Source: Nitrosopumilaceae archaeon
Lineage (GTDB): Archaea; Thermoproteota; Nitrososphaeria; Nitrososphaerales; Nitrosopumilaceae
Assembly: GCA_965207375.1 (NCBI GenBank)
Contig: OZ242274.1
Coordinates: 2,080,001-2,144,000, forward strand
Reading direction: 5' to 3'
Length of the DNA stretch: 64,000 bases
Shown piece after piece: positions 1-64,000 of the stretch (position 1 is its first letter; each line of letters opens with the position of its first letter). The notes beneath the pieces are model-generated. The model was not told the DNA's origin. It ran no database searches and saw nothing but the letters and a program-made list of their open reading frames with translations. The position numbers were made by a program, and so were the translations under genes.

Positions 1-45
1 GACAATCATCTCTGCCTTTGATTCATCAGGGCTTTTTTGATTCAT
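1..45 (-). CDS. 5' end of a CDS running off the window (MNQKSPDESKAEMIV...)
   Basis: ATG at 45 on the minus strand, open to the window edge; TATA-like AT tract about 20-25 bp upstream. Confidence 0.45.
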   Translation of the reverse strand, partial: MNQKSPDESKAEMIV

Positions 46-88
46 TTGTATAAGTGATTTTTTTATAATAATAAACTTTGTAAGTGTT

Positions 89-188
89 CAGCTAAGCGAA
101 ATGTGACCCAAATTCTTGCCCCCATCTCTGTCACTCTGCTTGCATTTCTGGGCAGATTTTGGCCTATTGCCTACATTTCGTTTAGCTG
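89..188. mobile_element. 100-bp MITE derived from the ISH3-family element type seen at 31126-32372
   Basis: Ends CAGCTAAGCGAAATGTG / TACATTTCGTTTAGCTG match the TIRs of that element; 5-bp direct repeat GTGTT at 84-88 and 189-193; no ORF. Confidence 0.85.
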
Positions 189-193
189 GTGTT

Positions 194-361
194 GATTCTT
201 CAGCATTAACTGTTGGTCAAAGTCAATATGCAAATTTTTTCCAGATTGCCCCTGCCTAGATTTCTGCCTGTACCAGCAGAGTAATCACACTAGCAGAACA
301 TAATCTTCTCCGAGTTGTCATTATTTCATCACATGTAACTTTGGAGTTTATTGCACGTATA
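194..361. repeat. ~170-bp direct repeat, copy 1 (copy 2 at 4433-4601)
   Basis: Both copies share long identical stretches such as CCAGATTGCCCCTGCCTAGATTTCTGCCTGTACCAGCAGAGTAATCACAC. Confidence 0.9.
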
Positions 362-963
362 ATGTAGCGTTTGATATTACTGTTCTCCACATTTGTCCGT
401 GTATAGTTATACCTGCAGCCTCTGCAGGCGTCTTGCCTCCAAGACTCGAGTGACACCGCATGAAATTATAATAAACCTCACATCCTGCAAATATTGGCGA
501 GTTTTTACTTTTAATGCCGCGTCTGGGCCGTTGTATAGAACGTAATGTTCCGTTGAACCTTTCCTGGACGTTGTTGTTGTTCTTTTTGGAAATCTCTGCA
601 TTTGATATGTGTGTACAATGTTGATGTATCACGTTTGGTGCAGCATACACTGATTCAAATGCTTGTGCATATGAGGGCAGGCCATCGCTTACAAATTCTG
701 TAGGTTTCTTTCCGGCACGAGCTGCTGCAGCTTTGAGTAGGTTTTCTGCATTGTGTCCACTTACAGTCTGCAACCTCCCATGCCAGCAAAAATCGGGCAT
801 CATAATCAGTCTCTGCAAAAAGATAATTTTGTTTACCTCTTATTGAAATGTATTCTTCATCTGCACAGAATCGATTGCCTGTATTAATTGACAGAGACAT
901 CAGATATCTATACACCATTGGTACAAATTTGATTATCCATCTGGATATCGTAGATGTACACAC
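348..963 (-). pseudogene. IS6-family (IS240-like DDE) transposase, frameshifted and 5'-truncated
   Basis: Two overlapping frames carry TISRWI, ADEEYISIRG..YLF, FVSDGLPSY, NNVQERFNGTLR, YYNF.R.H.SL.GKTPAE. Confidence 0.8.
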
Positions 964-984
964 ATGTGCGCCCTTTTGTGCTAG

Positions 985-1244
985 GGGGTAGAATCAAGAT
1001 ACGGCAAGATGAAACAATGCAGGGCCAAGACACGAATCAAGGATAAGGTATCAAGAATGCTGTGTTTTTATTATTCGCTGATGCTGTACAACGAGTGGAT
1101 AATTATCAGGGCTATTCTTTGTGACGATACACAAAGTCAGAGTATTATGACCATGCTAGTTTTCAAAATACAAATGGATATTGAGTTGATGTATTAGTCC
1201 AAGCCGCCGCAGGGGTAGGATTTGGGCCACATTTCGCTTAGCTG
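985..1244 (+). pseudogene. 3' remnant of an ISH3-family element (transposase C-terminus plus TIR)
   Basis: MKQCRAKTRIKD..SRMLCFYYSL is nearly identical to the C-terminus encoded at 31152-31751; ends in CACATTTCGCTTAGCTG at 1244. Confidence 0.85.
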
Positions 1245-1921
1245 AATAAGTACCAATATTTAAATCAAATAAAAGCTGAAAAAAGCTTGAAAGACTAAAT
1301 GAAAAATTAGCTTGTATTACACCATTTATGATGGAAAACTAGACTGGCAAGACGTATAATTTTAAAAAATAAAAAATTAGGAAATAGGTTGTAAACCTAA
1401 ATCTCGTTGTATGTCAGACCAACGTGTGTAACCACTATAATTTTCACCATCAATAGGAACAGAACCTGATATGATGCCAACTATTTTTACTTCACCATCA
1501 CTATTTGGAGGTGTAAACACTGGACCGCCACTATCGCCATTTTTAGAATTAAAAGTAGATAACGTCAAATACATTCTAAATCCTTCTTGAGTTAAAACTC
1601 TCTGAGATGTATCAAACACTTTACCTGTTAGCAAAGTATTTGATGAAAAACCAATAGCATTAACATCCTCGTTTCTAGAAACGTATTTTGAATCAGTTAC
1701 AGTGTATGTTTTGCCATTTGATTGGTATATCTCAAGAGGTTTTACAGTAGGTCTATATTCATCAAGTCCACCATAGCATAACGAATCTTGGGCAACGCTA
1801 CATTCTTTAGGATATTCTACAAATGCGGCATCAGCACGTAAATAATTACTAGATGTTCCATTATTATTAATAATAACTTCACCTAATATTTTTGTATACT
1901 GTATAGTATCACTAGTATCTA

Positions 1922-3211
1922 TAGTTAATTGAGTTAATATTAGTTATTTAATACATGTATCTTGTACTATCTATAGATCAATTCTAATACAAAGTATATC
2001 ATGTGAAAATAGTGTTACAATAATTATAATTAGTGCATACTTTACGTTTTTTTACTGCATTGATGTAATACCAATACAAGATAAATTGTTGTATGTATGG
2101 TAAACGAAAAAAGTCATGCAATGTAACAGTCGTAAAGTTTGACTATTTTGATGACACCTTGGTTGATGGCAGTTTGTAATCCTTTGGCCAAATGTTCCAC
2201 ATTTTTTAGTGGTGTACTGTGCACCCAACCCTTACAGCCTTTCCATTGCGGTTCAATGGGATTAAGTTCGGGTGTATATTTTGGCAGGGATCTAAACTGC
2301 ATCTTGCCCTTGAATTTGCGAGTCAAAGCTCTGAGTTCATGTTTTTTATGGTAAGAGGCATTATCCATAAAGATCAGTACGGGACCAAATTGTTTATAGA
2401 CCTTGAGAAGAAAATCCTTTGTGTTGTCCCAGTTTCCCGAATTGTAAAAATCAAAACAATGTTTGCCGTCTTTGCCGATAACGCCCATAATGGTGATTCT
2501 TTTGTTTCCCCACATGCCCTTGGTAGATATTGAGGGGTTTTTTTGTCTGGTCCATGTCTTTCTGGGCACGATTTTCATCTGCACGTGAGCTTCATCTTGT
2601 ACTAGTACGGTATATCCCTTATTGGTCCAATATGTAGCTGCCCTATGAGCTTTTTTTTTGAATGCCTTGCGTTTTTTAGGTGTTGCAGATTTTGGATGGC
2701 GTGGTCTAGGAACAATAGGTCTACATTTGAGTCGGCGTAGCAACTGCCATATTGATTCATCATGATAGTCTGCTTTGAATTCTTTTTTGATGTACATGTT
2801 TATCAGCCTCAATGTCCACAGGTTTGACTCGTAACCTGCTGCTTTTGGTCCATTGTCAAGTGTCTTTAGTAATTTTTCAATTTGTTTGTCATCAAGCTTA
2901 CATTCCGCTCCTTTGTTTTTTATGTCATGTCTGTGTTTTAATCCATCTTCTGAAACACGGTGAAGCCATCCTCTGATCGTATTATATGGTGTGTTTAACG
3001 TTTGAGCAATTTCTTTTAATTCCTTTTTTTCTTTTTTTGCTATACATGCAAGTAGAATCTTTTTTGCTTTGGGATCTTTTTCGTTCTTTTCCATCTTGCG
3101 CAAACGATTTTTTGATATGTTTGGAAGGAATTTTTTCTTCACACCTATAATAGTACAGTTCTCCTATTTAGATCTGTCTATAAAATTCACTAATATCAAC
3201 TCAATTTACTA
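1922..3211 (-). mobile_element. IS630-family insertion sequence, 1290 bp
   Basis: TIRs TAGTTAATTGAGTTAATATTAGT / ACTAATATCAACTCAATTTACTA (2 mismatches); flanking TA duplication at 1920-1921 and 3212-3213. Confidence 0.9.
2114..3142 (-). CDS. IS630-family transposase
   Basis: N-terminal HTH, WTL motif, QDEA / MDNASYH / LPKYTPELNPIE catalytic DDE motifs. Confidence 0.95.
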   Translation of the reverse strand: MKKKFLPNISKNRLRKMEKNEKDPKAKKILLACIAKKEKKELKEIAQTLNTPYNTIRGWLHRVSEDGLKHRHDIKNKGAECKLDDKQIEKLLKTLDNGPKAAGYESNLWTLRLINMYIKKEFKADYHDESIWQLLRRLKCRPIVPRPRHPKSATPKKRKAFKKKAHRAATYWTNKGYTVLVQDEAHVQMKIVPRKTWTRQKNPSISTKGMWGNKRITIMGVIGKDGKHCFDFYNSGNWDNTKDFLLKVYKQFGPVLIFMDNASYHKKHELRALTRKFKGKMQFRSLPKYTPELNPIEPQWKGCKGWVHSTPLKNVEHLAKGLQTAINQGVIKIVKLYDCYIA

Positions 3212-4432
3212 TACTAACTCATGAGAAATAAGTTTCCCAATTAAACCATGACCGGGAGAATGACCTGCAATGATAAAACCTTCTAATCCATCAGTAGTGT
3301 TAAGACCGCCAAGTCCAATTGAACCATGTCTCTCAACATCATCCCTACCAATGTAAGAGATGTATTGACCACCAACTTTAGGTATACAATCATCACTTAA
3401 TGAATTACATGTTGTATCACCAAAAAGTAAATTGAAAAACTGTTCAATGAAATTTTCATCAGTAGTTTCATTACCATTTGTATTTGTGCCATCAGTAGAT
3501 GTTATGGACGTTGTATCAAAACTTAGTGACCAAGATTTCAAAACACCAGTATCACTACCAGAATATGCATCTCGTACATTTAGAGACCAAGTTCCTTTAA
3601 TGTCTTTACCAATCAGTTTAGCTAGATCAGTATTTGTGGAACTGGTGTAAGTAAATGTCTGCAAGCCATCGGCGTGATTTCGTTCCCTGTTGAAAATTTT
3701 CATGACAGTTCCATCAGGAGATGTCAAAGTCATATACATTTCGTCATGGTCCTCATGATTTACTACTATACTTACACTTATGGAGTTTAACTTTGCATGA
3801 TTTGTAATAGTAATTGTGTCAGTAATAGAATTAGTACCACCGTTAGGGATTGCTCGATTAACAGTTGATGTTTGTGTAGTGGTATCATGATATATCAACC
3901 CAGGAGATATACTTACTTTGATATCTACATTTGGATACATATTGTTTAGTTGTTCTGCAACATCTTGCAATTGTTCTTTTTGTGATGGATGTAAAGATAT
4001 TGTCAAGGCATCACCATGCTTACCAAAAACAGTGATTTCTAAATCTTCTAGAAATTCAACGTGTTCAGGGTTAATATGTTCTTCAATTCCAAAATCTATC
4101 AAATTCAACTCATCATATGCTACACCAAAATCAACAGTTAATTCCTTTTCACCTGGAAATACTTGTAGCATTTCTTTTGTAATTTCAGGATCTATTTTGT
4201 ATGATTCAAGTGTTGTGATATTAAGCAATGTGTTGCCTACTGGACCTGTTGTGTCCCCTAGTGTGTGTGGGTTTTCATTATTTGTTTTATCATCCACTCC
4301 TGTTGACTCTGCATATACTAAACTTGATGGAACTAGCAGAATCAGTGCAAAGAGTGGTATGAAATATTTTGCGTTACTCATGTTCTTAGAATATCGATCT
4401 TACACTTTCATATAAAACCGATGGTTCTGGTA

Positions 4433-4601
4433 GATTCTTCAGCGTTAATTGTTGGTAAAACATCAATATGCAAATTTTCTCCAGATTGCCCCTGCCTAGA
4501 TTTCTGCCTGTACCAGCAGAGTAATCACACATTAGCAGAACACAATCTTCTGAGTTGTCATTGTTTTATCACATGTAACTTTGGAGTTTATTGTACGTAT
4601 A
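4433..4601. repeat. ~170-bp direct repeat, copy 2
   Basis: High identity to 194-361. Confidence 0.9.
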
Positions 4602-4683
4602 GCTAAAGCATTATTTTTATGCACTAATTTACATAGACAGATGCTATATGAAAAATTTTTCTTCTACGGCTACGTACTGATTA

Positions 4684-4817
4684 TGTTGGATCTGAGGGCT
4701 GAATTAACAATACCTCGTATGAAGGTGGCCAACAGACTAGCTCACAGTAAGCGGACAACAAAATACCACGTTTTTGATGAACGGTGAATGGGAGTATTCC
4801 GCAAGATCAGGTCCACA
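4684..4817 (+). ncRNA. Candidate IS110 bridge-RNA-like structured non-coding RNA
   Basis: Upstream of the IS110 gene; closing stem TGTTGGATCTGA (4684-4695) / TCAGGTCCACA (4807-4817) and nested stem AATACCTCG / TGGGAGTATT. Confidence 0.5.
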
Positions 4818-5861
4818 AATTTTGATCAAAAAGGAGGTGATGATATCATCAACATCGGTCTAGACGTTGACAAAAAACAATGTGTTGCAACCATAAAAAA
4901 TGATAAAAACAAAAAGAAATTAGAACAGATTACATTTTCAAACGACACAAAAGGCATTACAGGTTTTATCAAACACATAAAGGAAACATACAATGACACT
5001 GCAAGAGCAGTCTGTGAATCCACTGCAAACTATTGGATAAGATTACATGACAAGCTAGAAGAGGGAATAGATACAATACTTGCGCATCCTGCAAAGACGA
5101 AGATAATAACACAGGCCAAGCTAAAAGACGACAAGCTTGATTCTGAGATACTAACTGATTTATTAAAATCAGATATGATATACGAGTCTTTTGTACCTAA
5201 CAAGTACTATAGAGATCTAAGGAATCTAGTCAGAACCAGAAGCGGATGCAAACGAGACGGTGCACGACATAGAAACAAAATCCATGTAATACTTGCCAAA
5301 TATGACTATCCGTGCCCAACCAAGGGCGTGTTTACAAAAAAAGGAATGAAATGGTTAGAAAGTATACCAATATCAGAAATAGACCGCATGTCAATGGACA
5401 TACATCTAGAATGCATAAACACGGCCATTGCACAAGTACAAAGATTGGAACAAAAGATGGCACAAATAGCACAAGATGAGGATAGAGTAAAACTACTCAT
5501 GACGATACCAGGAATCAGATACATTACAGCATTTACAATAATTTCTGATCTTGTAGATATTACAAGATATTCTACTGCAGAAAAGTTTGCAGCAGGTGGT
5601 GGCGTAATACCATCACACCGTAACAGTGCATCCACATACAAAGGAGGAGGAATAACAAAGGAAGGATCAGTATGGATGAGAAATGCTATAGTTGAGGCAG
5701 CTACAATAACCATACAGTATGATCCCAGAATGCAAAGAATCTACGAGAGAGTAAAAAAGAGACGAGGTGCACAAAAGGCAAAGGTTGCAGTAGCACTACA
5801 CATGCTGGAGATAATTTGGTACATGCTGACTAAACGAAGAATACAGAACACAGAATTGTGA
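4788..5861 (+). CDS. IS110-family recombinase/transposase (true start probably near 4845-4848; possible frameshift near 5832 with alternative stop at 5913)
   Basis: DEDD domain (IGLDVDK, VCEST, KDDKLDS) plus C-terminal Tnp domain (LLMTIPGI, SAS...GGITKEG...RNA, KAKVAVA). Confidence 0.9.
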   Translation: MGVFRKIRSTNFDQKGGDDIINIGLDVDKKQCVATIKNDKNKKKLEQITFSNDTKGITGFIKHIKETYNDTARAVCESTANYWIRLHDKLEEGIDTILAHPAKTKIITQAKLKDDKLDSEILTDLLKSDMIYESFVPNKYYRDLRNLVRTRSGCKRDGARHRNKIHVILAKYDYPCPTKGVFTKKGMKWLESIPISEIDRMSMDIHLECINTAIAQVQRLEQKMAQIAQDEDRVKLLMTIPGIRYITAFTIISDLVDITRYSTAEKFAAGGGVIPSHRNSASTYKGGGITKEGSVWMRNAIVEAATITIQYDPRMQRIYERVKKRRGAQKAKVAVALHMLEIIWYMLTKRRIQNTEL

Positions 5862-6140
5862 GCTGACACAGAGAAAACATAAAAAACTAGACTACCTAGC
5901 AAAGATGTTCTGATCTGCAAATGCACGCTGTATAGGATCCGGCACGTAGTCAAGGGATTTTTCATATGGGAGATAACGCTGAAGAATCTAGATCTAAAAA
6001 TAACCAACAGGCATAAACTTTGATACAGTTTAGTGGCAATACAAACTAGTATTATTGAAATTTCACATAAATAAAATATGTACAATACAACAATTCAGTG
6101 AACCATAGAGATTTTTATTTCACATAAAAATACAATAATT

Positions 6141-6395
6141 ATGATCGAATCAGAAAATGCAATAAATGTAATCAAGGTGCTAATCAAGAATCTTGAAGGA
6201 GTAACTAAAAGTCCCAAAAATTTTCAAAAACTGCCAGACAGCTTTTGGGGATATTATGCAAGAGGGCATGATACAAATGGAAAATTTGGAATCATTGTAA
6301 CTTATTCAGAAGATCAGACAGATGTTGATGATTTGATGAAAATGTACGAAGCGTGGCTGCAAAAAAACAAATCAGAGTCCAGTAATTTTGAATAA
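6141..6395 (+). CDS. Hypothetical protein
   Basis: Clean 84-aa ORF with plausible composition and an upstream TATA-like element. Confidence 0.65.
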   Translation: MIESENAINVIKVLIKNLEGVTKSPKNFQKLPDSFWGYYARGHDTNGKFGIIVTYSEDQTDVDDLMKMYEAWLQKNKSESSNFE

Positions 6396-6757
6396 AATTT
6401 AAATTTTAAAAAACAGAAAATCATCAGGCATGCATGAAACGGCAGAACATGTGTTCAGATAAAAAACATAATCATGCAATAGATGCCATTACATGTAAAG
6501 TAGTAAACCAAGAAATTGTAAAATAGACGACATCAGGTATTGATTGTGTCGTTTGCGAGATGTATTTACAAAATGATGCCATGTGGAACTTTGTTTAATC
6601 TGAAATGTGTAATCTGTGTCTGATTTTGCCCCTGTACCTAGCCCTACTGATTTTGTGTAAGAACTTTTGCGCGCCACCATATTGTAAAAATACAGACTGT
6701 TACAATGCACAATCTGTGCCATATTTTTTAATTATTTATCAGCACAATTGAAAAAAA

Positions 6758-7774
6758 TCAGCACAGTTTTGCAATTATCTCATTGGTAAATTCTACAGTG
6801 GTTTTATCACCGCCAATGTCTTTTGTTCTTGTACCACACTTTACTACATCATATACCGTTGTTTCCAACCTTTTTGCAATCTCAAAACATTTAGAGTCAT
6901 TATTTTTTGCTCCAAGCCAATCCAACATAAGTTTAGTTGAAAGAATAAATGAACAAGGATTAGCTATATTCTTTCCGGCAATGTCAAAGGCTGCCCCATG
7001 AACCGGTTCAAAAAGTGCAAAGCTGTCTCCGATGTTGGCAGCAGGAGCCATACCTAATCCTCCAACTACCTGAGAAGACTCGTCAGATAAAATGTCGCCA
7101 AATAAATTAGTTGTAACTATAACATCGAATTTTTCTGGTTGGCGGATTAAATTCATAGCACATGCATCTACATACATTTGCTCAAATTCAACATCAGGAT
7201 AATTTTCTGCAATATCAGCACATGATTTTGCAAACAAGCCATCAGATATTCTCATGACATTGGATTTGTGAACGCATGTGACCTTTTTGTGATTATTTCT
7301 TTGTACGGCAATTTCAAAGGCATACTTGGCAATGCGTTTTGATGCACGTTCAGAGATGATTCGCAATGCAACAGCAGAATCACCAAGAGAAAACTCTTTG
7401 CCGATGTAAAGATCTTCGGTATTTTCACGTACAATTACCATGTCAATATCATCACGTAATGCAGGCATCGATGGGTAAGATTTTGCAGGGCGTATGTTGG
7501 CGTAAAGATCAAGTGTGCGGCGCAATGCAACAATAACATCTGCTGCACTTTCTCCAACAGGGGCCTTTAAACACGCATCAGAGTTCCTGATTGCAGCAAC
7601 GGTCTCATCAGGTAACGCCTTTCCGATATTTTGCAGGGCCATATCACCTGCAGACAGTTTTGCAATATCAAACTTCAAATCAAGCTTGTCATGTATTGTT
7701 TCAAGAACACTAGATACTGCACATGACAATTCAGGTCCTATGCCGTCACCTGTAATAAGAGACACTCGGTACAT
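6758..7774 (-). CDS. leuB: 3-isopropylmalate dehydrogenase (isocitrate/isopropylmalate DH family)
   Basis: GDGIGPE, LYANIRP, RENTEDLY, VHKSN, NLFGDILSD, FEPVHGAA; follows leuA. Confidence 0.85.
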   Translation of the reverse strand: MYRVSLITGDGIGPELSCAVSSVLETIHDKLDLKFDIAKLSAGDMALQNIGKALPDETVAAIRNSDACLKAPVGESAADVIVALRRTLDLYANIRPAKSYPSMPALRDDIDMVIVRENTEDLYIGKEFSLGDSAVALRIISERASKRIAKYAFEIAVQRNNHKKVTCVHKSNVMRISDGLFAKSCADIAENYPDVEFEQMYVDACAMNLIRQPEKFDVIVTTNLFGDILSDESSQVVGGLGMAPAANIGDSFALFEPVHGAAFDIAGKNIANPCSFILSTKLMLDWLGAKNNDSKCFEIAKRLETTVYDVVKCGTRTKDIGGDKTTVEFTNEIIAKLC

Positions 7775-7833
7775 GTGACACAATAAAGATGGGCAATTTT
7801 AAATCAATTGGAGTAAATATCTAGTGTGGTAAC

Positions 7834-9324
7834 CTAACGTTTTTTGAGCATGATACGGTTAATTCCATCAATTACTGCCTCAACACTGGTAGTAACTATA
7901 TCCTCACCTACTGCCTTGGCAGATACCTTATTTCGGGCAGCATCTTCTACTTTTATGGTAACTTCACATAATGCACTAGAACCTCCTGAAATTGATGCTA
8001 GGCCGTAATCTTTTATTTTAACCTCAGATATCTGGCCTGTGATTTTTTGGATTGCATTGAGTGCAGCATCAACTGGCCCCACACCATGATCAGTTGCGGT
8101 AAAATCCTTGCCATCTATGTTGAGCTTGACAAATGCATACGGCATAGTTCCAATTCCTGTAGATACTGAAAATCCAACTAGCCGCACGAGTTTGATTCCC
8201 TTGTCTCCCAAAATTTCATTGGTAATTGAAAGAAGTTCCACATCAGTAACCTGTTTTCCCTTATCACCCAAGGTTTTTACTTTATCAAGAATCTGATTTG
8301 ACTGCTCCTTGGTAGGAATTATACCATACTCTTGTAACATTGCATTCATACCGTGTAGACCTGCATGCTTGCCTACCTGTAACCATCGTTTTCTGCCTAC
8401 TAGTTCAGGACTGATTGGCTCATATGTCAGCGGATTGCTAAGAACCCCGTGTGTGTGAATGCCTGATTCATGACCAAACGCATTGTCACCTACTATGGCC
8501 TTGTTTGGCTGTACAGATATTCCAACAAGTTTTGAAACAAAGCGTGATGTTTCGTATAATAATTTGGTATTGATACTAGTTTCCCATTTTTGTTCAAATT
8601 GCAGACATTGCAGTCCCATAACAAACTCCTCCAATGACGCATTTCCTGCCCTCTCCCCAATTCCATTAATTGTTACATGCGCACACGTAGCACCTGCTTG
8701 AATTCCAGAAACTGCATTGGCAACTGCCAATCCAAAGTCGTTATGGCAATGTACACTGACTGGAAGTTTGGTGGCCTCGACTGTATCTTTTGTGATTTTA
8801 GCAATATAGTCAGGCGTAGAATAGCCAACCGTATCTGGAATATCAACCCTGTCAGCACCTGCCTTTGCCACCTCGCCAAATACCTTTTTCAAAAACCCCC
8901 TGTCGGTTCTTGTTGCATCCTCTGCAGAAAACTCGACCTGCAAACCATGAGATTTTCCATACTCTACTGCCTGGACTGCCTTTGAGAGGCACTCATCACG
9001 GCTCATGTGCAGTTTGTGCTCTAGATGGATATCAGAGGTTGCAATAAAGGTGTGAATATAATCTAGTCCTGCATCAATTGCAGCATCAATGTCTTTTTTG
9101 TTGGCCCTTGCAAGACCGCAAATTTCTGTATCAAGTCCCTGAGCAGTAATCATTTTGACTGCATGTAATTCGCCCTCAGATATGACTGGAAAGCCTGCCT
9201 CGATGGCATCGACTCCTAACTCATCTAATTTTTTTGCAATGTCTAGTTTTTTCTCAGGAGACAAAGATACGCCCGGAGTTTGTTCTCCATCCCGCAGTGT
9301 TGTATCAAAGATGCGAACGTTCAT
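7834..9324 (-). CDS. leuA: 2-isopropylmalate synthase (LeuA/CimA family)
   Basis: DTTLRDGEQ, HCHNDFG, GIGERAGN, HESGIH; C-terminal regulatory domain with GPVDA. Confidence 0.85.
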   Translation of the reverse strand: MNVRIFDTTLRDGEQTPGVSLSPEKKLDIAKKLDELGVDAIEAGFPVISEGELHAVKMITAQGLDTEICGLARANKKDIDAAIDAGLDYIHTFIATSDIHLEHKLHMSRDECLSKAVQAVEYGKSHGLQVEFSAEDATRTDRGFLKKVFGEVAKAGADRVDIPDTVGYSTPDYIAKITKDTVEATKLPVSVHCHNDFGLAVANAVSGIQAGATCAHVTINGIGERAGNASLEEFVMGLQCLQFEQKWETSINTKLLYETSRFVSKLVGISVQPNKAIVGDNAFGHESGIHTHGVLSNPLTYEPISPELVGRKRWLQVGKHAGLHGMNAMLQEYGIIPTKEQSNQILDKVKTLGDKGKQVTDVELLSITNEILGDKGIKLVRLVGFSVSTGIGTMPYAFVKLNIDGKDFTATDHGVGPVDAALNAIQKITGQISEVKIKDYGLASISGGSSALCEVTIKVEDAARNKVSAKAVGEDIVTTSVEAVIDGINRIMLKKR

Positions 9325-9803
9325 GCCCCGCTCCTCTGTAAAGCAGCAACTCCAGTCCTAGAGGTATCTAAAATTCCAAACTGCTTTGCTAGTTCCTCAA
9401 ATGCCTGGATTTGTTCTGGAGTAGAAGTTAATTCAACCATTATAGAGTCTTTTCTTATATCATGAACCTTGGCACCGTAGGCGTTTGCAAGTTTGTTAAT
9501 TTCCATACTGTCTTGTGGGGAATTTACTTTGACTTTAAAGAGTACTAGTTCTCGATACACGGTTTTATGCTCATCTAAATGACGTACCTCTACGGTATCA
9601 ATCATCTTGTCAAGTTGTTTTACAATTTGTTGTATTTGTTTTTGATCACCCAAGGTGGTAATAGTCATTCTGGAAAACTCTGGATTCTGAGTCACACCCA
9701 CAGAGATGCTGTCAATGTTAAAATTTCTAGAACGAAACAGGTGAGTTACCTGAAATAAGATGCCTGGTTTGTTTTCAACTAGTAATGAAAGTATGGCCCA
9801 CAT
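9321..9803 (-). CDS. ilvH: Acetolactate synthase small (regulatory) subunit
   Basis: ACT domain: LVENKPG, FNIDSISV, SRMTI, SRTG. Confidence 0.95.
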   Translation of the reverse strand: MWAILSLLVENKPGILFQVTHLFRSRNFNIDSISVGVTQNPEFSRMTITTLGDQKQIQQIVKQLDKMIDTVEVRHLDEHKTVYRELVLFKVKVNSPQDSMEINKLANAYGAKVHDIRKDSIMVELTSTPEQIQAFEELAKQFGILDTSRTGVAALQRSGA

Positions 9804-9812
9804 ATCAAATCA

Positions 9813-11513
9813 CTAAGATGGCAATATCATTTCCTTTAATGAAGTTCCTGGTGCCACAAATGGCAATACGTCCTCTTCGGGGTCAATTGGAATATCAATT
9901 ACGGTTGCAACATCGCTTTTTATCGCTGTCTTAATTGCATTATCAAGCTCTTCCATTGATTGTGCGCGTATTCCTTGAGCACCATATGATTCTGCTAGTT
10001 TTACATAATCTGGACAATGTTTTTGATCCACACCGATCATTCGTCTGTCGTAAAAGGTACGTTGCCATTGTGCAACCATGCCCAATGTGTAATTGTTTAT
10101 GAGAAATACAATAACTGGAATGTCTTCAGTAATACAGGTTGCAAGAGAGTTTTCAGTCATGTTAAAGCTTCCATCGCCTGCAATGTCCACTACTGGAACG
10201 TCTGGTTTTGCCACTTTGGCGCCTATGGCTGCAGGAAATCCCCATCCCATTGTGCCCAAACCCGTGGAGCTAAAAAAAGTGCCAGGCGATATCACGTCAT
10301 AAAATAGCGATGCCCACATTTGATGCTGTCCTACTTCAGTAGTTACAATTGATTCTTTTGGTAGCAGTTGCCTTAGTTTTCTTAAAATTTTAGCTGCTCC
10401 AAGCTCGCCAGGATGTAATTTCAAGTTCTCACGCCAATACTCTTTTACCTCACGTACATGTCTTAACCAAATATTGTCATCACTTCTTTTTACTGCCTGT
10501 TGGGTCAACATCTTTACCATAACTCGCAATGAGGCGCGTACATCACCTATCACTGCTACTTGGGTTGTTTGATTTTTGCCAATTTCGGCAGGATCTACAT
10601 CCATGTGAATGATTTTCAAATTCCTTTCAAACTCTTCAAATGTTCCAACAGATCTATCTGAGAATCTAGTTCCAATTGCAAGTACGCAATCTGCTTCACT
10701 CATCAACTTGTTTGCCTCAGCATGTCCATGCATTCCAATTGGGCCCAGAGATAGAGGATGCGTTTCGGGAAATGCACCCTTGCCCTTAAAAGTTGTCACT
10801 ACAGGAATCATAAGCAGTTCTGCAACTGCTTGTAATTCTGCAAATGCAGAAGAGATAATAGTTCCACCACCGGCTAAAATTATTGGTTTTTCAGAACCAA
10901 GCAACATTTTGATCGCACGTTCGATTTTAACCATATCAGGATCAGTCCACGGATGATATCCGCGAATCTTAAACTCTTCAGGAAAATTCATTAGAGCCTC
11001 GTTTTGTTGAACGTCTTTTGGAATGTCAAGTAATACGGGTCCGGGTCTACCAGTTTCTGCAATGTAAAATCCTTTTTTAACAATTTCAGGAATGTCTGCG
11101 GCATCTCTTGGTTGAAATGCATATTTTACTACAGGATTTGCCATTCCAATTATGTCACTTTCCTGAAAGGCATCTTTGCCTATCATCTTTACAGGTACTT
11201 GACCAGTAACTGCGATCATTGGAGCAGAATCGGCCTGTGCAGTAGCTATTCCAGTAAGAATATTTGTAGCACCGGGACCAGAGGTTGCAAAACACACTCC
11301 TGGTTTTCTACTTACTCTGCCAAATCCGTCTGCCATGTGAGCTGCTGACTGCTCATGTCGAACCAAGATATGTCGAATGTTTGATTTGTATAGTTCATCA
11401 TACATTGGGAGATTAGCTCCACCAGGTAATCCAAATACCTCCTTGACGCCTTCCTTTTCCATAGATTTCATCAAAGCAGCAGCACCTGACATTGTTTCCA
11501 TATTATTGATCAA
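9813..11513 (-). CDS. ilvB: Acetolactate synthase large subunit
   Basis: FGLPGG, RHEQ, SGPGATN, GQHQMW, GDGSF ThDP-binding motif. Confidence 0.97.
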   Translation of the reverse strand: MINNMETMSGAAALMKSMEKEGVKEVFGLPGGANLPMYDELYKSNIRHILVRHEQSAAHMADGFGRVSRKPGVCFATSGPGATNILTGIATAQADSAPMIAVTGQVPVKMIGKDAFQESDIIGMANPVVKYAFQPRDAADIPEIVKKGFYIAETGRPGPVLLDIPKDVQQNEALMNFPEEFKIRGYHPWTDPDMVKIERAIKMLLGSEKPIILAGGGTIISSAFAELQAVAELLMIPVVTTFKGKGAFPETHPLSLGPIGMHGHAEANKLMSEADCVLAIGTRFSDRSVGTFEEFERNLKIIHMDVDPAEIGKNQTTQVAVIGDVRASLRVMVKMLTQQAVKRSDDNIWLRHVREVKEYWRENLKLHPGELGAAKILRKLRQLLPKESIVTTEVGQHQMWASLFYDVISPGTFFSSTGLGTMGWGFPAAIGAKVAKPDVPVVDIAGDGSFNMTENSLATCITEDIPVIVFLINNYTLGMVAQWQRTFYDRRMIGVDQKHCPDYVKLAESYGAQGIRAQSMEELDNAIKTAIKSDVATVIDIPIDPEEDVLPFVAPGTSLKEMILPS

Positions 11514-11560
11514 CTTTTATCCCCATAATTTTAATCTAGTAAACCCAACAATGTTGGATT

Positions 11561-11614
11561 TTAGTACAGAACCTCCAGTAGAAGAATTTGAAAAGAAGCT
11601 ACTGGACCGAACAT
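11561..11614 (-). promoter_or_regulatory. Upstream ORF / putative leader peptide MFGPVASFQILLLEVLY of the ilv-leu operon
   Basis: ATG..TAA, 17 codons of which 7 are Val/Ile/Leu; TATA-like TTATAAAC about 25 bp upstream; two hairpins. Confidence 0.6.
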
Positions 11615-11795
11615 GTTATACCAAACACAGGATTGTTTATAAGATTAATGGATTAGATAACAATCTGCTAACCTCAAATCTTGACTATGATTTTTGAGAG
11701 AACACCAAAAATCATACTTTAAAAAAACACAGTTATCACCAGTTTATAGATGCCAATTAAAACTCAAGTTTGAGACTCTGAAATTTCTATTTTGA

Positions 11796-12107
11796 TTAAA
11801 AATCTTTTGGAATGTGATTGTTTGCTTTTAACCATTCAACCTGTGGCAAGGTAAATCTCCACACGATATCCCCACGATCATCACTGTTAAAGTCCCAAGG
11901 AGCAATTACAACAATGTCATTGTCACGAATCCAAACACGCCTTTTTAATTTGCCTCGGATTCTACCACGCCTAGTAATTCCATCCATACACTTTATCATA
12001 ACATTTTCGCCGCCAAGCATTTTTAAAACTCGTCCAAACATTTCACCTTCTTCAGGCAGACGAATTTCTTTTAGTGCACTTTCATTTTTTACCTGACGCT
12101 TTCCCAT
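11796..12107 (-). CDS. eif1A: Translation initiation factor aIF-1A
   Basis: GRVLKMLG, RGRIRGKLKRRVWIR.DIV, RGDIVWR. Confidence 0.95.
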   Translation of the reverse strand: MGKRQVKNESALKEIRLPEEGEMFGRVLKMLGGENVMIKCMDGITRRGRIRGKLKRRVWIRDNDIVVIAPWDFNSDDRGDIVWRFTLPQVEWLKANNHIPKDF

Positions 12108-12202
12108 AAGGATGCGTCCATTTACATTACATATAACTGTGAAGATTAATCAAGACTTTTTGCAAACAAAGGAATTTTATGCAAAGCAATTGTAGATAAA
12201 AA

Positions 12203-12796
12203 ATGAAATTTCAGTGTGTGCCAGATTGCTCCCAGTGCTGTATCGAAAGAGAATATTTCCCATCAAAAGAATATGGAAAGATTGGAGTCCTGATTTTGCC
12301 TGAGGAAAAAGACAAAATAGAACAAATGGCCAAACACAAAGGCATCACAGTATCAATTATTCCCAGAATAGGAATTTCAAATTATAAAGATGACAAACCA
12401 AATGAAACTATAGCATATCAAATGATGGGAAGAGAAAAAAATGGAAACACATGTCCGTTTTTAGATACAGAATCAGATGAGAGAACAGAGCACGGAGGAC
12501 ACTTGTGCAAAATTTATCAGAACAGACCATTGGCATGTGTAGCATATCCATTGGAGGAAATCGAACCTACAACATTAGATCAAAAATGCAAGTTTTGCAA
12601 AGAGCGAGGAAATGCAGATACAAATCTTGATGCAGAGACTGAATCATTGTTATACATCAAGGCCAAAATGAAAACAGATGCAGATACCATATGGAGGTAT
12701 GCCACCGGAGTAGGAGAAGAATTTGATAAAGCATATATCAAAAAAGGATGGATAAAAGAGATACAATATCAAAAAAAGAAGGCAGCAAAAAATTAA
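12203..12796 (+). CDS. YkgJ-family cysteine cluster (Zn/Fe-chelating) protein
   Basis: FQC..C.QCC, CPFL, CKIY..RPL.C..YP. Confidence 0.85.
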   Translation: MKFQCVPDCSQCCIEREYFPSKEYGKIGVLILPEEKDKIEQMAKHKGITVSIIPRIGISNYKDDKPNETIAYQMMGREKNGNTCPFLDTESDERTEHGGHLCKIYQNRPLACVAYPLEEIEPTTLDQKCKFCKERGNADTNLDAETESLLYIKAKMKTDADTIWRYATGVGEEFDKAYIKKGWIKEIQYQKKKAAKN

Positions 12797-12881
12797 GACA
12801 GATAAAAACTAGATTTGACAATACCTGATTTTACAAATGTAACAAAACAATACAGCATTTACAAAAATTAAGGCATACAGT

Positions 12882-13934
12882 TTAAGGATTGATGACTGCC
12901 CTGCCTATGATTTTGCGGTCTTTAAGATCGTTGAGTGCATTGCCTGCATCATCAAGGGAATAGTGTGTTGAGACAATCGAATTGATGTCCCCTTTTTTTG
13001 CTAGCTCCAAAAGATCCACCATGTCACTAAAACTACCAGTGTATGCTCCCTGAATAGTAATTGCTTTTAGAGGTACAGTAACTAGAGACAGCTCAATGGA
13101 GCCACCAAACAGACCAACTAGAACCAAATTACCGCGTTTTCGTAAAACAGAGAGCCCCAATTTAACAGTAGGTGGAGCATTTACAAAGTCGACTACACTG
13201 TCTGCACCTTTGTCATTACAGATTGAGAGTATTTTTTGGCTAGTTTGTGGATTTTTAGAGTTTACGATAAAATCTGCACCCATATCTTTGGCAGTTTGCA
13301 ATTTTTCATCATCTAGATCAACACAAATAATTTTTGCACTAGTGATAGCATTTGCTATTTGAACACCCATCAGACCGAGTCCGCCTGCGCCAACTATTAC
13401 AATAAACTCGGGAGAATTAATATTTGCCTTTTTAATTGCAGTATATGCGGTCAATCCGGAGCATGCCAACGAGGCTGCACCATCCAAATCAATACCTGAT
13501 ACTTTGGCTAGATATTTGTAATTTGGAACAAGTACGTATTGGGCGTATCCACCATTTTCAAAGACACCTAACGACTTTGGCGTATCGCACAGGTTTTCAT
13601 TTCCTGCCTTGCATGTGGTGCATTGATTGCATCCTATCCACGGATAAACTAAAACATCATCTCCTATCGAAATGTCTTGTACGTCAGGGCCAACCCCGTA
13701 AACGGAGCCAACAATTTCATGTCCAGGTGTTACAGGATATTTTACGCCCCTGTCTGTAACCTTCATGAATGTGCCATCACCTAAATCATATCCTCCCTCC
13801 CACAAGTGGAGGTCGCTGTGACATACGCCTGTTGCTTTTACACGTACAAGCACCTGAGAACCGGTAGCTTTTGGAGTTTCTAGCTCTGTTATCTTTAATG
13901 GGGCATCAGGTTCTATGATTTGAGCAGCCTTCAC
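12882..13934 (-). CDS. Zn-dependent alcohol dehydrogenase (MDR family)
   Basis: CHSDLH, GHE, CxxCxxC(x7)C, GAGGLG. Confidence 0.93.
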   Translation of the reverse strand: MKAAQIIEPDAPLKITELETPKATGSQVLVRVKATGVCHSDLHLWEGGYDLGDGTFMKVTDRGVKYPVTPGHEIVGSVYGVGPDVQDISIGDDVLVYPWIGCNQCTTCKAGNENLCDTPKSLGVFENGGYAQYVLVPNYKYLAKVSGIDLDGAASLACSGLTAYTAIKKANINSPEFIVIVGAGGLGLMGVQIANAITSAKIICVDLDDEKLQTAKDMGADFIVNSKNPQTSQKILSICNDKGADSVVDFVNAPPTVKLGLSVLRKRGNLVLVGLFGGSIELSLVTVPLKAITIQGAYTGSFSDMVDLLELAKKGDINSIVSTHYSLDDAGNALNDLKDRKIIGRAVINP

Positions 13935-14029
13935 AGTGTCAAATCACAGTCATTACAATATAAGAGTTGACTGGAAAGGATAAAAAAATAAAGCTCTTAG
14001 ATATTATGTAGTGTTACGAAAAATTTCGT

Positions 14030-14704
14030 ATGAGTGAAGATAGTGCGCCTACTAGTATCTCCCAAGCGCCAATTAACATCCTGTTTAACACATCAGGAAT
14101 AGTCAAAAAAGACGTATGGGAGATTGATCTAATCAGCATACTCAAACTGTTGATTAGGGTTTTAGAAAAAAGCGGCAAAAAAGACCTCAGGGTGGCAGGC
14201 ATGGCAGCTCTGTCATCATCGCTGATCTACAGAATGAAGGTCGAAAGTATTTTTGCACTGCAAAGAGCAGCAATGGAGAAAAAACCAATACTTCAAAGAA
14301 AAGATGTCAACATTGAACTAATCAATATACCATACAGACATGAATCGACATACCCTGTAACACTAGACGATTTGCTAGGATTGTTAGAAAATCTGATTGG
14401 CTCTATTGCAAATCCACAGTCTAGGGCAAAGACCAAAATAAATGAGTTAATAGAGCCTCCAGACTTTGAGAAATATTTCATATCACTAGAAAACATAATT
14501 GAAGAGTACGAAGATCTTGTAATCAAAAAAATATCTCTCACAGGTACAGCAATGCTGCAAGATATAATAGTGGATTTAGATGAAACCGATTCGATTAGAT
14601 GCTTTTTTGCAGTTTTGTTTTTAGCAAGAGATGAAAAAGTAGACCTAGAGCAGGCAGATGAGGATATCAAAATAACGCTAATCAAAAAGGAATTGTCTAC
14701 ATGA
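14030..14704 (+). CDS. scpA: Segregation/condensation protein A (kleisin)
   Basis: DVWEIDL N-terminus, FFAVLFLA...VDLEQ C-terminal wHTH; adjacent to scpB. Confidence 0.8.
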   Translation: MSEDSAPTSISQAPINILFNTSGIVKKDVWEIDLISILKLLIRVLEKSGKKDLRVAGMAALSSSLIYRMKVESIFALQRAAMEKKPILQRKDVNIELINIPYRHESTYPVTLDDLLGLLENLIGSIANPQSRAKTKINELIEPPDFEKYFISLENIIEEYEDLVIKKISLTGTAMLQDIIVDLDETDSIRCFFAVLFLARDEKVDLEQADEDIKITLIKKELST

Positions 14705-14725
14705 TCAAAAAAAGAGAGGAGTTAA

Positions 14726-15283
14726 TTGGAAAAAATTAGTCAGAATGAGGCCACAGCAAGAATCGAGGCTGCTCTTTATTCGGCAGGAAGACCTCTTAGA
14801 ATAGAGGAAATCACCAGAGCCTCGGGTACAGAATCAAGAATAAAAACTCTAGAAATTCTAGAGAGTGTAAGGAAAAAAACAAAAAATAACTTTAAAGCAT
14901 TAGAGGTGGTAATTTTGCCAGATGGGACATATGTTTTTCAACTAAAACCAGAATATACAGATGTAGTTAGAAGATATGCATCAAAACCAATTCTGCCAAA
15001 GGCAACACTCAAAACATTATCATACATTGCATACATGCAGCCTATTTCATCAAAACAACTAGTAGAGACTAGAGGTACCGGAGTATACTCACATCTAAAG
15101 GAGTTAAAGCAGCTTGACTTTATAAAAAGTCAAAGTGTCGGCAGACTCAAAATTTACACCACAACTGAAAAATTCCAAAAGTATTTTGGAATACAGGGTG
15201 ATTCAGATTCTTTAAAACAAAAACTGTTCAAAAAGGTAAGAAAGGTATCAGAGCCCACACTGCAAAACACGGTATCTCAATGA
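14726..15283 (+). CDS. scpB: Segregation/condensation protein B
   Basis: IEAALYS, TLSYIAY.QPI, RG, YTTTEKF..YFG. Confidence 0.92.
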   Translation: MEKISQNEATARIEAALYSAGRPLRIEEITRASGTESRIKTLEILESVRKKTKNNFKALEVVILPDGTYVFQLKPEYTDVVRRYASKPILPKATLKTLSYIAYMQPISSKQLVETRGTGVYSHLKELKQLDFIKSQSVGRLKIYTTTEKFQKYFGIQGDSDSLKQKLFKKVRKVSEPTLQNTVSQ

Positions 15284-15350
15284 TACAGATACATCTTGCA
15301 TCGCCAAGTTTTTGCGTTGTGTATAAATTAGAGGGGTTTTGAGTTAAGGC

Positions 15351-15728
15351 GTGAGAAAATCAGTAGAAAACTTGGCAACAAGCAAGATTACAGGAGGCGT
15401 CCGCCACCCGCTAAGAATTAGACGAAAATATGAAACAGATAGATATCCAAATGAGGCAGTTACAGGTGCACAGGTTACGATAACTAGAAGAACAAGAGGG
15501 TCTAACAGAAAAACTGCATTAAAAACAATTGATTTTGCAAACTTGGTTACCGAAGATAAAGTAAAAAAGGTAAAAATTACCAAGGTTTTAGATAATACAA
15601 CTAACAACGACTATAAGCGTCGCGGCATAATTACAAAGGGTGCAATTTTAGAAACAGAGGGCGGCAAGTGCAGGGTTGTTTCAAAACCTGGCCAACACGG
15701 TGTAGTAAATGCAATTTTGGTAAAGTGA
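15351..15728 (+). CDS. rps8e: 30S ribosomal protein S8e
   Basis: KITGG, R.RGSN.K, IITKGAILET, SKPGQHGVVNA. Confidence 0.95.
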   Translation: MRKSVENLATSKITGGVRHPLRIRRKYETDRYPNEAVTGAQVTITRRTRGSNRKTALKTIDFANLVTEDKVKKVKITKVLDNTTNNDYKRRGIITKGAILETEGGKCRVVSKPGQHGVVNAILVK

Positions 15729-15732
15729 TCAA

Positions 15733-16032
15733 ATGAAAGATTACGAACACGTCGTAGTCTGGCTGGATTATTTTAACAAGACACTTCCACGAGCCAAAGG
15801 TCGCCGAGTTCAAAAAGAAAAATGTGTTTTTGACCCATCACTTGGCGAATTAGCAGATGCAGCAAAGGCTGCAGGATATAAAATTACAGAATCCGAAGAC
15901 ACAGTCAGATTTCCTAGGAGACCATATGTTAGGTCAGGATACGTTGTTTTGCCAAAAGAATCCCCAAAGACAGAAATTCTTTACAAGATTTCAGAAAAAC
16001 TTGTGGCAAAAAGGCACAAGCAGGCAAAGTAA
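15733..16032 (+). CDS. srp19: Signal recognition particle SRP19
   Basis: VWLDYF, R..GRRV, FPR, SGYV. Confidence 0.85.
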   Translation: MKDYEHVVVWLDYFNKTLPRAKGRRVQKEKCVFDPSLGELADAAKAAGYKITESEDTVRFPRRPYVRSGYVVLPKESPKTEILYKISEKLVAKRHKQAK

Positions 16033-16106
16033 AATCAATTCTAGCTCGTTACTAAAGTAAATTTGACAAAAGTATATGATAAGAACCAAGTACAAATGAA
16101 TTTTAA

Positions 16107-16376
16107 TTGCAGGAGGTAGGCGAAATATCGCACTTGGCCAGTAGTGGCAGGGTAATCGTTAGACTTTTAAAAAAAGTCGAGGAAGGGCAAATACTCTGCG
16201 ACGAAAAGAGTGTGAAAGTTGCAAAGGTTATGGAGTTAATAGGTCCAGTAGACCGACCATATGCATCTGCAGCATCACTTACTAACAATATCAAAAAATT
16301 TACTGGGAGGAAAATATTCGCATTAGAATTTTCCCCTGCAATCAAACCAAAAAAATTCAGGAGAAAACGAAAATGA
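16107..16376 (+). CDS. gar1: Gar1/Naf1-family H/ACA RNP protein
   Basis: VAKVMELIGPVDRPY motif; conserved srp19-gar1-tfb context. Confidence 0.85.
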   Translation: MQEVGEISHLASSGRVIVRLLKKVEEGQILCDEKSVKVAKVMELIGPVDRPYASAASLTNNIKKFTGRKIFALEFSPAIKPKKFRRKRK

Positions 16377-17329
16377 ATACATTAGAAACCACACATTGCT
16401 GTCCTGAATGTCAAGCTACACTAGTAGATGACTTTCAGAATGGCGAAAGAATTTGTTCCGGTTGCGGCATTGTCGTAGTTGAACAAATGGCAGACTATGG
16501 TCCAGAATCAATATCAAACAATCTTGAAGAGAAAATGAAACTAGCAAGAGCCACAGGACAGACAACACTTGCACAACATGATCTAGGGATCACAACAGAA
16601 ATTTCCATCAGTACAAAAGACTTTAGTGGAAAGACTATCGACTCGCAGGTTGCAAGTCAGATGCACAATCTGAGAAAATGGCAGCAAAGAGTAAGAGTAT
16701 CAACACCTAGAGAAAGACGACTTGCAAATGTTCTGACAAAAATTTCAGAAACATGTCAAAATCTGTCGCTTCCAAGAAACGTGTTGGAAACGGCATCACT
16801 GATCTACAGAAACCTAGACGACTATATGGATGTGAAAGGAAAATCCATCACAGGTATTTCTGCTGCAACAGTATACATGGCATGCAAGCAATGCGATGTG
16901 GTAAGATCTTTGGAAGAGATCTGTAAGGCAATATGTGCGCCAAAAGATGTCAAAACAAAAACAAAGAGGGCAGCACGCTACTACAGAATCATGGTCATGG
17001 AAATGGGTTCAGTAGCACCAGTTGTCACCATGGGCAAGTACATTTCAAAAATGGCAAATCTTGCACAGACAGACGTCAGAGTGGAAAGACTCGCGCTAGA
17101 AATAGCAGAAAAAACCAAAGATAACAACCTAGCAGATGGAAAGGCACCAAATGGCATAGCTGCTGCGTATTTGTACGTAGCATCAACACTGTTGGGCCAA
17201 AACATCCTACAAAGAGATGTATCTAGTATTGCAGGCGTTACAGAGGTAACAATACGCAACAGATGCAAGGAAATCTTGACAAAGTACAAACTAAAGATTG
17301 CATTAAGACCTTCTCTAGCCAAAAAATAA
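16373..17329 (+). CDS. tfb: Transcription initiation factor IIB
   Basis: Zn ribbon CPEC...CSGCG, LRKWQ, two cyclin repeats, GVTEVTIRNR. Confidence 0.95.
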   Translation: MNTLETTHCCPECQATLVDDFQNGERICSGCGIVVVEQMADYGPESISNNLEEKMKLARATGQTTLAQHDLGITTEISISTKDFSGKTIDSQVASQMHNLRKWQQRVRVSTPRERRLANVLTKISETCQNLSLPRNVLETASLIYRNLDDYMDVKGKSITGISAATVYMACKQCDVVRSLEEICKAICAPKDVKTKTKRAARYYRIMVMEMGSVAPVVTMGKYISKMANLAQTDVRVERLALEIAEKTKDNNLADGKAPNGIAAAYLYVASTLLGQNILQRDVSSIAGVTEVTIRNRCKEILTKYKLKIALRPSLAKK

Positions 17330-17369
17330 TCACCCCTTTTTTCTATTTTATTTGGGCCTCATTGACAAT

Positions 17370-17451
17370 TAAGAGATTAGATTCACTGTTCCTGTATGTC
17401 TGATCAAACACGGCTCACGCAAACCTATCACACCGAACCTAGCATTTTATG
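17370..17451. repeat. Degenerate ~85-bp direct repeat, copy A (copy B at 19448-19532)
   Basis: TAAGAG.TAG.TTCACTGTTCC...ACACG..TCAC...CTAG.AT.TTATG present in both copies. Confidence 0.65.
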
Positions 17452-17563
17452 CAATTAACCTACAGGATTTCCAGTACAGTTTTACTGCCTTATCCTAGAG
17501 ACCTATCGTATTTTTTAGAGGAAAAGACAGATGCGGCACACCAGACAGCAGGGGGCACCTGTA

Positions 17564-17645
17564 GATAACTGTCAAGTGTTGTTTTAAAATCATGGTATAA
17601 TTTAGGCATAAATTTACGATGTTATCAAAAAATAGTAAAATCTAG
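17564..17645. repeat. Dispersed AT-rich repeat unit related to the tandem units at 54518-54720
   Basis: GATAACTGT..GTGTTGTTTT...TTAGGCATA...TCAAAAAATA...AAAATCTAG shared with 54518-54590. Confidence 0.55.
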
Positions 17646-17729
17646 ACAGGCATCAAAGGTTACAAAATGATTTGATTTTGTATCAAAATGCATCGGACTG
17701 TGATTTTATCCACGATATACAAGGCAAAT

Positions 17730-17774
17730 TTATAGTATAATTACTATAACATTATATAAAAAACACTATAACAT
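17730..17774 (+). promoter_or_regulatory. Putative promoter/operator of the wHTH-nucleotidyltransferase operon
   Basis: Perfect IR TTATAGTA-N4-TACTATAA (17730-17749); direct repeat ACTATAACAT (17743, 17765) flanking TATA box TTATATAAA (17752-17760). Confidence 0.55.
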
Positions 17775-17790
17775 ATGGAAATGGGTAAAA

Positions 17791-18885
17791 ATGAATGAAA
17801 CAGAATTTAGAATATTGGATGTGCTCGCACGAGAAATAGGCAATAGTATATCAATTAATAAACTAACTGAAAAAATCAAACAGATTCACGGTACTGCACA
17901 CTATACAAACATACATGCAGAATTACAAAACATTACAAAAAAGAAAATAACAAAGTTGACAAAATTAGGAAAGGCAACAATTACAAAACTTAACTTTGAT
18001 AACTATCTGGTAATTGATCATTTATCAGAAATGGAATTAATTAAAAAAATTAAGGTCTTGGAGAATAATTCTAATTACCAACTAATCATTTCAGATTTGA
18101 ACATTCTAGTCAAAGATCTTTTTTTTGTAAAATTCGTTTTGCTAGCAGAACCTGACCGTAATATAAAATTAAATCGAATGGATATAGTTTGGATATTAAG
18201 ATCCTTGCCGTTAGTTGAGGTAGATAAAGAAATAGATAAAATACATAATGTCGTACAAAAACTACAACGAATTCATAACATAAAAATTGATTGTCTTTTC
18301 TTGTATGATGAGAAATTTGTTAATTTATTAAAAATGGATGATGCAAATATGATAAAAGAAATGTTATTTAATAAAATTGTTTTATTTCATCCTCAAATAT
18401 TTTGGATGGAAATAAAAGAAATCTCAAGTAACGGAACATACATTAAAATTGAAGAATATCAAACGCATCCAGGAAAAATACGCGATATTGATTTGAGTTT
18501 TAATCTTGCACGATTTGGTTACACAGAAATGGGAACTAAAATATCTTCAGATGCAAAATCAATCGGAATAGAATACATCATTACATCAATTTTGGTAAAA
18601 AAAGACAATGTTAGAAAATTAGAAGCAATACCAATAATTCTTGCAAAAAATAATGAAAAAATAAATTATCCACTTTTGATGTTTCTTGCATCTAAATTCC
18701 AAGTTACAAGACAAATCTATAATATTCTCAAAATTTTAGATGTTCTCAAGCCTACAAAAGAAGTTCAAAGTGCGATAAAAGAAATGTTTAAGCGCAATAT
18801 GCAAAAGACAAAAGAACAAAAAATGATTAATTTTAACCTAAAGGATGTAAAAAAGAAGATGAGACTGTACAATGTACTTGAATAA
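17791..18885 (+). CDS. Uncharacterised protein with N-terminal winged-HTH and a possible degenerate nucleotidyltransferase-like middle domain
   Basis: EFRILDVL...SISINKLTEKI...YTNIH wHTH-like start; overlaps the downstream gene; AT-rich. Confidence 0.6.
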   Translation: MNETEFRILDVLAREIGNSISINKLTEKIKQIHGTAHYTNIHAELQNITKKKITKLTKLGKATITKLNFDNYLVIDHLSEMELIKKIKVLENNSNYQLIISDLNILVKDLFFVKFVLLAEPDRNIKLNRMDIVWILRSLPLVEVDKEIDKIHNVVQKLQRIHNIKIDCLFLYDEKFVNLLKMDDANMIKEMLFNKIVLFHPQIFWMEIKEISSNGTYIKIEEYQTHPGKIRDIDLSFNLARFGYTEMGTKISSDAKSIGIEYIITSILVKKDNVRKLEAIPIILAKNNEKINYPLLMFLASKFQVTRQIYNILKILDVLKPTKEVQSAIKEMFKRNMQKTKEQKMINFNLKDVKKKMRLYNVLE

Positions 18886-19381
18886 GAAACAATTATTGGA
18901 TTTTTTAGAGGCGTTAGACACGGAGCTTGAACGTAAAATAACAGTTGTAGCAGTAGGTGGCACTGCTATGACTCTTCATGATTCAAAGACATCTACAATC
19001 GATGTGGATTTTACAATTCCTGCTGAATATTTTTATGAATTTAACAGGGTTCTAGACATAATCCCTCACGGATTCAAAGTAGATGTTTGGGATAATGGAA
19101 TGGTGTTTAGTCAAGATTTGCCTGAAGATTATTTGAAAAAAAGCAAGCCAATACGAACAAACATGAAAAACATGAAACTAAGGGCACTTGATCCTCTTGA
19201 TATAATCGTGACAAAAATTGGTAGACTAAATGAAAAAGACAAGGAAGATATTGCAACATGCATTAAAAAATTCAAAATAACAAAAGATCAGATTAAAAAA
19301 AGATCAAAACAAGTAATCTATACAGGACGAGAAGAAAATTATGAAATTAATCTGAATCATGTAATGAAAAAAATTTTCTAA
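18872..19381 (+). CDS. Nucleotidyltransferase (DUF6036/AbiEii-like)
   Basis: VAVGGTAM...T.DVDF, DIIVTKIGR...KDKEDI. Confidence 0.8.
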   Translation: MYLNKKQLLDFLEALDTELERKITVVAVGGTAMTLHDSKTSTIDVDFTIPAEYFYEFNRVLDIIPHGFKVDVWDNGMVFSQDLPEDYLKKSKPIRTNMKNMKLRALDPLDIIVTKIGRLNEKDKEDIATCIKKFKITKDQIKKRSKQVIYTGREENYEINLNHVMKKIF

Positions 19382-19447
19382 ACAGATATCAATTAAACAA
19401 TATGTAACCCATATCCAGACATTACAGTGATAGTACTAGACCAAATA

Positions 19448-19532
19448 TAAGAGGCTAGGTTCACTGTTCCCGCAATATCCAATTCTAGACACGAATCACA
19501 TAAAGTTGCCACATCAGAGCTAGTATCTTATG
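19448..19532. repeat. Degenerate ~85-bp direct repeat, copy B
   Basis: Aligns by eye with 17370-17451. Confidence 0.65.
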
Positions 19533-19866
19533 ACGTACATAATATTAAATCAGCATAACGTCAAAATTTTTGATAAATCTATGCTGTAAAAGAATCTATG
19601 TAGGCAATAAAATTCTAGCATTTTCGGATACGAACTCTGGTCGTAAATTTTTCAGGTATGAAATTTTTAGATATGTTCAAAAACTAGGCATAGAATCAGA
19701 GGTGACCGAAATATGTATTCTCAGTATAAACCATAAATCTCGTATCGGAGTTTGTGAGATCATTGTCTTTTATATCATCTTGTGTAGATATGTTTGCCTC
19801 AGTTTAAGGTTCTATCTAATTCTGCGTACTGTTTTGTAGTGGTAGGTTTATCTCATGACATGGATA

Positions 19867-20775
19867 CTAGTGCATTTGGTCTAGAACTAATTCTTTTTTC
19901 CACTCTAGGTATTTTGTACTTGGTTTGTATGTAGTATCCTCACCTACACTCATCTCAGGCTCGATATTGTCCAACCAGGATTTGAGTACAGGTTTGCGTT
20001 GCTCTTGCAAGTAATCCGTTATGATAATTCCATAATCCTTCTCCACCATTATGTAACCGTGCTCAAATGCCACATCGCACATCTTACATAATAACAAGCC
20101 GTTGACTGGATTCATAGAGTTTATTGCATCTTTGGTTCTCATTATGGAATAAGGTACTATGTGGGCTCCTACCATCCATTGCTTCAAATCAAACCCACAA
20201 AAGAGGCAATAGCCATACTGTTTTTGCAAGATCTTCTTAAAGATTCCCTGCTTGCGTCTTGCAAATATGGTAGTGAGTTCCCCGCTACAGTGAAAGTTAT
20301 TCATATCCATCTCCTTTTTTGCAATTTCCTCCTCAAGTGGCATGGTGCTTATATCATTCAGGCGCCAGATACCTTTCGCTGTGTTTGGCACGTCACTTTT
20401 CAGATCCACTATTGCTCCACTCATTCGAAGATCCTTGATCACGCTTACGGTTGCATTGTATAGTGAGTTTCCATGCTTGTCGTTGCTTTGTTTGTAATAG
20501 TAATTGTCAAACTGTAGGTTGAGCTTTTTTACCACAAACTTGTCAAGATCGGTTTTGTTGTGCCAGACCGGCTTGCTCAGAAAGTCACGGTTTTTAGAGT
20601 CAGCTTTAGTACTGTCAGAAATTGTCCCGCCCCTTTGGTTCAGATATTCAATGACGGCTTCGCCGATACCTTGAAACTCTGGATGCTTTTTGTATCTACG
20701 CCGCAGGAATTTTAGATCCACATTAGAGTGCATGTCATTGGCATATATTGATATTTTTGACCTCTGCGTGGTCAA
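19867..20775 (-). CDS. HNH endonuclease (restriction-type, C-terminal HNH domain)
   Basis: RRKQGIF, CLFCG, GAHIVP, NGLLLCKMCDVAFEHG, YLEW. Confidence 0.85.
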   Translation of the reverse strand: MTTQRSKISIYANDMHSNVDLKFLRRRYKKHPEFQGIGEAVIEYLNQRGGTISDSTKADSKNRDFLSKPVWHNKTDLDKFVVKKLNLQFDNYYYKQSNDKHGNSLYNATVSVIKDLRMSGAIVDLKSDVPNTAKGIWRLNDISTMPLEEEIAKKEMDMNNFHCSGELTTIFARRKQGIFKKILQKQYGYCLFCGFDLKQWMVGAHIVPYSIMRTKDAINSMNPVNGLLLCKMCDVAFEHGYIMVEKDYGIIITDYLQEQRKPVLKSWLDNIEPEMSVGEDTTYKPSTKYLEWKKELVLDQMH

Positions 20776-20994
20776 GGCTATTCCTAATACTTGTTCACCG
20801 TATACCTGATTTTGTAATCATTACATCATCTGGACACAAATTAGTTCTATTACGTGAACAAGTACGACGTATCATTTGAAATTATAGAAATAAAATAAAC
20901 CAAACGGACAAGGCAAGTAAGTTGACAATTTGAAGTTTATTAGGACTAGCTAAATTTCGTGGGCATTATATATAGAAAAAATCTAGGCATGCTC

Positions 20995-21765
20995 ATGGCA
21001 GTTTTAGAAATCAAGGATCTACACGTCTCAAGAGATGGTAAAGAGATCCTCAAAGGCGTGAATCTAAAAACCAAACCAGGCGAGGTTCATGCCATTATGG
21101 GTCCAAACGGCTCTGGAAAGAGTACGCTATCTTACACATTACTTGCACATCCAAAATATGAGGTAACTTCAGGGGACATTTTGTTGGATGGGGAAAGCAT
21201 TTTAGAATTATCAGCTGATCAAAGAGCAAAAAAAGGATTGTTCCTAGGATTTCAATATCCGACAGAGGTATCGGGGGTCGGATTTTCACATTTTTTGAGA
21301 ACATCGTATAATTCGCTAAGCAAGGCACTACAAGGAGAAGATAGAGAAGTATTCATTACAGTTAGGGAATTTCAGAAATATCTCAAAGATAATTTGAATA
21401 AAGTTGGCCTAAGAGATGAGTTTCTTTCAAGATATCTAAATGAGGGATTTTCTGGTGGAGAAAAGAAAAGATCAGAGGTGCTACAGATGGCAGTATTAAA
21501 GCCAAAAATTTCAATTCTTGATGAACCAGATTCAGGTTTAGATGTTGATGCAGTTCAGTCAGTTGCCAAAGCAATCAGTGAGGTATCTGCAAAAGACTCT
21601 ACGGTAATCGTCATTACACATTATGCAAGAATTTTAAAATTCTTAAACAAATTAGATCATGTCCACGTATTTGCAAAAGGCCAGATACTCAAAAGTGGAG
21701 ATGCAGCACTAGCAGATGAGCTAGATGAAAAAGGATACGACTGGGTTCTCAACGAAACACAATAA
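20995..21765 (+). CDS. sufC: Fe-S cluster assembly ATPase
   Basis: MGPNGSGKST, FQYP, LNEGFSGGEKKR, LDEPDSGLD. Confidence 0.96.
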   Translation: MAVLEIKDLHVSRDGKEILKGVNLKTKPGEVHAIMGPNGSGKSTLSYTLLAHPKYEVTSGDILLDGESILELSADQRAKKGLFLGFQYPTEVSGVGFSHFLRTSYNSLSKALQGEDREVFITVREFQKYLKDNLNKVGLRDEFLSRYLNEGFSGGEKKRSEVLQMAVLKPKISILDEPDSGLDVDAVQSVAKAISEVSAKDSTVIVITHYARILKFLNKLDHVHVFAKGQILKSGDAALADELDEKGYDWVLNETQ

Positions 21766-22303
21766 AAAAAATTCTGTTGCTAAATGGTAAATATTTGCAG
21801 TATCTTGCAAATTGTACAGTATCAAAAAAATCAGTTACAATATAAAAAATGAAAATTTCCAGGAAATTTTGCACCTAAACAAGACACGATGAATTTTTGA
21901 CAAGAATATACAGTAATTTCAAAAAAGAGCGGCAATCTAGACCCCGAGCAATGTCATAATAATTTGAGTTATGGTTTTATTTTTTTGTAATTACTATACA
22001 TGTTTTAGATTTACGGATTTGAAAATGTCAATTGAGTTTTTACAACATATTCATGGAGATATCTGAAACTCTCCTCAAAGAAAAACAGGTTCTTGATAGT
22101 TTTTTATCAAACAGCGTGTCACTGTCACAGTAGAACACATTTGTCCCATGAAAGGCGTAAAGATTCGTATCTCATAAATTACAGAAATCTATCTAATCTC
22201 AGAGAATTCACATGGTACTGTTAAACCAATACAAAAAATTTTTGAAATAACACAAGAATCAAATCATTTCTTTATTTAAATAAGGTATAAAATCAAAAAA
22301 AAC

Positions 22304-22978
22304 ATGTCAAAAGAAGACGAGCAATATTTTTTCAATTTTTCATTCTTTAAAATCGATCCCAAATGGAGATGGATGGCAGATTTGGCAAAGAGCGAATCTG
22401 CAAAGGAGGTAGAAAACGTCATCAAGAACTCTGGAATTAAAACAAGAACATATTCCACATTGGGATTAAGAGAGGATGCAGAATTTCTGTTTTGGTTTGC
22501 TGCAAAAACGGTTGAAGAAATACAGCAAGTAATATCAAAAGTATACCTTACAGTATTTGGAAAGTACATTGTACCATCTCAGACGTATCTTTCGTGTACA
22601 AGACCATCAATTTATGCAAAAACTGCAAAGCCCATGTCTTTTGTTGCAGGAGACGACCCAAAAAAATACGTCATAGTGTATCCGTTTATCAAAAGTAGGG
22701 AATGGTATCTGCTAACAAAGGAAAAAAGACAGGAACTAATGGATGAGCACATAAACGTGAGCCAAAAATATCCCCAAGTTGCGCTAAACACGACATACTC
22801 GTTTGGCATCGATGACCAGGACTTTATGCTTGCATTTGAGGTAGATGATTTACGTGATTTTCAGAACCTCATCATGGAGTTGCGCGAAACACAGGTCTCA
22901 AGATTCGTAACATCAGATATTCCGATGATTCCATGTGTAAGAAAGGACATAATTTCACTCATAAACAGTTTGGGATAA
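22304..22978 (+). CDS. Chlorite dismutase/coproheme decarboxylase (ChdC/HemQ) family protein
   Basis: VYPFIKSREWYLL..RQELMDEH, YSFGIDDQDF; located next to heme genes. Confidence 0.85.
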   Translation: MSKEDEQYFFNFSFFKIDPKWRWMADLAKSESAKEVENVIKNSGIKTRTYSTLGLREDAEFLFWFAAKTVEEIQQVISKVYLTVFGKYIVPSQTYLSCTRPSIYAKTAKPMSFVAGDDPKKYVIVYPFIKSREWYLLTKEKRQELMDEHINVSQKYPQVALNTTYSFGIDDQDFMLAFEVDDLRDFQNLIMELRETQVSRFVTSDIPMIPCVRKDIISLINSLG

Positions 22979-23115
22979 ATCAAAAATGCACGGTAACCTG
23001 TCAAAAAGATTTCAAGGCTGCAAATCTCGGATAAACATAAATGCCAAAATAAAAGATTGTCATCTAGTTTTGAGTAAAGAAAAATCTGCACAAAATTTGT
23101 CAGGAGAGTCATAAA

Positions 23116-24108
23116 TTGAAATACAACACGTTGGGGAAAAGCAAAATCAAGGTCTCAGAAATAGGTTTTGGAGCATGGACTATAGCACTGAACTGGTGGG
23201 GAAAGGAAATCCAAGAAGACGAGGCAAAAAGAATGCTAAAAAAGGCATATGATTTGGGAATCAACTTTTTTGAAACAGCAGACATGTACGGGAAGGGAAA
23301 AAGTGAAAAATTAATCGGCGAGGTTTTCAAAGACATGAGAGATGAGGTGGTAATTTCAACAAAATACGGATATGACTTTGAATCAGTAGAACAAATTGGA
23401 CACAGTGAATTGCCACAATATTTTGATGAAAATTTTACAAAAAAGGCACTAGAAAATAGCTTAGAGAGATTGCAGACAGACTATGTCGACATGTACGGAC
23501 TACACAATCCCAAGATACATCACATTCGAGACGATTCAATTTTCAGTACGTTGGATTTATTAAAAAATCAAGGCAAGATCAAGACATGCCAAGCTGCCTT
23601 GGGACCTGCAATAGGATGGACTCAAGAGGGAATAGAGGCAATGAACCGGCCAAATATCAGCGCAGTACAAACAGTATACAACATTTTAGAGCAGACTCCA
23701 GGAAATGAATTGCTTGAAAATGCAGTTAAAAACGAGGTGGGGATTCTAGTCAGAGTTCCTGACGCATCGGGAATACTGACAGGTAAAGTAAATGCAGATA
23801 CAAAAATAGATGAAAAGGATCACCGTTCGGTAAGAAAGGGTCAATGGATAAAGGCATCACTAAAAAAAGTAGAGCAGCTGCGTCCCATTGCAAAAAGAAA
23901 CGGACTAAACATTACAGAGTTGGCAATCAAATTCATTTTGTCAAAAAAAGGAATTTCATCTGTCTTTCCCACAGTAGTCAGTACGGAGGAAATCGAGCAG
24001 TTCTCTGCAATCTCTGATGGAAGATACATCAATGCATCAGATTTGAAAGAAATTGATGACTTGTTTAACTCATGGCCTCAATACGAGTTAAAATCAACGG
24101 TACAGTAA
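23116..24108 (+). CDS. Aldo/keto reductase
   Basis: VSEIGFG, FFETADMYG, STK, SLERLQTDYVD..LH. Confidence 0.92.
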   Translation: MKYNTLGKSKIKVSEIGFGAWTIALNWWGKEIQEDEAKRMLKKAYDLGINFFETADMYGKGKSEKLIGEVFKDMRDEVVISTKYGYDFESVEQIGHSELPQYFDENFTKKALENSLERLQTDYVDMYGLHNPKIHHIRDDSIFSTLDLLKNQGKIKTCQAALGPAIGWTQEGIEAMNRPNISAVQTVYNILEQTPGNELLENAVKNEVGILVRVPDASGILTGKVNADTKIDEKDHRSVRKGQWIKASLKKVEQLRPIAKRNGLNITELAIKFILSKKGISSVFPTVVSTEEIEQFSAISDGRYINASDLKEIDDLFNSWPQYELKSTVQ

Positions 24109-24441
24109 ATGTACGACGTAAACCCAGAATACACCATCGACATCATAGAGCAGTTAAAGGCTGCTAAAATAGGAAACTATACAAAATGGAAAAAATTAAT
24201 TAAAAAAATCCAAAATTATGAGAAATTAAATGAGGCAGAAATCAGTTATCTGACAACGTTTACAAGAGTATACAAAAATTCCAAAATTACAGCACGCAGC
24301 AAGATACTTCACGTAAAATTGTCCAAAGAAGATCAAAGGCCAAAATGCCAGTCGTGTGAAGAAAAATCAGATTTTTATTGCAATCAAAATGACGCATACT
24401 TTTGTAAAACACACATAATCGGGCACGACAATAATGAGTGA
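24109..24441 (+). CDS. Hypothetical protein with C-terminal Cys/His zinc-finger-like motif
   Basis: CQSC...FYC.Q.DAYFCKTH...H. Confidence 0.7.
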   Translation: MYDVNPEYTIDIIEQLKAAKIGNYTKWKKLIKKIQNYEKLNEAEISYLTTFTRVYKNSKITARSKILHVKLSKEDQRPKCQSCEEKSDFYCNQNDAYFCKTHIIGHDNNE

Positions 24442-24445
24442 TGAT

Positions 24446-25459
24446 TCAAGCAGGTATAGTTTTCTCTAATGAAAAATCACGTTCTACAAAATATTCTACT
24501 CGTGTTTTTTTAAATTCGCGCGAGCTAAATAGAATTTTGTATTCATGAACTCCAATTTGCTCCTCAATTTGGGCAGAAACTGTACCTGCCTCCTTGACAC
24601 TCTTACAATGAATCATCGAAAAGACGTTGTAGGGCCAGTCAGGATAGGTTGGTCTTTGATAGCAATGACTTACTTGGGGGAATGCTCCTAGTTTTTCACC
24701 CACACTTTCAATTTTGTCCTCTGGCACCTTCCAGACAATCATGCCATTTGCAGTAAAGCCTGCATCCCGGTGTCGCAATATTGCTGCAAAACGCCTAAGA
24801 ACGCCAATTTCTTCATATTCTTTTAGTTTTGAAAAAATGTCATCAACACTCATTGATAGGCTTTTAGAATATTTCAAAAACGGTTCCTCAACAATCTCAA
24901 GATCCTTTTGTAGGTGACGGATGAATTCCTTGTCTTGTTCGGTTGGAGAAAAGACCACATTTTTGATCTGTTTTTTCTCCTCAGATGGTTTTACATCGTG
25001 CTTTTTTTCATCAACCATGTCCAATTTAACACCTATTTTGAACAATTTTATCGTTGGAAGCATTCTAGTTTTTTTGATTCCAGTCAACTTTGAGAATTTG
25101 GCCAGTTCGGTTTTGAGTTCAGAGCCTGGGGGAACTGCCAAAGTAAACCAAAGATTGAATTGATGATCCCGCTCATAGTTGTGACTTACGCCTGGATGTC
25201 TGTTTATTTGGCTTGCAACATGTTCTAATTTGTCTGATTCGATTTCCATAGCCACCAAGGAACTTTTGTATCCTAGTTTTCTCGTATCAAAAATGGCACT
25301 TAGCTGTCTTAAAACACCGGTTTGTTTCAGGCGCTCTAGTTTTTTCATCAAAAATTCCGGAGTTACATCAAATTTTTTGGCAATGGCATGAAATGGTTTT
25401 GGCACCAGTGGAAATGTCCACTGTATTTCGTTTAGGATTTCTTTGTCAAGCTCGTCCAT
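24446..25459 (-). CDS. Siroheme decarboxylase, fused AhbA/AhbB (Lrp/AsnC-like, NirDL/GH family)
   Basis: Two HTH plus core repeats with GVSHNYER...NLWFT and VSHCYQR...WPYNVFSMIH. Confidence 0.88.
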   Translation of the reverse strand: MDELDKEILNEIQWTFPLVPKPFHAIAKKFDVTPEFLMKKLERLKQTGVLRQLSAIFDTRKLGYKSSLVAMEIESDKLEHVASQINRHPGVSHNYERDHQFNLWFTLAVPPGSELKTELAKFSKLTGIKKTRMLPTIKLFKIGVKLDMVDEKKHDVKPSEEKKQIKNVVFSPTEQDKEFIRHLQKDLEIVEEPFLKYSKSLSMSVDDIFSKLKEYEEIGVLRRFAAILRHRDAGFTANGMIVWKVPEDKIESVGEKLGAFPQVSHCYQRPTYPDWPYNVFSMIHCKSVKEAGTVSAQIEEQIGVHEYKILFSSREFKKTRVEYFVERDFSLEKTIPA

Positions 25460-25686
25460 AATAGTCAATGTACAGATTTTTTATGGTTCAATTAAAAATG
25501 TAACGTAAAATACTGCCTTTTGCAAACCTAGTCAGAAAGACTCATGGCTTTTGGTAAAACAGATGTTACTGGTGTTATAGGGATTTTTGATTTAGGCAAA
25601 ATGAGCCGGAACCATCATATCAGACTGTCCAATGCCAAATTATACATATCGAATCTATAAATACAAACTCGGGCTCCCAAGGATCG

Positions 25687-26346
25687 TTGATTGTGGATCT
25701 TCACCTAAAAGGAGAGTTGGTAATTATAATAGGTGGAGGTTCTGAAGGATTAAAAAAAATCAATTCGTTGCTAACACAAAACTGTGAAATTATGTTGTTT
25801 AGTGATACTACAAATGGGCAGATTGACAAATATGTAAGGGCAAAAAAAATCCGATTCAAAAAAATGACCCTAAAGGATGCAGATTTTCTTGTAAAATACA
25901 AGCCGTATATCGTAATGGCTACAACAAATGATAGAAAATTGAATCGCAAAATTGTCCAAAAGGCAAAAAAGATGAGATGTGTGGCATATGCATCTGATGA
26001 TCCTGAGGTGAGTGATTTTGCATATCCTGCAATAATCAACATTGAAGATACCATACAGGTGGCAATATCAACCGGCGGAAAAAGTCCCGCTATGGCCAGA
26101 AAAATAAAGATAGAGGCTGAAAAAATTTTCAAAAAGGTCGTAAAAAAAGAGGATATTTTACAGATCAGACTACAGCAGATCGCACGGGAGCAGGCCAAAA
26201 AAAAGATAGACACACAGCAACAAAGAAGGCGGTTCCTTTATTCTGTGATAAACGACGAAACGGTTAAACAGTTAATAAAAAATGATGATTTCAAAAGAGC
26301 TCAAACTAGAATTAATGCAATGTTGAGGAAATGGAATGAAAAATAA
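25687..26346 (+). CDS. Precorrin-2 dehydrogenase / sirohydrochlorin ferrochelatase (SirC/CysG-B)
   Basis: IIGGG, DDPE..DF..PA, AISTGGKSPAMA. Confidence 0.9.
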   Translation: MIVDLHLKGELVIIIGGGSEGLKKINSLLTQNCEIMLFSDTTNGQIDKYVRAKKIRFKKMTLKDADFLVKYKPYIVMATTNDRKLNRKIVQKAKKMRCVAYASDDPEVSDFAYPAIINIEDTIQVAISTGGKSPAMARKIKIEAEKIFKKVVKKEDILQIRLQQIAREQAKKKIDTQQQRRRFLYSVINDETVKQLIKNDDFKRAQTRINAMLRKWNEK

Positions 26347-27589
26347 CATAATCAATGCAAGGGTGACTTTTCGTAATTCTCCAATTCATATATTAGAAAG
26401 ATTTACCTTTAAAAATATCGGCGAGGCATACGAACAATTCAAAAAGCATTCGGATGCAGATGAATGCGTGATTTTGCAAACATGCAACAGAGTAGAATTA
26501 TTTGTTATAGGAAACAATGATGTGTCCAAATTAAAAAAGACTTGGGCATCGTTGACGGGTCTAGAAGAAAATGCGTTTGATGAGAACTTTGAATGTGTAA
26601 CAAATAGCGATGCCTACAAGCACCTGTTAAAGCTCACGTCTGGTTTGGATTCTATGGTAATTGGCGAGGAGCAGATCCTAGGACAGGTAAAAAATTCAAT
26701 CACAAATGCAAGGGACATGAGATCCTCTGGAGAGTGCCTCAATACACTGTTTGACAAAGCCATCAAAATAGGAACAAGAATCAGAAACTCGACTGAGATC
26801 AACAGAGGTGGAATTTCGGTTGGCTCAATGGCAGTCAAATTGGCAGAAGAAAATGTAGATGATCTAAAGTCAAAGATGATCTTGTTGATTGGAACAGGGG
26901 AAATATCGACTCTAGTTGCAAAATCACTAACACGTAGGGGATATAATTTTCACGTAACTAGCAGAACCATACAGCGGGCAAATGCGTTTTGTGAGACATT
27001 GGGCGGAGCGCCGATAAAATTTGAGGAGGTATTGACATGTTTTGAAAATTATGATGTGATTCTAGTTGCAACTACGGCACCGTATTTCCTTGTGACATAT
27101 GAAAAAATTACAAATGCAATGAAGCAAAAACAAAAAGGAATGATGATTTTAGATCTGTCAAATCCTAGAACCGTCGATGAAAAGGTGGCAACACTGTCAG
27201 GAGTAAAACTGATGAATTTGGATCAGATTGCAGAGATGGTTGATAAAAACATGAAAAAGAGAATCAACAAGGTAAAAACGGTTGAAACTATAATTAATGA
27301 CGAGTTAGAGGTATTACAGGCGTCTATGAATCGATTAAATGCAGAACCATTGGTAAAGGAGGTTTTCAAAAACATTGATGCATTAAGAGAAAAAGAGCTG
27401 CAAAAGGCGCTAAAAATGCTAGGCGAAAACGATCAAGACAGGATAAAAATTATTGAAGAGCTCACAAAGGCGCTAGTTGAAAGTATTGTATCTACCCCCA
27501 TGAATAATTTAAGAAAGGCATCAGAGAAAGGAGAGTCAAACATTGTAGATATTGCAAGCAAATTGTTTGATTATGCCAAAAGGCAATAG
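26336..27589 (+). CDS. hemA: Glutamyl-tRNA reductase
   Basis: TCNRVE, GLDSMVIGEEQILGQ, IGTGE, DLSNPR. Confidence 0.96.
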   Translation: MKNNIINARVTFRNSPIHILERFTFKNIGEAYEQFKKHSDADECVILQTCNRVELFVIGNNDVSKLKKTWASLTGLEENAFDENFECVTNSDAYKHLLKLTSGLDSMVIGEEQILGQVKNSITNARDMRSSGECLNTLFDKAIKIGTRIRNSTEINRGGISVGSMAVKLAEENVDDLKSKMILLIGTGEISTLVAKSLTRRGYNFHVTSRTIQRANAFCETLGGAPIKFEEVLTCFENYDVILVATTAPYFLVTYEKITNAMKQKQKGMMILDLSNPRTVDEKVATLSGVKLMNLDQIAEMVDKNMKKRINKVKTVETIINDELEVLQASMNRLNAEPLVKEVFKNIDALREKELQKALKMLGENDQDRIKIIEELTKALVESIVSTPMNNLRKASEKGESNIVDIASKLFDYAKRQ

Positions 27590-27626
27590 ACTAGGATTAT
27601 ATTTGTAGTGAGATATTTTTCAAGTA

Positions 27627-28610
27627 TTGTCATTTCCTGCCTCCCGGCTACGCAGAATGCGAATATCTGAGAAAATGAGAGAGCTGGTTCAAGAAACGGA
27701 CCTGCAGCCTAGAGATTTTATTGCACCGATATTTGTTCAAGAGGATCTTAAAACTAGAGTGGAGATTGATTCCATGTCGGATTTGCAAAGAATTCCGCTA
27801 GATGATGTCAATGACGAGGTAGGTACAATTTCAGATTTGGGAATTTCTGCAGTCATGCTGTTTGGAATACCTGCAAACAAGGATGATGCAGGCAACTCAG
27901 CCTTTGATGAGTCAGGCATTGTACAAAAGGCAATTGAGCAGGTTAGAAAAAACTTTGGAGATAAAATGGTAATAATGGCAGATGTGTGTCTGTGCCAATA
28001 CACATCAACTGGGCATTGTGGCCTGATCAAGGACGGCAAAATAGACAACGATTCCAGCAATGACGTTTTGTCAAAAATTGCCACCAGTCAGGCAATGGCT
28101 GGAGCAGACGTGGTTTCACCATCTGCAATGATGGACGGCCAAGTAGCACGCATAAGACGCGGACTAGATGAGGTAGGATTTACAGACGTGTCAATAATGT
28201 CACATTCGGCAAAACATAGATCATCATTTTATTCACCATTTAGGGACGCTGCACAGTGTGCACCAAAGTTTGGAGACAGAAAAACATATCAGGTTCCATT
28301 TACAAATGCACGAGAAGCAATGAGGGAGGTGGAATTAGACGTCAACGAAGGTGTAGATATCGTAATGATAAAACCTGCATTATCTTATTTAGATTTGATT
28401 GCAGAGACTAGGAGGAGGTTTGATGTGCCAGTGTCAGCATATAGTGTATCTGGAGAGTATGCACTAGTAAAAGGGGCTGCAAGACAAGGATGGATAAATG
28501 AGGATGAAATTACACAAGAAATTTTGCATTCTATAAAAAGAGCAGGCGCAGACATGATAGTTACCTATTTTGCAAAATCGGCTGCAAGATTACTCAATGA
28601 TTCCAAATGA
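27627..28610 (+). CDS. hemB: Porphobilinogen synthase
   Basis: DVCLCQYT..GHCG, SAMMDG, PFRDA, MIKPA, YSVSGEY. Confidence 0.97.
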   Translation: MSFPASRLRRMRISEKMRELVQETDLQPRDFIAPIFVQEDLKTRVEIDSMSDLQRIPLDDVNDEVGTISDLGISAVMLFGIPANKDDAGNSAFDESGIVQKAIEQVRKNFGDKMVIMADVCLCQYTSTGHCGLIKDGKIDNDSSNDVLSKIATSQAMAGADVVSPSAMMDGQVARIRRGLDEVGFTDVSIMSHSAKHRSSFYSPFRDAAQCAPKFGDRKTYQVPFTNAREAMREVELDVNEGVDIVMIKPALSYLDLIAETRRRFDVPVSAYSVSGEYALVKGAARQGWINEDEITQEILHSIKRAGADMIVTYFAKSAARLLNDSK

Positions 28611-28918
28611 GAGACGACGAGCGTTTTGAGATAGAGAGGGCATTTGACCTGCTTCCGCATGTGGCAGGTGCTAGTTGGGCCACATTATGGTTTAGACTAA
28701 ATGCGATAAAAAATCCAACAGCAAAAGAGTTTAGGGAAAAGACTGCACAGTATTTCAAAAAGCTAGATGTACTGTACGAGTCGTTTCCAGACAATAAAGA
28801 ATTTGCAGGAATCTTAAAGTTCATCAGATGGAGAAGGGACGAGGAGATCAAAAGGATCCTAAATGGACTCAATCCTGAAATAGAAAAGCGCTACAAAAGA
28901 TATGTCGATTACGGATAG
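28607..28918 (+). CDS. Hypothetical protein, translationally coupled to hemB
   Basis: ATGA overlap with the hemB stop; clean 103-aa ORF. Confidence 0.75.
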   Translation: MRDDERFEIERAFDLLPHVAGASWATLWFRLNAIKNPTAKEFREKTAQYFKKLDVLYESFPDNKEFAGILKFIRWRRDEEIKRILNGLNPEIEKRYKRYVDYG

Positions 28919-29010
28919 GTTAAAATTTGTTTGATTTTTATATGATAATTTTACAGATTTTTAGAAAATATGGATCGATGTTTATCTTGGTATGAAATCC
29001 AACTCGGAGC

Positions 29011-29394
29011 ATGTCAGAAAAGATAGAATATGGACAAAAGTTAGACAGAATACTAGGCATTGACAAAAACATTAGATTTGCAATTGTAAGTGACATGAAT
29101 GGAAGACCCATTGTATCAAAAAGCAAGCCAGGCATCAGCCTATATTTGAGTCCAGAGGACACTCAGGAAACATTACAGCATGCAGTTTCGGCATGGAAGT
29201 CAAGAATGAAGCATTATGACAAGATAGGAAACGGGATATACACCCTAGCAGTGTATGAAAAAATACGAAGGGTAACGGTTCCGTTAAAGAGTGGAAATCT
29301 TTTGCTAGTTACCATAGACAACGAAGGCGGTCAACAGCAAATAGTTGATAAAATCCTAAACGAAGTCTTGTATCACGATTATACAAAGGCATAA
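29011..29394 (+). CDS. Roadblock/profilin-like thaumarchaeal protein (DUF6659-like)
   Basis: ILGIDKNIRFAIV.D.NG...G...YTLAVYEKIRRVTVPL pattern. Confidence 0.65.
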   Translation: MSEKIEYGQKLDRILGIDKNIRFAIVSDMNGRPIVSKSKPGISLYLSPEDTQETLQHAVSAWKSRMKHYDKIGNGIYTLAVYEKIRRVTVPLKSGNLLLVTIDNEGGQQQIVDKILNEVLYHDYTKA

Positions 29395-29425
29395 TCATAC
29401 AAGAATTTCAAATTTTTATCCTAAA

Positions 29426-30049
29426 TTAAGAGATTTCCTTGGATAGTTGATTTAGGAAATTTTTCAGAGTGTGTGTTCTTTGTTTTGCAAGTAATTTTCC
29501 AGTTTTTGTATTCATTAATTTTTCAAGCTTTAGTAGTTTTGTATAGAAATGATCAACTGTCCATTTTTGATCATTGGGTGTATGTATTTTGCAGAATGGA
29601 TCATCTGTGTTATACAGCTGTCTCATTTCAGAGCCTGCCACTGCAAAAACTCTGGCAATTCCAATTGCACCTATTGCATCCAACCTGTCTGCATCTTGGA
29701 GTATTTTGCCTTCAATGGTTTTGGGAATTTTGTTTTTGGAAAAGCTGTGATCACGTATGGCATCAGAAATCAGGGTGATTTCGTGTACGGTATAGTCATG
29801 TTTTTTTAGGATTTTTTCTGCCTCGAGTGCACTGATATCAGAGGCGGTCTTGTTTCTTGGATCGGATTTTTTAAAAGATACCACATCATGTAACAGCACT
29901 GCTGCAAGTACCAGCTCGGGGTTTATTTTTTCCTTTTTGCACAGCAGTTGTGCATTTTTGTAAACGCGCATTATATGTGATAAATCATGTGCAGTGTCAT
30001 TTTTGGTTAGTTTTTGAACTTTGATTTTTACGTGATTTAATCTAGACAT
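29426..30049 (-). CDS. HD-domain phosphohydrolase
   Basis: AHD.SH..RV, LLHD, DHSFS, QDADRLDAIGA. Confidence 0.92.
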   Translation of the reverse strand: MSRLNHVKIKVQKLTKNDTAHDLSHIMRVYKNAQLLCKKEKINPELVLAAVLLHDVVSFKKSDPRNKTASDISALEAEKILKKHDYTVHEITLISDAIRDHSFSKNKIPKTIEGKILQDADRLDAIGAIGIARVFAVAGSEMRQLYNTDDPFCKIHTPNDQKWTVDHFYTKLLKLEKLMNTKTGKLLAKQRTHTLKNFLNQLSKEIS

Positions 30050-30669
30050 TACAATCTCCACAGTTTTGGTCTTACAAACCTTAATTTTCTTTGGGTGATT
30101 AATATGTGCCAGTTGACTGAGGCAAATAGAATTACCACGCCAATTCCTACAGCATCTGCAACCAAAATGCCAACATAACGGTCCTCAAACAACTCTATAA
30201 AGGGAGTCAGAACGATATCACTAATTGAAATCATGACATAATAGGACAAAACTCTGCCAAACCAGAATCCGACATACAACCCGATGCTTTTTGCACGCAT
30301 CAGACCATACGCTACAAAAAGCATGTTGCTTGGAAGCGGGGTTGCTGCAAAAAGAAACGATGCCAAAACATATCCGTATCGTTTACGGTTAAGATATTGG
30401 CCTATTGTATTGAGATTTGATTTTTGTTCAGAGCCTACAAATTTTCTAAAAAATCCACTTAGGTGTTTTAAAATAAATCGCCCCACAGTTGCTCCCGTAG
30501 CACCCACAACAGCTAAGAGTACAGGATCCAATGTGGGATCAATTGCATAAAATGATGATAAAATTATCCACGTTGGTGGCATCAGCAATGGCGCTGCATT
30601 GACCCCGATCAATGCAAGAAATATTCCAAAATACGAATACTCTGATAATATCTCAAAAAAATCAGCCAT
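30049..30669 (-). CDS. DedA/VTT-like membrane protein
   Basis: Multiple TM segments; GAT.G and FAATPLP motifs. Confidence 0.7.
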   Translation of the reverse strand: MADFFEILSEYSYFGIFLALIGVNAAPLLMPPTWIILSSFYAIDPTLDPVLLAVVGATGATVGRFILKHLSGFFRKFVGSEQKSNLNTIGQYLNRKRYGYVLASFLFAATPLPSNMLFVAYGLMRAKSIGLYVGFWFGRVLSYYVMISISDIVLTPFIELFEDRYVGILVADAVGIGVVILFASVNWHILITQRKLRFVRPKLWRL

Positions 30670-30984
30670 GATATTAGTGAATGTATCGTACTCTAAATGG
30701 TTACTAGTCAGATGGCCATAAAGAATTATACAAAAGGCTGTTTATTTTTGTAATTTTTTTAATTTTATTTCAAAGATGAGGAACTCTATTAGAAAAAAAG
30801 ATCAATCATCCAATATATTTATATTCAAAAATAATAGTAATTAGTCGTGACAGATACAGCTTGGAAATGTTTTAGGTGCAATCTTTTGTTCAAAGAAGAA
30901 GAACATGCAAAAATGCACGAAGAGATATCCAATCATGCAGTAACTAAAAAAATCTAGTAACACGAGTAATTTTTGAATAATTAA

Positions 30985-31085
30985 TGCAGGAGGTGGGATT
31001 CGAACCCACGAACTCCTAAGAGAAGGGATTTCCCATATTGGGGATCTTGAGTCCCTCTCGGTTGACCGGGCTTCGATACCCCTGC
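30985..31085 (-). tRNA. tRNA-Leu(CAA) with a ~16-nt canonical (37/38) intron
   Basis: GCAGGGG acceptor stem, anticodon loop CTCAAG followed by intron ATCCCCAATATGGGAA, long variable arm, GGTTCGAATCC T-arm. Confidence 0.93.
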
Positions 31086-31125
31086 AACGATAATTTCTCA
31101 AACCCCGTATTTGTGAATTGCTAAT

Positions 31126-32372
31126 CAGCTAAGCGAAATGTGGCCCCAATCCTACCATGGCGGCGGCTTGGACTGACGTATCGCCTCAAAATCCATTTGT
31201 ACTTTGAAAACTAGCATGGTCATAATACTCTGACTTGCTGTATCATCACAAAGAATAGCCCTGAGAATTATCCACTCGTTGTACAGTATCAGCGAATAAT
31301 AAAAACACAGCATTCTTGATACATTATCTTTGATTCGTGTCTTGGCCCTGCATTGTTTCATCTTGCCGTATCCTGATTCTATTCCCCACCTACTTGCATA
31401 TTCTGTAACATCGACAGTATCACAGTTGGTTGCAAAGCCAATGTATTTTTCCTCGGCAACATCAGTATCCTTTGATCCCTTTCTTCTTTCTACTATCATT
31501 GTATACGGTACAGAATGATAGTCGTTTTGTAGGGTGCACTCTGATGTTACATCACGTTTTTTACGACTAAACTCGTCTAGTGCAGATTTTACATTTGGTG
31601 TATTTCTGCAAGGTATCAAAAAGGATACGTCGTTTTGAATCAGCATTTGTATTGTATCCACTGATAAAAACTCACGATCACACAATGCCAAACGAACTTT
31701 TACCCCCAAATCCGACAGTGTTTTGAGCAGAAAATTCACCGATTTAGGCACGGAATCTAGGCATTTTGAGATGCATTGCAGCTAGAACGACTCTCATTGT
31801 ATCATCCACACAGTGAACCGTTATGTAACGCTCAAAGTATGTCGTGCCGTTTTTGTATTTGGAACGAGTCAGCTCCTCCCCATGTGTTCTATCATAACGG
31901 CATATGAGGTGTAGGTCCATTGCAACTGTAAGCCCCTTCTTTGGAATCTTTCCCATTTTTTTGAGAATCTTAACCTGTCTTGCTATCTGTAATTGGAAAA
32001 CATCCTGTACTGATTCCTCTGATATCCCCTTGATTGCAGATGCATACCATCTGTCTGATGGCGTATTGCTCGTTTTTTTGTTTTACCGCATTTGCACATC
32101 CTCCTACGGAGTCCATAATGGCAGCCCTCAACATTCCGGTGCTAAGATCATCAACTCCATATACCGTATTGTCACTGACTGACCAAGTAGTGCATGCAAG
32201 CATGTTTTTGGCATCAGATGCGGCATCTTGATATAATCGTGGATTGTTTAATAGTTCACGGCTCTGTTTGGTTTTTTGTTTGGACACTGAAAATCATCTG
32301 GAACCGCCCTATTGATCTGTTTGCATTTTTGGGGTAGATTTTGGCTTATTTTGCCCACATTTCGCTTAGCTG
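31126..32372 (-). mobile_element. ISH3-family IS (1247 bp) with frameshifted transposase pseudogene (~31152-32287)
   Basis: TIRs CAGCTAAGCGAAATGTGG / CCACATTTCGCTTAGCTG; MDLH, CDREF and YASRWGIESGY motifs spread over three frames. Confidence 0.9.
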
Positions 32373-32416
32373 AATAAACTAAAAACTTTATAATTGCTCA
32401 CAAATTCACCTGTATT

Positions 32417-32713
32417 ATGGTTACAGCCGAAGAAGCTAAAAAAATGCGAAGTGGAGTCAACATAGAAGGCAAAATACAACGCAAGGGTGAAACGCGTACT
32501 GTAAACAAGAAAGCAGGTGGCACCGTTGATGTTTGTGATGCATATCTAGTTGATGACGCAGGTGGGGAAATTAAACTCACACTATGGGCCGAAGATATTC
32601 AGGCAGTAAATGAGGGCGATAGAATCAAAATTACTGACGGATATACCAATGAATTTAGAGGCGAGGTATCGCTTACAAAGGGAAAATTCGGCAAGATGGA
32701 AAAGATCAGCTAG
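32417..32713 (+). CDS. ssb: Single-stranded DNA-binding protein (single OB fold)
   Basis: VNIEGKI, D..GEIKLTLW, GD.IKI..GY..EFRG..SL..GKFG. Confidence 0.88.
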   Translation: MVTAEEAKKMRSGVNIEGKIQRKGETRTVNKKAGGTVDVCDAYLVDDAGGEIKLTLWAEDIQAVNEGDRIKITDGYTNEFRGEVSLTKGKFGKMEKIS

Positions 32714-33315
32714 TAATATCTAGATTGATTTCTTTCTTTTTTCCAATCCATTATTAAAACAACTGCTCCTACAATTAGCACAATTAATCCCACAATCAAA
32801 ATTATTCCAGAAATGGCCAATGGTAGCAACATACTGACTAATGGAGAATCAGGATTGTTCAGGTTTTCAGAATTATCTGGATCCTCTGTGAACATCATTA
32901 CAACTGCGATTGGTCTGTTGCCGAGATTTTCTACCTCAAAATTGTAGACGTCAGCCTTTTCAATTACAAACATGTCAAAAACGATGGGCTCATCATTTTG
33001 TATACTTGCAAAGTCATCACCGTAAATATTAGAAATGTTGATTCTTGTATTATCACCGTCCTGAAAATCAACTATTTGTAATCCCCATACAAGTGGAATG
33101 TCTTGATTACCAACAGAGTATGTAAAATATGCAGAGCCTCCAGGATATATCATAGATTCGTCACTGACATAGTCAAACATGCTCTCAAGTAAATCTGGAA
33201 CAAAAAATTCACTAGTTAAAGAATCAGAATCAGGAAAGACAACTAAAACAATACCAAAAGAAATGAAAATTAAGGCTGTACCAAATCCAAGTATAGTTAG
33301 TCCACGTTTTTTCAT
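32710..33315 (-). CDS. Hypothetical membrane protein (N- and C-terminal TM helices)
   Basis: Hydrophobic termini around an acidic beta-rich domain. Confidence 0.75.
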   Translation of the reverse strand: MKKRGLTILGFGTALIFISFGIVLVVFPDSDSLTSEFFVPDLLESMFDYVSDESMIYPGGSAYFTYSVGNQDIPLVWGLQIVDFQDGDNTRINISNIYGDDFASIQNDEPIVFDMFVIEKADVYNFEVENLGNRPIAVVMMFTEDPDNSENLNNPDSPLVSMLLPLAISGIILIVGLIVLIVGAVVLIMDWKKERNQSRYY

Positions 33316-33330
33316 TAATTATATCTAAAA

Positions 33331-34266
33331 CTATCTCTTAGATTTCGTAGTTTTTTTGGCGTGTTTTGCAACTCTTTTGGCAGGTTTTTTGGTAACTCTT
33401 TTGGCAGGTTTTTTGGTAACTCTTTTGGCAGGTTTTTTGGTAACTCTTTTGGCAGGTTTTTTGGTAACTCTTTTGGCAGGTTTTGTTGCTTTTTTGACCG
33501 GTTTTTTAACAGATGTCTTTTTTGATTTTGAGCGCTTTGTATTTTGACGTTTTTTAGATGATATCTCTTTTAGTTTGTCCTCAGCCTTTTTGAGTGTCTT
33601 TTTAGCAGATGCCTCTTGTTTTATGGATTTTTCTAATTTTTCAGATAGAGCCACAACGTCTTTTTGGCTATCTTTTAGTAATTTTTTTAATTCGGGTTTA
33701 GTCTGATTTGTCTTTTTTATTTTGGCAAAAAGCTTGTCTTTTGATAAAGAATATGTGTTAATTTCACCCTCTAATTTTTTTCCTACCTTTTGTCTATTTT
33801 TGATGCCAAGTTCAATGTCAGAAATACGCCCCAAAATTCCAGATAGTCTGATTTGAAAAGACTTTTTGTCATCGTCATTTTCTGCAAACTCTACATCTTG
33901 TTCTGCCTGCTCTTTTGCCTCTTTTTCTAGGACCAATTGCTGGGTTGCTGTCTGAATCAGTCTCAATATACTGTCTTTTTGAGCCAATTTTTGGTTTAAA
34001 ACAAGTGAAACATCGGAAAGCTCCTCGTTTGCAGCAGTCGTTTTACGATCAATTGATGCAAGACCAGATTTGGAATGCCTAAAGGTCGACTTTGCATTTT
34101 CTAGTTCTTTTTCATGTATTCTACGAATTTTTGATATCTGTTGCTTTTTTGTCCGAAGTTTGACTACAACGTCCTGATATGAGGCCAACAAAGAATATAG
34201 TACATAGGTCTCGGTTAAATTATGAGTATAACCAGTAATTGACTTTTCGGTTGAAAATTTTAACAT
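33331..34266 (-). CDS. Coiled-coil protein with a Lys/Pro/Ala-rich histone-H1-like tail (start uncertain, possibly nearer 34170)
   Basis: Heptad-like body followed by KKPAKRVT repeats. Confidence 0.7.
   Translation of the reverse strand: MLKFSTEKSITGYTHNLTETYVLYSLLASYQDVVVKLRTKKQQISKIRRIHEKELENAKSTFRHSKSGLASIDRKTTAANEELSDVSLVLNQKLAQKDSILRLIQTATQQLVLEKEAKEQAEQDVEFAENDDDKKSFQIRLSGILGRISDIELGIKNRQKVGKKLEGEINTYSLSKDKLFAKIKKTNQTKPELKKLLKDSQKDVVALSEKLEKSIKQEASAKKTLKKAEDKLKEISSKKRQNTKRSKSKKTSVKKPVKKATKPAKRVTKKPAKRVTKKPAKRVTKKPAKRVTKKPAKRVAKHAKKTTKSKR
33370..33484. repeat. 24-bp tandem repeat, about 5 copies, encoding KKPAKRVT
   Basis: Unit AACTCTTTTGGCAGGTTTTTTGGT with a 24-bp period; internal copies identical. 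Confidence 0.95.
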
Positions 34267-34315
34267 AAATTTGAACTTTTTAAGAAATATTAATTGTAAA
34301 ATATCCAAATGAACC

Positions 34316-34627
34316 ATGGAGTTTCATCCCTCAAAATTGCCGGTTTTTAAGACATTTGAGGTAACTGACGAAAAAGAAGCTTCTGATACCGCACAAGAAA
34401 TTGTCAAAATAGGATTCAAAGACAGGAGAGAGGCAATCAAGATCCTAATGCCAAAAGAGGCAAAGTTGGCAAAGAGAATAGGATACACAATTACTACCTC
34501 CATCAACTACGGATTGCGTCAAACCAACCAGCACAGAAGTATCAGATACTGGACGTATCATCATGACAAGTCACATTATGCAATTGTGTTTATCAATTCA
34601 GATGTTGTGGGCAATCTAGACTTTTGA
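34316..34627 (+). CDS. Hypothetical protein
   Basis: Clean 103-aa ORF, convergent overlap with the PAP2 gene. Confidence 0.7.
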   Translation: MEFHPSKLPVFKTFEVTDEKEASDTAQEIVKIGFKDRREAIKILMPKEAKLAKRIGYTITTSINYGLRQTNQHRSIRYWTYHHDKSHYAIVFINSDVVGNLDF

Positions 34628-35284
34628 GGGCTCAAAAATTGTGTACAGTTTTGTCTTTTTGGCCAAGGCGCCTGCAAGTAATGCACCAATTGCAATGCCG
34701 CCAATTACATCCATAGGATAGTGTTGTACTAGATAGACTCGGCTAAATGCAACCAATGCAGGATACATTAAAATCAAATAGCACCAATTTGGGAAACGCT
34801 GAGATAATGCATAACCTAAAACTATGGCAAAGACCATAGTGCGTGCAGCATGGCCTGACGGATACGATGCAAAAAAGCTGCCTTCACAAAACAGTGCAAA
34901 GGTATCACGGCTGATAGGTATTGGGAAATCAGGTCCCTCATAGTCAACATCGGGTCTGTCCCTGTCCACACCACACTTTACATATCCGGTAAGCAGCGTG
35001 GTAACAACTAGCAGTATCATCAACGAAATGCCAATTTTTCTAGTCCTTTTAAGTAAGAGTACTATAACTGCAAAGACTAGCAAATTAAATACATCGCCGG
35101 TTTCAGTTACATACTGCATCAGTACATCAAATGGCGAGTTGCCTGCAACAGAATAAAAATAATCAGATACTGCCTCATCAAAGGATGTAGTGGTCTCAGA
35201 GTATACCAGTAAAGTTACTGCAACAAAAACAACTAAAAGAATCATAAAGGGTCTTGAACGCAAATCAAAAATCCATTGTTGCAA
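34616..35284 (-). CDS. PAP2-family phosphatase
   Basis: K...R.RP, SYPSGH, SRVYL..HYP.DV. Confidence 0.92.
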   Translation of the reverse strand: MQQWIFDLRSRPFMILLVVFVAVTLLVYSETTTSFDEAVSDYFYSVAGNSPFDVLMQYVTETGDVFNLLVFAVIVLLLKRTRKIGISLMILLVVTTLLTGYVKCGVDRDRPDVDYEGPDFPIPISRDTFALFCEGSFFASYPSGHAARTMVFAIVLGYALSQRFPNWCYLILMYPALVAFSRVYLVQHYPMDVIGGIAIGALLAGALAKKTKLYTIFEPSKV

Positions 35285-35383
35285 TTAATTCATCCCCTAC
35301 AAATGATAACATGTCAAGTATATGGATTTAGCTGACAAACATTGTAGGCATAATGAAATTTAGATCGGCTTAAAGATTTTAAG

Positions 35384-36616
35384 ATGGTAAAAAATAACAA
35401 CAGTGTGAAGGTACTCACACTAGATGATTTTGATCTAAGGGGCAAGACGGTGTTTCTAAGAGTAGACATGAATTGCCCCATAGAACCCAAAACGATGGAG
35501 ATCTCAGGTTCTAAAAGAATAGAGGAGGCAATACAGACCATAAGGGATTTGGAGGGTGCAAAGGTCGTTGTTGCATCACATCAAGGCAGGGTTGGAAATT
35601 CAGATTATACAGGAATGGACAAGCATGCAAAGGTAATGAGCTCCATGCTAAACAAAGATATCAAATATGTAGAAGACGTCATAGGCCAAGCAGCACAAAA
35701 TGAAATAAGAAACCTAAAGGATGGAGAAATTCTTCTTTTGGATAATTTGAGATTATGTGCAGAAGAAAATTACGAATTTGCACCCAAAGATGCAGCAGAG
35801 ACCATAATGGTCAAAAGACTAGCAAAACTATTTGATTTGTGCGTGTTAGATTCATTTCCAAGTGCACACAGATCACATCCGTCCATTGTGGGATTCTCAC
35901 ACATACTTCCATCATGTGCAGGCAGGATAGTTGAGCGCGAAGTCAGAAACTTGGACGAGATAATGACGGTGGCCAAAGCTCCCCATGTCATAGTATTGGG
36001 TGGTTCAAAGGTTCTAGACAGACTAGAGGCAATCAAGCTTTTGATCAAAAACGGAAGGGCAGATCACATGCTGCTAACAGGACTGATTGGCAATGTGTTT
36101 ATGAGAGCACAGGGAAGAATCAGATCATCTCTTGGAATAAAAAGAGAAGAAGAGGTCGTTGCAAAGGCCCATGCCTTAATTGGAGAATATCCGGATGTGT
36201 TTTCCACACCAGTCGATGTGGCAATATACAAAGACGGTGAAAGAGTAGAATTAGACGTAAGGGATCTAAATCCAGGAGAGTTGATTTATGATCTAGGTCC
36301 AAAGACGATTGGGCACTATAACAAAATAATTTCTGGTGCAGGAACAGTATTTATCAGCGGACCTGCAGGATTTTTTGAAAAAAAGAATTTCAGTTACGGG
36401 ACAAAATCACTCCTAGAGGGAGTAGCAAATTCAATGGCAACAACAATTGTAAGCGGCGGTCACCTTACCTTTGCATTAAAAAAATATGGCCTAGCGGATA
36501 AAATCAACCACATCAGTACGGCAGGCGGTGCACTAGTACTATACCTTACAGGTGAAAAGTTGCCAATGATGAAATCCTTAGAGGCTGCAGCAGTTACACA
36601 AAAATCTAAATCTTAG
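35384..36616 (+). CDS. pgk: Phosphoglycerate kinase
   Basis: RVDMN, SHQGR, LLDNLR, AHRSH, LGGSK, GPAG.FE, STAGGA. Confidence 0.96.
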   Translation: MVKNNNSVKVLTLDDFDLRGKTVFLRVDMNCPIEPKTMEISGSKRIEEAIQTIRDLEGAKVVVASHQGRVGNSDYTGMDKHAKVMSSMLNKDIKYVEDVIGQAAQNEIRNLKDGEILLLDNLRLCAEENYEFAPKDAAETIMVKRLAKLFDLCVLDSFPSAHRSHPSIVGFSHILPSCAGRIVEREVRNLDEIMTVAKAPHVIVLGGSKVLDRLEAIKLLIKNGRADHMLLTGLIGNVFMRAQGRIRSSLGIKREEEVVAKAHALIGEYPDVFSTPVDVAIYKDGERVELDVRDLNPGELIYDLGPKTIGHYNKIISGAGTVFISGPAGFFEKKNFSYGTKSLLEGVANSMATTIVSGGHLTFALKKYGLADKINHISTAGGALVLYLTGEKLPMMKSLEAAAVTQKSKS

Positions 36617-36947
36617 ACTTGCAGCCGGGACAGACTCTTTGTTCAGACGGACTCAAAAAGACATCGTTGTGACAGGAATTGCAGCGATTAGCTTTTACCT
36701 TTTCAAATAATTTAAGCCACATAGTGGTAAAGTTTTGTGCAATATTTCTTGCAGCTCCTGAATCACACAACTCGCGTATGTCTTTTTCTAGATCGTCGAT
36801 AATCCAATCAGGATCAATGTCGCCGTTTTTTTTCAAGATTTCAAAAATTTCATCATTGGTAAATTTTACATCATCATCATTATAATTATCAAAGATAATT
36901 TTTCTAATTTGAAGAGATACTGGAACCTTTGGAGTAAAATCAGACAT
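36606..36947 (-). CDS. Hypothetical protein with C-terminal Zn ribbon, last gene of the suf operon
   Basis: CNSC...CPGC; directly follows sufU. Confidence 0.75.
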   Translation of the reverse strand: MSDFTPKVPVSLQIRKIIFDNYNDDDVKFTNDEIFEILKKNGDIDPDWIIDDLEKDIRELCDSGAARNIAQNFTTMWLKLFEKVKANRCNSCHNDVFLSPSEQRVCPGCKSKI

Positions 36948-36948
36948 G

Positions 36949-37386
36949 TCAGTACAGGTTTGCTGCATCCTCTTTTAGCTTTTCTGCATCGGTGTCTTTG
37001 ACATGTTTGGCAAGATACGAATAAAGTGCAAATTTTAGAACCTTAAGAGAGAGCAGAGCACACTTTATGCGAACGGCTTGAAGATTTTCTAGTCCGAGCT
37101 CTCCTAAAATATCGTTTTTGGTAATCTGCTTTACCTCCTCGAGGCTTTTTCCCTTTGTAATTTCAGTCAGTACAGAGGAGCAGGCCATGCAAATCGCACA
37201 TCCCTTGCCATGAAACTTTATGTCTTTTACCTTTTGTTGATCAATTTTTAGATCAATGTCTATGCTGTCACCGCATAACGGATTAGAGTCATGATATGTT
37301 ACATCAGGATTTTCTATCTGTCCGTAATTTACAGGATTACGCGAATAGTCAATAATCATCTCATGGTAAATGTCGGCACTGCTCAT
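36949..37386 (-). CDS. sufU: Fe-S scaffold/sulfur transfer protein SufU/IscU
   Basis: NPLCGD, GCAI, RIKCA. Confidence 0.9.
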   Translation of the reverse strand: MSSADIYHEMIIDYSRNPVNYGQIENPDVTYHDSNPLCGDSIDIDLKIDQQKVKDIKFHGKGCAICMACSSVLTEITKGKSLEEVKQITKNDILGELGLENLQAVRIKCALLSLKVLKFALYSYLAKHVKDTDAEKLKEDAANLY

Positions 37387-38624
37387 AACTTAAACAACCT
37401 TGCTACCTTATTTAATGAATTCACCAAAGCATCGACATCTTTGGTTGTATTATAGATGTAAAAGCTTGCGCGCGATGTTGCTGCAACATCTAGTTTTTCC
37501 ATCAGTACCTGTGCACAATGGTGGCCGGATCTGATAGCAATGCCATCCTCATCAATAATTTGTGCCACATCATGCGGGTGTACATCAGAAAAATTAAAAG
37601 AAATCACCCCACCGCGTTTGTGGATATCTTTTGTGCCATAAATTGTCAGTCCCTTGATCTGAGACAGTTTGTCAATTGCATATTGTGTCAGTTCAACCTC
37701 GTGTCGGCGCACATTATCCATGCCAATTTTTGTCAAATAGTCAATTGCTGCCCCAAATCCTATAACGTCGGCAATATTTGGCGTTCCTGCCTCAAATTTG
37801 TATGGCAAATCATTCCAAGTTGTTTCATACTTGTGCACCTCCCGTATCATATCACCGCCACCGTGAAAAGGACTCATTGTGTCAAGAATCTGCCTTCTTA
37901 CCCAGAGTACACCGATACCTGTAGGCCCCAACATTTTATGGGCAGAAAAGGCAAAAAAATCACATTCCAAGGTAGAAAGGTCAACGCTCATGTGCGGTAC
38001 TGCTTGGGCACCATCAATTAGCGTCAAAACACCGGCAGCCTTGCATTTTGAGATTATTTGTTTGACATTTGTAATGGTTCCCAAAACGTTTGACATCAAA
38101 CTAAATGTGACAAGTTTAACCTTGCCAGTCTCTAGATATTTGTCTAATTGGTCTAGCTTTAGCTCTCCGTTTTGATCAATTTCAATATACTCGAGTTTGG
38201 CGCCTTTTTCTTGAACTAACAGCTGCCATGGAACTATATTGCTATGGTGTTCGTATTCGGTAGTTACAATAATGTCTCCCTCTGCAACATGGGTTCGTCC
38301 CCACGCATATGCAATCAGATTGATTGCCTCAGTTGTACCCCTGACAAAAATAATCTCCTGTCTACTTGCAATGTTGAGAAACTTGGCAATTTTATCCCGA
38401 GTTTTCTCATAAGCCTCAGTTGCCTCTTCTGCAAGCGCATATACTGCCCTGTGAATATTTGCATTATAATTTTGATAATAGTCTGTAATTGAATCAATTA
38501 CCTGATTGGGTTTTTGTGTAGTTGATGCATTGTCAAGATATACCAATTGCTTGTTATCACGTACGGTTCTAGACAGGATGGGAAAATCCTTTATGACCTG
38601 TGATGATAATTCTGCGCTTTGCAT
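37383..38624 (-). CDS. sufS: Cysteine desulfurase
   Basis: YLDNASTTQKP, EHHSN, DGAQ, SAHKM, RSGHHCA. Confidence 0.96.
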   Translation of the reverse strand: MQSAELSSQVIKDFPILSRTVRDNKQLVYLDNASTTQKPNQVIDSITDYYQNYNANIHRAVYALAEEATEAYEKTRDKIAKFLNIASRQEIIFVRGTTEAINLIAYAWGRTHVAEGDIIVTTEYEHHSNIVPWQLLVQEKGAKLEYIEIDQNGELKLDQLDKYLETGKVKLVTFSLMSNVLGTITNVKQIISKCKAAGVLTLIDGAQAVPHMSVDLSTLECDFFAFSAHKMLGPTGIGVLWVRRQILDTMSPFHGGGDMIREVHKYETTWNDLPYKFEAGTPNIADVIGFGAAIDYLTKIGMDNVRRHEVELTQYAIDKLSQIKGLTIYGTKDIHKRGGVISFNFSDVHPHDVAQIIDEDGIAIRSGHHCAQVLMEKLDVAATSRASFYIYNTTKDVDALVNSLNKVARLFKL

Positions 38625-38627
38625 GTT

Positions 38628-38936
38628 CTAAACCTCTACATAAATCTCGTTTTGCTCTATTTTAACATTGTAAACGTGTAATGCAGATTCTGCAGGTGGA
38701 TTCTGTGGCACTCCATTATCTAAATTAAAAACAGAAAGATGTAATGGGCAACGTACTCCCTCATCTGAAAGAAATCCAGTAGAAAGATCTGCTTCTGCAT
38801 GAGTACAAATCAAATCAGTAGCGTATAGTTTGCCGTGCAAATTAGCAATAAGAATTCTTTTCTCACCATGAACAAAACTGAAAAGCTGTCCGTCCGCTAT
38901 ACAGTTTGTAGAGCATGCCTTTACCCATTTACCCAA
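38628..38936 (-). CDS. Rieske-type ferredoxin
   Basis: CTH...CPLH motifs. Confidence 0.9.
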   Translation of the reverse strand: MGKWVKACSTNCIADGQLFSFVHGEKRILIANLHGKLYATDLICTHAEADLSTGFLSDEGVRCPLHLSVFNLDNGVPQNPPAESALHVYNVKIEQNEIYVEV

Positions 38937-38940
38937 TTTA

Positions 38941-40341
38941 TCACCTATACTTGTAATGTTGTTCTATTTCGGAATTTTCATTGTATCGAGTTTCCTCAAC
39001 CTCGGTGAATTTTTTCAATTCCTCATCTACATTGATGGATAATTGTCGTTGCTCCCATTTTGATTCGATAAGATATGCAATCCAGGCCCTAATTTGGGTG
39101 GACATCTTCCTAGAAAGCGGCTCCAAGAATCCCTCAACAATGGTTCGCTCAGCTTCGGACTTGCTAAGACATCTAGTTCCCAGATAGAAAATTTGCTCCT
39201 CATCAATTTGTGCCACCGATGCAGAATGTGTAGCCTTTACATCATTGGTAAAAATTTCTAGTCCAGGAATCGCATCAGATTTTGCACCCTTGTCAAGAAG
39301 AATCGAACGACCAGAAAGATAAGAGTTTGATTTTGATGCATTTTCTTTGATTCTAATCATTCCTTTGAAAAGGGATTTTGACTTGTTTTTAAGAATTGAT
39401 TTTTGAATTACGCGTCCTTCGGTGAACTGATTCTCATGGTTTACATTGGTTTGCAGATCAAATGACTGCTCATTGTTGCCAAACACAACCTCAGAATCAT
39501 TGGTCACAGCTCCTGTTTCATTGAGATAATAATCAATTCTGTATCTGGAAAGCAGGGTTCCAAACAATCCCAGATACCAGTTTAGTTTGCCGTCTTTTCT
39601 AATGTCGGTTCGTCTTGTTGAAAAGTTAACTGAGCTTTGATCCATCATTTGCAGAGTAGTACCATCAACTTGCGCATTTGCTGCAACTAGTACGTTAAGC
39701 AGTTCTAAATATGCCTGCTGTTTTGCAGCCTTTGGCGAGTAAAGTTCCTGAACTATGGTGGATTTGCTGTCTTGTTCTGCCACAATCATGTTTCTAGATA
39801 TGGTAGATGCACCATCAACTGACAGGCAGGAAAGGAGATGAATTGGAGATTCGATTTGCACATTTTTAGGAATGTAAACAAAGATTCCAGAGTTAAATGC
39901 GGCATTGTTTAATGCGGTAAATTTGTCTTCCTTTGAGTCAGTAGATTCTAATGCCATTTTGACTAGTTCTGCATTGTTTTGTAATGCATCATCTAGTGAG
40001 GAAACAATTACTCCACTAGATGTCAAATCATCGTTAATGTGAATTCTGTGTATGCCGGTTCCGATTTGTATGATGTGATTCTCTGTTTCAAGCTCTGTCA
40101 ATCTTTTGTTTAAAAATTCTGGAATCGAGTGGTCAGACTCTACAGAAACGCAAACCTGTTCAGGATCCATTCGTTTGGCATCAGTATACTTGTTGTATAA
40201 CGGAGATGTCTCAATAGGAAGATTCTCGTAAATTGACAGCGAGTTTTTCCTGTACTGTGTAAGCCAAGAAGGCTCGCTTTTTTTAAAAGATAGTCTATCT
40301 ATGTGATTTGAGTCAATTGTTGACAGTGCAACTTGAGACAT
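38941..40341 (-). CDS. sufD: Fe-S assembly protein SufD
   Basis: Beta-helix repeats, PGLEI..NDVKATH, IFYL..R. Confidence 0.9.
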   Translation of the reverse strand: MSQVALSTIDSNHIDRLSFKKSEPSWLTQYRKNSLSIYENLPIETSPLYNKYTDAKRMDPEQVCVSVESDHSIPEFLNKRLTELETENHIIQIGTGIHRIHINDDLTSSGVIVSSLDDALQNNAELVKMALESTDSKEDKFTALNNAAFNSGIFVYIPKNVQIESPIHLLSCLSVDGASTISRNMIVAEQDSKSTIVQELYSPKAAKQQAYLELLNVLVAANAQVDGTTLQMMDQSSVNFSTRRTDIRKDGKLNWYLGLFGTLLSRYRIDYYLNETGAVTNDSEVVFGNNEQSFDLQTNVNHENQFTEGRVIQKSILKNKSKSLFKGMIRIKENASKSNSYLSGRSILLDKGAKSDAIPGLEIFTNDVKATHSASVAQIDEEQIFYLGTRCLSKSEAERTIVEGFLEPLSRKMSTQIRAWIAYLIESKWEQRQLSINVDEELKKFTEVEETRYNENSEIEQHYKYR

Positions 40342-40353
40342 TGTACATCAGAA

Positions 40354-41754
40354 CTAGCCGACAGAGCCGTCCATTTCTAGCTTGATTAGTCTGTTTAATT
40401 CCACAGCATATTCCATTGGCAATTCCTTTACAAATGGCTCCATGAAACCGTTGACAATAAGGGTAAGTGATTCTTCTTCTGAAAATCCCCTAGTCATCAG
40501 ATAAAAGATTTGTTCGTCTCCAATCTTGCCTACAGTTGCCTCGTGTGTGATTGTTGCATCCTCCTGATTGATTTCCATGTATGGATAGGTATCAGTCTTT
40601 GAGGTATCATCTAACAGTAATGCATCACATCTTACTGTACTTTTTACGTTGGTGGCACCCTTTGCGACATTGAGCAAGCCCCTATATGTTGACCTGCCGT
40701 TTAATCTACTGACTGACTTTGAGGTAATTTTTGAGGTTGTGTTTGGTGCCAAGTGTATCATTTTTGCTCCAGTGTCTTGATGTTGGTTTTTGCCTGCAAA
40801 TGCAATGGATAGTGTTTCACCATATGCACGCTCTCCCATCAAATAGATTCCAGGATATTTCATTGTCAGTTTGCTGCCAATGTTTCCGTCAATCCATTCA
40901 ACATGTGCACCCTCATAGGCATAGGCACGCTTTGTAACAAGATTATACACGTCACTGCTCCAGTTCTGAATGGTTGTGTATCTTAGGTGAGCATCCTTGT
41001 GTGCCACAAGCTCCACAACTGCAGAATGTAGCGATTCTGAGGAATATACGGGGGCAGTACAGCCTTCGATATAATGTACCTCTGAGCCTTCGTCAGCTAC
41101 AATCAGCGTTCTCTCAAATTGGCCAATGTTTTCTGCATTAATTCTAAAGTATGCCTGTAACGGCATGTCCACCTTTATTCCGGGTGGAATGTAGATAAAC
41201 GAGCCGCCGCTCCAAACTGCACTGTTTAGGGCAGCAAATTTGTTATCCTCTGGAGGAATGATTTTGCCAAAGTATTTTTTAAAGATTTCAGGATATTCCT
41301 TCAAGGCAGAGTCGGTGTCTAAAAATAAAACTCCCTGTTTTTGTAAATCTTCTCTGAGATTATGATATACTACCTCGGATTCATACTGTGCTCCCACACC
41401 TGCAAGGAATTTTTTTTCTGCCTCTGGAATTCCTAGTTTGTCAAAGGTGTTTTTGACATCTGCTGGAACATCATCCCAGTTTTTTTCGGTTTTATCAGAT
41501 GCCTTTGCATAATAGTAAATATTTTGGAAATCAATTGCATCAAGGTCTCCGCCCCATTTTGGCATTGGAAACTTCATAAATTGTTCATAGGAACGAAGTC
41601 TGAAATCAAGCATCCATTCTGGTTCGTCCTTCATTTTGCTGATGCCAATAACTGTATCTTTTGATAGACCTTTCTTACTAAGATGTACGTACATCTCAGT
41701 TGAATCCTTAAAATCATATTTTGAATAGTCTATGTCTAAATTTTCTGTTGTCAT
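40354..41754 (-). CDS. sufB: Fe-S assembly protein SufB
   Basis: [34 protein letters not shown]. Confidence 0.96.
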
Positions 41755-41929
41755 AAAGATACAACGATATTATATTATAAATAGATGGGGGAAAATAGGC
41801 AGAGCTAATTAATTCAGGTCTCAACAGGTAACAATATGAGGACATGGTACTTTTCACCTTGGTGCAAATTTTTCAAAGATAACTGATTGTTAATGTACAT
41901 TATAATAAAATGACAGAGGGCATAAAATT

Positions 41930-42421
41930 ATGACATTGTCAGAGTATAACACTAACACGATGATTTTGATGGTAGGTATTGCAGGTGCAGGAAAAACAAC
42001 TTTTGCAAAAAAGACATATCCCGCATTTGACAGAATATCACTAGATGATCTTGCACAAAATTATTCAAAAAAGGTAAAACTGTACAAAAGATATACACCA
42101 GACGGTCTTGCAACACCTTCAAGCAAGTCACGTACTGCACAACACGTCCTAGTATCAGAGTCTTTGAAGGTAGGACGAGGCATAGTCATAGACGATACAA
42201 ACCTTACTAGACACATACGATCCCACCACATAGCACACGGTAAACGATACAACTACATGATAGACTGTGTGGTCTTTTACAATCGCCGCAGGGCATTACG
42301 TCAGAATCAGAACAGGACAACAGAAATTGTTCCCGAACATGTTCTTAGAAATCAATGGAGAATGCTAGAAAAGCCTCGTATGGATGAGGGCTTTGCATCT
42401 ATACGATATATTTTCAGCTAA
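41930..42421 (+). CDS. Predicted P-loop kinase (AAA_33, polynucleotide-kinase-like)
   Basis: GIAGAGKT, ISLD, VIDDTN, VPE.VL..Q, LEKP..DEGF. Confidence 0.8.
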   Translation: MTLSEYNTNTMILMVGIAGAGKTTFAKKTYPAFDRISLDDLAQNYSKKVKLYKRYTPDGLATPSSKSRTAQHVLVSESLKVGRGIVIDDTNLTRHIRSHHIAHGKRYNYMIDCVVFYNRRRALRQNQNRTTEIVPEHVLRNQWRMLEKPRMDEGFASIRYIFS

Positions 42422-42667
42422 ACTTATACGATAACACGTAAATTCATTGTAAATTTTTACCTTGTGTTCTTTTTTGATATGGCGTTGATTTGATTGTGTT
42501 TTATGTGGTAAAAAATTTGTTGGTTCATGAGATTAATTGTGGCACGTTCTCACAGTCGATGAAACAATTTGAGTTTATCATGATTCTGTATAATCATGTT
42601 TGTTTGAGGAAAATGTTCCACTATCACGACGTATGTCTAGTACTTTGGCCTGCCATAATTGAGCCAG

Positions 42668-43468
42668 TCAAAAGATGTTCTTAATAGCATCAAAGGCGCC
42701 TGGAACTGTATGAACCTTTGAGATGATATTTGTCACATCAAGTTTTTTTAGCTCATCAGCAGTAAAGGGGCCAATAGAAACAATTTTTGTTTTTTCCAGC
42801 TTCTCTAGTAATTTTTCTTTGGAATAATCTTTTTCCATAATTTCAAAAAATGCGCGAACAGAGGAGGCACTTGTAAAGACAATACCATCTATGCAGTCTT
42901 TGGAAAATAACTCTCGAAATTCATTCCATTGTGTTGTATCCCTAAACGCACATACATCATAAAGATGAATTTCTCTTACATCTAGACCTATTTTGTCTAG
43001 TAACTGTTTCAAAAATGGCGTAGATGCCCCACTTCGAGGCACTATAACCTTTTTTCCAACAGCTGCAAGTCTGGTTAAAACCTCCCCTATGCCAACAGAG
43101 GAGTACGTCAAAGGCATGTGTGCCACACGGATGCTGTAATTTTCTAGTGCAGTTTTGGTTTTAGGTCCTACTGCTATGACAGTAGTGTTTGCTACAGCAA
43201 GCTGCAGTTTTGCAAGCTTTGAGGTTTTTTTTGCAGTATCAAAGAGTAGTTTTACGGCTTTGGAGCTCATAAAGACAGAATAGTCAGGATCATACTGTTC
43301 AATACAGCACAGAAATTCGTCGACAATTTTTTCTCCTTTGCTTACTAGCTCAATGGTTGGTAGGGGCAGCGGTTTTGCATTATCATTTTTAGCTAGTTGG
43401 ATAAATTCTGCAGAATCCTCCCTTGAGCGGGTAATTGCTATTGTCTTGTCTTGTATCGTCATTTCCAA
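42668..43468 (-). CDS. hemD: Uroporphyrinogen-III synthase
   Basis: AITR, AVGPKT, FTSASSV, SIGP.T. Confidence 0.92.
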   Translation of the reverse strand: MEMTIQDKTIAITRSREDSAEFIQLAKNDNAKPLPLPTIELVSKGEKIVDEFLCCIEQYDPDYSVFMSSKAVKLLFDTAKKTSKLAKLQLAVANTTVIAVGPKTKTALENYSIRVAHMPLTYSSVGIGEVLTRLAAVGKKVIVPRSGASTPFLKQLLDKIGLDVREIHLYDVCAFRDTTQWNEFRELFSKDCIDGIVFTSASSVRAFFEIMEKDYSKEKLLEKLEKTKIVSIGPFTADELKKLDVTNIISKVHTVPGAFDAIKNIF

Positions 43469-44199
43469 CCTATCGTTTTTGACAAGTCAACTACACTTCC
43501 TATAATAATATTGGCAGGGGGTTTGATTTTGTGAGATTTTGCCTTTCCTGCAATGTTTGTAACGGTTCCTAGAATCATTTTATGTTTTGGCGTGGTGCCG
43601 TTTTGAATTACTGCGACAGGGGTTTTTTTGTCCATGCCGCCTGCAACAAGCTGTTCACATATGATATCAATTCTTGATAATCCCATCATTATAACAATAG
43701 TGTCAACTGACTTTGCAAGTCTTTTCCACCGTACTGCCTCGTTTTTCTTTTCAGGATCTTCATGTCCTGTCACAAAAACTACAGAAGAGGCATGCTTTCT
43801 ATGAGTCAACGGAATTCCACTATACGTTGCAGAGCCCACACCCGAAGTAATGCCAGGTACAATTTCATATTTTATTTTATGGCTTTTTAGAAATTCTGCC
43901 TCCTCGCCTCCACGGCCAAAAATAATAGGATCTCCTCCCTTTAGTCTCACAACATGGCGTTTTGTTTTTGCGTATTGTATCATTAAATCATTTGTAGCAT
44001 TTTGATGGGCAGTATCATCACCCACTGCGCGGCCCACGTATACTTTTTGTGCAGATTTTGAAATCATTGAAATTATTTTTTTGCTTACAAGCCTGTCATA
44101 CAGAACAACATCTGCTTTTTGCAAAAGCTCAGCTGCACGCATTGTGATTAGTTTAGGATCGCCTGGACCTGCGCCTACCAGATACACCTTACCACTCAT
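43459..44199 (-). CDS. cobA: Uroporphyrinogen-III C-methyltransferase
   Basis: VGAGPGDP, RLKGGDP.IFGRGGEE, PGITS, GIPLTHR. Confidence 0.95.
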   Translation of the reverse strand: MSGKVYLVGAGPGDPKLITMRAAELLQKADVVLYDRLVSKKIISMISKSAQKVYVGRAVGDDTAHQNATNDLMIQYAKTKRHVVRLKGGDPIIFGRGGEEAEFLKSHKIKYEIVPGITSGVGSATYSGIPLTHRKHASSVVFVTGHEDPEKKNEAVRWKRLAKSVDTIVIMMGLSRIDIICEQLVAGGMDKKTPVAVIQNGTTPKHKMILGTVTNIAGKAKSHKIKPPANIIIGSVVDLSKTIGWK

Positions 44200-45131
44200 C
44201 TCTTGTTCCACTCCTCCACCTTTTGTCTCCAATTTAATGCAAGTTGGCTTACACCGTTATTTTGCAATTCCTTGCCTGCTTGTCTGCCTATCTCTATTGC
44301 ATCCTCTTTGGAACCTGATTTTTCTGCAAAAATTGAAATTTTTCCATCCACAGAGAATGCAGATACTTGAATGATTAATTTCTCATCATCAATCTTTGCA
44401 TACGCACCTACTGGAAACCGACATCCAGAATCTACCATATCAGAGACTGCACGCTCTGCCTCTATTTCCAATCTACTATCAGGATCCTCTATTGACTTGA
44501 GAATTGCCATTGTGGTTTCATCATCTTGCCTGCACACAACAGCAATTGCACCCTGTCCCGGAGAGGGGGAAAAATGTCTCGTGTCTAATACGTGATATTT
44601 GACGTCAGAACCTAGTCTCAAAATTCCTGCTTTTGCCAAAACTATTGCATCAAAATCCCCATTTTGGACCTTGTCAATTCTAGTTTCAATATTGCCCCTA
44701 ATCGGCCTGACCACGAGATCCGGTCGCATTGTTGAAACCTGTACTGCACGCCGCAAGCTGCTTGTTCCAACTATAGATTCAGGCAGAATCGATTCCAAGG
44801 TATCGTCGTTTTTTGAGATAAAAACATCATTTACCTGTTCACGTTTAGGAACACATGCAAGAGTCAGGCCTACAGGCAACTGTGAGGGAACATCCTTTAG
44901 ACTGTGAATTGCAAAATCTACCTTTTTTTCAGAAACTGCCCTGTCTATCTCTTTTTCAAAGATTCCCTTTTGATCAATTGCAAAGAGTGGCCTAGCATCA
45001 GTATCGCCTTTGGTAGTAATTGTCTGTATCATAAAATTATGTTCTGGATTTTTTTGTTTTATTTGCCGTATAACCCAATTTGTCTGAGATATGGACAATT
45101 TACTTCCGCGTGTGCCTATTTTAAAATTCAA
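44196..45131 (-). CDS. hemC: Hydroxymethylbilane synthase
   Basis: GTRGSKL, HSLKDVP, GTSSLRR, RGNIETR, GCRFPVG. Confidence 0.96.
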   Translation of the reverse strand: MNFKIGTRGSKLSISQTNWVIRQIKQKNPEHNFMIQTITTKGDTDARPLFAIDQKGIFEKEIDRAVSEKKVDFAIHSLKDVPSQLPVGLTLACVPKREQVNDVFISKNDDTLESILPESIVGTSSLRRAVQVSTMRPDLVVRPIRGNIETRIDKVQNGDFDAIVLAKAGILRLGSDVKYHVLDTRHFSPSPGQGAIAVVCRQDDETTMAILKSIEDPDSRLEIEAERAVSDMVDSGCRFPVGAYAKIDDEKLIIQVSAFSVDGKISIFAEKSGSKEDAIEIGRQAGKELQNNGVSQLALNWRQKVEEWNKR

Positions 45132-46405
45132 TTTTTCACCACTTTAAGAGCTGTCTGGTATGCATTTACTGCCTTGTTCAGATCAGTATCAGTATGTGCA
45201 TCGGAAATAAAAACAACCTCAAATTGGGATGGGGCTATAAATATACCCTGTTTTAGAAGGGAATAAAACAGAATTTGGAACTTTTTTGTGTCTGCAGCTT
45301 TGCAGGTAGTATAATCAACAACTGGCGCATTTGAAAAAAACACCTGCATCATCGAGGAGGCAAAATTTATCTGATGTGGGATCTTCAGATCCGTTGCAAT
45401 GTCATCTATGGCCTTTGAGAGTCGTGCACAATATCGCTCAAGTTTTGGATACAGCCTGTTTTTGATTTTGTTCATGGTTTGAATCGAGCTGATTGCAGCA
45501 GAAACTGCCACCGGATTTCCTGCAAACGTGCTTGCCTGATATACATTTCCTGCAGGGGATAGCAAATCCATAATGTCACGTCTTCCACCTACTGCAGCAA
45601 TTGCAAATCCGTTGCCTAGTGCTTTTGCAAGGGTTGTAATGTCAGGCTTTATTCCAAAGAATTTTTGTGCACCTCCGGGAGAAACCCGGAATCCTGTTAC
45701 TATCTCATCAAAAATTAACGGTACATTGTGTTTTTTAGTTATTTTTCTAATATTGTGGAGGAAATTTTTTTCAGGCAGAATCAAACCCATGTTTGCCAAA
45801 ATAGGCTCTACAATCACACCTGCAATGTCTTTGTTTTTTAATAAAACTGCCTCAAACTCTTGGGAATCATTATACGGTACTACAAGGGTGTTTTTTGAGA
45901 TTTCGTCTAGTCCGCCATCAGATATTGAAATACCATTATGTGCAGAACCAGAACCTGCCTTGACTAGGACAGAGTCGTGAGCACCGTGATAGCATCCTTC
46001 AAATTTTACAATCTTTTTATTTTTTGTAAATCCACGAGCTAGTCTAATTGCAGTCATTGTAGCTTCAGAGCCAGTATTTACCAGCCGTACTTTGCTCATG
46101 GAGGGAAAATTGCTTTTGATTAATTTTGATAGTTGGACTTCTTGTTCGGTTGGTGCGCAGTATAGTGTTCCCCTGGATAGCTGTTTTGTTACAGCATTTA
46201 TGATCTCTTTTCTCCTGTGGCCTAAAAGTAACGCACCATATCCATTGCAAAAATCAATGTAACGTGTATTATCTGCATCCCAAATAGAGCTGCCATCAGA
46301 CTTTTTGACAAAAAACGGATACGGTTCAAAATATCTGACTGGGCTGTTTACCCCAGATGGGATCACCTTCTTGGCATCTGCAAACAGCTTTTTAGATTTT
46401 GACAC
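45128..46405 (-). CDS. hemL: Glutamate-1-semialdehyde 2,1-aminomutase
   Basis: GVNSPVR, GSEATMTAIR, FEGCYHG, FDEIVTGFR, PSQFE. Confidence 0.96.
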   Translation of the reverse strand: MSKSKKLFADAKKVIPSGVNSPVRYFEPYPFFVKKSDGSSIWDADNTRYIDFCNGYGALLLGHRRKEIINAVTKQLSRGTLYCAPTEQEVQLSKLIKSNFPSMSKVRLVNTGSEATMTAIRLARGFTKNKKIVKFEGCYHGAHDSVLVKAGSGSAHNGISISDGGLDEISKNTLVVPYNDSQEFEAVLLKNKDIAGVIVEPILANMGLILPEKNFLHNIRKITKKHNVPLIFDEIVTGFRVSPGGAQKFFGIKPDITTLAKALGNGFAIAAVGGRRDIMDLLSPAGNVYQASTFAGNPVAVSAAISSIQTMNKIKNRLYPKLERYCARLSKAIDDIATDLKIPHQINFASSMMQVFFSNAPVVDYTTCKAADTKKFQILFYSLLKQGIFIAPSQFEVVFISDAHTDTDLNKAVNAYQTALKVVKN

Positions 46406-46672
46406 ACCACAAGTGGATGTTAGTTATTATTATTCGTAAGCCGATTTTGTTACCTGCTGCAAATAAAATATTTGCATTATCAACTCTATTGAGGCACAAT
46501 AAAGAAACAGGGTTTGTGATTCAATATGGTTTTTGCATGTTTGAGTCTAGACTTTTTTGGCATGTCTTGAGGTTCTAGTTAGAATCGTCATTTTAAAACA
46601 GCCTCGGCAGTTACAAAAAAATAATCATTTCCAAAGCATTTGCACCTGCGTAAAAATTTATGCCGCCTAATC

Positions 46673-47353
46673 CTAGCCTTTTTTTGTCAATCTTATACAA
46701 GCAAATTTTTTTCGAAACATAAAGGCAACTGCGCCCGTACCCACAAAGGTAGCACTCCAATACAGCCACAAATCATCAAATATACCAGAAAGTAGTGCAG
46801 GTGCAAATGCACGTGCCGGATTCATCGATGCACCTGATATCACTGCTAAAAAGAAAATATCCAGACCTACAATTCCACCTATTGCAACTCCACTAAAACC
46901 CTTCAAACCCCTAGTGTACACCACAACAAAAATCACAGCCATCAGCAGGCCGGTAGCCAATACCTCTACAGGAAAAATCAGCGTCACAGGATATTTGTAA
47001 TTTGGTGCATTAGCTCCAAGATTAGACTCTGAACCTATCACCGACATGACAAACAATGATCCTAGAACCGCACCTATGAGTTCTGCTGCAAAATAATACA
47101 AAATTTGTACTTTTGAAATATGTCCTGTTATAAAATAGCCAATGGTCACAGCAGGATTAAAGTGTGCCATTGAGATTTTTCCAAACAGATAGACTCCAAT
47201 TGCAACACCTACAAAGGGGGCAAATGCGACAAACGGAAGTCCCAAAAGGCCTCCCAATTGTGCATCTAGCACAACAGAACCTGTAGCACAAACAACTACA
47301 ATAAAGGTCCCAATCAATTCAACTACAAAGATTTTACGGTTTGAGGAATCCAT
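46673..47353 (-). CDS. MIP-family channel (aquaporin), downstream of arsC
   Basis: AHFNPA and SMNPA motifs, six TM helices. Confidence 0.92.
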   Translation of the reverse strand: MDSSNRKIFVVELIGTFIVVVCATGSVVLDAQLGGLLGLPFVAFAPFVGVAIGVYLFGKISMAHFNPAVTIGYFITGHISKVQILYYFAAELIGAVLGSLFVMSVIGSESNLGANAPNYKYPVTLIFPVEVLATGLLMAVIFVVVYTRGLKGFSGVAIGGIVGLDIFFLAVISGASMNPARAFAPALLSGIFDDLWLYWSATFVGTGAVAFMFRKKFACIRLTKKG

Positions 47354-47354
47354 C

Positions 47355-47768
47355 TTAATTGTTACCTAGTTTTTTTACAAGTTTTTTTATCTGTGATTCG
47401 ATTTCATCACGAATTTTTCTTACATCATCAATTGATTTTCCACTTGGATCAGAAATATTCCAATTAATCACATCATCTACAAACAGGGCAGGACACGACT
47501 CTGCATCCATGCATCCCATGTTTACTATAATCTTAGAGTCTGCAATTATTTTATCTGAAATAATTTTTGGTGTTTTAGAGGTCAAGTCAATTCCGATTTC
47601 AGCCATCGCCTCAACTGCAACAGGGTTTATCTCAGGGCCAGGTTTTGTTCCAGCACTAGATGCAGTTAGTTTTTTTGCATATTTTTGAAAAAACGCCTCT
47701 GCCATCTGGCTTCTACCGGCATTTTCCACACAGGTAAAAAGCACATCGGTACTAGGCACAAATATCAT
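47355..47768 (-). CDS. arsC: Arsenate reductase (LMW-PTP, thioredoxin type)
   Basis: CVENAGRS P-loop, CMDAESC cysteine pair, W...DP. Confidence 0.88.
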   Translation of the reverse strand: MIFVPSTDVLFTCVENAGRSQMAEAFFQKYAKKLTASSAGTKPGPEINPVAVEAMAEIGIDLTSKTPKIISDKIIADSKIIVNMGCMDAESCPALFVDDVINWNISDPSGKSIDDVRKIRDEIESQIKKLVKKLGNN

Positions 47769-47800
47769 ATAAATAGAAGTTTATATAAATCTAAATTGAT

Positions 47801-48100
47801 ATGAATGGAATAAATCTGCTAAAATGCATATGTGATGAGACCAGATTCGAGATCCTAGAAAGGATGCAAAAATCACAAGAGTTGTGCGTTAGTGACTTTG
47901 TAGAGTCTATGAAAAAAGATCAGCCGCTGATTTCACACCATCTAAAAACCCTCAAAAATTGTGGAATTATAAAATCACGTGGACAGGGCAAAAAAATAAT
48001 GTACAGTATAGCAAATGACAAACTAGCAAAATTAATATCTAGTATCACAAAGACTAGCAAAGAAATTCCCACATTATGTAACACAGAATCCTGTTGTTAG
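47801..48100 (+). CDS. arsR: ArsR/SmtB transcriptional regulator
   Basis: ELCVSD, ISHHLK.L, C-terminal CC; divergent from arsC. Confidence 0.88.
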   Translation: MNGINLLKCICDETRFEILERMQKSQELCVSDFVESMKKDQPLISHHLKTLKNCGIIKSRGQGKKIMYSIANDKLAKLISSITKTSKEIPTLCNTESCC

Positions 48101-48402
48101 GTAAACTTTTCAGGCCGGACAACTTTTACATCAGAGACGTAAACTATAACTACAAAATCCGAAAACATGGTTCGCGCAATCTCCTCAACGATATCACCAC
48201 ACTTGTTTTCAGGCAGGATGGTTTCAATTTTGATGTTTTTTTCATTTTGAAATCCTTGGCCGCGAGTTCCTTTGGATCCTTTTCCGTCTACCTCATATGA
48301 GGTATATCCAGATACGCTGTGTTTGTTTAAAATGTCAATCACGTTAGGCTTTGCCAAAATTTCACATGTTACTGTGAGTAATTTTGTATTGTACAGCTTC
48401 AT
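48097..48402 (-). CDS. sbtB: PII-like protein SbtB
   Basis: KLLTV..E, GYT, GKGS.G, NIKIE, V.V.RPEKF; overlaps sbtA. Confidence 0.85.
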   Translation of the reverse strand: MKLYNTKLLTVTCEILAKPNVIDILNKHSVSGYTSYEVDGKGSKGTRGQGFQNEKNIKIETILPENKCGDIVEEIARTMFSDFVVIVYVSDVKVVRPEKFT

Positions 48403-49487
48403 GTAAATACATCACCAAGATAACCCATTAAGTCTATTGATATCTCCAGATCATGAATTCCAGAAGATATTGCAAACATGATTGGCAAAAGCACGATAAT
48501 ATTGTAAGGAAATGTAATTCCTAGTGCAGATGTAATGTACAAACTAGGTTTTGCCTGAGGTATGGCATGACGCAAAACAGCAGGGGCTGCAATAAATGAG
48601 GCACTAGCAAGCAATAGTCCAAACATTACAGCACCTCCCAAGCTCAGTCCCAGAACAGTTGCAACCAAGACCCCGACAATTCCATTAAACGTAGGCATAA
48701 TTATTGAGAATGCAACCAAAAAGGCCCCTACCTCTTTGATATCGCCTAGTCGCTGACCTGCTATTATTCCCATCTCTAAAAGAAATATCACTATGGCCCC
48801 AACAAACAACTCTTCAAATACGATAGATATTGGACCAAACCCTTCATCTCCAATGATGTATCCTATTACAATACCGCCCAAAAGAATCACGATTGCCTTG
48901 CCTGTAACAGACTCTTTGAGTACCTGAGACATTTTAGCAGACGTTTGTTTTAATCCAAGATCACCTGATTCTATATCAGAATCTTTTGCAAAACCCTGTT
49001 TCTTTTCTTTGAGTGCCTTTGCAACTGCCATGTTTGTCATAAAAATTGCCAAGATAAATGCAACCGGCTCTAAAACGGCCAAGATTGCAGCCAGGTACCC
49101 TTCAGAGGAGACACCCTGATTTTGTAAAAATGACAGCCCCACAGAAAAGGTAACGGCTCCTACTGCACCATAAGTTGATGCTAGCGCATACGAGTCAAAC
49201 AGATTGAATTTTCCCAGTCTGCGCAAAATTTGATAATGATTCAAGGTAAAGACTAGAGAGAGGGCAATTGCAACAAGCATTGGAATAAGCATGTTTTCAA
49301 AACCTGTATTTCGCATCTCGATTCCTCCATGTAGGCCTATTGCAGCAAGCAGGTAAATTGGTAGAAATTCAGAAACTGCTTCGGGAATTTTAAGATCAGA
49401 TTTTATTCGAGCAGCTATAATCCCTAAAAGAAAAAACAGTACAATTGGCGTTAAAATATTTGCCTGAATAATTCCAAAAATATCCAT
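48399..49487 (-). CDS. sbtA: Sodium-dependent bicarbonate transporter
   Basis: KSDLKIP, IYLL.AIG.HGG, YGAV.AVTF, FLLEMG, ASASFIAAPA, LGITFPYNI. Confidence 0.9.
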   Translation of the reverse strand: MDIFGIIQANILTPIVLFFLLGIIAARIKSDLKIPEAVSEFLPIYLLAAIGLHGGIEMRNTGFENMLIPMLVAIALSLVFTLNHYQILRRLGKFNLFDSYALASTYGAVGAVTFSVGLSFLQNQGVSSEGYLAAILAVLEPVAFILAIFMTNMAVAKALKEKKQGFAKDSDIESGDLGLKQTSAKMSQVLKESVTGKAIVILLGGIVIGYIIGDEGFGPISIVFEELFVGAIVIFLLEMGIIAGQRLGDIKEVGAFLVAFSIIMPTFNGIVGVLVATVLGLSLGGAVMFGLLLASASFIAAPAVLRHAIPQAKPSLYITSALGITFPYNIIVLLPIMFAISSGIHDLEISIDLMGYLGDVFT

Positions 49488-49521
49488 GTAACCATGTTAA
49501 AAAATATCTGTATATAGATGA

Positions 49522-50187
49522 TTAAATTTCCCTGCCTTTAGTGTGAGATGCTATTCTCTCCTCACTTGGTCTGTGTTTACCGGTAACAATGTAATTTATT
49601 GCATCACTCATAAATACGGCATGATCACCGATTCTCTCCAGATATCTCAAAAGTAGGGCTTCAGCAAGCGCACACTTTGTGTTATTAGAATTGATTAGCT
49701 TGGGCAATCTGTCACGATATATCTTGTCAATGAATTCTTCATCTGCACGGATTTTTACTGCCTTGCGAACATCAAGCTCTGCAAAGGATAACACTGCTGC
49801 CTTTATCATGTGTTTTACCTTCTTTGATGACTCTATTAGCGATGCGTTTTTGCACTCTGAGATATCTCCAAAGAGATCACGTACTAGAGTAATATCATAG
49901 GCATATCTGCTGAATCTAGCAAAGGCATATGATATTTCAGTCGATGAGCGAATCAGCCTGAAATCATCGGCTACAGGCTGATACTTTAACAACATGTCAA
50001 AGGTCAGATCTTCTACCTCAAAATATTTGGTACGTATTGCATTAGATAATACAAGTACCTTCTCAGATGTGTTTGTACCCTCAAGGTACGAGTCTAGTGC
50101 AAGAGATATTGATTCAGTCACCATGTCTCCCATTTCTGCCATGATAAAGGACAGTTTCTGTAGTGAAGAGTCTATTAGTCGAGTCAT
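49522..50187 (-). CDS. phoU: Phosphate signalling/uptake protein PhoU
   Basis: YQPVA.D.R, RYLERIGDHA, YIVTG. Confidence 0.9.
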   Translation of the reverse strand: MTRLIDSSLQKLSFIMAEMGDMVTESISLALDSYLEGTNTSEKVLVLSNAIRTKYFEVEDLTFDMLLKYQPVADDFRLIRSSTEISYAFARFSRYAYDITLVRDLFGDISECKNASLIESSKKVKHMIKAAVLSFAELDVRKAVKIRADEEFIDKIYRDRLPKLINSNNTKCALAEALLLRYLERIGDHAVFMSDAINYIVTGKHRPSEERIASHTKGREI

Positions 50188-51033
50188 TTAACCAAATTGG
50201 CCTTGCACATATTTAGCAGTTAGATCATTTTTAGGATCTTCGAAGAGCTTTTTTGTTTCTCTAAACTCGATTAGGTCTCCAAGATACATAAATCCGGTAT
50301 AATCAGAAACACGAACTGCCTGCTGCATGTTGTGTGTTACTATAATTATTGTAAAGTCCTTTTTTAGCTCAGTTATGGTCTCTTCGATTTTTTGTGTGGC
50401 AATTGGGTCTAATGCAGAGGCTGGTTCGTCCATCAGCAACACCTCAGGCTGAATTGCTAGCGCCCTTGCAATACAGAGGCGCTGCTGTTGGCCGCCGGAT
50501 AGCTCAATTGCTGATTTTTTCAAATCGTTTTTTACCTCATCCCACAGGTACGCCATTTTAAGAGAGTCCTCAACAATTTCGTTGAGGATTTTTTTATCCT
50601 TTACGCCGTTTAGTTTCAGACCAGATGTCACGTTATCATAGATGGACATTGTCGGAAATGGATTTGGCTTTTGAAACACCATTCCTACCTTTCTTCTGTG
50701 ATATATTGGATTAATGTCATTTGAGTACAAATCAATGTCGTCAATCATCACCTTGCCTCTGACCTTGGCATTCTTTGTCATGTCGTGCATTCTGTTTAGA
50801 CATCTAAGAAATGTGGTTTTTCCACAGCCTGATGGACCAATTAGTGCAGTTACAGATCTTTCTGGAAACTTCATATTGATGTTTCGTACCGCATCAACTC
50901 CACTATACGAGATGGTCACATCTTGAGCTACCATTTTGTATTTGGTTTTATCAATTGGATCATTATTCATTGTAGGTCTAGTTGCTATGGGCTCAGATTC
51001 TATTGCTTTTGTTTCTATCGACAACGCCATCAT
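50188..51033 (-). CDS. pstB: Phosphate ABC transporter ATPase
   Basis: GPSGCGKT, FQKPNPFP, LSGGQQQRLCIAR, YVQGQFG. Confidence 0.96.
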   Translation of the reverse strand: MMALSIETKAIESEPIATRPTMNNDPIDKTKYKMVAQDVTISYSGVDAVRNINMKFPERSVTALIGPSGCGKTTFLRCLNRMHDMTKNAKVRGKVMIDDIDLYSNDINPIYHRRKVGMVFQKPNPFPTMSIYDNVTSGLKLNGVKDKKILNEIVEDSLKMAYLWDEVKNDLKKSAIELSGGQQQRLCIARALAIQPEVLLMDEPASALDPIATQKIEETITELKKDFTIIIVTHNMQQAVRVSDYTGFMYLGDLIEFRETKKLFEDPKNDLTAKYVQGQFG

Positions 51034-51959
51034 CTTCTACCCATAGCCCTAAGAAAAAGTATTCTGCCCTTGGCAGAAAATTTCGAGTTATCTCCAAGCA
51101 CAGTGTATCTGACTACCAAATTAATTATCATAATTATTATAATTAAGACAAGAGCTGCGCCCCATCCGTGTTCCTGTGCGCCCTCATAAGGCAGCAACGA
51201 CATTGTCCAGATTCTAAGAGGTAAGGCATCCATAGGTACGTCAAATCCACCAAAAAATTGACTGCTTCCAAGTATGGTAAACAGTAAAGGGGCAGTCTCC
51301 CCGCTGATTCGAGACACTGCCAAAAGTATGCCTGTGATCATTCCACTTTTTGCAGCAGATATTACGATTCTAGTGGTAATTACCCATCTTTTGAGTCCCA
51401 AGGCAACTCCTGCCTCACGATAAGTATATGGAACCATTTTGAGTGACTCTTCTGTAGTTCGCGTAACAATTGGGAACATTATCAAGGCAAGAGCAAAGGC
51501 ACCTGCCCAAATTGAAAAGTGGCCCAACACCAACACAATTAGCAAAAATGCAAATATTCCAATTACAATTGAGGGAAATTCCATAAAGACATCATTGAAG
51601 AATCTGACTGTACGTGCAAGTTTGTTGTCTCCAAATTCTGCAAGAAATATGCCTGACATGACACCTATTGGAACACCTAGTAGGCTGGCCATACCTACAA
51701 CAATGAATGTACCTTGGATTGCAGGCCCGATTCCACCCTCTCCGCTTCCTACTGCACCAGGAACCTCGGTCAAAAATTCAATGCTAAGGGCTGTAACTCC
51801 GTTTCTTACAACCTCAATTAGAATACTGCCCAACGGGACAATTGCCACGATAACTGTTACAAAGATGATAACTCGGACTATTTTGTCCATTACGAGTCGA
51901 TTCTTGACGTTTTCTCTAAACAGGGAGCGATAGAACTGGCGTCTTGCCTGATCAGTCAA
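51030..51959 (-). CDS. pstA: Phosphate ABC transporter permease
   Basis: GGIGPAI, PSIVIG, TEESL..VP, SGETAPL. Confidence 0.93.
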   Translation of the reverse strand: MTDQARRQFYRSLFRENVKNRLVMDKIVRVIIFVTVIVAIVPLGSILIEVVRNGVTALSIEFLTEVPGAVGSGEGGIGPAIQGTFIVVGMASLLGVPIGVMSGIFLAEFGDNKLARTVRFFNDVFMEFPSIVIGIFAFLLIVLVLGHFSIWAGAFALALIMFPIVTRTTEESLKMVPYTYREAGVALGLKRWVITTRIVISAAKSGMITGILLAVSRISGETAPLLFTILGSSQFFGGFDVPMDALPLRIWTMSLLPYEGAQEHGWGAALVLIIIIMIINLVVRYTVLGDNSKFSAKGRILFLRAMGRR

Positions 51960-52918
51960 TTGTTAATGGCGCCCTCCTTGACTTTTAACATTCGTGTTAC
52001 AAGCATGTGTGCAACCACGTTTATGGTCATTGCAAGACCAAGTAGAATCAGGGCCAGACCAAGCAATGCAGGAACCTGTAGGGTTCCAGGAGTAGCCTCG
52101 GCAAATTCATTTGCCAAAATACTGGCAATGGATTGGGCAGGATCAAACAAAGTGCCCACAATTGCGCGTTCTCCGATGGCATTGCCAATCAACATGGTAA
52201 CTGCCATAGTTTCGCCAACTGCGCGACCCAAGCCGAGAATGGATGCGCCAATCAGACCGGTTTTAGAATATGGAAAAACTGCAAGTTTGAACATTTCCCA
52301 TTTGGTGGCTCCAAGCATGTATGCAGCCTCCTTTTGCTGCTGTGGTACTGCCTTCATAATCTCTCTAGAGACTGCAGAGACTGTTGGAATTATCATAATT
52401 GCCAAAATTATACTTGCAGTTAGAATGTCCAAGCCAAAGGGACGTGAATCTAAGAACCAAACATAGTCGCCAAATGTTTCATAAAGCGGCATCTCAAAGT
52501 TGTCGCGGAAAAATTCCCTGAAAATAAACAGTCCCCACAATCCATAGATCACACTAGGAACGGCTGCAAGTAGTTCTACAATAAAGCCTAGAGGGGCACC
52601 AATTTTTGGTGGGGCGTCTGAGAGAAACATTGCAATTCCAATGCTTATTGGAACGCCGATTGCCATTGCAAGTCCTGCTGTAACCAAGGTACCAAAGATG
52701 TAAGGTAGTGCGCCAAATGATTCCCTTCCCTCCACTGCATTCCAATCAGTTTTTGTGATAAAGGAGAGTCCATCTTCTTCCCAGATGGGCCAAGATTCAG
52801 TTGTTAGTTGAAAAACCATCAAGACGATCATTACTAAAACAAAGACACCTGCAAGCATAGAACCCATTTTGAATAATCTGTCAGATATGGGATTACGCTG
52901 TTTGATTTGTGATATCAT
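51956..52918 (-). CDS. pstC: Phosphate ABC transporter permease
   Basis: ELLAAVPSVIYGLWG, GRAVGETMAV, LANEF. Confidence 0.94.
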   Translation of the reverse strand: MISQIKQRNPISDRLFKMGSMLAGVFVLVMIVLMVFQLTTESWPIWEEDGLSFITKTDWNAVEGRESFGALPYIFGTLVTAGLAMAIGVPISIGIAMFLSDAPPKIGAPLGFIVELLAAVPSVIYGLWGLFIFREFFRDNFEMPLYETFGDYVWFLDSRPFGLDILTASIILAIMIIPTVSAVSREIMKAVPQQQKEAAYMLGATKWEMFKLAVFPYSKTGLIGASILGLGRAVGETMAVTMLIGNAIGERAIVGTLFDPAQSIASILANEFAEATPGTLQVPALLGLALILLGLAMTINVVAHMLVTRMLKVKEGAINN

Positions 52919-53033
52919 AAAATATTGCCAAAACTGACAGATATCTAGTATCTGACTATACTTTATGCGAAGATTATATGGCTATATAGATCATCTACTA
53001 AATTGTAATTTCCAATCGATCTAAACTAAAAAC

Positions 53034-54092
53034 ATGCTAAAGGATGTGCAAAACGCCAGCCAGACAAGGCGTCTGCAGTTAAGCGGAGGTTCCACATATA
53101 TCGTATCACTGCCCAAAGTCTGGGTTGATGAATTAAAAATCAAGACAGGTCAAAACGTTACAATGGTAAAAAATACAAATCGATCGCTTACCTTATTTTC
53201 TGAAAATGAGGAACAAACAATCAAGTCAAAAGCAGTAATTAAGACAGGTCAAAAAGATTCTCCAGAATCAATAAAACGAAAAATAATTGCAGCATATCTT
53301 GCAGGGTACAAATCAATTCAAATTAAATCAATTGGAATGAGAATACAAACAGCGCACGCAAGGGCAATTCGCACCCTTGTAAGAACCACCATGATAGGAA
53401 CTGAAATAGTAGAATCAAGCTCAGAGACGATAATAATTCAAATTTTGACAAGATTGCCAGAGTTGTCATTTGAAACTGCCCTGAAGAGAATGTATCTAAT
53501 GGCAGTAAACATGCACAAAGAGGCAGTAGAGGCATTTTCTGAAGTAAATATTGCCCACAGTGAGGAAATCATAAACATGGATGACGAGGTGGACAGATTT
53601 AGCCTGTATATGAGGCGAAACTTGGTAATGTCAATTGAAAATGCAAGGGCATTACAGGATATGGGACTGCAAAAAGCATCGGATTGTTTGGGATACAGAG
53701 CAGTAATTGGTAGGATTGAAAGAATAGCAGATCACGCAGTACTAATTGCAAAGCGAGTAAAGTTTGTTGAAGGAAAAATAGATTCGATAATTTTGAGAAA
53801 AATAACAGTAATCAGTGATCAAGCGTTGCAGGTGTTTGAAAATGCAGTTACAGCATTGGAGAAAAAAGACTATCAGATGGCTGAAATGGTGGCAGACGAG
53901 GTAAGAGAGGTGGTAGAAAGAGAAAAGACAATAATGTCAAAGGTCAAAGATTCTTCAAAAAATTCAGGCGTCATAAGATTCGTACTAGAAGATATTAGAA
54001 GAGTGGCAGAGTATTCTAGCGATATTGCAGAGGTGGCAATTGATGAGAACATAGATTCAGTAATTTGTAACAGCGCAGGCCCTAGTTCCTAA
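53034..54092 (+). CDS. Archaeal phosphate regulator (AbrB-like N-terminus plus two PhoU domains)
   Basis: RRLQLSGGSTYIVSLPK.W, DDEVDR, IERIADHA. Confidence 0.9.
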   Translation: MLKDVQNASQTRRLQLSGGSTYIVSLPKVWVDELKIKTGQNVTMVKNTNRSLTLFSENEEQTIKSKAVIKTGQKDSPESIKRKIIAAYLAGYKSIQIKSIGMRIQTAHARAIRTLVRTTMIGTEIVESSSETIIIQILTRLPELSFETALKRMYLMAVNMHKEAVEAFSEVNIAHSEEIINMDDEVDRFSLYMRRNLVMSIENARALQDMGLQKASDCLGYRAVIGRIERIADHAVLIAKRVKFVEGKIDSIILRKITVISDQALQVFENAVTALEKKDYQMAEMVADEVREVVEREKTIMSKVKDSSKNSGVIRFVLEDIRRVAEYSSDIAEVAIDENIDSVICNSAGPSS

Positions 54093-54517
54093 AGGATTAT
54101 TATATTCAGAATAGATGTTTTACCTGAAATGGATCTTTATTCTAAAACAGTTCTCAAGTTAGGTACAACACTACAAACTTTCTAGAGAATCCCCACATTT
54201 TTTTAATCTGATCGGGTATTTTCTGTTTTTTACCGTGATTTTGATGTTTTTTAACATGACAAATGTAGAATGATTCTTGTAACTTTTTGCCAATAATGCA
54301 AACACAAAATCAGGCACCTTTGAGACGCCGATTTGCTTCAATAGATTTAATGTTTCATCGGTACTGTTCTCAAACTTTTTTTTGATGTGTTCTACATCAA
54401 GAGATCTACTTTTTAGTTCAATTAAGGAAACAATAAGTCCAGATCAACGGTTAGCTCTGACAAATCCAAAAATTTGTGTCGCATCATAAATTCAAAACCA
54501 TTTTGAAGATAAAAAAA

Positions 54518-54720
54518 GATAACTGTTAGTGTTGTTTTGACATTATGATATTAGGCATATTTTGTAGTCAAAAAATAAAACAAAATCTAGTCGTGATGTT
54601 AACACTTGACTTTTCTGGTATCGGTTAACGTTGTTTTAAATTTATGGTAACTTTAGATACGAAATTACTTTGTCGACAAAAAATAAAAATTTAGGCGTGA
54701 CGTTAACACTTGACTTTTTT
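54518..54720. repeat. Two degenerate tandem units of ~104 bp
   Basis: GTTAACACTTGACTTTT at 54598 and 54702, each preceded by CAAAAAATAAAA and GTTGTTTT. Confidence 0.7.
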
Positions 54721-54873
54721 TGTGATTAAGCGCACTCTAGCTATAACTATGACATGAGAAGAGAAATTTTGAAACCCAGAATCAGTTGATGTTTTATTTG
54801 AACTATAACGAATATAATAAAAATACATGCAAGCGTTTACTGCAATGTCAATTCAGATAGTCATGAATTAGAG

Positions 54874-56172
54874 CAGTTAACCCACCAGTAGATAACAAGT
54901 AACGATATTCGTCAAAAAAAATAAACCGAAACAGATCAATAAGGCCCGCCTCTGAAGATTTGATATGAAACAAAACCAAAAGAGGCTGACAATATAATGG
55001 ATAATCCACTCACATATCAAAATATCGCCGCACCTTTGAAGAAATTCATAGAATTGTGCGGCATCATATCAGACCACGACAACAAAGAGCACGATGCATC
55101 AGATATGACAAAGATAATGACTGGAGCCGCAGCTTTGACTGCATCAGCAGGAGGATATGCAGAAGGCAAGAGAAAAGCAACAGGTACATCTGGAGGGGAT
55201 GAATGGGTAAGAAAGGCATTTGCACGTGCAGACCCAGAAACTGTACAAAATGCATTTGATGAGATAATAGAATATCAACTAAATCAGCTCAAAAAACTCA
55301 AGAATGACAACACTCCAATTATAATGGCATTTGACAAACACCTCATACCAAGATATGATAAAAACCCAGGTCCTGAACTGTTACGTTCCAAAAGCAAAAA
55401 AGGTACATGGAAGTTTGAAGGGTACATCACAGCACAGTGCGTTGACCCAGGACTTAGAATGACTCTAGCTGCATATCCAATCGGTGCAGGCGAGTCAACT
55501 GCTGATTTTGTGCGTAAAATCGTGTATAAATGCCAAAGTTTTGGCATTCCGATCAAATGTGTTTTGATGGACAGGGAGTTTTTTGTAGTTGAGACACTAG
55601 ATGCAATGGATAAGGCAAAGCAGACCTACATGACTCCATGTAAAAACACGCACAATGTGGTAACAGCACTTGACGAGTTTGACGCAAAGGTTCGTGATGG
55701 AAAATCTGAATGCATACTTGAGAATCATAACAAGGCTGTAAAATATATCATGATGATAGTAAAGCGCACTGCCCGCAAATGTAAACACGGCAAGTCGTGT
55801 CAGGATTGCAAGCCAGAAAAACCAAGTGAAAAATATATTGGATTTGCGGCTAACTCAAACGAACTAGACGTTGCAGCATACATGAAAAGATGGGGCATTG
55901 AAACAGGGTATCGCATGATTGAGGATCTTCGAGTAAAAACCCGCAGTACTCGTCCTGGTGCAAGATTGCTGTGTTTTACAGCATCAATCATACTGTATAA
56001 TCAATGGGTGGTAATTAATGCAGAATCTGGTTTTGGATTGAATGACTCTAAATGGTATGGAATTTCATTTGTTACACTTGAGTTTAAAATTGCAATGATA
56101 TACGAATATCAGATCAATCCAAAGCCTCCGCCGGATATTACAGTAGATTCTGCGTTGCTGGTGGGTTAACTG
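54874..56172 (+). mobile_element. ISH3-family IS, 1299 bp, apparently intact
   Basis: Perfect 15-bp TIR CAGTTAACCCACCAG; 5-bp TSD TAGAG at 54869-54873 and 56173-56177. Confidence 0.93.
54997..56169 (+). CDS. ISH3-family transposase
   Basis: AFDKH, LMDREF, Y.KRWGIETGY motifs; stop codon lies within the TIR. Confidence 0.9.
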   Translation: MDNPLTYQNIAAPLKKFIELCGIISDHDNKEHDASDMTKIMTGAAALTASAGGYAEGKRKATGTSGGDEWVRKAFARADPETVQNAFDEIIEYQLNQLKKLKNDNTPIIMAFDKHLIPRYDKNPGPELLRSKSKKGTWKFEGYITAQCVDPGLRMTLAAYPIGAGESTADFVRKIVYKCQSFGIPIKCVLMDREFFVVETLDAMDKAKQTYMTPCKNTHNVVTALDEFDAKVRDGKSECILENHNKAVKYIMMIVKRTARKCKHGKSCQDCKPEKPSEKYIGFAANSNELDVAAYMKRWGIETGYRMIEDLRVKTRSTRPGARLLCFTASIILYNQWVVINAESGFGLNDSKWYGISFVTLEFKIAMIYEYQINPKPPPDITVDSALLVG

Positions 56173-56354
56173 TAGAGGCAGAAGGATTGAAATTATCCAA
56201 AATACTAATTTTTTAGATTTGTTTATGATTCCAGTGTGGAACTATAAGAGAATGATCACTTGCCGTGTATGTTACAATATCATCAAGTTGACTACATCAC
56301 AGCTGTGTACAGTGTGAAATAATTAAAAATAAAAATTGGAAAATAGAGTTGAAG

Positions 56355-57668
56355 TTATACCTTGAGGATGCCCTGTGAAATCAGAAATTGCAGACCGTTG
56401 ATGTAATCTTGATCAGTTATCAGTCCATCAGCCCACAATCTTGCGTTCTCTTTTATCCAGTTTGGAATTTTATAGCTAGTTGCAGTATCAGATGGAACCA
56501 TCTGATTTTCTTGCATCATAGTTTCAAAGGATGTACAGGGTATATCTTTTGCATTATCATAGTCAAATACTGACTGACCATCATATGTGACTCGTGCTAA
56601 ACCTTGCTTTCCTATCTCAGTTACACTTTCAGGTATTGGCACATACAACAAACTAGAAGAGTGCTTTTGTCCGTCAGTAATCATCCAGTGTATCATGTGG
56701 ACTATGGTGTCAGCCAGATCCTTGTTTCCCTTTACTGTTTTGTCAAGTTCTTCATACAGTAGCAAGTAGGTAAAACTTGCAATCGGATACGAATTTGCTC
56801 CGGGAGCATTAACTATTGTTACCTTACTCCAATCACAATGAGCGGCAGGTAAGAAATCAACAGTGCCTGCAGATGCAGCAGATAGTGTCTTCAATGTTGG
56901 GGGGACAAATGCAGTTCCGTCACCGTTTTGAACATGTACAAAATTCATGTTGTTTTGGAATGCATATGCTAACTCAATGTATCCAATTGAATACGGAGTC
57001 GAACGAACGTGAAGTGTTACACCTTCGTTACCTTTGCCACCTATACCCTGTGGCCATTGAACACTCTTTCCTTTTCCTATTTCTTTTTCAAATTCTGGAC
57101 TTGTAGTAGACAGATAGTCGGTGAAGATAAACGTCGTACCAGAACCATCAGAACGATATACCTGAACTATATCCTCATCTGGTAAATCAAGATCAGGATT
57201 GATAGCTACAATTTGAGGATCATTCCATTTGGTGATTTTATCCAAAAAGATATCTGCAATAATCTCACCGGTTAACTGTAGGCCGCTTTGTGGCACTTCG
57301 GGCAAATTGTATGCAATTACTACCCCACCGATTGCTTCAGGAATATGCAATGTTTTAGGAGCTTGTTTTGCTTCACTGCCTAATGGCTTGTCTGATGCGG
57401 CAAAATTAACGGTTTTCTCAATGTGTTGTCTGATTCCGCCACCACTTCCAATGGACTGATAGTTTAGATTTACATTATCAAACTCGTTTTTGTATTCTAC
57501 CCTCCATAGATCAATTAATGGGAATGGAAATGATGCACCTGCGCCTATGACACTGAAATCCTTTTCAGGATCAGGTGGTGAAGGAGCAGATTCGGCATTC
57601 ACACTCGGAGGCAGGACTGCTAGCAATACAGTCATAGCAAGTATGGCTGTGAGTTTTTGTCTCGTCAT
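56355..57668 (-). CDS. pstS: Phosphate ABC transporter substrate-binding protein with a C-terminal thaumarchaeal IPxWIK domain
   Basis: GAGASFP, YQSIGSGGG, RSDGSGTT, GKGNEGV, YPI; tail IPNWIKENARLWADG. Confidence 0.95.
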   Translation of the reverse strand: MTRQKLTAILAMTVLLAVLPPSVNAESAPSPPDPEKDFSVIGAGASFPFPLIDLWRVEYKNEFDNVNLNYQSIGSGGGIRQHIEKTVNFAASDKPLGSEAKQAPKTLHIPEAIGGVVIAYNLPEVPQSGLQLTGEIIADIFLDKITKWNDPQIVAINPDLDLPDEDIVQVYRSDGSGTTFIFTDYLSTTSPEFEKEIGKGKSVQWPQGIGGKGNEGVTLHVRSTPYSIGYIELAYAFQNNMNFVHVQNGDGTAFVPPTLKTLSAASAGTVDFLPAAHCDWSKVTIVNAPGANSYPIASFTYLLLYEELDKTVKGNKDLADTIVHMIHWMITDGQKHSSSLLYVPIPESVTEIGKQGLARVTYDGQSVFDYDNAKDIPCTSFETMMQENQMVPSDTATSYKIPNWIKENARLWADGLITDQDYINGLQFLISQGILKV

Positions 57669-57756
57669 TAAAAATTCACAAGAAATATTGCATATACGGA
57701 TTACAATAATAGATTACGAAATAACATGATCAACACAGTTACTATATAGTTGGCCT

Positions 57757-59190
57757 TTATGACTCACAGTTTGAGATTAGATCCGCACCTATAGTATCTG
57801 CTGCAATACAAACATCATTATCACTGCCGCCATCAATAGAATCCAAGCCGTAATTTCCATAAATGGTGTCATTTCCTGCAGAACCCTTTAGGATGTCGTT
57901 TCCTTTATCGCCAAAGATTCCATCAGAGCCATCATTGCCAAAAATAATGTCATCGCCGTCTCCACCAAATATACAGTCATTGCCCCCATATCCAGATACA
58001 ATGTCATTTCCACCCAATGCAAATATCAGGTCAGCAGAATCGGTTCCCTCAATAATGTCGTTTCCCTCAGTACCTGTAATCACATTGTAAGAGTCAAGAG
58101 ACAGACCACATGCATCAAATCTTACCGCTGTTGTATCATCGGGTCTTGGTGTCTCAGGTGTAACATCAGATTCATTTTCGATATATTCTGGAGCCGTCTC
58201 GGGTTTGTCCTCAACAGATTCTACAGCCGCCTTAGAGTCAACAGATGACTTGTCAACAAATGGAGTGTTGAATTTGAATATCTTGTGTCCAAGCAAATCA
58301 ACTGCATGCAGATGTCCTGTCTCACTTAACATGATGTCGTTACCAGAGCTTAAAAAGTCTCCAAAGGGCCCTAGACGTTCATGAACCATCAATGTCGTAT
58401 GAGTATCTTGTTCCAAATGCAAAATTCTGTCATCAATGGAATTTAGAATAAACAAAGAATCATCAGGTCCGAGGGCAACAGAGATTGGGGCAAATGCCCA
58501 GCCGTTTGCATAAAATTTTATAGTATCAAGAAGATTTCCGTTAGAATCAAACTTTTCTATTTTGCCATTTCCTTTATCGGCAGCATATACATTTCCTTGA
58601 GAATCAACAGAGACATCAGACAGGTGCAAAAATTCCCCGTTGTCCTTGCCTGCTGTTCCAAAAGAGGATATAAAGATGCCATTATGAGAAAATGCCTGAA
58701 TTCTTTGATTTCCAGAATCAGCCACATATACGGTACCATTAATTCCAACGGCAACAGAGGTGGGAAAGTAAAATTTACCATCATCTGTTCCGCGTTCTCC
58801 CCATTGAGAGATATATTTCCCATTTAGATCAAATACCTGAATACGATTCAGGTCACGATCCACAACATATACAAGGTTTTGATTAATTGCAATTCCTGCA
58901 GGCTCGTGAAACTCTCCTGGTCCGGTGCCACTGCGTCCCCACTGGTCAAGATAGACTCCTTCTGAAGCAAATTTTTGTACGCGCTTGTTTCCCAAATCAG
59001 TTACATACAAGTTTCCTTCTGAATCTTCTGCTATGTGTTGGGGATGAGACATTCTGCCTTCGTAAAGTATTCCAAACCTTCCAAAAGTATCAACATGTTC
59101 GTAATTAAATACTGCATATGATGCAGGAGTTATGCTGCCTGCTAGCAAAATTCCAAAGATTATAGCAATTATAGGAGTTGCAGCCCTCAA
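57757..59190 (-). CDS. Secreted NHL-repeat beta-propeller protein with C-terminal RTX-type Ca2+-binding repeats
   Basis: Signal peptide; repeats F..P..IA...YV.D.GN.RIQ.F; GGNDxxx nonapeptide repeats. Confidence 0.88.
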   Translation of the reverse strand: MRAATPIIAIIFGILLAGSITPASYAVFNYEHVDTFGRFGILYEGRMSHPQHIAEDSEGNLYVTDLGNKRVQKFASEGVYLDQWGRSGTGPGEFHEPAGIAINQNLVYVVDRDLNRIQVFDLNGKYISQWGERGTDDGKFYFPTSVAVGINGTVYVADSGNQRIQAFSHNGIFISSFGTAGKDNGEFLHLSDVSVDSQGNVYAADKGNGKIEKFDSNGNLLDTIKFYANGWAFAPISVALGPDDSLFILNSIDDRILHLEQDTHTTLMVHERLGPFGDFLSSGNDIMLSETGHLHAVDLLGHKIFKFNTPFVDKSSVDSKAAVESVEDKPETAPEYIENESDVTPETPRPDDTTAVRFDACGLSLDSYNVITGTEGNDIIEGTDSADLIFALGGNDIVSGYGGNDCIFGGDGDDIIFGNDGSDGIFGDKGNDILKGSAGNDTIYGNYGLDSIDGGSDNDVCIAADTIGADLISNCES

Positions 59191-59398
59191 TGATGTATAG
59201 TTTCAAAGTTTAAGGAATACCACAAAAGTTAGTATTTGTTGTGTTTTTAGTCAAATTTCTAGTCAGCTTCAGAAAGGTTGTCTTTGGGTACCATGTCCAA
59301 AATACCATCAAAGTTCTAGGCTTTGAAAATACTAGAACTAGTCATTACGTCCTCTGGATCAAAACCTGTCTTTGGCAAGATTCCTGTGAACATGCGTT

Positions 59399-60175
59399 TT
59401 AGAAGGGCTTGTTGACTTCACGCGTAAAGACATAGCTTGCAATCAAAACCATAGTCAGAACAAATGCGGCAATTACGCCTATGCTCAATACAGCAGAGAC
59501 GCCTTCGTTTATTCCAGTCATCATGCCACGAACCAGCAGTACAGTGTAGGTAACAGGATTAAGTCTAGCCAACGTCTCCAACCAGTTAGGTAGTAGTTCC
59601 AATGGAAACAGAGCAGGGCTTAACATGAATAGCGGCATTCCAAGAAAATTTATCATGCCCCAAAAGGTTTCCTGAGATTTTGCAGTGGCAGCTATTGTAA
59701 CAGAAATGCCAGAGAAACCCAGTGAAAATAAAATAACTATTGCCATTATAGGTGCAATCATCAACGGATTTGGAAAGTTGACGCCTATAGCTAGAGCAAT
59801 TCCCAAAATCAGACTTGCTTGCAAGGCAGCAATCAAGGAAATTGCAAGCATCTTTCCTAGTGCCAAAGATGACCTAGATATTGGAGAGGTCAGTGCTTTA
59901 TTCATGAATCCGTATCTTCGGTCCCATAACGTGTTGACACCGCCAAAGATGCTTGTAAAAATCGCAGTTAAAATTATAACACCTGGCGCCATAAACTCAA
60001 TGTATTCGCCCTCAAAACCCACAGATTGAATCAGTGGTTGAGTTCCTGCAAAGGTATTTCCGATAACTATTATCCAGACGGCAGGCTGGATTAATCTGAT
60101 CAAAACGCCGCTGCGGGATTTTTTGTAGCGTTTCATTTCCCGCCAGAATATTGCATATGTATCAGAAAGAATCAT
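59399..60175 (-). CDS. ABC-2 type exporter permease
   Basis: Six TM helices, DRRYG, LS.ALFP..LP.WL, NPVTY. Confidence 0.9.
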   Translation of the reverse strand: MILSDTYAIFWREMKRYKKSRSGVLIRLIQPAVWIIVIGNTFAGTQPLIQSVGFEGEYIEFMAPGVIILTAIFTSIFGGVNTLWDRRYGFMNKALTSPISRSSLALGKMLAISLIAALQASLILGIALAIGVNFPNPLMIAPIMAIVILFSLGFSGISVTIAATAKSQETFWGMINFLGMPLFMLSPALFPLELLPNWLETLARLNPVTYTVLLVRGMMTGINEGVSAVLSIGVIAAFVLTMVLIASYVFTREVNKPF

Positions 60176-61161
60176 GCGCGTAGCCTCTTGATTTTTGCGT
60201 GTTCCCTTTTGCGATTAAAGTCGCCCCCATCACGTAATTCGTGTCCAGTATAGGAAAGAAAAACGTCATCTAATGTAGGTCGAGTCAGTGAAATTGAGTC
60301 GATTCTAACTCCACAGTCTGCTGAAATTTGAAATATTTTAGGAATGACTCGGGCACCGTTTGCAGTAAAAACTGCAATTTTTTCATTTTGTATTTTGATG
60401 TCTTTGACATCATCTAGTTTTTTGATTCTAGACAGGAGACTCTGAGGCTCTGAATCAATAGTCAGGTGAATTATTTCCTGCCCCAATGCACTTTTCATAG
60501 ATTTTGGAGTATCAATTGCCTGAATTTTTCCGTGATCAACTATACCTATGCGGTCGCAGAGCTGATCTGCCTCCTCCATATAGTGGGTGGAGAGAAGGAT
60601 GCTCATTTTGTACTCTTTGTGAATTTCTCTAATGTACTTCCAGATTTTTCGCCTGGTCTGTATGTCTAGTCCTACTGTTGGCTCGTCTAAAAATAGGACG
60701 CTCGGCCTGTGAAGCAGTCCGCCTGCAATGTCAAGACGTTTTCTCATGCCGCCAGAATAGGTAATTACTGCATCATCTTGTTTATCGGTCAGTTCAATTA
60801 AATCCAAAATTTCATCGATTCTGCTGCCGATTATCTTTTTTTCAATATGGTTTAGTTTTGCTTGCAACAATAAATTTTCCCGACCTGTAAGGTATTCATC
60901 TACGGTTGTTTCTTGTTGTACATATCCAATGTGCTGCCTGACTTTTTTTGCATCACGTGTAACATCATAACCTGCAACTAGGGCCTGACCCGATGTTGGC
61001 TTTAACAGAGTGGTAAGAATCATCATGGTTGTACTTTTGCCTGCGCCGTTTGGTCCCAAAAATCCAAAGATTTCAGACTCTGCGATCTTGAGAGAGATGT
61101 TATCTACTGCTAAGACACCTCCAAATGATTTTGTCAGGGAACGTGTCTCTATTGAGTTCAA
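60172..61161 (-). CDS. ABC exporter ATP-binding protein (DrrA-like)
   Basis: GPNGAGKST, YSGGMRKR, LDEPTVGLD, PTLDDVF. Confidence 0.93.
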   Translation of the reverse strand: MNSIETRSLTKSFGGVLAVDNISLKIAESEIFGFLGPNGAGKSTTMMILTTLLKPTSGQALVAGYDVTRDAKKVRQHIGYVQQETTVDEYLTGRENLLLQAKLNHIEKKIIGSRIDEILDLIELTDKQDDAVITYSGGMRKRLDIAGGLLHRPSVLFLDEPTVGLDIQTRRKIWKYIREIHKEYKMSILLSTHYMEEADQLCDRIGIVDHGKIQAIDTPKSMKSALGQEIIHLTIDSEPQSLLSRIKKLDDVKDIKIQNEKIAVFTANGARVIPKIFQISADCGVRIDSISLTRPTLDDVFLSYTGHELRDGGDFNRKREHAKIKRLRA

Positions 61162-61263
61162 TAAAATTAAAAGATTTTTTCAATTATAAATTGCTAACAT
61201 TTGATTTCAGTCACGATGTATAAACATCATAAAAAATTTAAATTCAAAGTTTGAAGAGTCATT

Positions 61264-61359
61264 ATGAAGGCGCTGTGTCACAGGTGTAACGTATCAAATG
61301 TAAAAGTCGAGATAATAGACGGAATTCCGATCTGCAAAAAATGTCTGGAAAATAAATAA
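61264..61359 (+). CDS. 31-aa zinc-finger microprotein MKALCHRCNVSNVKVEIIDGIPICKKCLENK
   Basis: ATG..TAA ORF with CxxC-x15-CxxC; TTTAAA about 25 bp upstream; below the ORF-track size cutoff. Confidence 0.65.
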   Translation: MKALCHRCNVSNVKVEIIDGIPICKKCLENK

Positions 61360-61382
61360 AAAAGGTTTGAAAAACACGGAAT

Positions 61383-61835
61383 TTATTCCAGTGTTTTGTA
61401 TTCCTCTTTTGTGAGTTTTAAAATGATTTTTTCACCTACACCCCAAATTTCAGATTTGGAAACGATTTTGGAATGAACTAGGCCATCTTTGACCTCAATT
61501 GATTCCAGATCTCCGGTTTGTGGATTTTTGTGGAGTTTTTTTACTTTGCCGATTTTGTGACCGTCAATGTCAACTACTCCCACATGAATACGCACAGGTG
61601 AGGTGCTCAAAAGAAGTGTCTCTTCGGTGAATTTGTCAATGTAGCTGTCATTCAAAAAGTAATCCCTATTGAATCCCTGATGAATTGTTACTCCTGACAC
61701 CTTTAGAGTGTCCTGATGGATGTGAATGTGCTTTACTGTGCCGTATTTGATGCCTTCACGGTCAACTACGCGCTTGCCGGTAAAGGTATCGGCGGTGGCC
61801 ATCTTAGATGAGACGCCTGCTAGTTTTGTAGACAT
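61383..61835 (-). CDS. Tandem PRC-barrel domain protein
   Basis: GKRVVDREG...G.V and VVDIDGHKIGKV repeats. Confidence 0.85.
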   Translation of the reverse strand: MSTKLAGVSSKMATADTFTGKRVVDREGIKYGTVKHIHIHQDTLKVSGVTIHQGFNRDYFLNDSYIDKFTEETLLLSTSPVRIHVGVVDIDGHKIGKVKKLHKNPQTGDLESIEVKDGLVHSKIVSKSEIWGVGEKIILKLTKEEYKTLE

Positions 61836-61917
61836 GATATCAAATGCAGGAATTTGTTTATGATATACAATATCAGAAATTTCTAGCAATGGGGTTAAAT
61901 TACTTGATCAACGGATT

Positions 61918-62247
61918 TTGAGTGTGAAAAACAATTCTACGTTTATTGCTGTGCTGACAACTAGGGGTAGAATTTCAGGCAAAAAGCATTCAAAAATGCT
62001 AAAGGCTGTAAAATACAAGGATAAAATATACTTTTCAAGACACAGACCTGACAGTGACTGGTTCAAAAATGTAATGCAAAATAGACAAGTTACAGTTGAG
62101 ATTAACGGCAAAAAAACAGATGGGATTGCTGTACCGGTACATGATGAAAAACTATCACAAAAGATTTCAGAGTTAAAATACCCAGATCAATCCAGGGCAA
62201 AAGAGAAAAGAGTTGTCATAAAGGTTACACTATATGAACAATTGTAG
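61918..62247 (+). CDS. Deazaflavin (F420)-dependent nitroreductase-like split-barrel protein
   Basis: LTTRGRISGK, SDWFKN...N..VTV. Confidence 0.75.
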   Translation: MSVKNNSTFIAVLTTRGRISGKKHSKMLKAVKYKDKIYFSRHRPDSDWFKNVMQNRQVTVEINGKKTDGIAVPVHDEKLSQKISELKYPDQSRAKEKRVVIKVTLYEQL

Positions 62248-62872
62248 TAACGCCGCGTTTATCGTATTCGTTTCCATTTTCAACCTCTATTATAGTAACA
62301 GTAAATGAAATGACGTCGCGCTGTACTGCGTTTTCAGCATGTAATTTGAGATGAATGTCCAGAGTTTCATATTCTCCGGTAGGCAATTGTGTCTCGTCCA
62401 AAAATGCCTTACATGTTGATTCAATTCTGAATCTGTCATCCTTGAAATGAAATCCCAGTTTTGTTTTTCGCCCTTGTCTGCTTACGGCTTTGACATTTAC
62501 ATCAATTAGGCCCTGTTTTGCAAAGGTGTAGCTGGATTTGTTATTTATGAAAACTCCAATTTGAAATGGCTTGCCAGCTGTAGATTCTGCCATTTTTTGA
62601 ATGCCGTCATTCATCACAACATCTATGGATTTAATTGATGTTGCCACCTTGGCAATCCACTCATTAGATCGTATTATTGTAGCATCGATTTCGGCCCTGC
62701 GTTTTTTGTCTTCTGCTTCTGGTAACTGGTAATAATCAACCCATGCCTTGTAATCATTGGAGATTTCTTCTATAAAATCAATGCATGTGCGCTTGTAGTC
62801 ATCAGGATTATCGGTACGTTCTTCATCCTCACGCATACCGTCATAGTCCATAGGCATTGCCATATGTTCCAA
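62225..62872 (-). CDS. Hypothetical protein
   Basis: Clean 215-aa ORF. Confidence 0.75.
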   Translation of the reverse strand: MEHMAMPMDYDGMREDEERTDNPDDYKRTCIDFIEEISNDYKAWVDYYQLPEAEDKKRRAEIDATIIRSNEWIAKVATSIKSIDVVMNDGIQKMAESTAGKPFQIGVFINNKSSYTFAKQGLIDVNVKAVSRQGRKTKLGFHFKDDRFRIESTCKAFLDETQLPTGEYETLDIHLKLHAENAVQRDVISFTVTIIEVENGNEYDKRGVTTIVHIV

Positions 62873-63038
62873 AAATAGGCCTGATAAAAAAATCTAATCT
62901 CAAGGTACAATGGATAAATGCCCATCTATGTAAATTTCCGGGATCGCAGGATAAATTATCTACACCGCCAAACTTAATTTCAGAGAACTTTTACTATATC
63001 ATCTTTATTAGCATGTTTTACCTGAATATGCAATAACT

Positions 63039-64000
63039 TTGAAAAAAAGATTAAAGACGAAATCTGTGATGGCAATCTTATTTTCAGCATTGCTGTTAAT
63101 TCCTGCAATCTCTCTTAGCAATGCAGATGACTCTATTATAGCTACGACAAACTCGGATATACCTAATCCATTAAAGCAAATTCAAAACGGCACATCACTA
63201 GATGAGATTATGTGCAGAGATGACAGAATACTGATGCTGCGACCAAATTCAGAACCTGCTTGTGTATATGATACAACTGTAGGAAATCTAGAGATGCGCG
63301 GATGGAACATCTTTGTTGCCACTTTGGCAATAGGAAATACCAGCTCACCTGATGGTGATATTGCAATATCAAATTTCACTGGACATGATAAACTATTTTT
63401 AAACCCCAAGAACATAATAGATGCGATACCACAAGATGTGACATTTGACTACGAACTGAAAATGCCACCTGATGATCCCGATGCATTTGCAAAAAGAATG
63501 ATTGATTTTTTTAATGATACTCTGATAGAAATTACTCGTCATGAGGATATTAATAGATACGTTACAGAAAGAGGTTGGGTAGAAATTAGCAAAAATCCGG
63601 TGCTTATTAGTTATTTATCTGCCGAGTTTGTTTATACTTTTTATAGTGTTGGTAGAATAAACCCTGCACATGCAGATTCAGTAACTGATGCTCTGATAAA
63701 CGAATTGAGCATAACCATCGATGATACTGTGATCTATACTGAAGGTCATAGTTATGTGGATTATGACCACCGATGGACACAGACGTATGGTGACGAATAT
63801 ATAATTTATAGTAATGAAATAAGCACTGATTTTGAACCCGGCTATACTTTTATCAGAATCGGCTCGTGGAGCAGTGACTTATCTGAAATGCAGCTTTACA
63901 ACATAACAAAAGCATGGGATGATAATACTGAGTATATTTTCAGATATGCAGAACTGACAGGTCCTGAGTGCAATGTAGGGTATGATAAAGCATCAGGTAT
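63039..64000 (+). CDS. Secreted thaumarchaeal hypothetical protein, partial (runs off the window)
   Basis: Signal peptide then PLKQ..G....I.C...PACV......L..RGW motif; no stop seen before the edge. Confidence 0.7.
   Translation, partial: MKKRLKTKSVMAILFSALLLIPAISLSNADDSIIATTNSDIPNPLKQIQNGTSLDEIMCRDDRILMLRPNSEPACVYDTTVGNLEMRGWNIFVATLAIGNTSSPDGDIAISNFTGHDKLFLNPKNIIDAIPQDVTFDYELKMPPDDPDAFAKRMIDFFNDTLIEITRHEDINRYVTERGWVEISKNPVLISYLSAEFVYTFYSVGRINPAHADSVTDALINELSITIDDTVIYTEGHSYVDYDHRWTQTYGDEYIIYSNEISTDFEPGYTFIRIGSWSSDLSEMQLYNITKAWDDNTEYIFRYAELTGPECNVGYDKASG

Follow-up and report, generated by a model that had tools for sequence, protein, structure and literature searches.

Whether an archaeal operon for branched-chain amino acid synthesis is governed by ribosomes that translate a short leader peptide is the question raised by the spacer in front of ilvB in a Nitrosopumilaceae archaeon. 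Leader-peptide attenuation is the textbook example of coupling between transcription and translation in bacteria. The DNA analyzed, referred to below as the window, is a stretch of 64,000 nucleotides (GenBank assembly GCA_965207375.1, contig OZ242274.1, positions 2,080,001 to 2,144,000 of the forward strand). Coordinates are positions in the window, and all of the features described lie on its minus strand. The genes on either side of the spacer, with their Pfam families, and the landmarks within it are the following.

11796-12107, minus strand: translation factor 1A (eIF-1a), the 5' neighbour of the spacer before ilvB.
11502-11795, minus strand: spacer of 294 nt from translation factor 1A to ilvB.
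11727-11721, minus strand: run of seven T within the spacer.
11508-11514, minus strand: Shine-Dalgarno-like (SD-like) GTTGATC, 6 nt 5' of the ilvB ATG.
9813-11501, minus strand: ilvB, acetolactate synthase large subunit (TPP_enzyme_N/M/C), the first structural gene.
9321-9803, minus strand: ilvN (ALS_ss_C/ACT).
7834-9324, minus strand: leuA (HMGL-like and LeuA_dimer).
6758-7783, minus strand: leuB (Iso_dh).

The spacing and common strand of ilvB, ilvN, leuA and leuB suggest that the four genes form a single operon. The start of ilvB was set at the ATG at 11501, at which the sequence M-E-T-M is conserved in relatives, and not at the TTG at 11513 chosen by the ORF lister. At the position of the SD-like GTTGATC of the window, relatives have GGTGA or GATGA. 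Read from 5' to 3', the spacer contains the run of seven T, a TATA-like box, an upstream ORF (uORF) with a first hairpin (A) inside it, a second hairpin (B), a conserved box, the SD-like site and the ilvB ATG. The run of seven T is probably the end of the upstream transcript.

The elements of the leader were located as follows.

11635-11643, minus strand: TATA-like promoter element CTTATAAAC for the transcript of the leader, with the hexamer TTATAA beginning 28 nt 5' of the uORF ATG.
11561-11614, minus strand: leader uORF MFGPVASFQILLLEVLY, 17 codons plus stop (ATG 11614-11612, TAA 11563-11561).
11599-11606, minus strand: hairpin A 5' arm TCCAGTAG, codons 3-6, the perfect 8-bp complement of 11574-11581.
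11567-11587, minus strand: putative control block ATT CTT CTA CTG GAG GTT CTG (I L L L E V L), codons 10-16.
11574-11581, minus strand: hairpin A 3' arm CTACTGGA, codons CTA CTG GA (Leu 12-13 and the start of codon 14).
11541-11561, minus strand: hairpin B AAATCCAAC-ATT-GTTGGGTTT, which starts in the stop codon.
11523-11535, minus strand: box ATTAAAATTATGG, between hairpin B and the SD-like site.

The uORF, first proposed in an initial annotation made from the letters of the window, could be read as described: seven of its 17 codons specify Val, Ile or Leu, ATT CTT CTA CTG among them. The TATA-like box placed upstream of its ATG is likewise there (TTATAAAC, 11642-11635), with its first base 28 nt before the ATG and its end 20 nt from it. 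The usual archaeal distance from TATA box to transcription start site (TSS) would put the TSS at or within a few nucleotides of the uORF ATG. Because the spacing of the TATA box fits this distance, the uORF was placed as the first cistron, and would be leaderless or preceded by a 5' UTR of only a few nucleotides. Relatives have AATCTTTATTAATTAT-type TATA boxes, and a TATA-like hexamer that starts 24-45 nt before the uORF start was found in 53 of 64 loci, so that a promoter element of its own at leaderless or near-leaderless spacing accompanies most of the leaders. The hexamer starts 28-30 nt before the uORF in the subtype to which the window belongs, and mostly 33-38 nt before it elsewhere.

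Both of the proposed hairpins were also recovered. Hairpin A is a perfect 8-bp stem inside the uORF and over its Leu codons. Hairpin B, with arms AAATCCAAC (11561-11553) and GTTGGGTTT (11549-11541), has 9 bp, one of them G-U, and a loop of 3 nt; it follows the stop as described, and its distance to the ilvB ATG at 11501 proved to be 39 nt, not about 30 nt. No long U-tract follows it, again as first noted, TTT alone being present there.

The single locus of the window, taken alone, has no significance against chance; the comparative data are significant. The whole leader of the window folds with a z of -1.27, and 20 of 200 shuffles fold as well; the corresponding values are -1.65 for the uORF and -0.51 for the stretch after its stop. 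Small ORFs (sORFs) upstream of genes in this genome were scored under a scheme in which leaders can be missed (ATG starts, 8-50 codons, end within 130 nt of a long ORF), and ten of 2234, the ilvB uORF being one, had at least six of their last eight codons for L, I or V. Five of the other nine were examined, and the genes downstream of them, which include no amino-acid biosynthesis gene, encode a radical-SAM protein, a Nuo/Mrp antiporter subunit, a D-aminoacyl-tRNA deacylase, a DUF1186/HEAT protein and a protein without family. Upstream of ilvC, ilvD and leuCD of the same genome no L/I/V-tailed sORF was present, the best score being four of eight. No convincing candidate came from a crude scan of this genome for leaders of other amino acids (His, Trp, Phe and others): the matches rich in His or Phe precede genes for an ABC-3 transporter, a peptidase M1, a 3-hydroxyacyl-CoA dehydrogenase and CdvA. 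A second sORF upstream of ilvB in the window (MIFGVLSKIIVKI, 214-172 nt 5' of the gene) lacks conservation in relatives and was taken as chance.

For the comparison, 130 ilvB upstream loci were collected: 30 up to the level of the order, 40 from the class, 40 from the rest of the phylum and 20 more from the family. A strict scan (ATG starts, 170 nt upstream, at least six of the last eight codons for L, I or V) found a match at 17 of 30 loci, against a mean of 0.27 and a maximum of 2 in 200 dinucleotide shuffles, and at none of 30 in the reverse complement. The scan was then widened to ATG, GTG or TTG starts, at least five of the last eight codons for L, I or V, and an ORF 20-130 nt before ilvB. 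Within the class Nitrososphaeria this returned 46 of 70 loci and then 18 of 20 further ones, which makes 64 of 90 loci and 17 of 23 families, counts that overstate the support since the loci are related by descent and not independent. The I/L/V-rich uORF which the initial annotation proposed to look for in orthologous ilvB leaders is therefore present in most of the class, and its general absence, which would have counted as a refutation, was not observed. Of the 40 loci from outside the class, 6 matched; only two of these, from family f43, resemble real leaders, and the others lie inside upstream coding sequence.

At the remaining 26 of the 90 class loci no leader was found by the scan that required at least five of eight codons. 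The families in which none was found are f2, f9, f15, f23, f24 and f25; the f24 stretch contains N. In f23 all six loci are without the leader, and a TATA box lies about 25 nt before ilvB itself. The window's own genus is weaker, with scores of 4/8 in L002 (peptide ending PLFLLVGFTL), 3/8 in L003 (ending PLFLLADFTL) and 2/8 in L004, which has no clear leader. Peptides nearly identical to that of the window occur in two other genera, as MITPVAASSILLLEVLY (L127) and MNPVTGFEVFLLLDVLY (L078).

Across the 64 leaders the L/I/V block is always C-terminal and comprises the last eight to nine codons. The frequency of L, I or V at positions -1 to -9 from the C-terminus is 0.73, 0.91, 0.91, 0.52, 0.95, 0.81, 0.84, 0.59 and 0.49, with values of 0.22-0.37 for the positions beyond, starting at -10; Asp or Glu is common at position -4. 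Leu accounts for 41%, Val for 21% and Ile for 8% of the last ten residues. The uORFs as called are 9-44 codons long, and their N-terminal sequence varies freely. In the tails of 19 leaders CTG makes up 35% and CTA 21% of the Leu codons, against 7% and 12% in ilvB of the same loci, a bias which is confounded by the hairpins.

The nucleotides of the tails diverge between families (CTA CTG GAG GTT CTG; TTG CTA GTC GAC CTT ATG CTG; GTG CTC CTC ATT GTC GTG), and frame, stop and L/I/V identity are kept despite this divergence. Among the close relatives L137, L079 and L138, CTT, ATT and GTT alternate at one position, and the start codon is ATG in L071 and TTG in L072 and L073. Because the nucleotides differ while frame, stop and amino-acid class are kept, with swaps inside that class and a switch of start codon, the alignments argue for selection on the coding content of the element and not on an RNA motif alone.

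A hairpin after the uORF was also seen in the leaders of relatives. The arms of hairpin A covary between lineages when compared by eye (TCCAGTAG/CTACTGGA in the window, CAACAGTAG/CTACTGTTG in L006 and AACTAGTAA/TTACTAGTT in L007), and L078 has at the site orthologous to hairpin B a different hairpin, ATTCCG..CGGGAT. Compared with shuffles, the uORFs of the 64 leaders fold with a mean z of -1.41 (37 of them below -1 and 13 below -2), and post-stop windows from -12 to +48 with a mean z of -1.54 (29 of the 46 windows below -1, 16 of them below -2). In the minimum-energy folds of the 64 leaders, the last eight codons have on average 55% of their bases paired as a 3' arm, the 5' arm being in the N-terminal codons; a GC-rich family stands out, its entire uORF forming one long hairpin with a z of about -6. 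With hairpin starts allowed solely between -9 and +12, the most stable stop-proximal hairpin starts no later than the first base of the stop codon in 44 of 64 loci.

In 18 leaders of conserved sequence, hairpins A and B together are 83% paired, against 21-52% for slid partners, and covariation is thin in this set, with a double change in 1 of 16 pairs. Another subtype, of 13 leaders, has a helix between the start-codon region and the post-stop segment, which is 85.6% paired and has changed on both sides in six of seven pairs. For the whole structure in this subtype, slid controls are 28-50% paired, and its covariation score was reached by 1 of 500 shuffles. The post-stop segment of these 13 leaders has two possible partners, the start-codon region and the last codons; alternative partners of this kind are confined to the one subtype. 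A pairing of the hairpin A 5' arm with ACTAGA after hairpin B, possible in the window, is absent in the closest leaders, L127 and L078, and was taken as chance. Searches against Rfam gave no match with E < 1 in 11400-11900 of the window, and none for 15 Thermoproteota leaders.

Four features are constant: the mini-gene is the first cistron, codons for the end products are its last eight to nine, these codons are paired in hairpin A, and the stop lies in or next to hairpin B. The conserved element is very probably a cis-regulatory leader peptide, attenuator-like in action though not in geometry; through it, ribosomes most likely sense how much Leu, Val and Ile is available. For the window, we lean towards the view that the 17-codon uORF is a ribosome-sensed regulatory leader peptide for ilvB-ilvN-leuA-leuB and that a stalled ribosome acts by occluding hairpin B.

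The sequence of events would be as follows. Transcription would start about 25 nt 3' of the TATA box, at or next to the uORF ATG, and a ribosome would translate the uORF while the leader is being synthesized. The last eight to nine codons, almost all for Leu, Val and Ile, would lie in hairpin A as its 3' arm, with the stop codon in or just before the 5' arm of hairpin B. To decode the last codons, a ribosome needs to have opened hairpin A, and while there it necessarily covers hairpin B at its 5' arm. With charged Leu, Val or Ile tRNAs scarce, the ribosome would dwell on the terminal codons and cover the start of hairpin B, and ilvB would be on; with these tRNAs plentiful, it would reach the stop and leave, hairpins A and B would fold, and ilvB would be off. 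Hairpin B, together with hairpin A, would thus be the OFF structure in what is the simplest model with the right physiological sign.

In E. coli pyrBI, a ribosome close behind the polymerase prevents the formation of a hairpin that overlaps the end of the leader ORF. This offers an analogy for the occlusion step only, as pyrBI senses UTP through pausing of the polymerase, and not amino acids. Two points of geometry weaken the model. A ribosome at the stop codon would cover hairpin B as well, so that fed and starved cells would differ in dwell time only, and where hairpin B starts 2-9 nt past the stop, as in some families, it would be reached only by ribosomes stalled at the last one to three codons.

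For the shut-down itself, the preferred reading, to which we assign the largest part of the explanation and somewhat less than half of it, is that transcription ends prematurely at hairpin B or beyond it, whether or not FttA/aCPSF1 takes part. The caution of the initial annotation, which saw no long U-tract and allowed for FttA-type termination or control of ilvB initiation as the output, still holds. Terminator-like signals are found in relatives, namely TACACTG-TAGG-CAGTGTA followed by T5GT4 in L003, GCGGCC..GGCCGC followed by T6 in L060, and a hairpin followed by T5 in L014; T5GT4 stands right after the hairpin both in L003, of the same genus as the window, and in L127, of the same peptide type. 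At least four T in a row were counted at 31 of 64 loci in the stretch from uORF to ilvB and in 36 of 64 control stretches upstream of the promoter; such runs are not enriched. As a general signal of gene ends in this genome a hairpin with a T-run was rejected on its counts (76 of 1595 3' flanks in sense, 104 in antisense and 50 when shuffled), and the leader of the window is without one. Ranked next, and regarded as doubtful, is a block of the ilvB ribosome-binding site 25-30 nt downstream; in most loci this site lies 6-30 nt past hairpin B.

That control is purely translational, the ilvB ribosome-binding site being masked in the free leader and opened when a stalled ribosome rearranges the RNA, appears unlikely. 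The closest described architecture among those compared, as far as the available text goes, is nevertheless of this type: the mycobacterial leaderless polycysteine sORF Ms5788A, in which translational attenuation is described, with base pairing between the Cys tract and the SD region of the following gene (10.1101/834739). The archaeal leaders share with it an sORF as first cistron (here deduced from the TATA spacing), control codons at the 3' end of the sORF, and a highly structured leader that lacks a classical pair of terminator and antiterminator. They differ in the partner of the L/I/V tract, which in the window and at most loci is the 5' half of the uORF itself and not the SD, and in that a separate hairpin sits on the stop codon; contacts of the CUCC:GGAG type between tract and SD were seen only in some GC-rich leaders (L062). 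The absence of T-run enrichment fits a translational switch, as does the position of hairpin B, which ends 6-30 nt before ilvB in most loci and abuts or overlaps the SD in L058, L025, L060 and L062. In the fold of the window the SD-like TTGATC pairs with GATTAA of the box, in favour of such a mask, but this pairing (hairpin D) is A/U-rich and weak and, by eye, does not covary across 31 loci: a G-C swap in the window looks compensatory, and other rows break the pair. Moreover, the box persists in four loci that have no uORF (L004, L008, L023 and L124). For Corynebacterium ilvBNC, the available text of two papers (PMC10272879, PMC11857589) reports regulation of ilv expression by a conserved uORF located in the leader of the ilvB mRNA, along with several hairpins; that leader resembles the archaeal ones in its uORF and hairpins, differs in being bacterial, and was set beside them by description only.

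In its classical form, attenuation depends on the position of the stalled ribosome, which selects between an antiterminator and an intrinsic terminator with a U-run. We regard this as quite improbable for the archaeal leaders, and the initial annotation, which had taken the layout for the signature of ilvL and leuL, was not borne out on this point; its interpretation as a whole is supported in part. The enterobacterial leaders ivbL (of ilvBN), ilvL (of ilvGMEDA) and leuL (of leu) do share with the archaeal ones a short ORF with codons for the end products, followed by RNA hairpins, two of them in the window. A bias to rare Leu codons is a further likeness: CTG and CTA are the codons in question in the archaeal leaders, and the E. 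coli leu leader reportedly uses the rare codon CUA. The textbook-looking terminators right after the stop in L003, L060 and L014, and the 13 leaders with two possible partners for the post-stop segment, would also suit the classical scheme. The enterobacterial leaders belong, however, to another domain with another RNA polymerase, and we know of no requirement of archaeal RNA polymerase for hairpins in termination. The archaeal control codons are the last eight to nine of the ORF and lie in the 3' arm of hairpin A, not in segment 1. No conserved antiterminator (2:3 pairing) was found by eye or in free and ribosome-blocked folds of ten leaders. T-runs, as counted above, are not enriched, the window has TTT only, and hairpins with T-runs do not mark gene ends in this genome; no match to an Rfam leader family was obtained.

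That the uORF is translated without sensing amino acids, as a constitutive damper or coupler of ilvB translation or as a functional small hydrophobic peptide, is highly improbable: ORF, start and stop are conserved and hydrophobic tails are common in small membrane peptides, but the L/I/V tail alone is kept while length and N-terminus vary, a block of eight to nine residues, often with D or E at -4, is too short to span a membrane, and both the match between codons and product and the presence of the element at ilvB only (not at ilvC, ilvD or leuCD here) are left unexplained.

A leader peptide sensed by ribosomes, with premature termination as the preferred output, would be new for archaea as far as the literature could be followed. 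The full-text literature searched returned no description of leader-peptide or ribosome-mediated attenuation in an archaeon; supplementary tables of TSSs or small ORFs could list the uORF. In the available text of a Methanothermobacter valine paper attenuation is cited for bacteria only, and the available parts of Haloferax and Methanosarcina Ribo-seq papers treat uORFs in general terms only. A broader proposal is that leader-peptide sensing by ribosomes is an old and widespread form of archaeal control and no speciality of bacteria, with a geometry of its own (control codons at the end of a leaderless mini-gene, a stop codon within a hairpin, no antiterminator) and an undescribed mode of hairpin- or FttA-dependent termination by a eukaryote-like RNA polymerase; we advance it tentatively, with slightly more doubt than belief. 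If the model is correct, the ilvB leader would be a concrete, conserved and experimentally approachable locus at which an archaeal polymerase is stopped or released by the ribosome that trails it, and would provide ammonia-oxidising archaea, which have few known regulators, with a direct gauge of amino-acid supply. Genes of about 50 nt of this kind would then be systematically missed in archaeal annotations.

The box that follows hairpin B in the window has a narrower distribution than the uORF. In 32 loci of the family, ATTAAAATTATGG together with its flanking bases (AACACATTAAAATTATGGnGA) hardly varies and lies 36-24 nt before ilvB; the four loci without uORF named above are among them. In other genera the box is absent, and hairpin B is directly followed by GGTGA. 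Candidate roles for the box are a second promoter, whose TSS would coincide with the ilvB ATG, a site bound by a protein, and a component of an RNA switch. Its use as the site of a wider regulon was rejected, since the archaeal chromosome (C1) has no exact copy besides the one in the ilvB leader; a eukaryote-like contig (C3) has one more.

Between the leader uORF (the short ORF rich in Leu, Ile and Val codons) and the start of ilvB lies a short conserved box:
11523-11535 of the window, minus strand: box ATTAAAATTATGG, 24-36 nt 5' of ilvB

The box was nearly unchanging between genera in the 32 related loci, including four from which the leader uORF had been lost. Exact-match searching of the archaeal chromosome (C1) of the window's own genome (G000) located its sole copy in the ilvB leader. 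The box might act as an additional promoter, as a site for a protein or at the RNA level.

Two features were located between the eIF-1A gene and the ilvB leader:
11758-11776 of the window, minus strand: hairpin CTCAA-ac-TTGAG followed by TTTTAA, 3' of the eIF-1A stop
11721-11727 of the window, minus strand: seven-T run, beyond the hairpin and TTTTAA

Together these probably form the terminus of the transcript upstream of the ilvB leader, which would then have its own promoter.

In two related loci (L009 and L022), ATA was found in place of the conserved ilvB ATG, which could reflect a downstream start, a start at an Ile codon or a sequencing difference.

Several Thermoproteota families outside class Nitrososphaeria had another kind of conserved mini-uORF upstream of ilvB. 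This mini-uORF is 8-11 codons long, has the peptide pattern M-x-G-G-x-T-L-Q-V (for example MMGGYTLQVE, MIGGYTLQV, MSGGTLQVR and MRDGTLQV) and lies within a small hairpin (GGGU..ACCCUCCAAG). It was assigned to the following loci:
M-x-G-G-x-T-L-Q-V mini-uORF: L103-L106 and L119 (family f42), L112 (f50), L117 (f57) and L118 (f58)
related forms: L094, L095, L099, L100 and L108

A regular expression for the pattern matched at 7 of the 40 Thermoproteota loci sampled outside Nitrososphaeria, and Rfam held no family matching this mini-uORF upstream of ilvB.

Another short ORF and a transposase gene were recorded near genes of the pathway:
G000:C1, about 1154510-1154624: 37-codon ORF MRACPICPQCGSKRFERLPKKGMIVKCRKCNQIIDIS, upstream of ilvC
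4788-5861 of the window, plus strand: IS110-family transposase gene (Pfam DEDD_Tnp_IS110 and Transposase_20)

The 37-codon ORF contains two CxxC pairs, is zinc-ribbon-like and stops 29 nt 5' of ilvC; it is probably a small protein gene that lacks annotation. The transposase gene lies about 0.9 kb past leuB, where the ilv-leu gene row ends.

Of the four contigs of G000, three (C2, C3 and C4, 2.14 Mb together) differed from C1, the chromosome on which the window lies: long-ORF coverage was only 10-17%, against 74% on C1, and dinucleotide microsatellites numbered 83-252 per Mb, against 0. These contigs look like eukaryotic DNA, possibly of host origin, binned with the archaeal chromosome, and the genome size of 4.3 Mb is therefore probably overstated.
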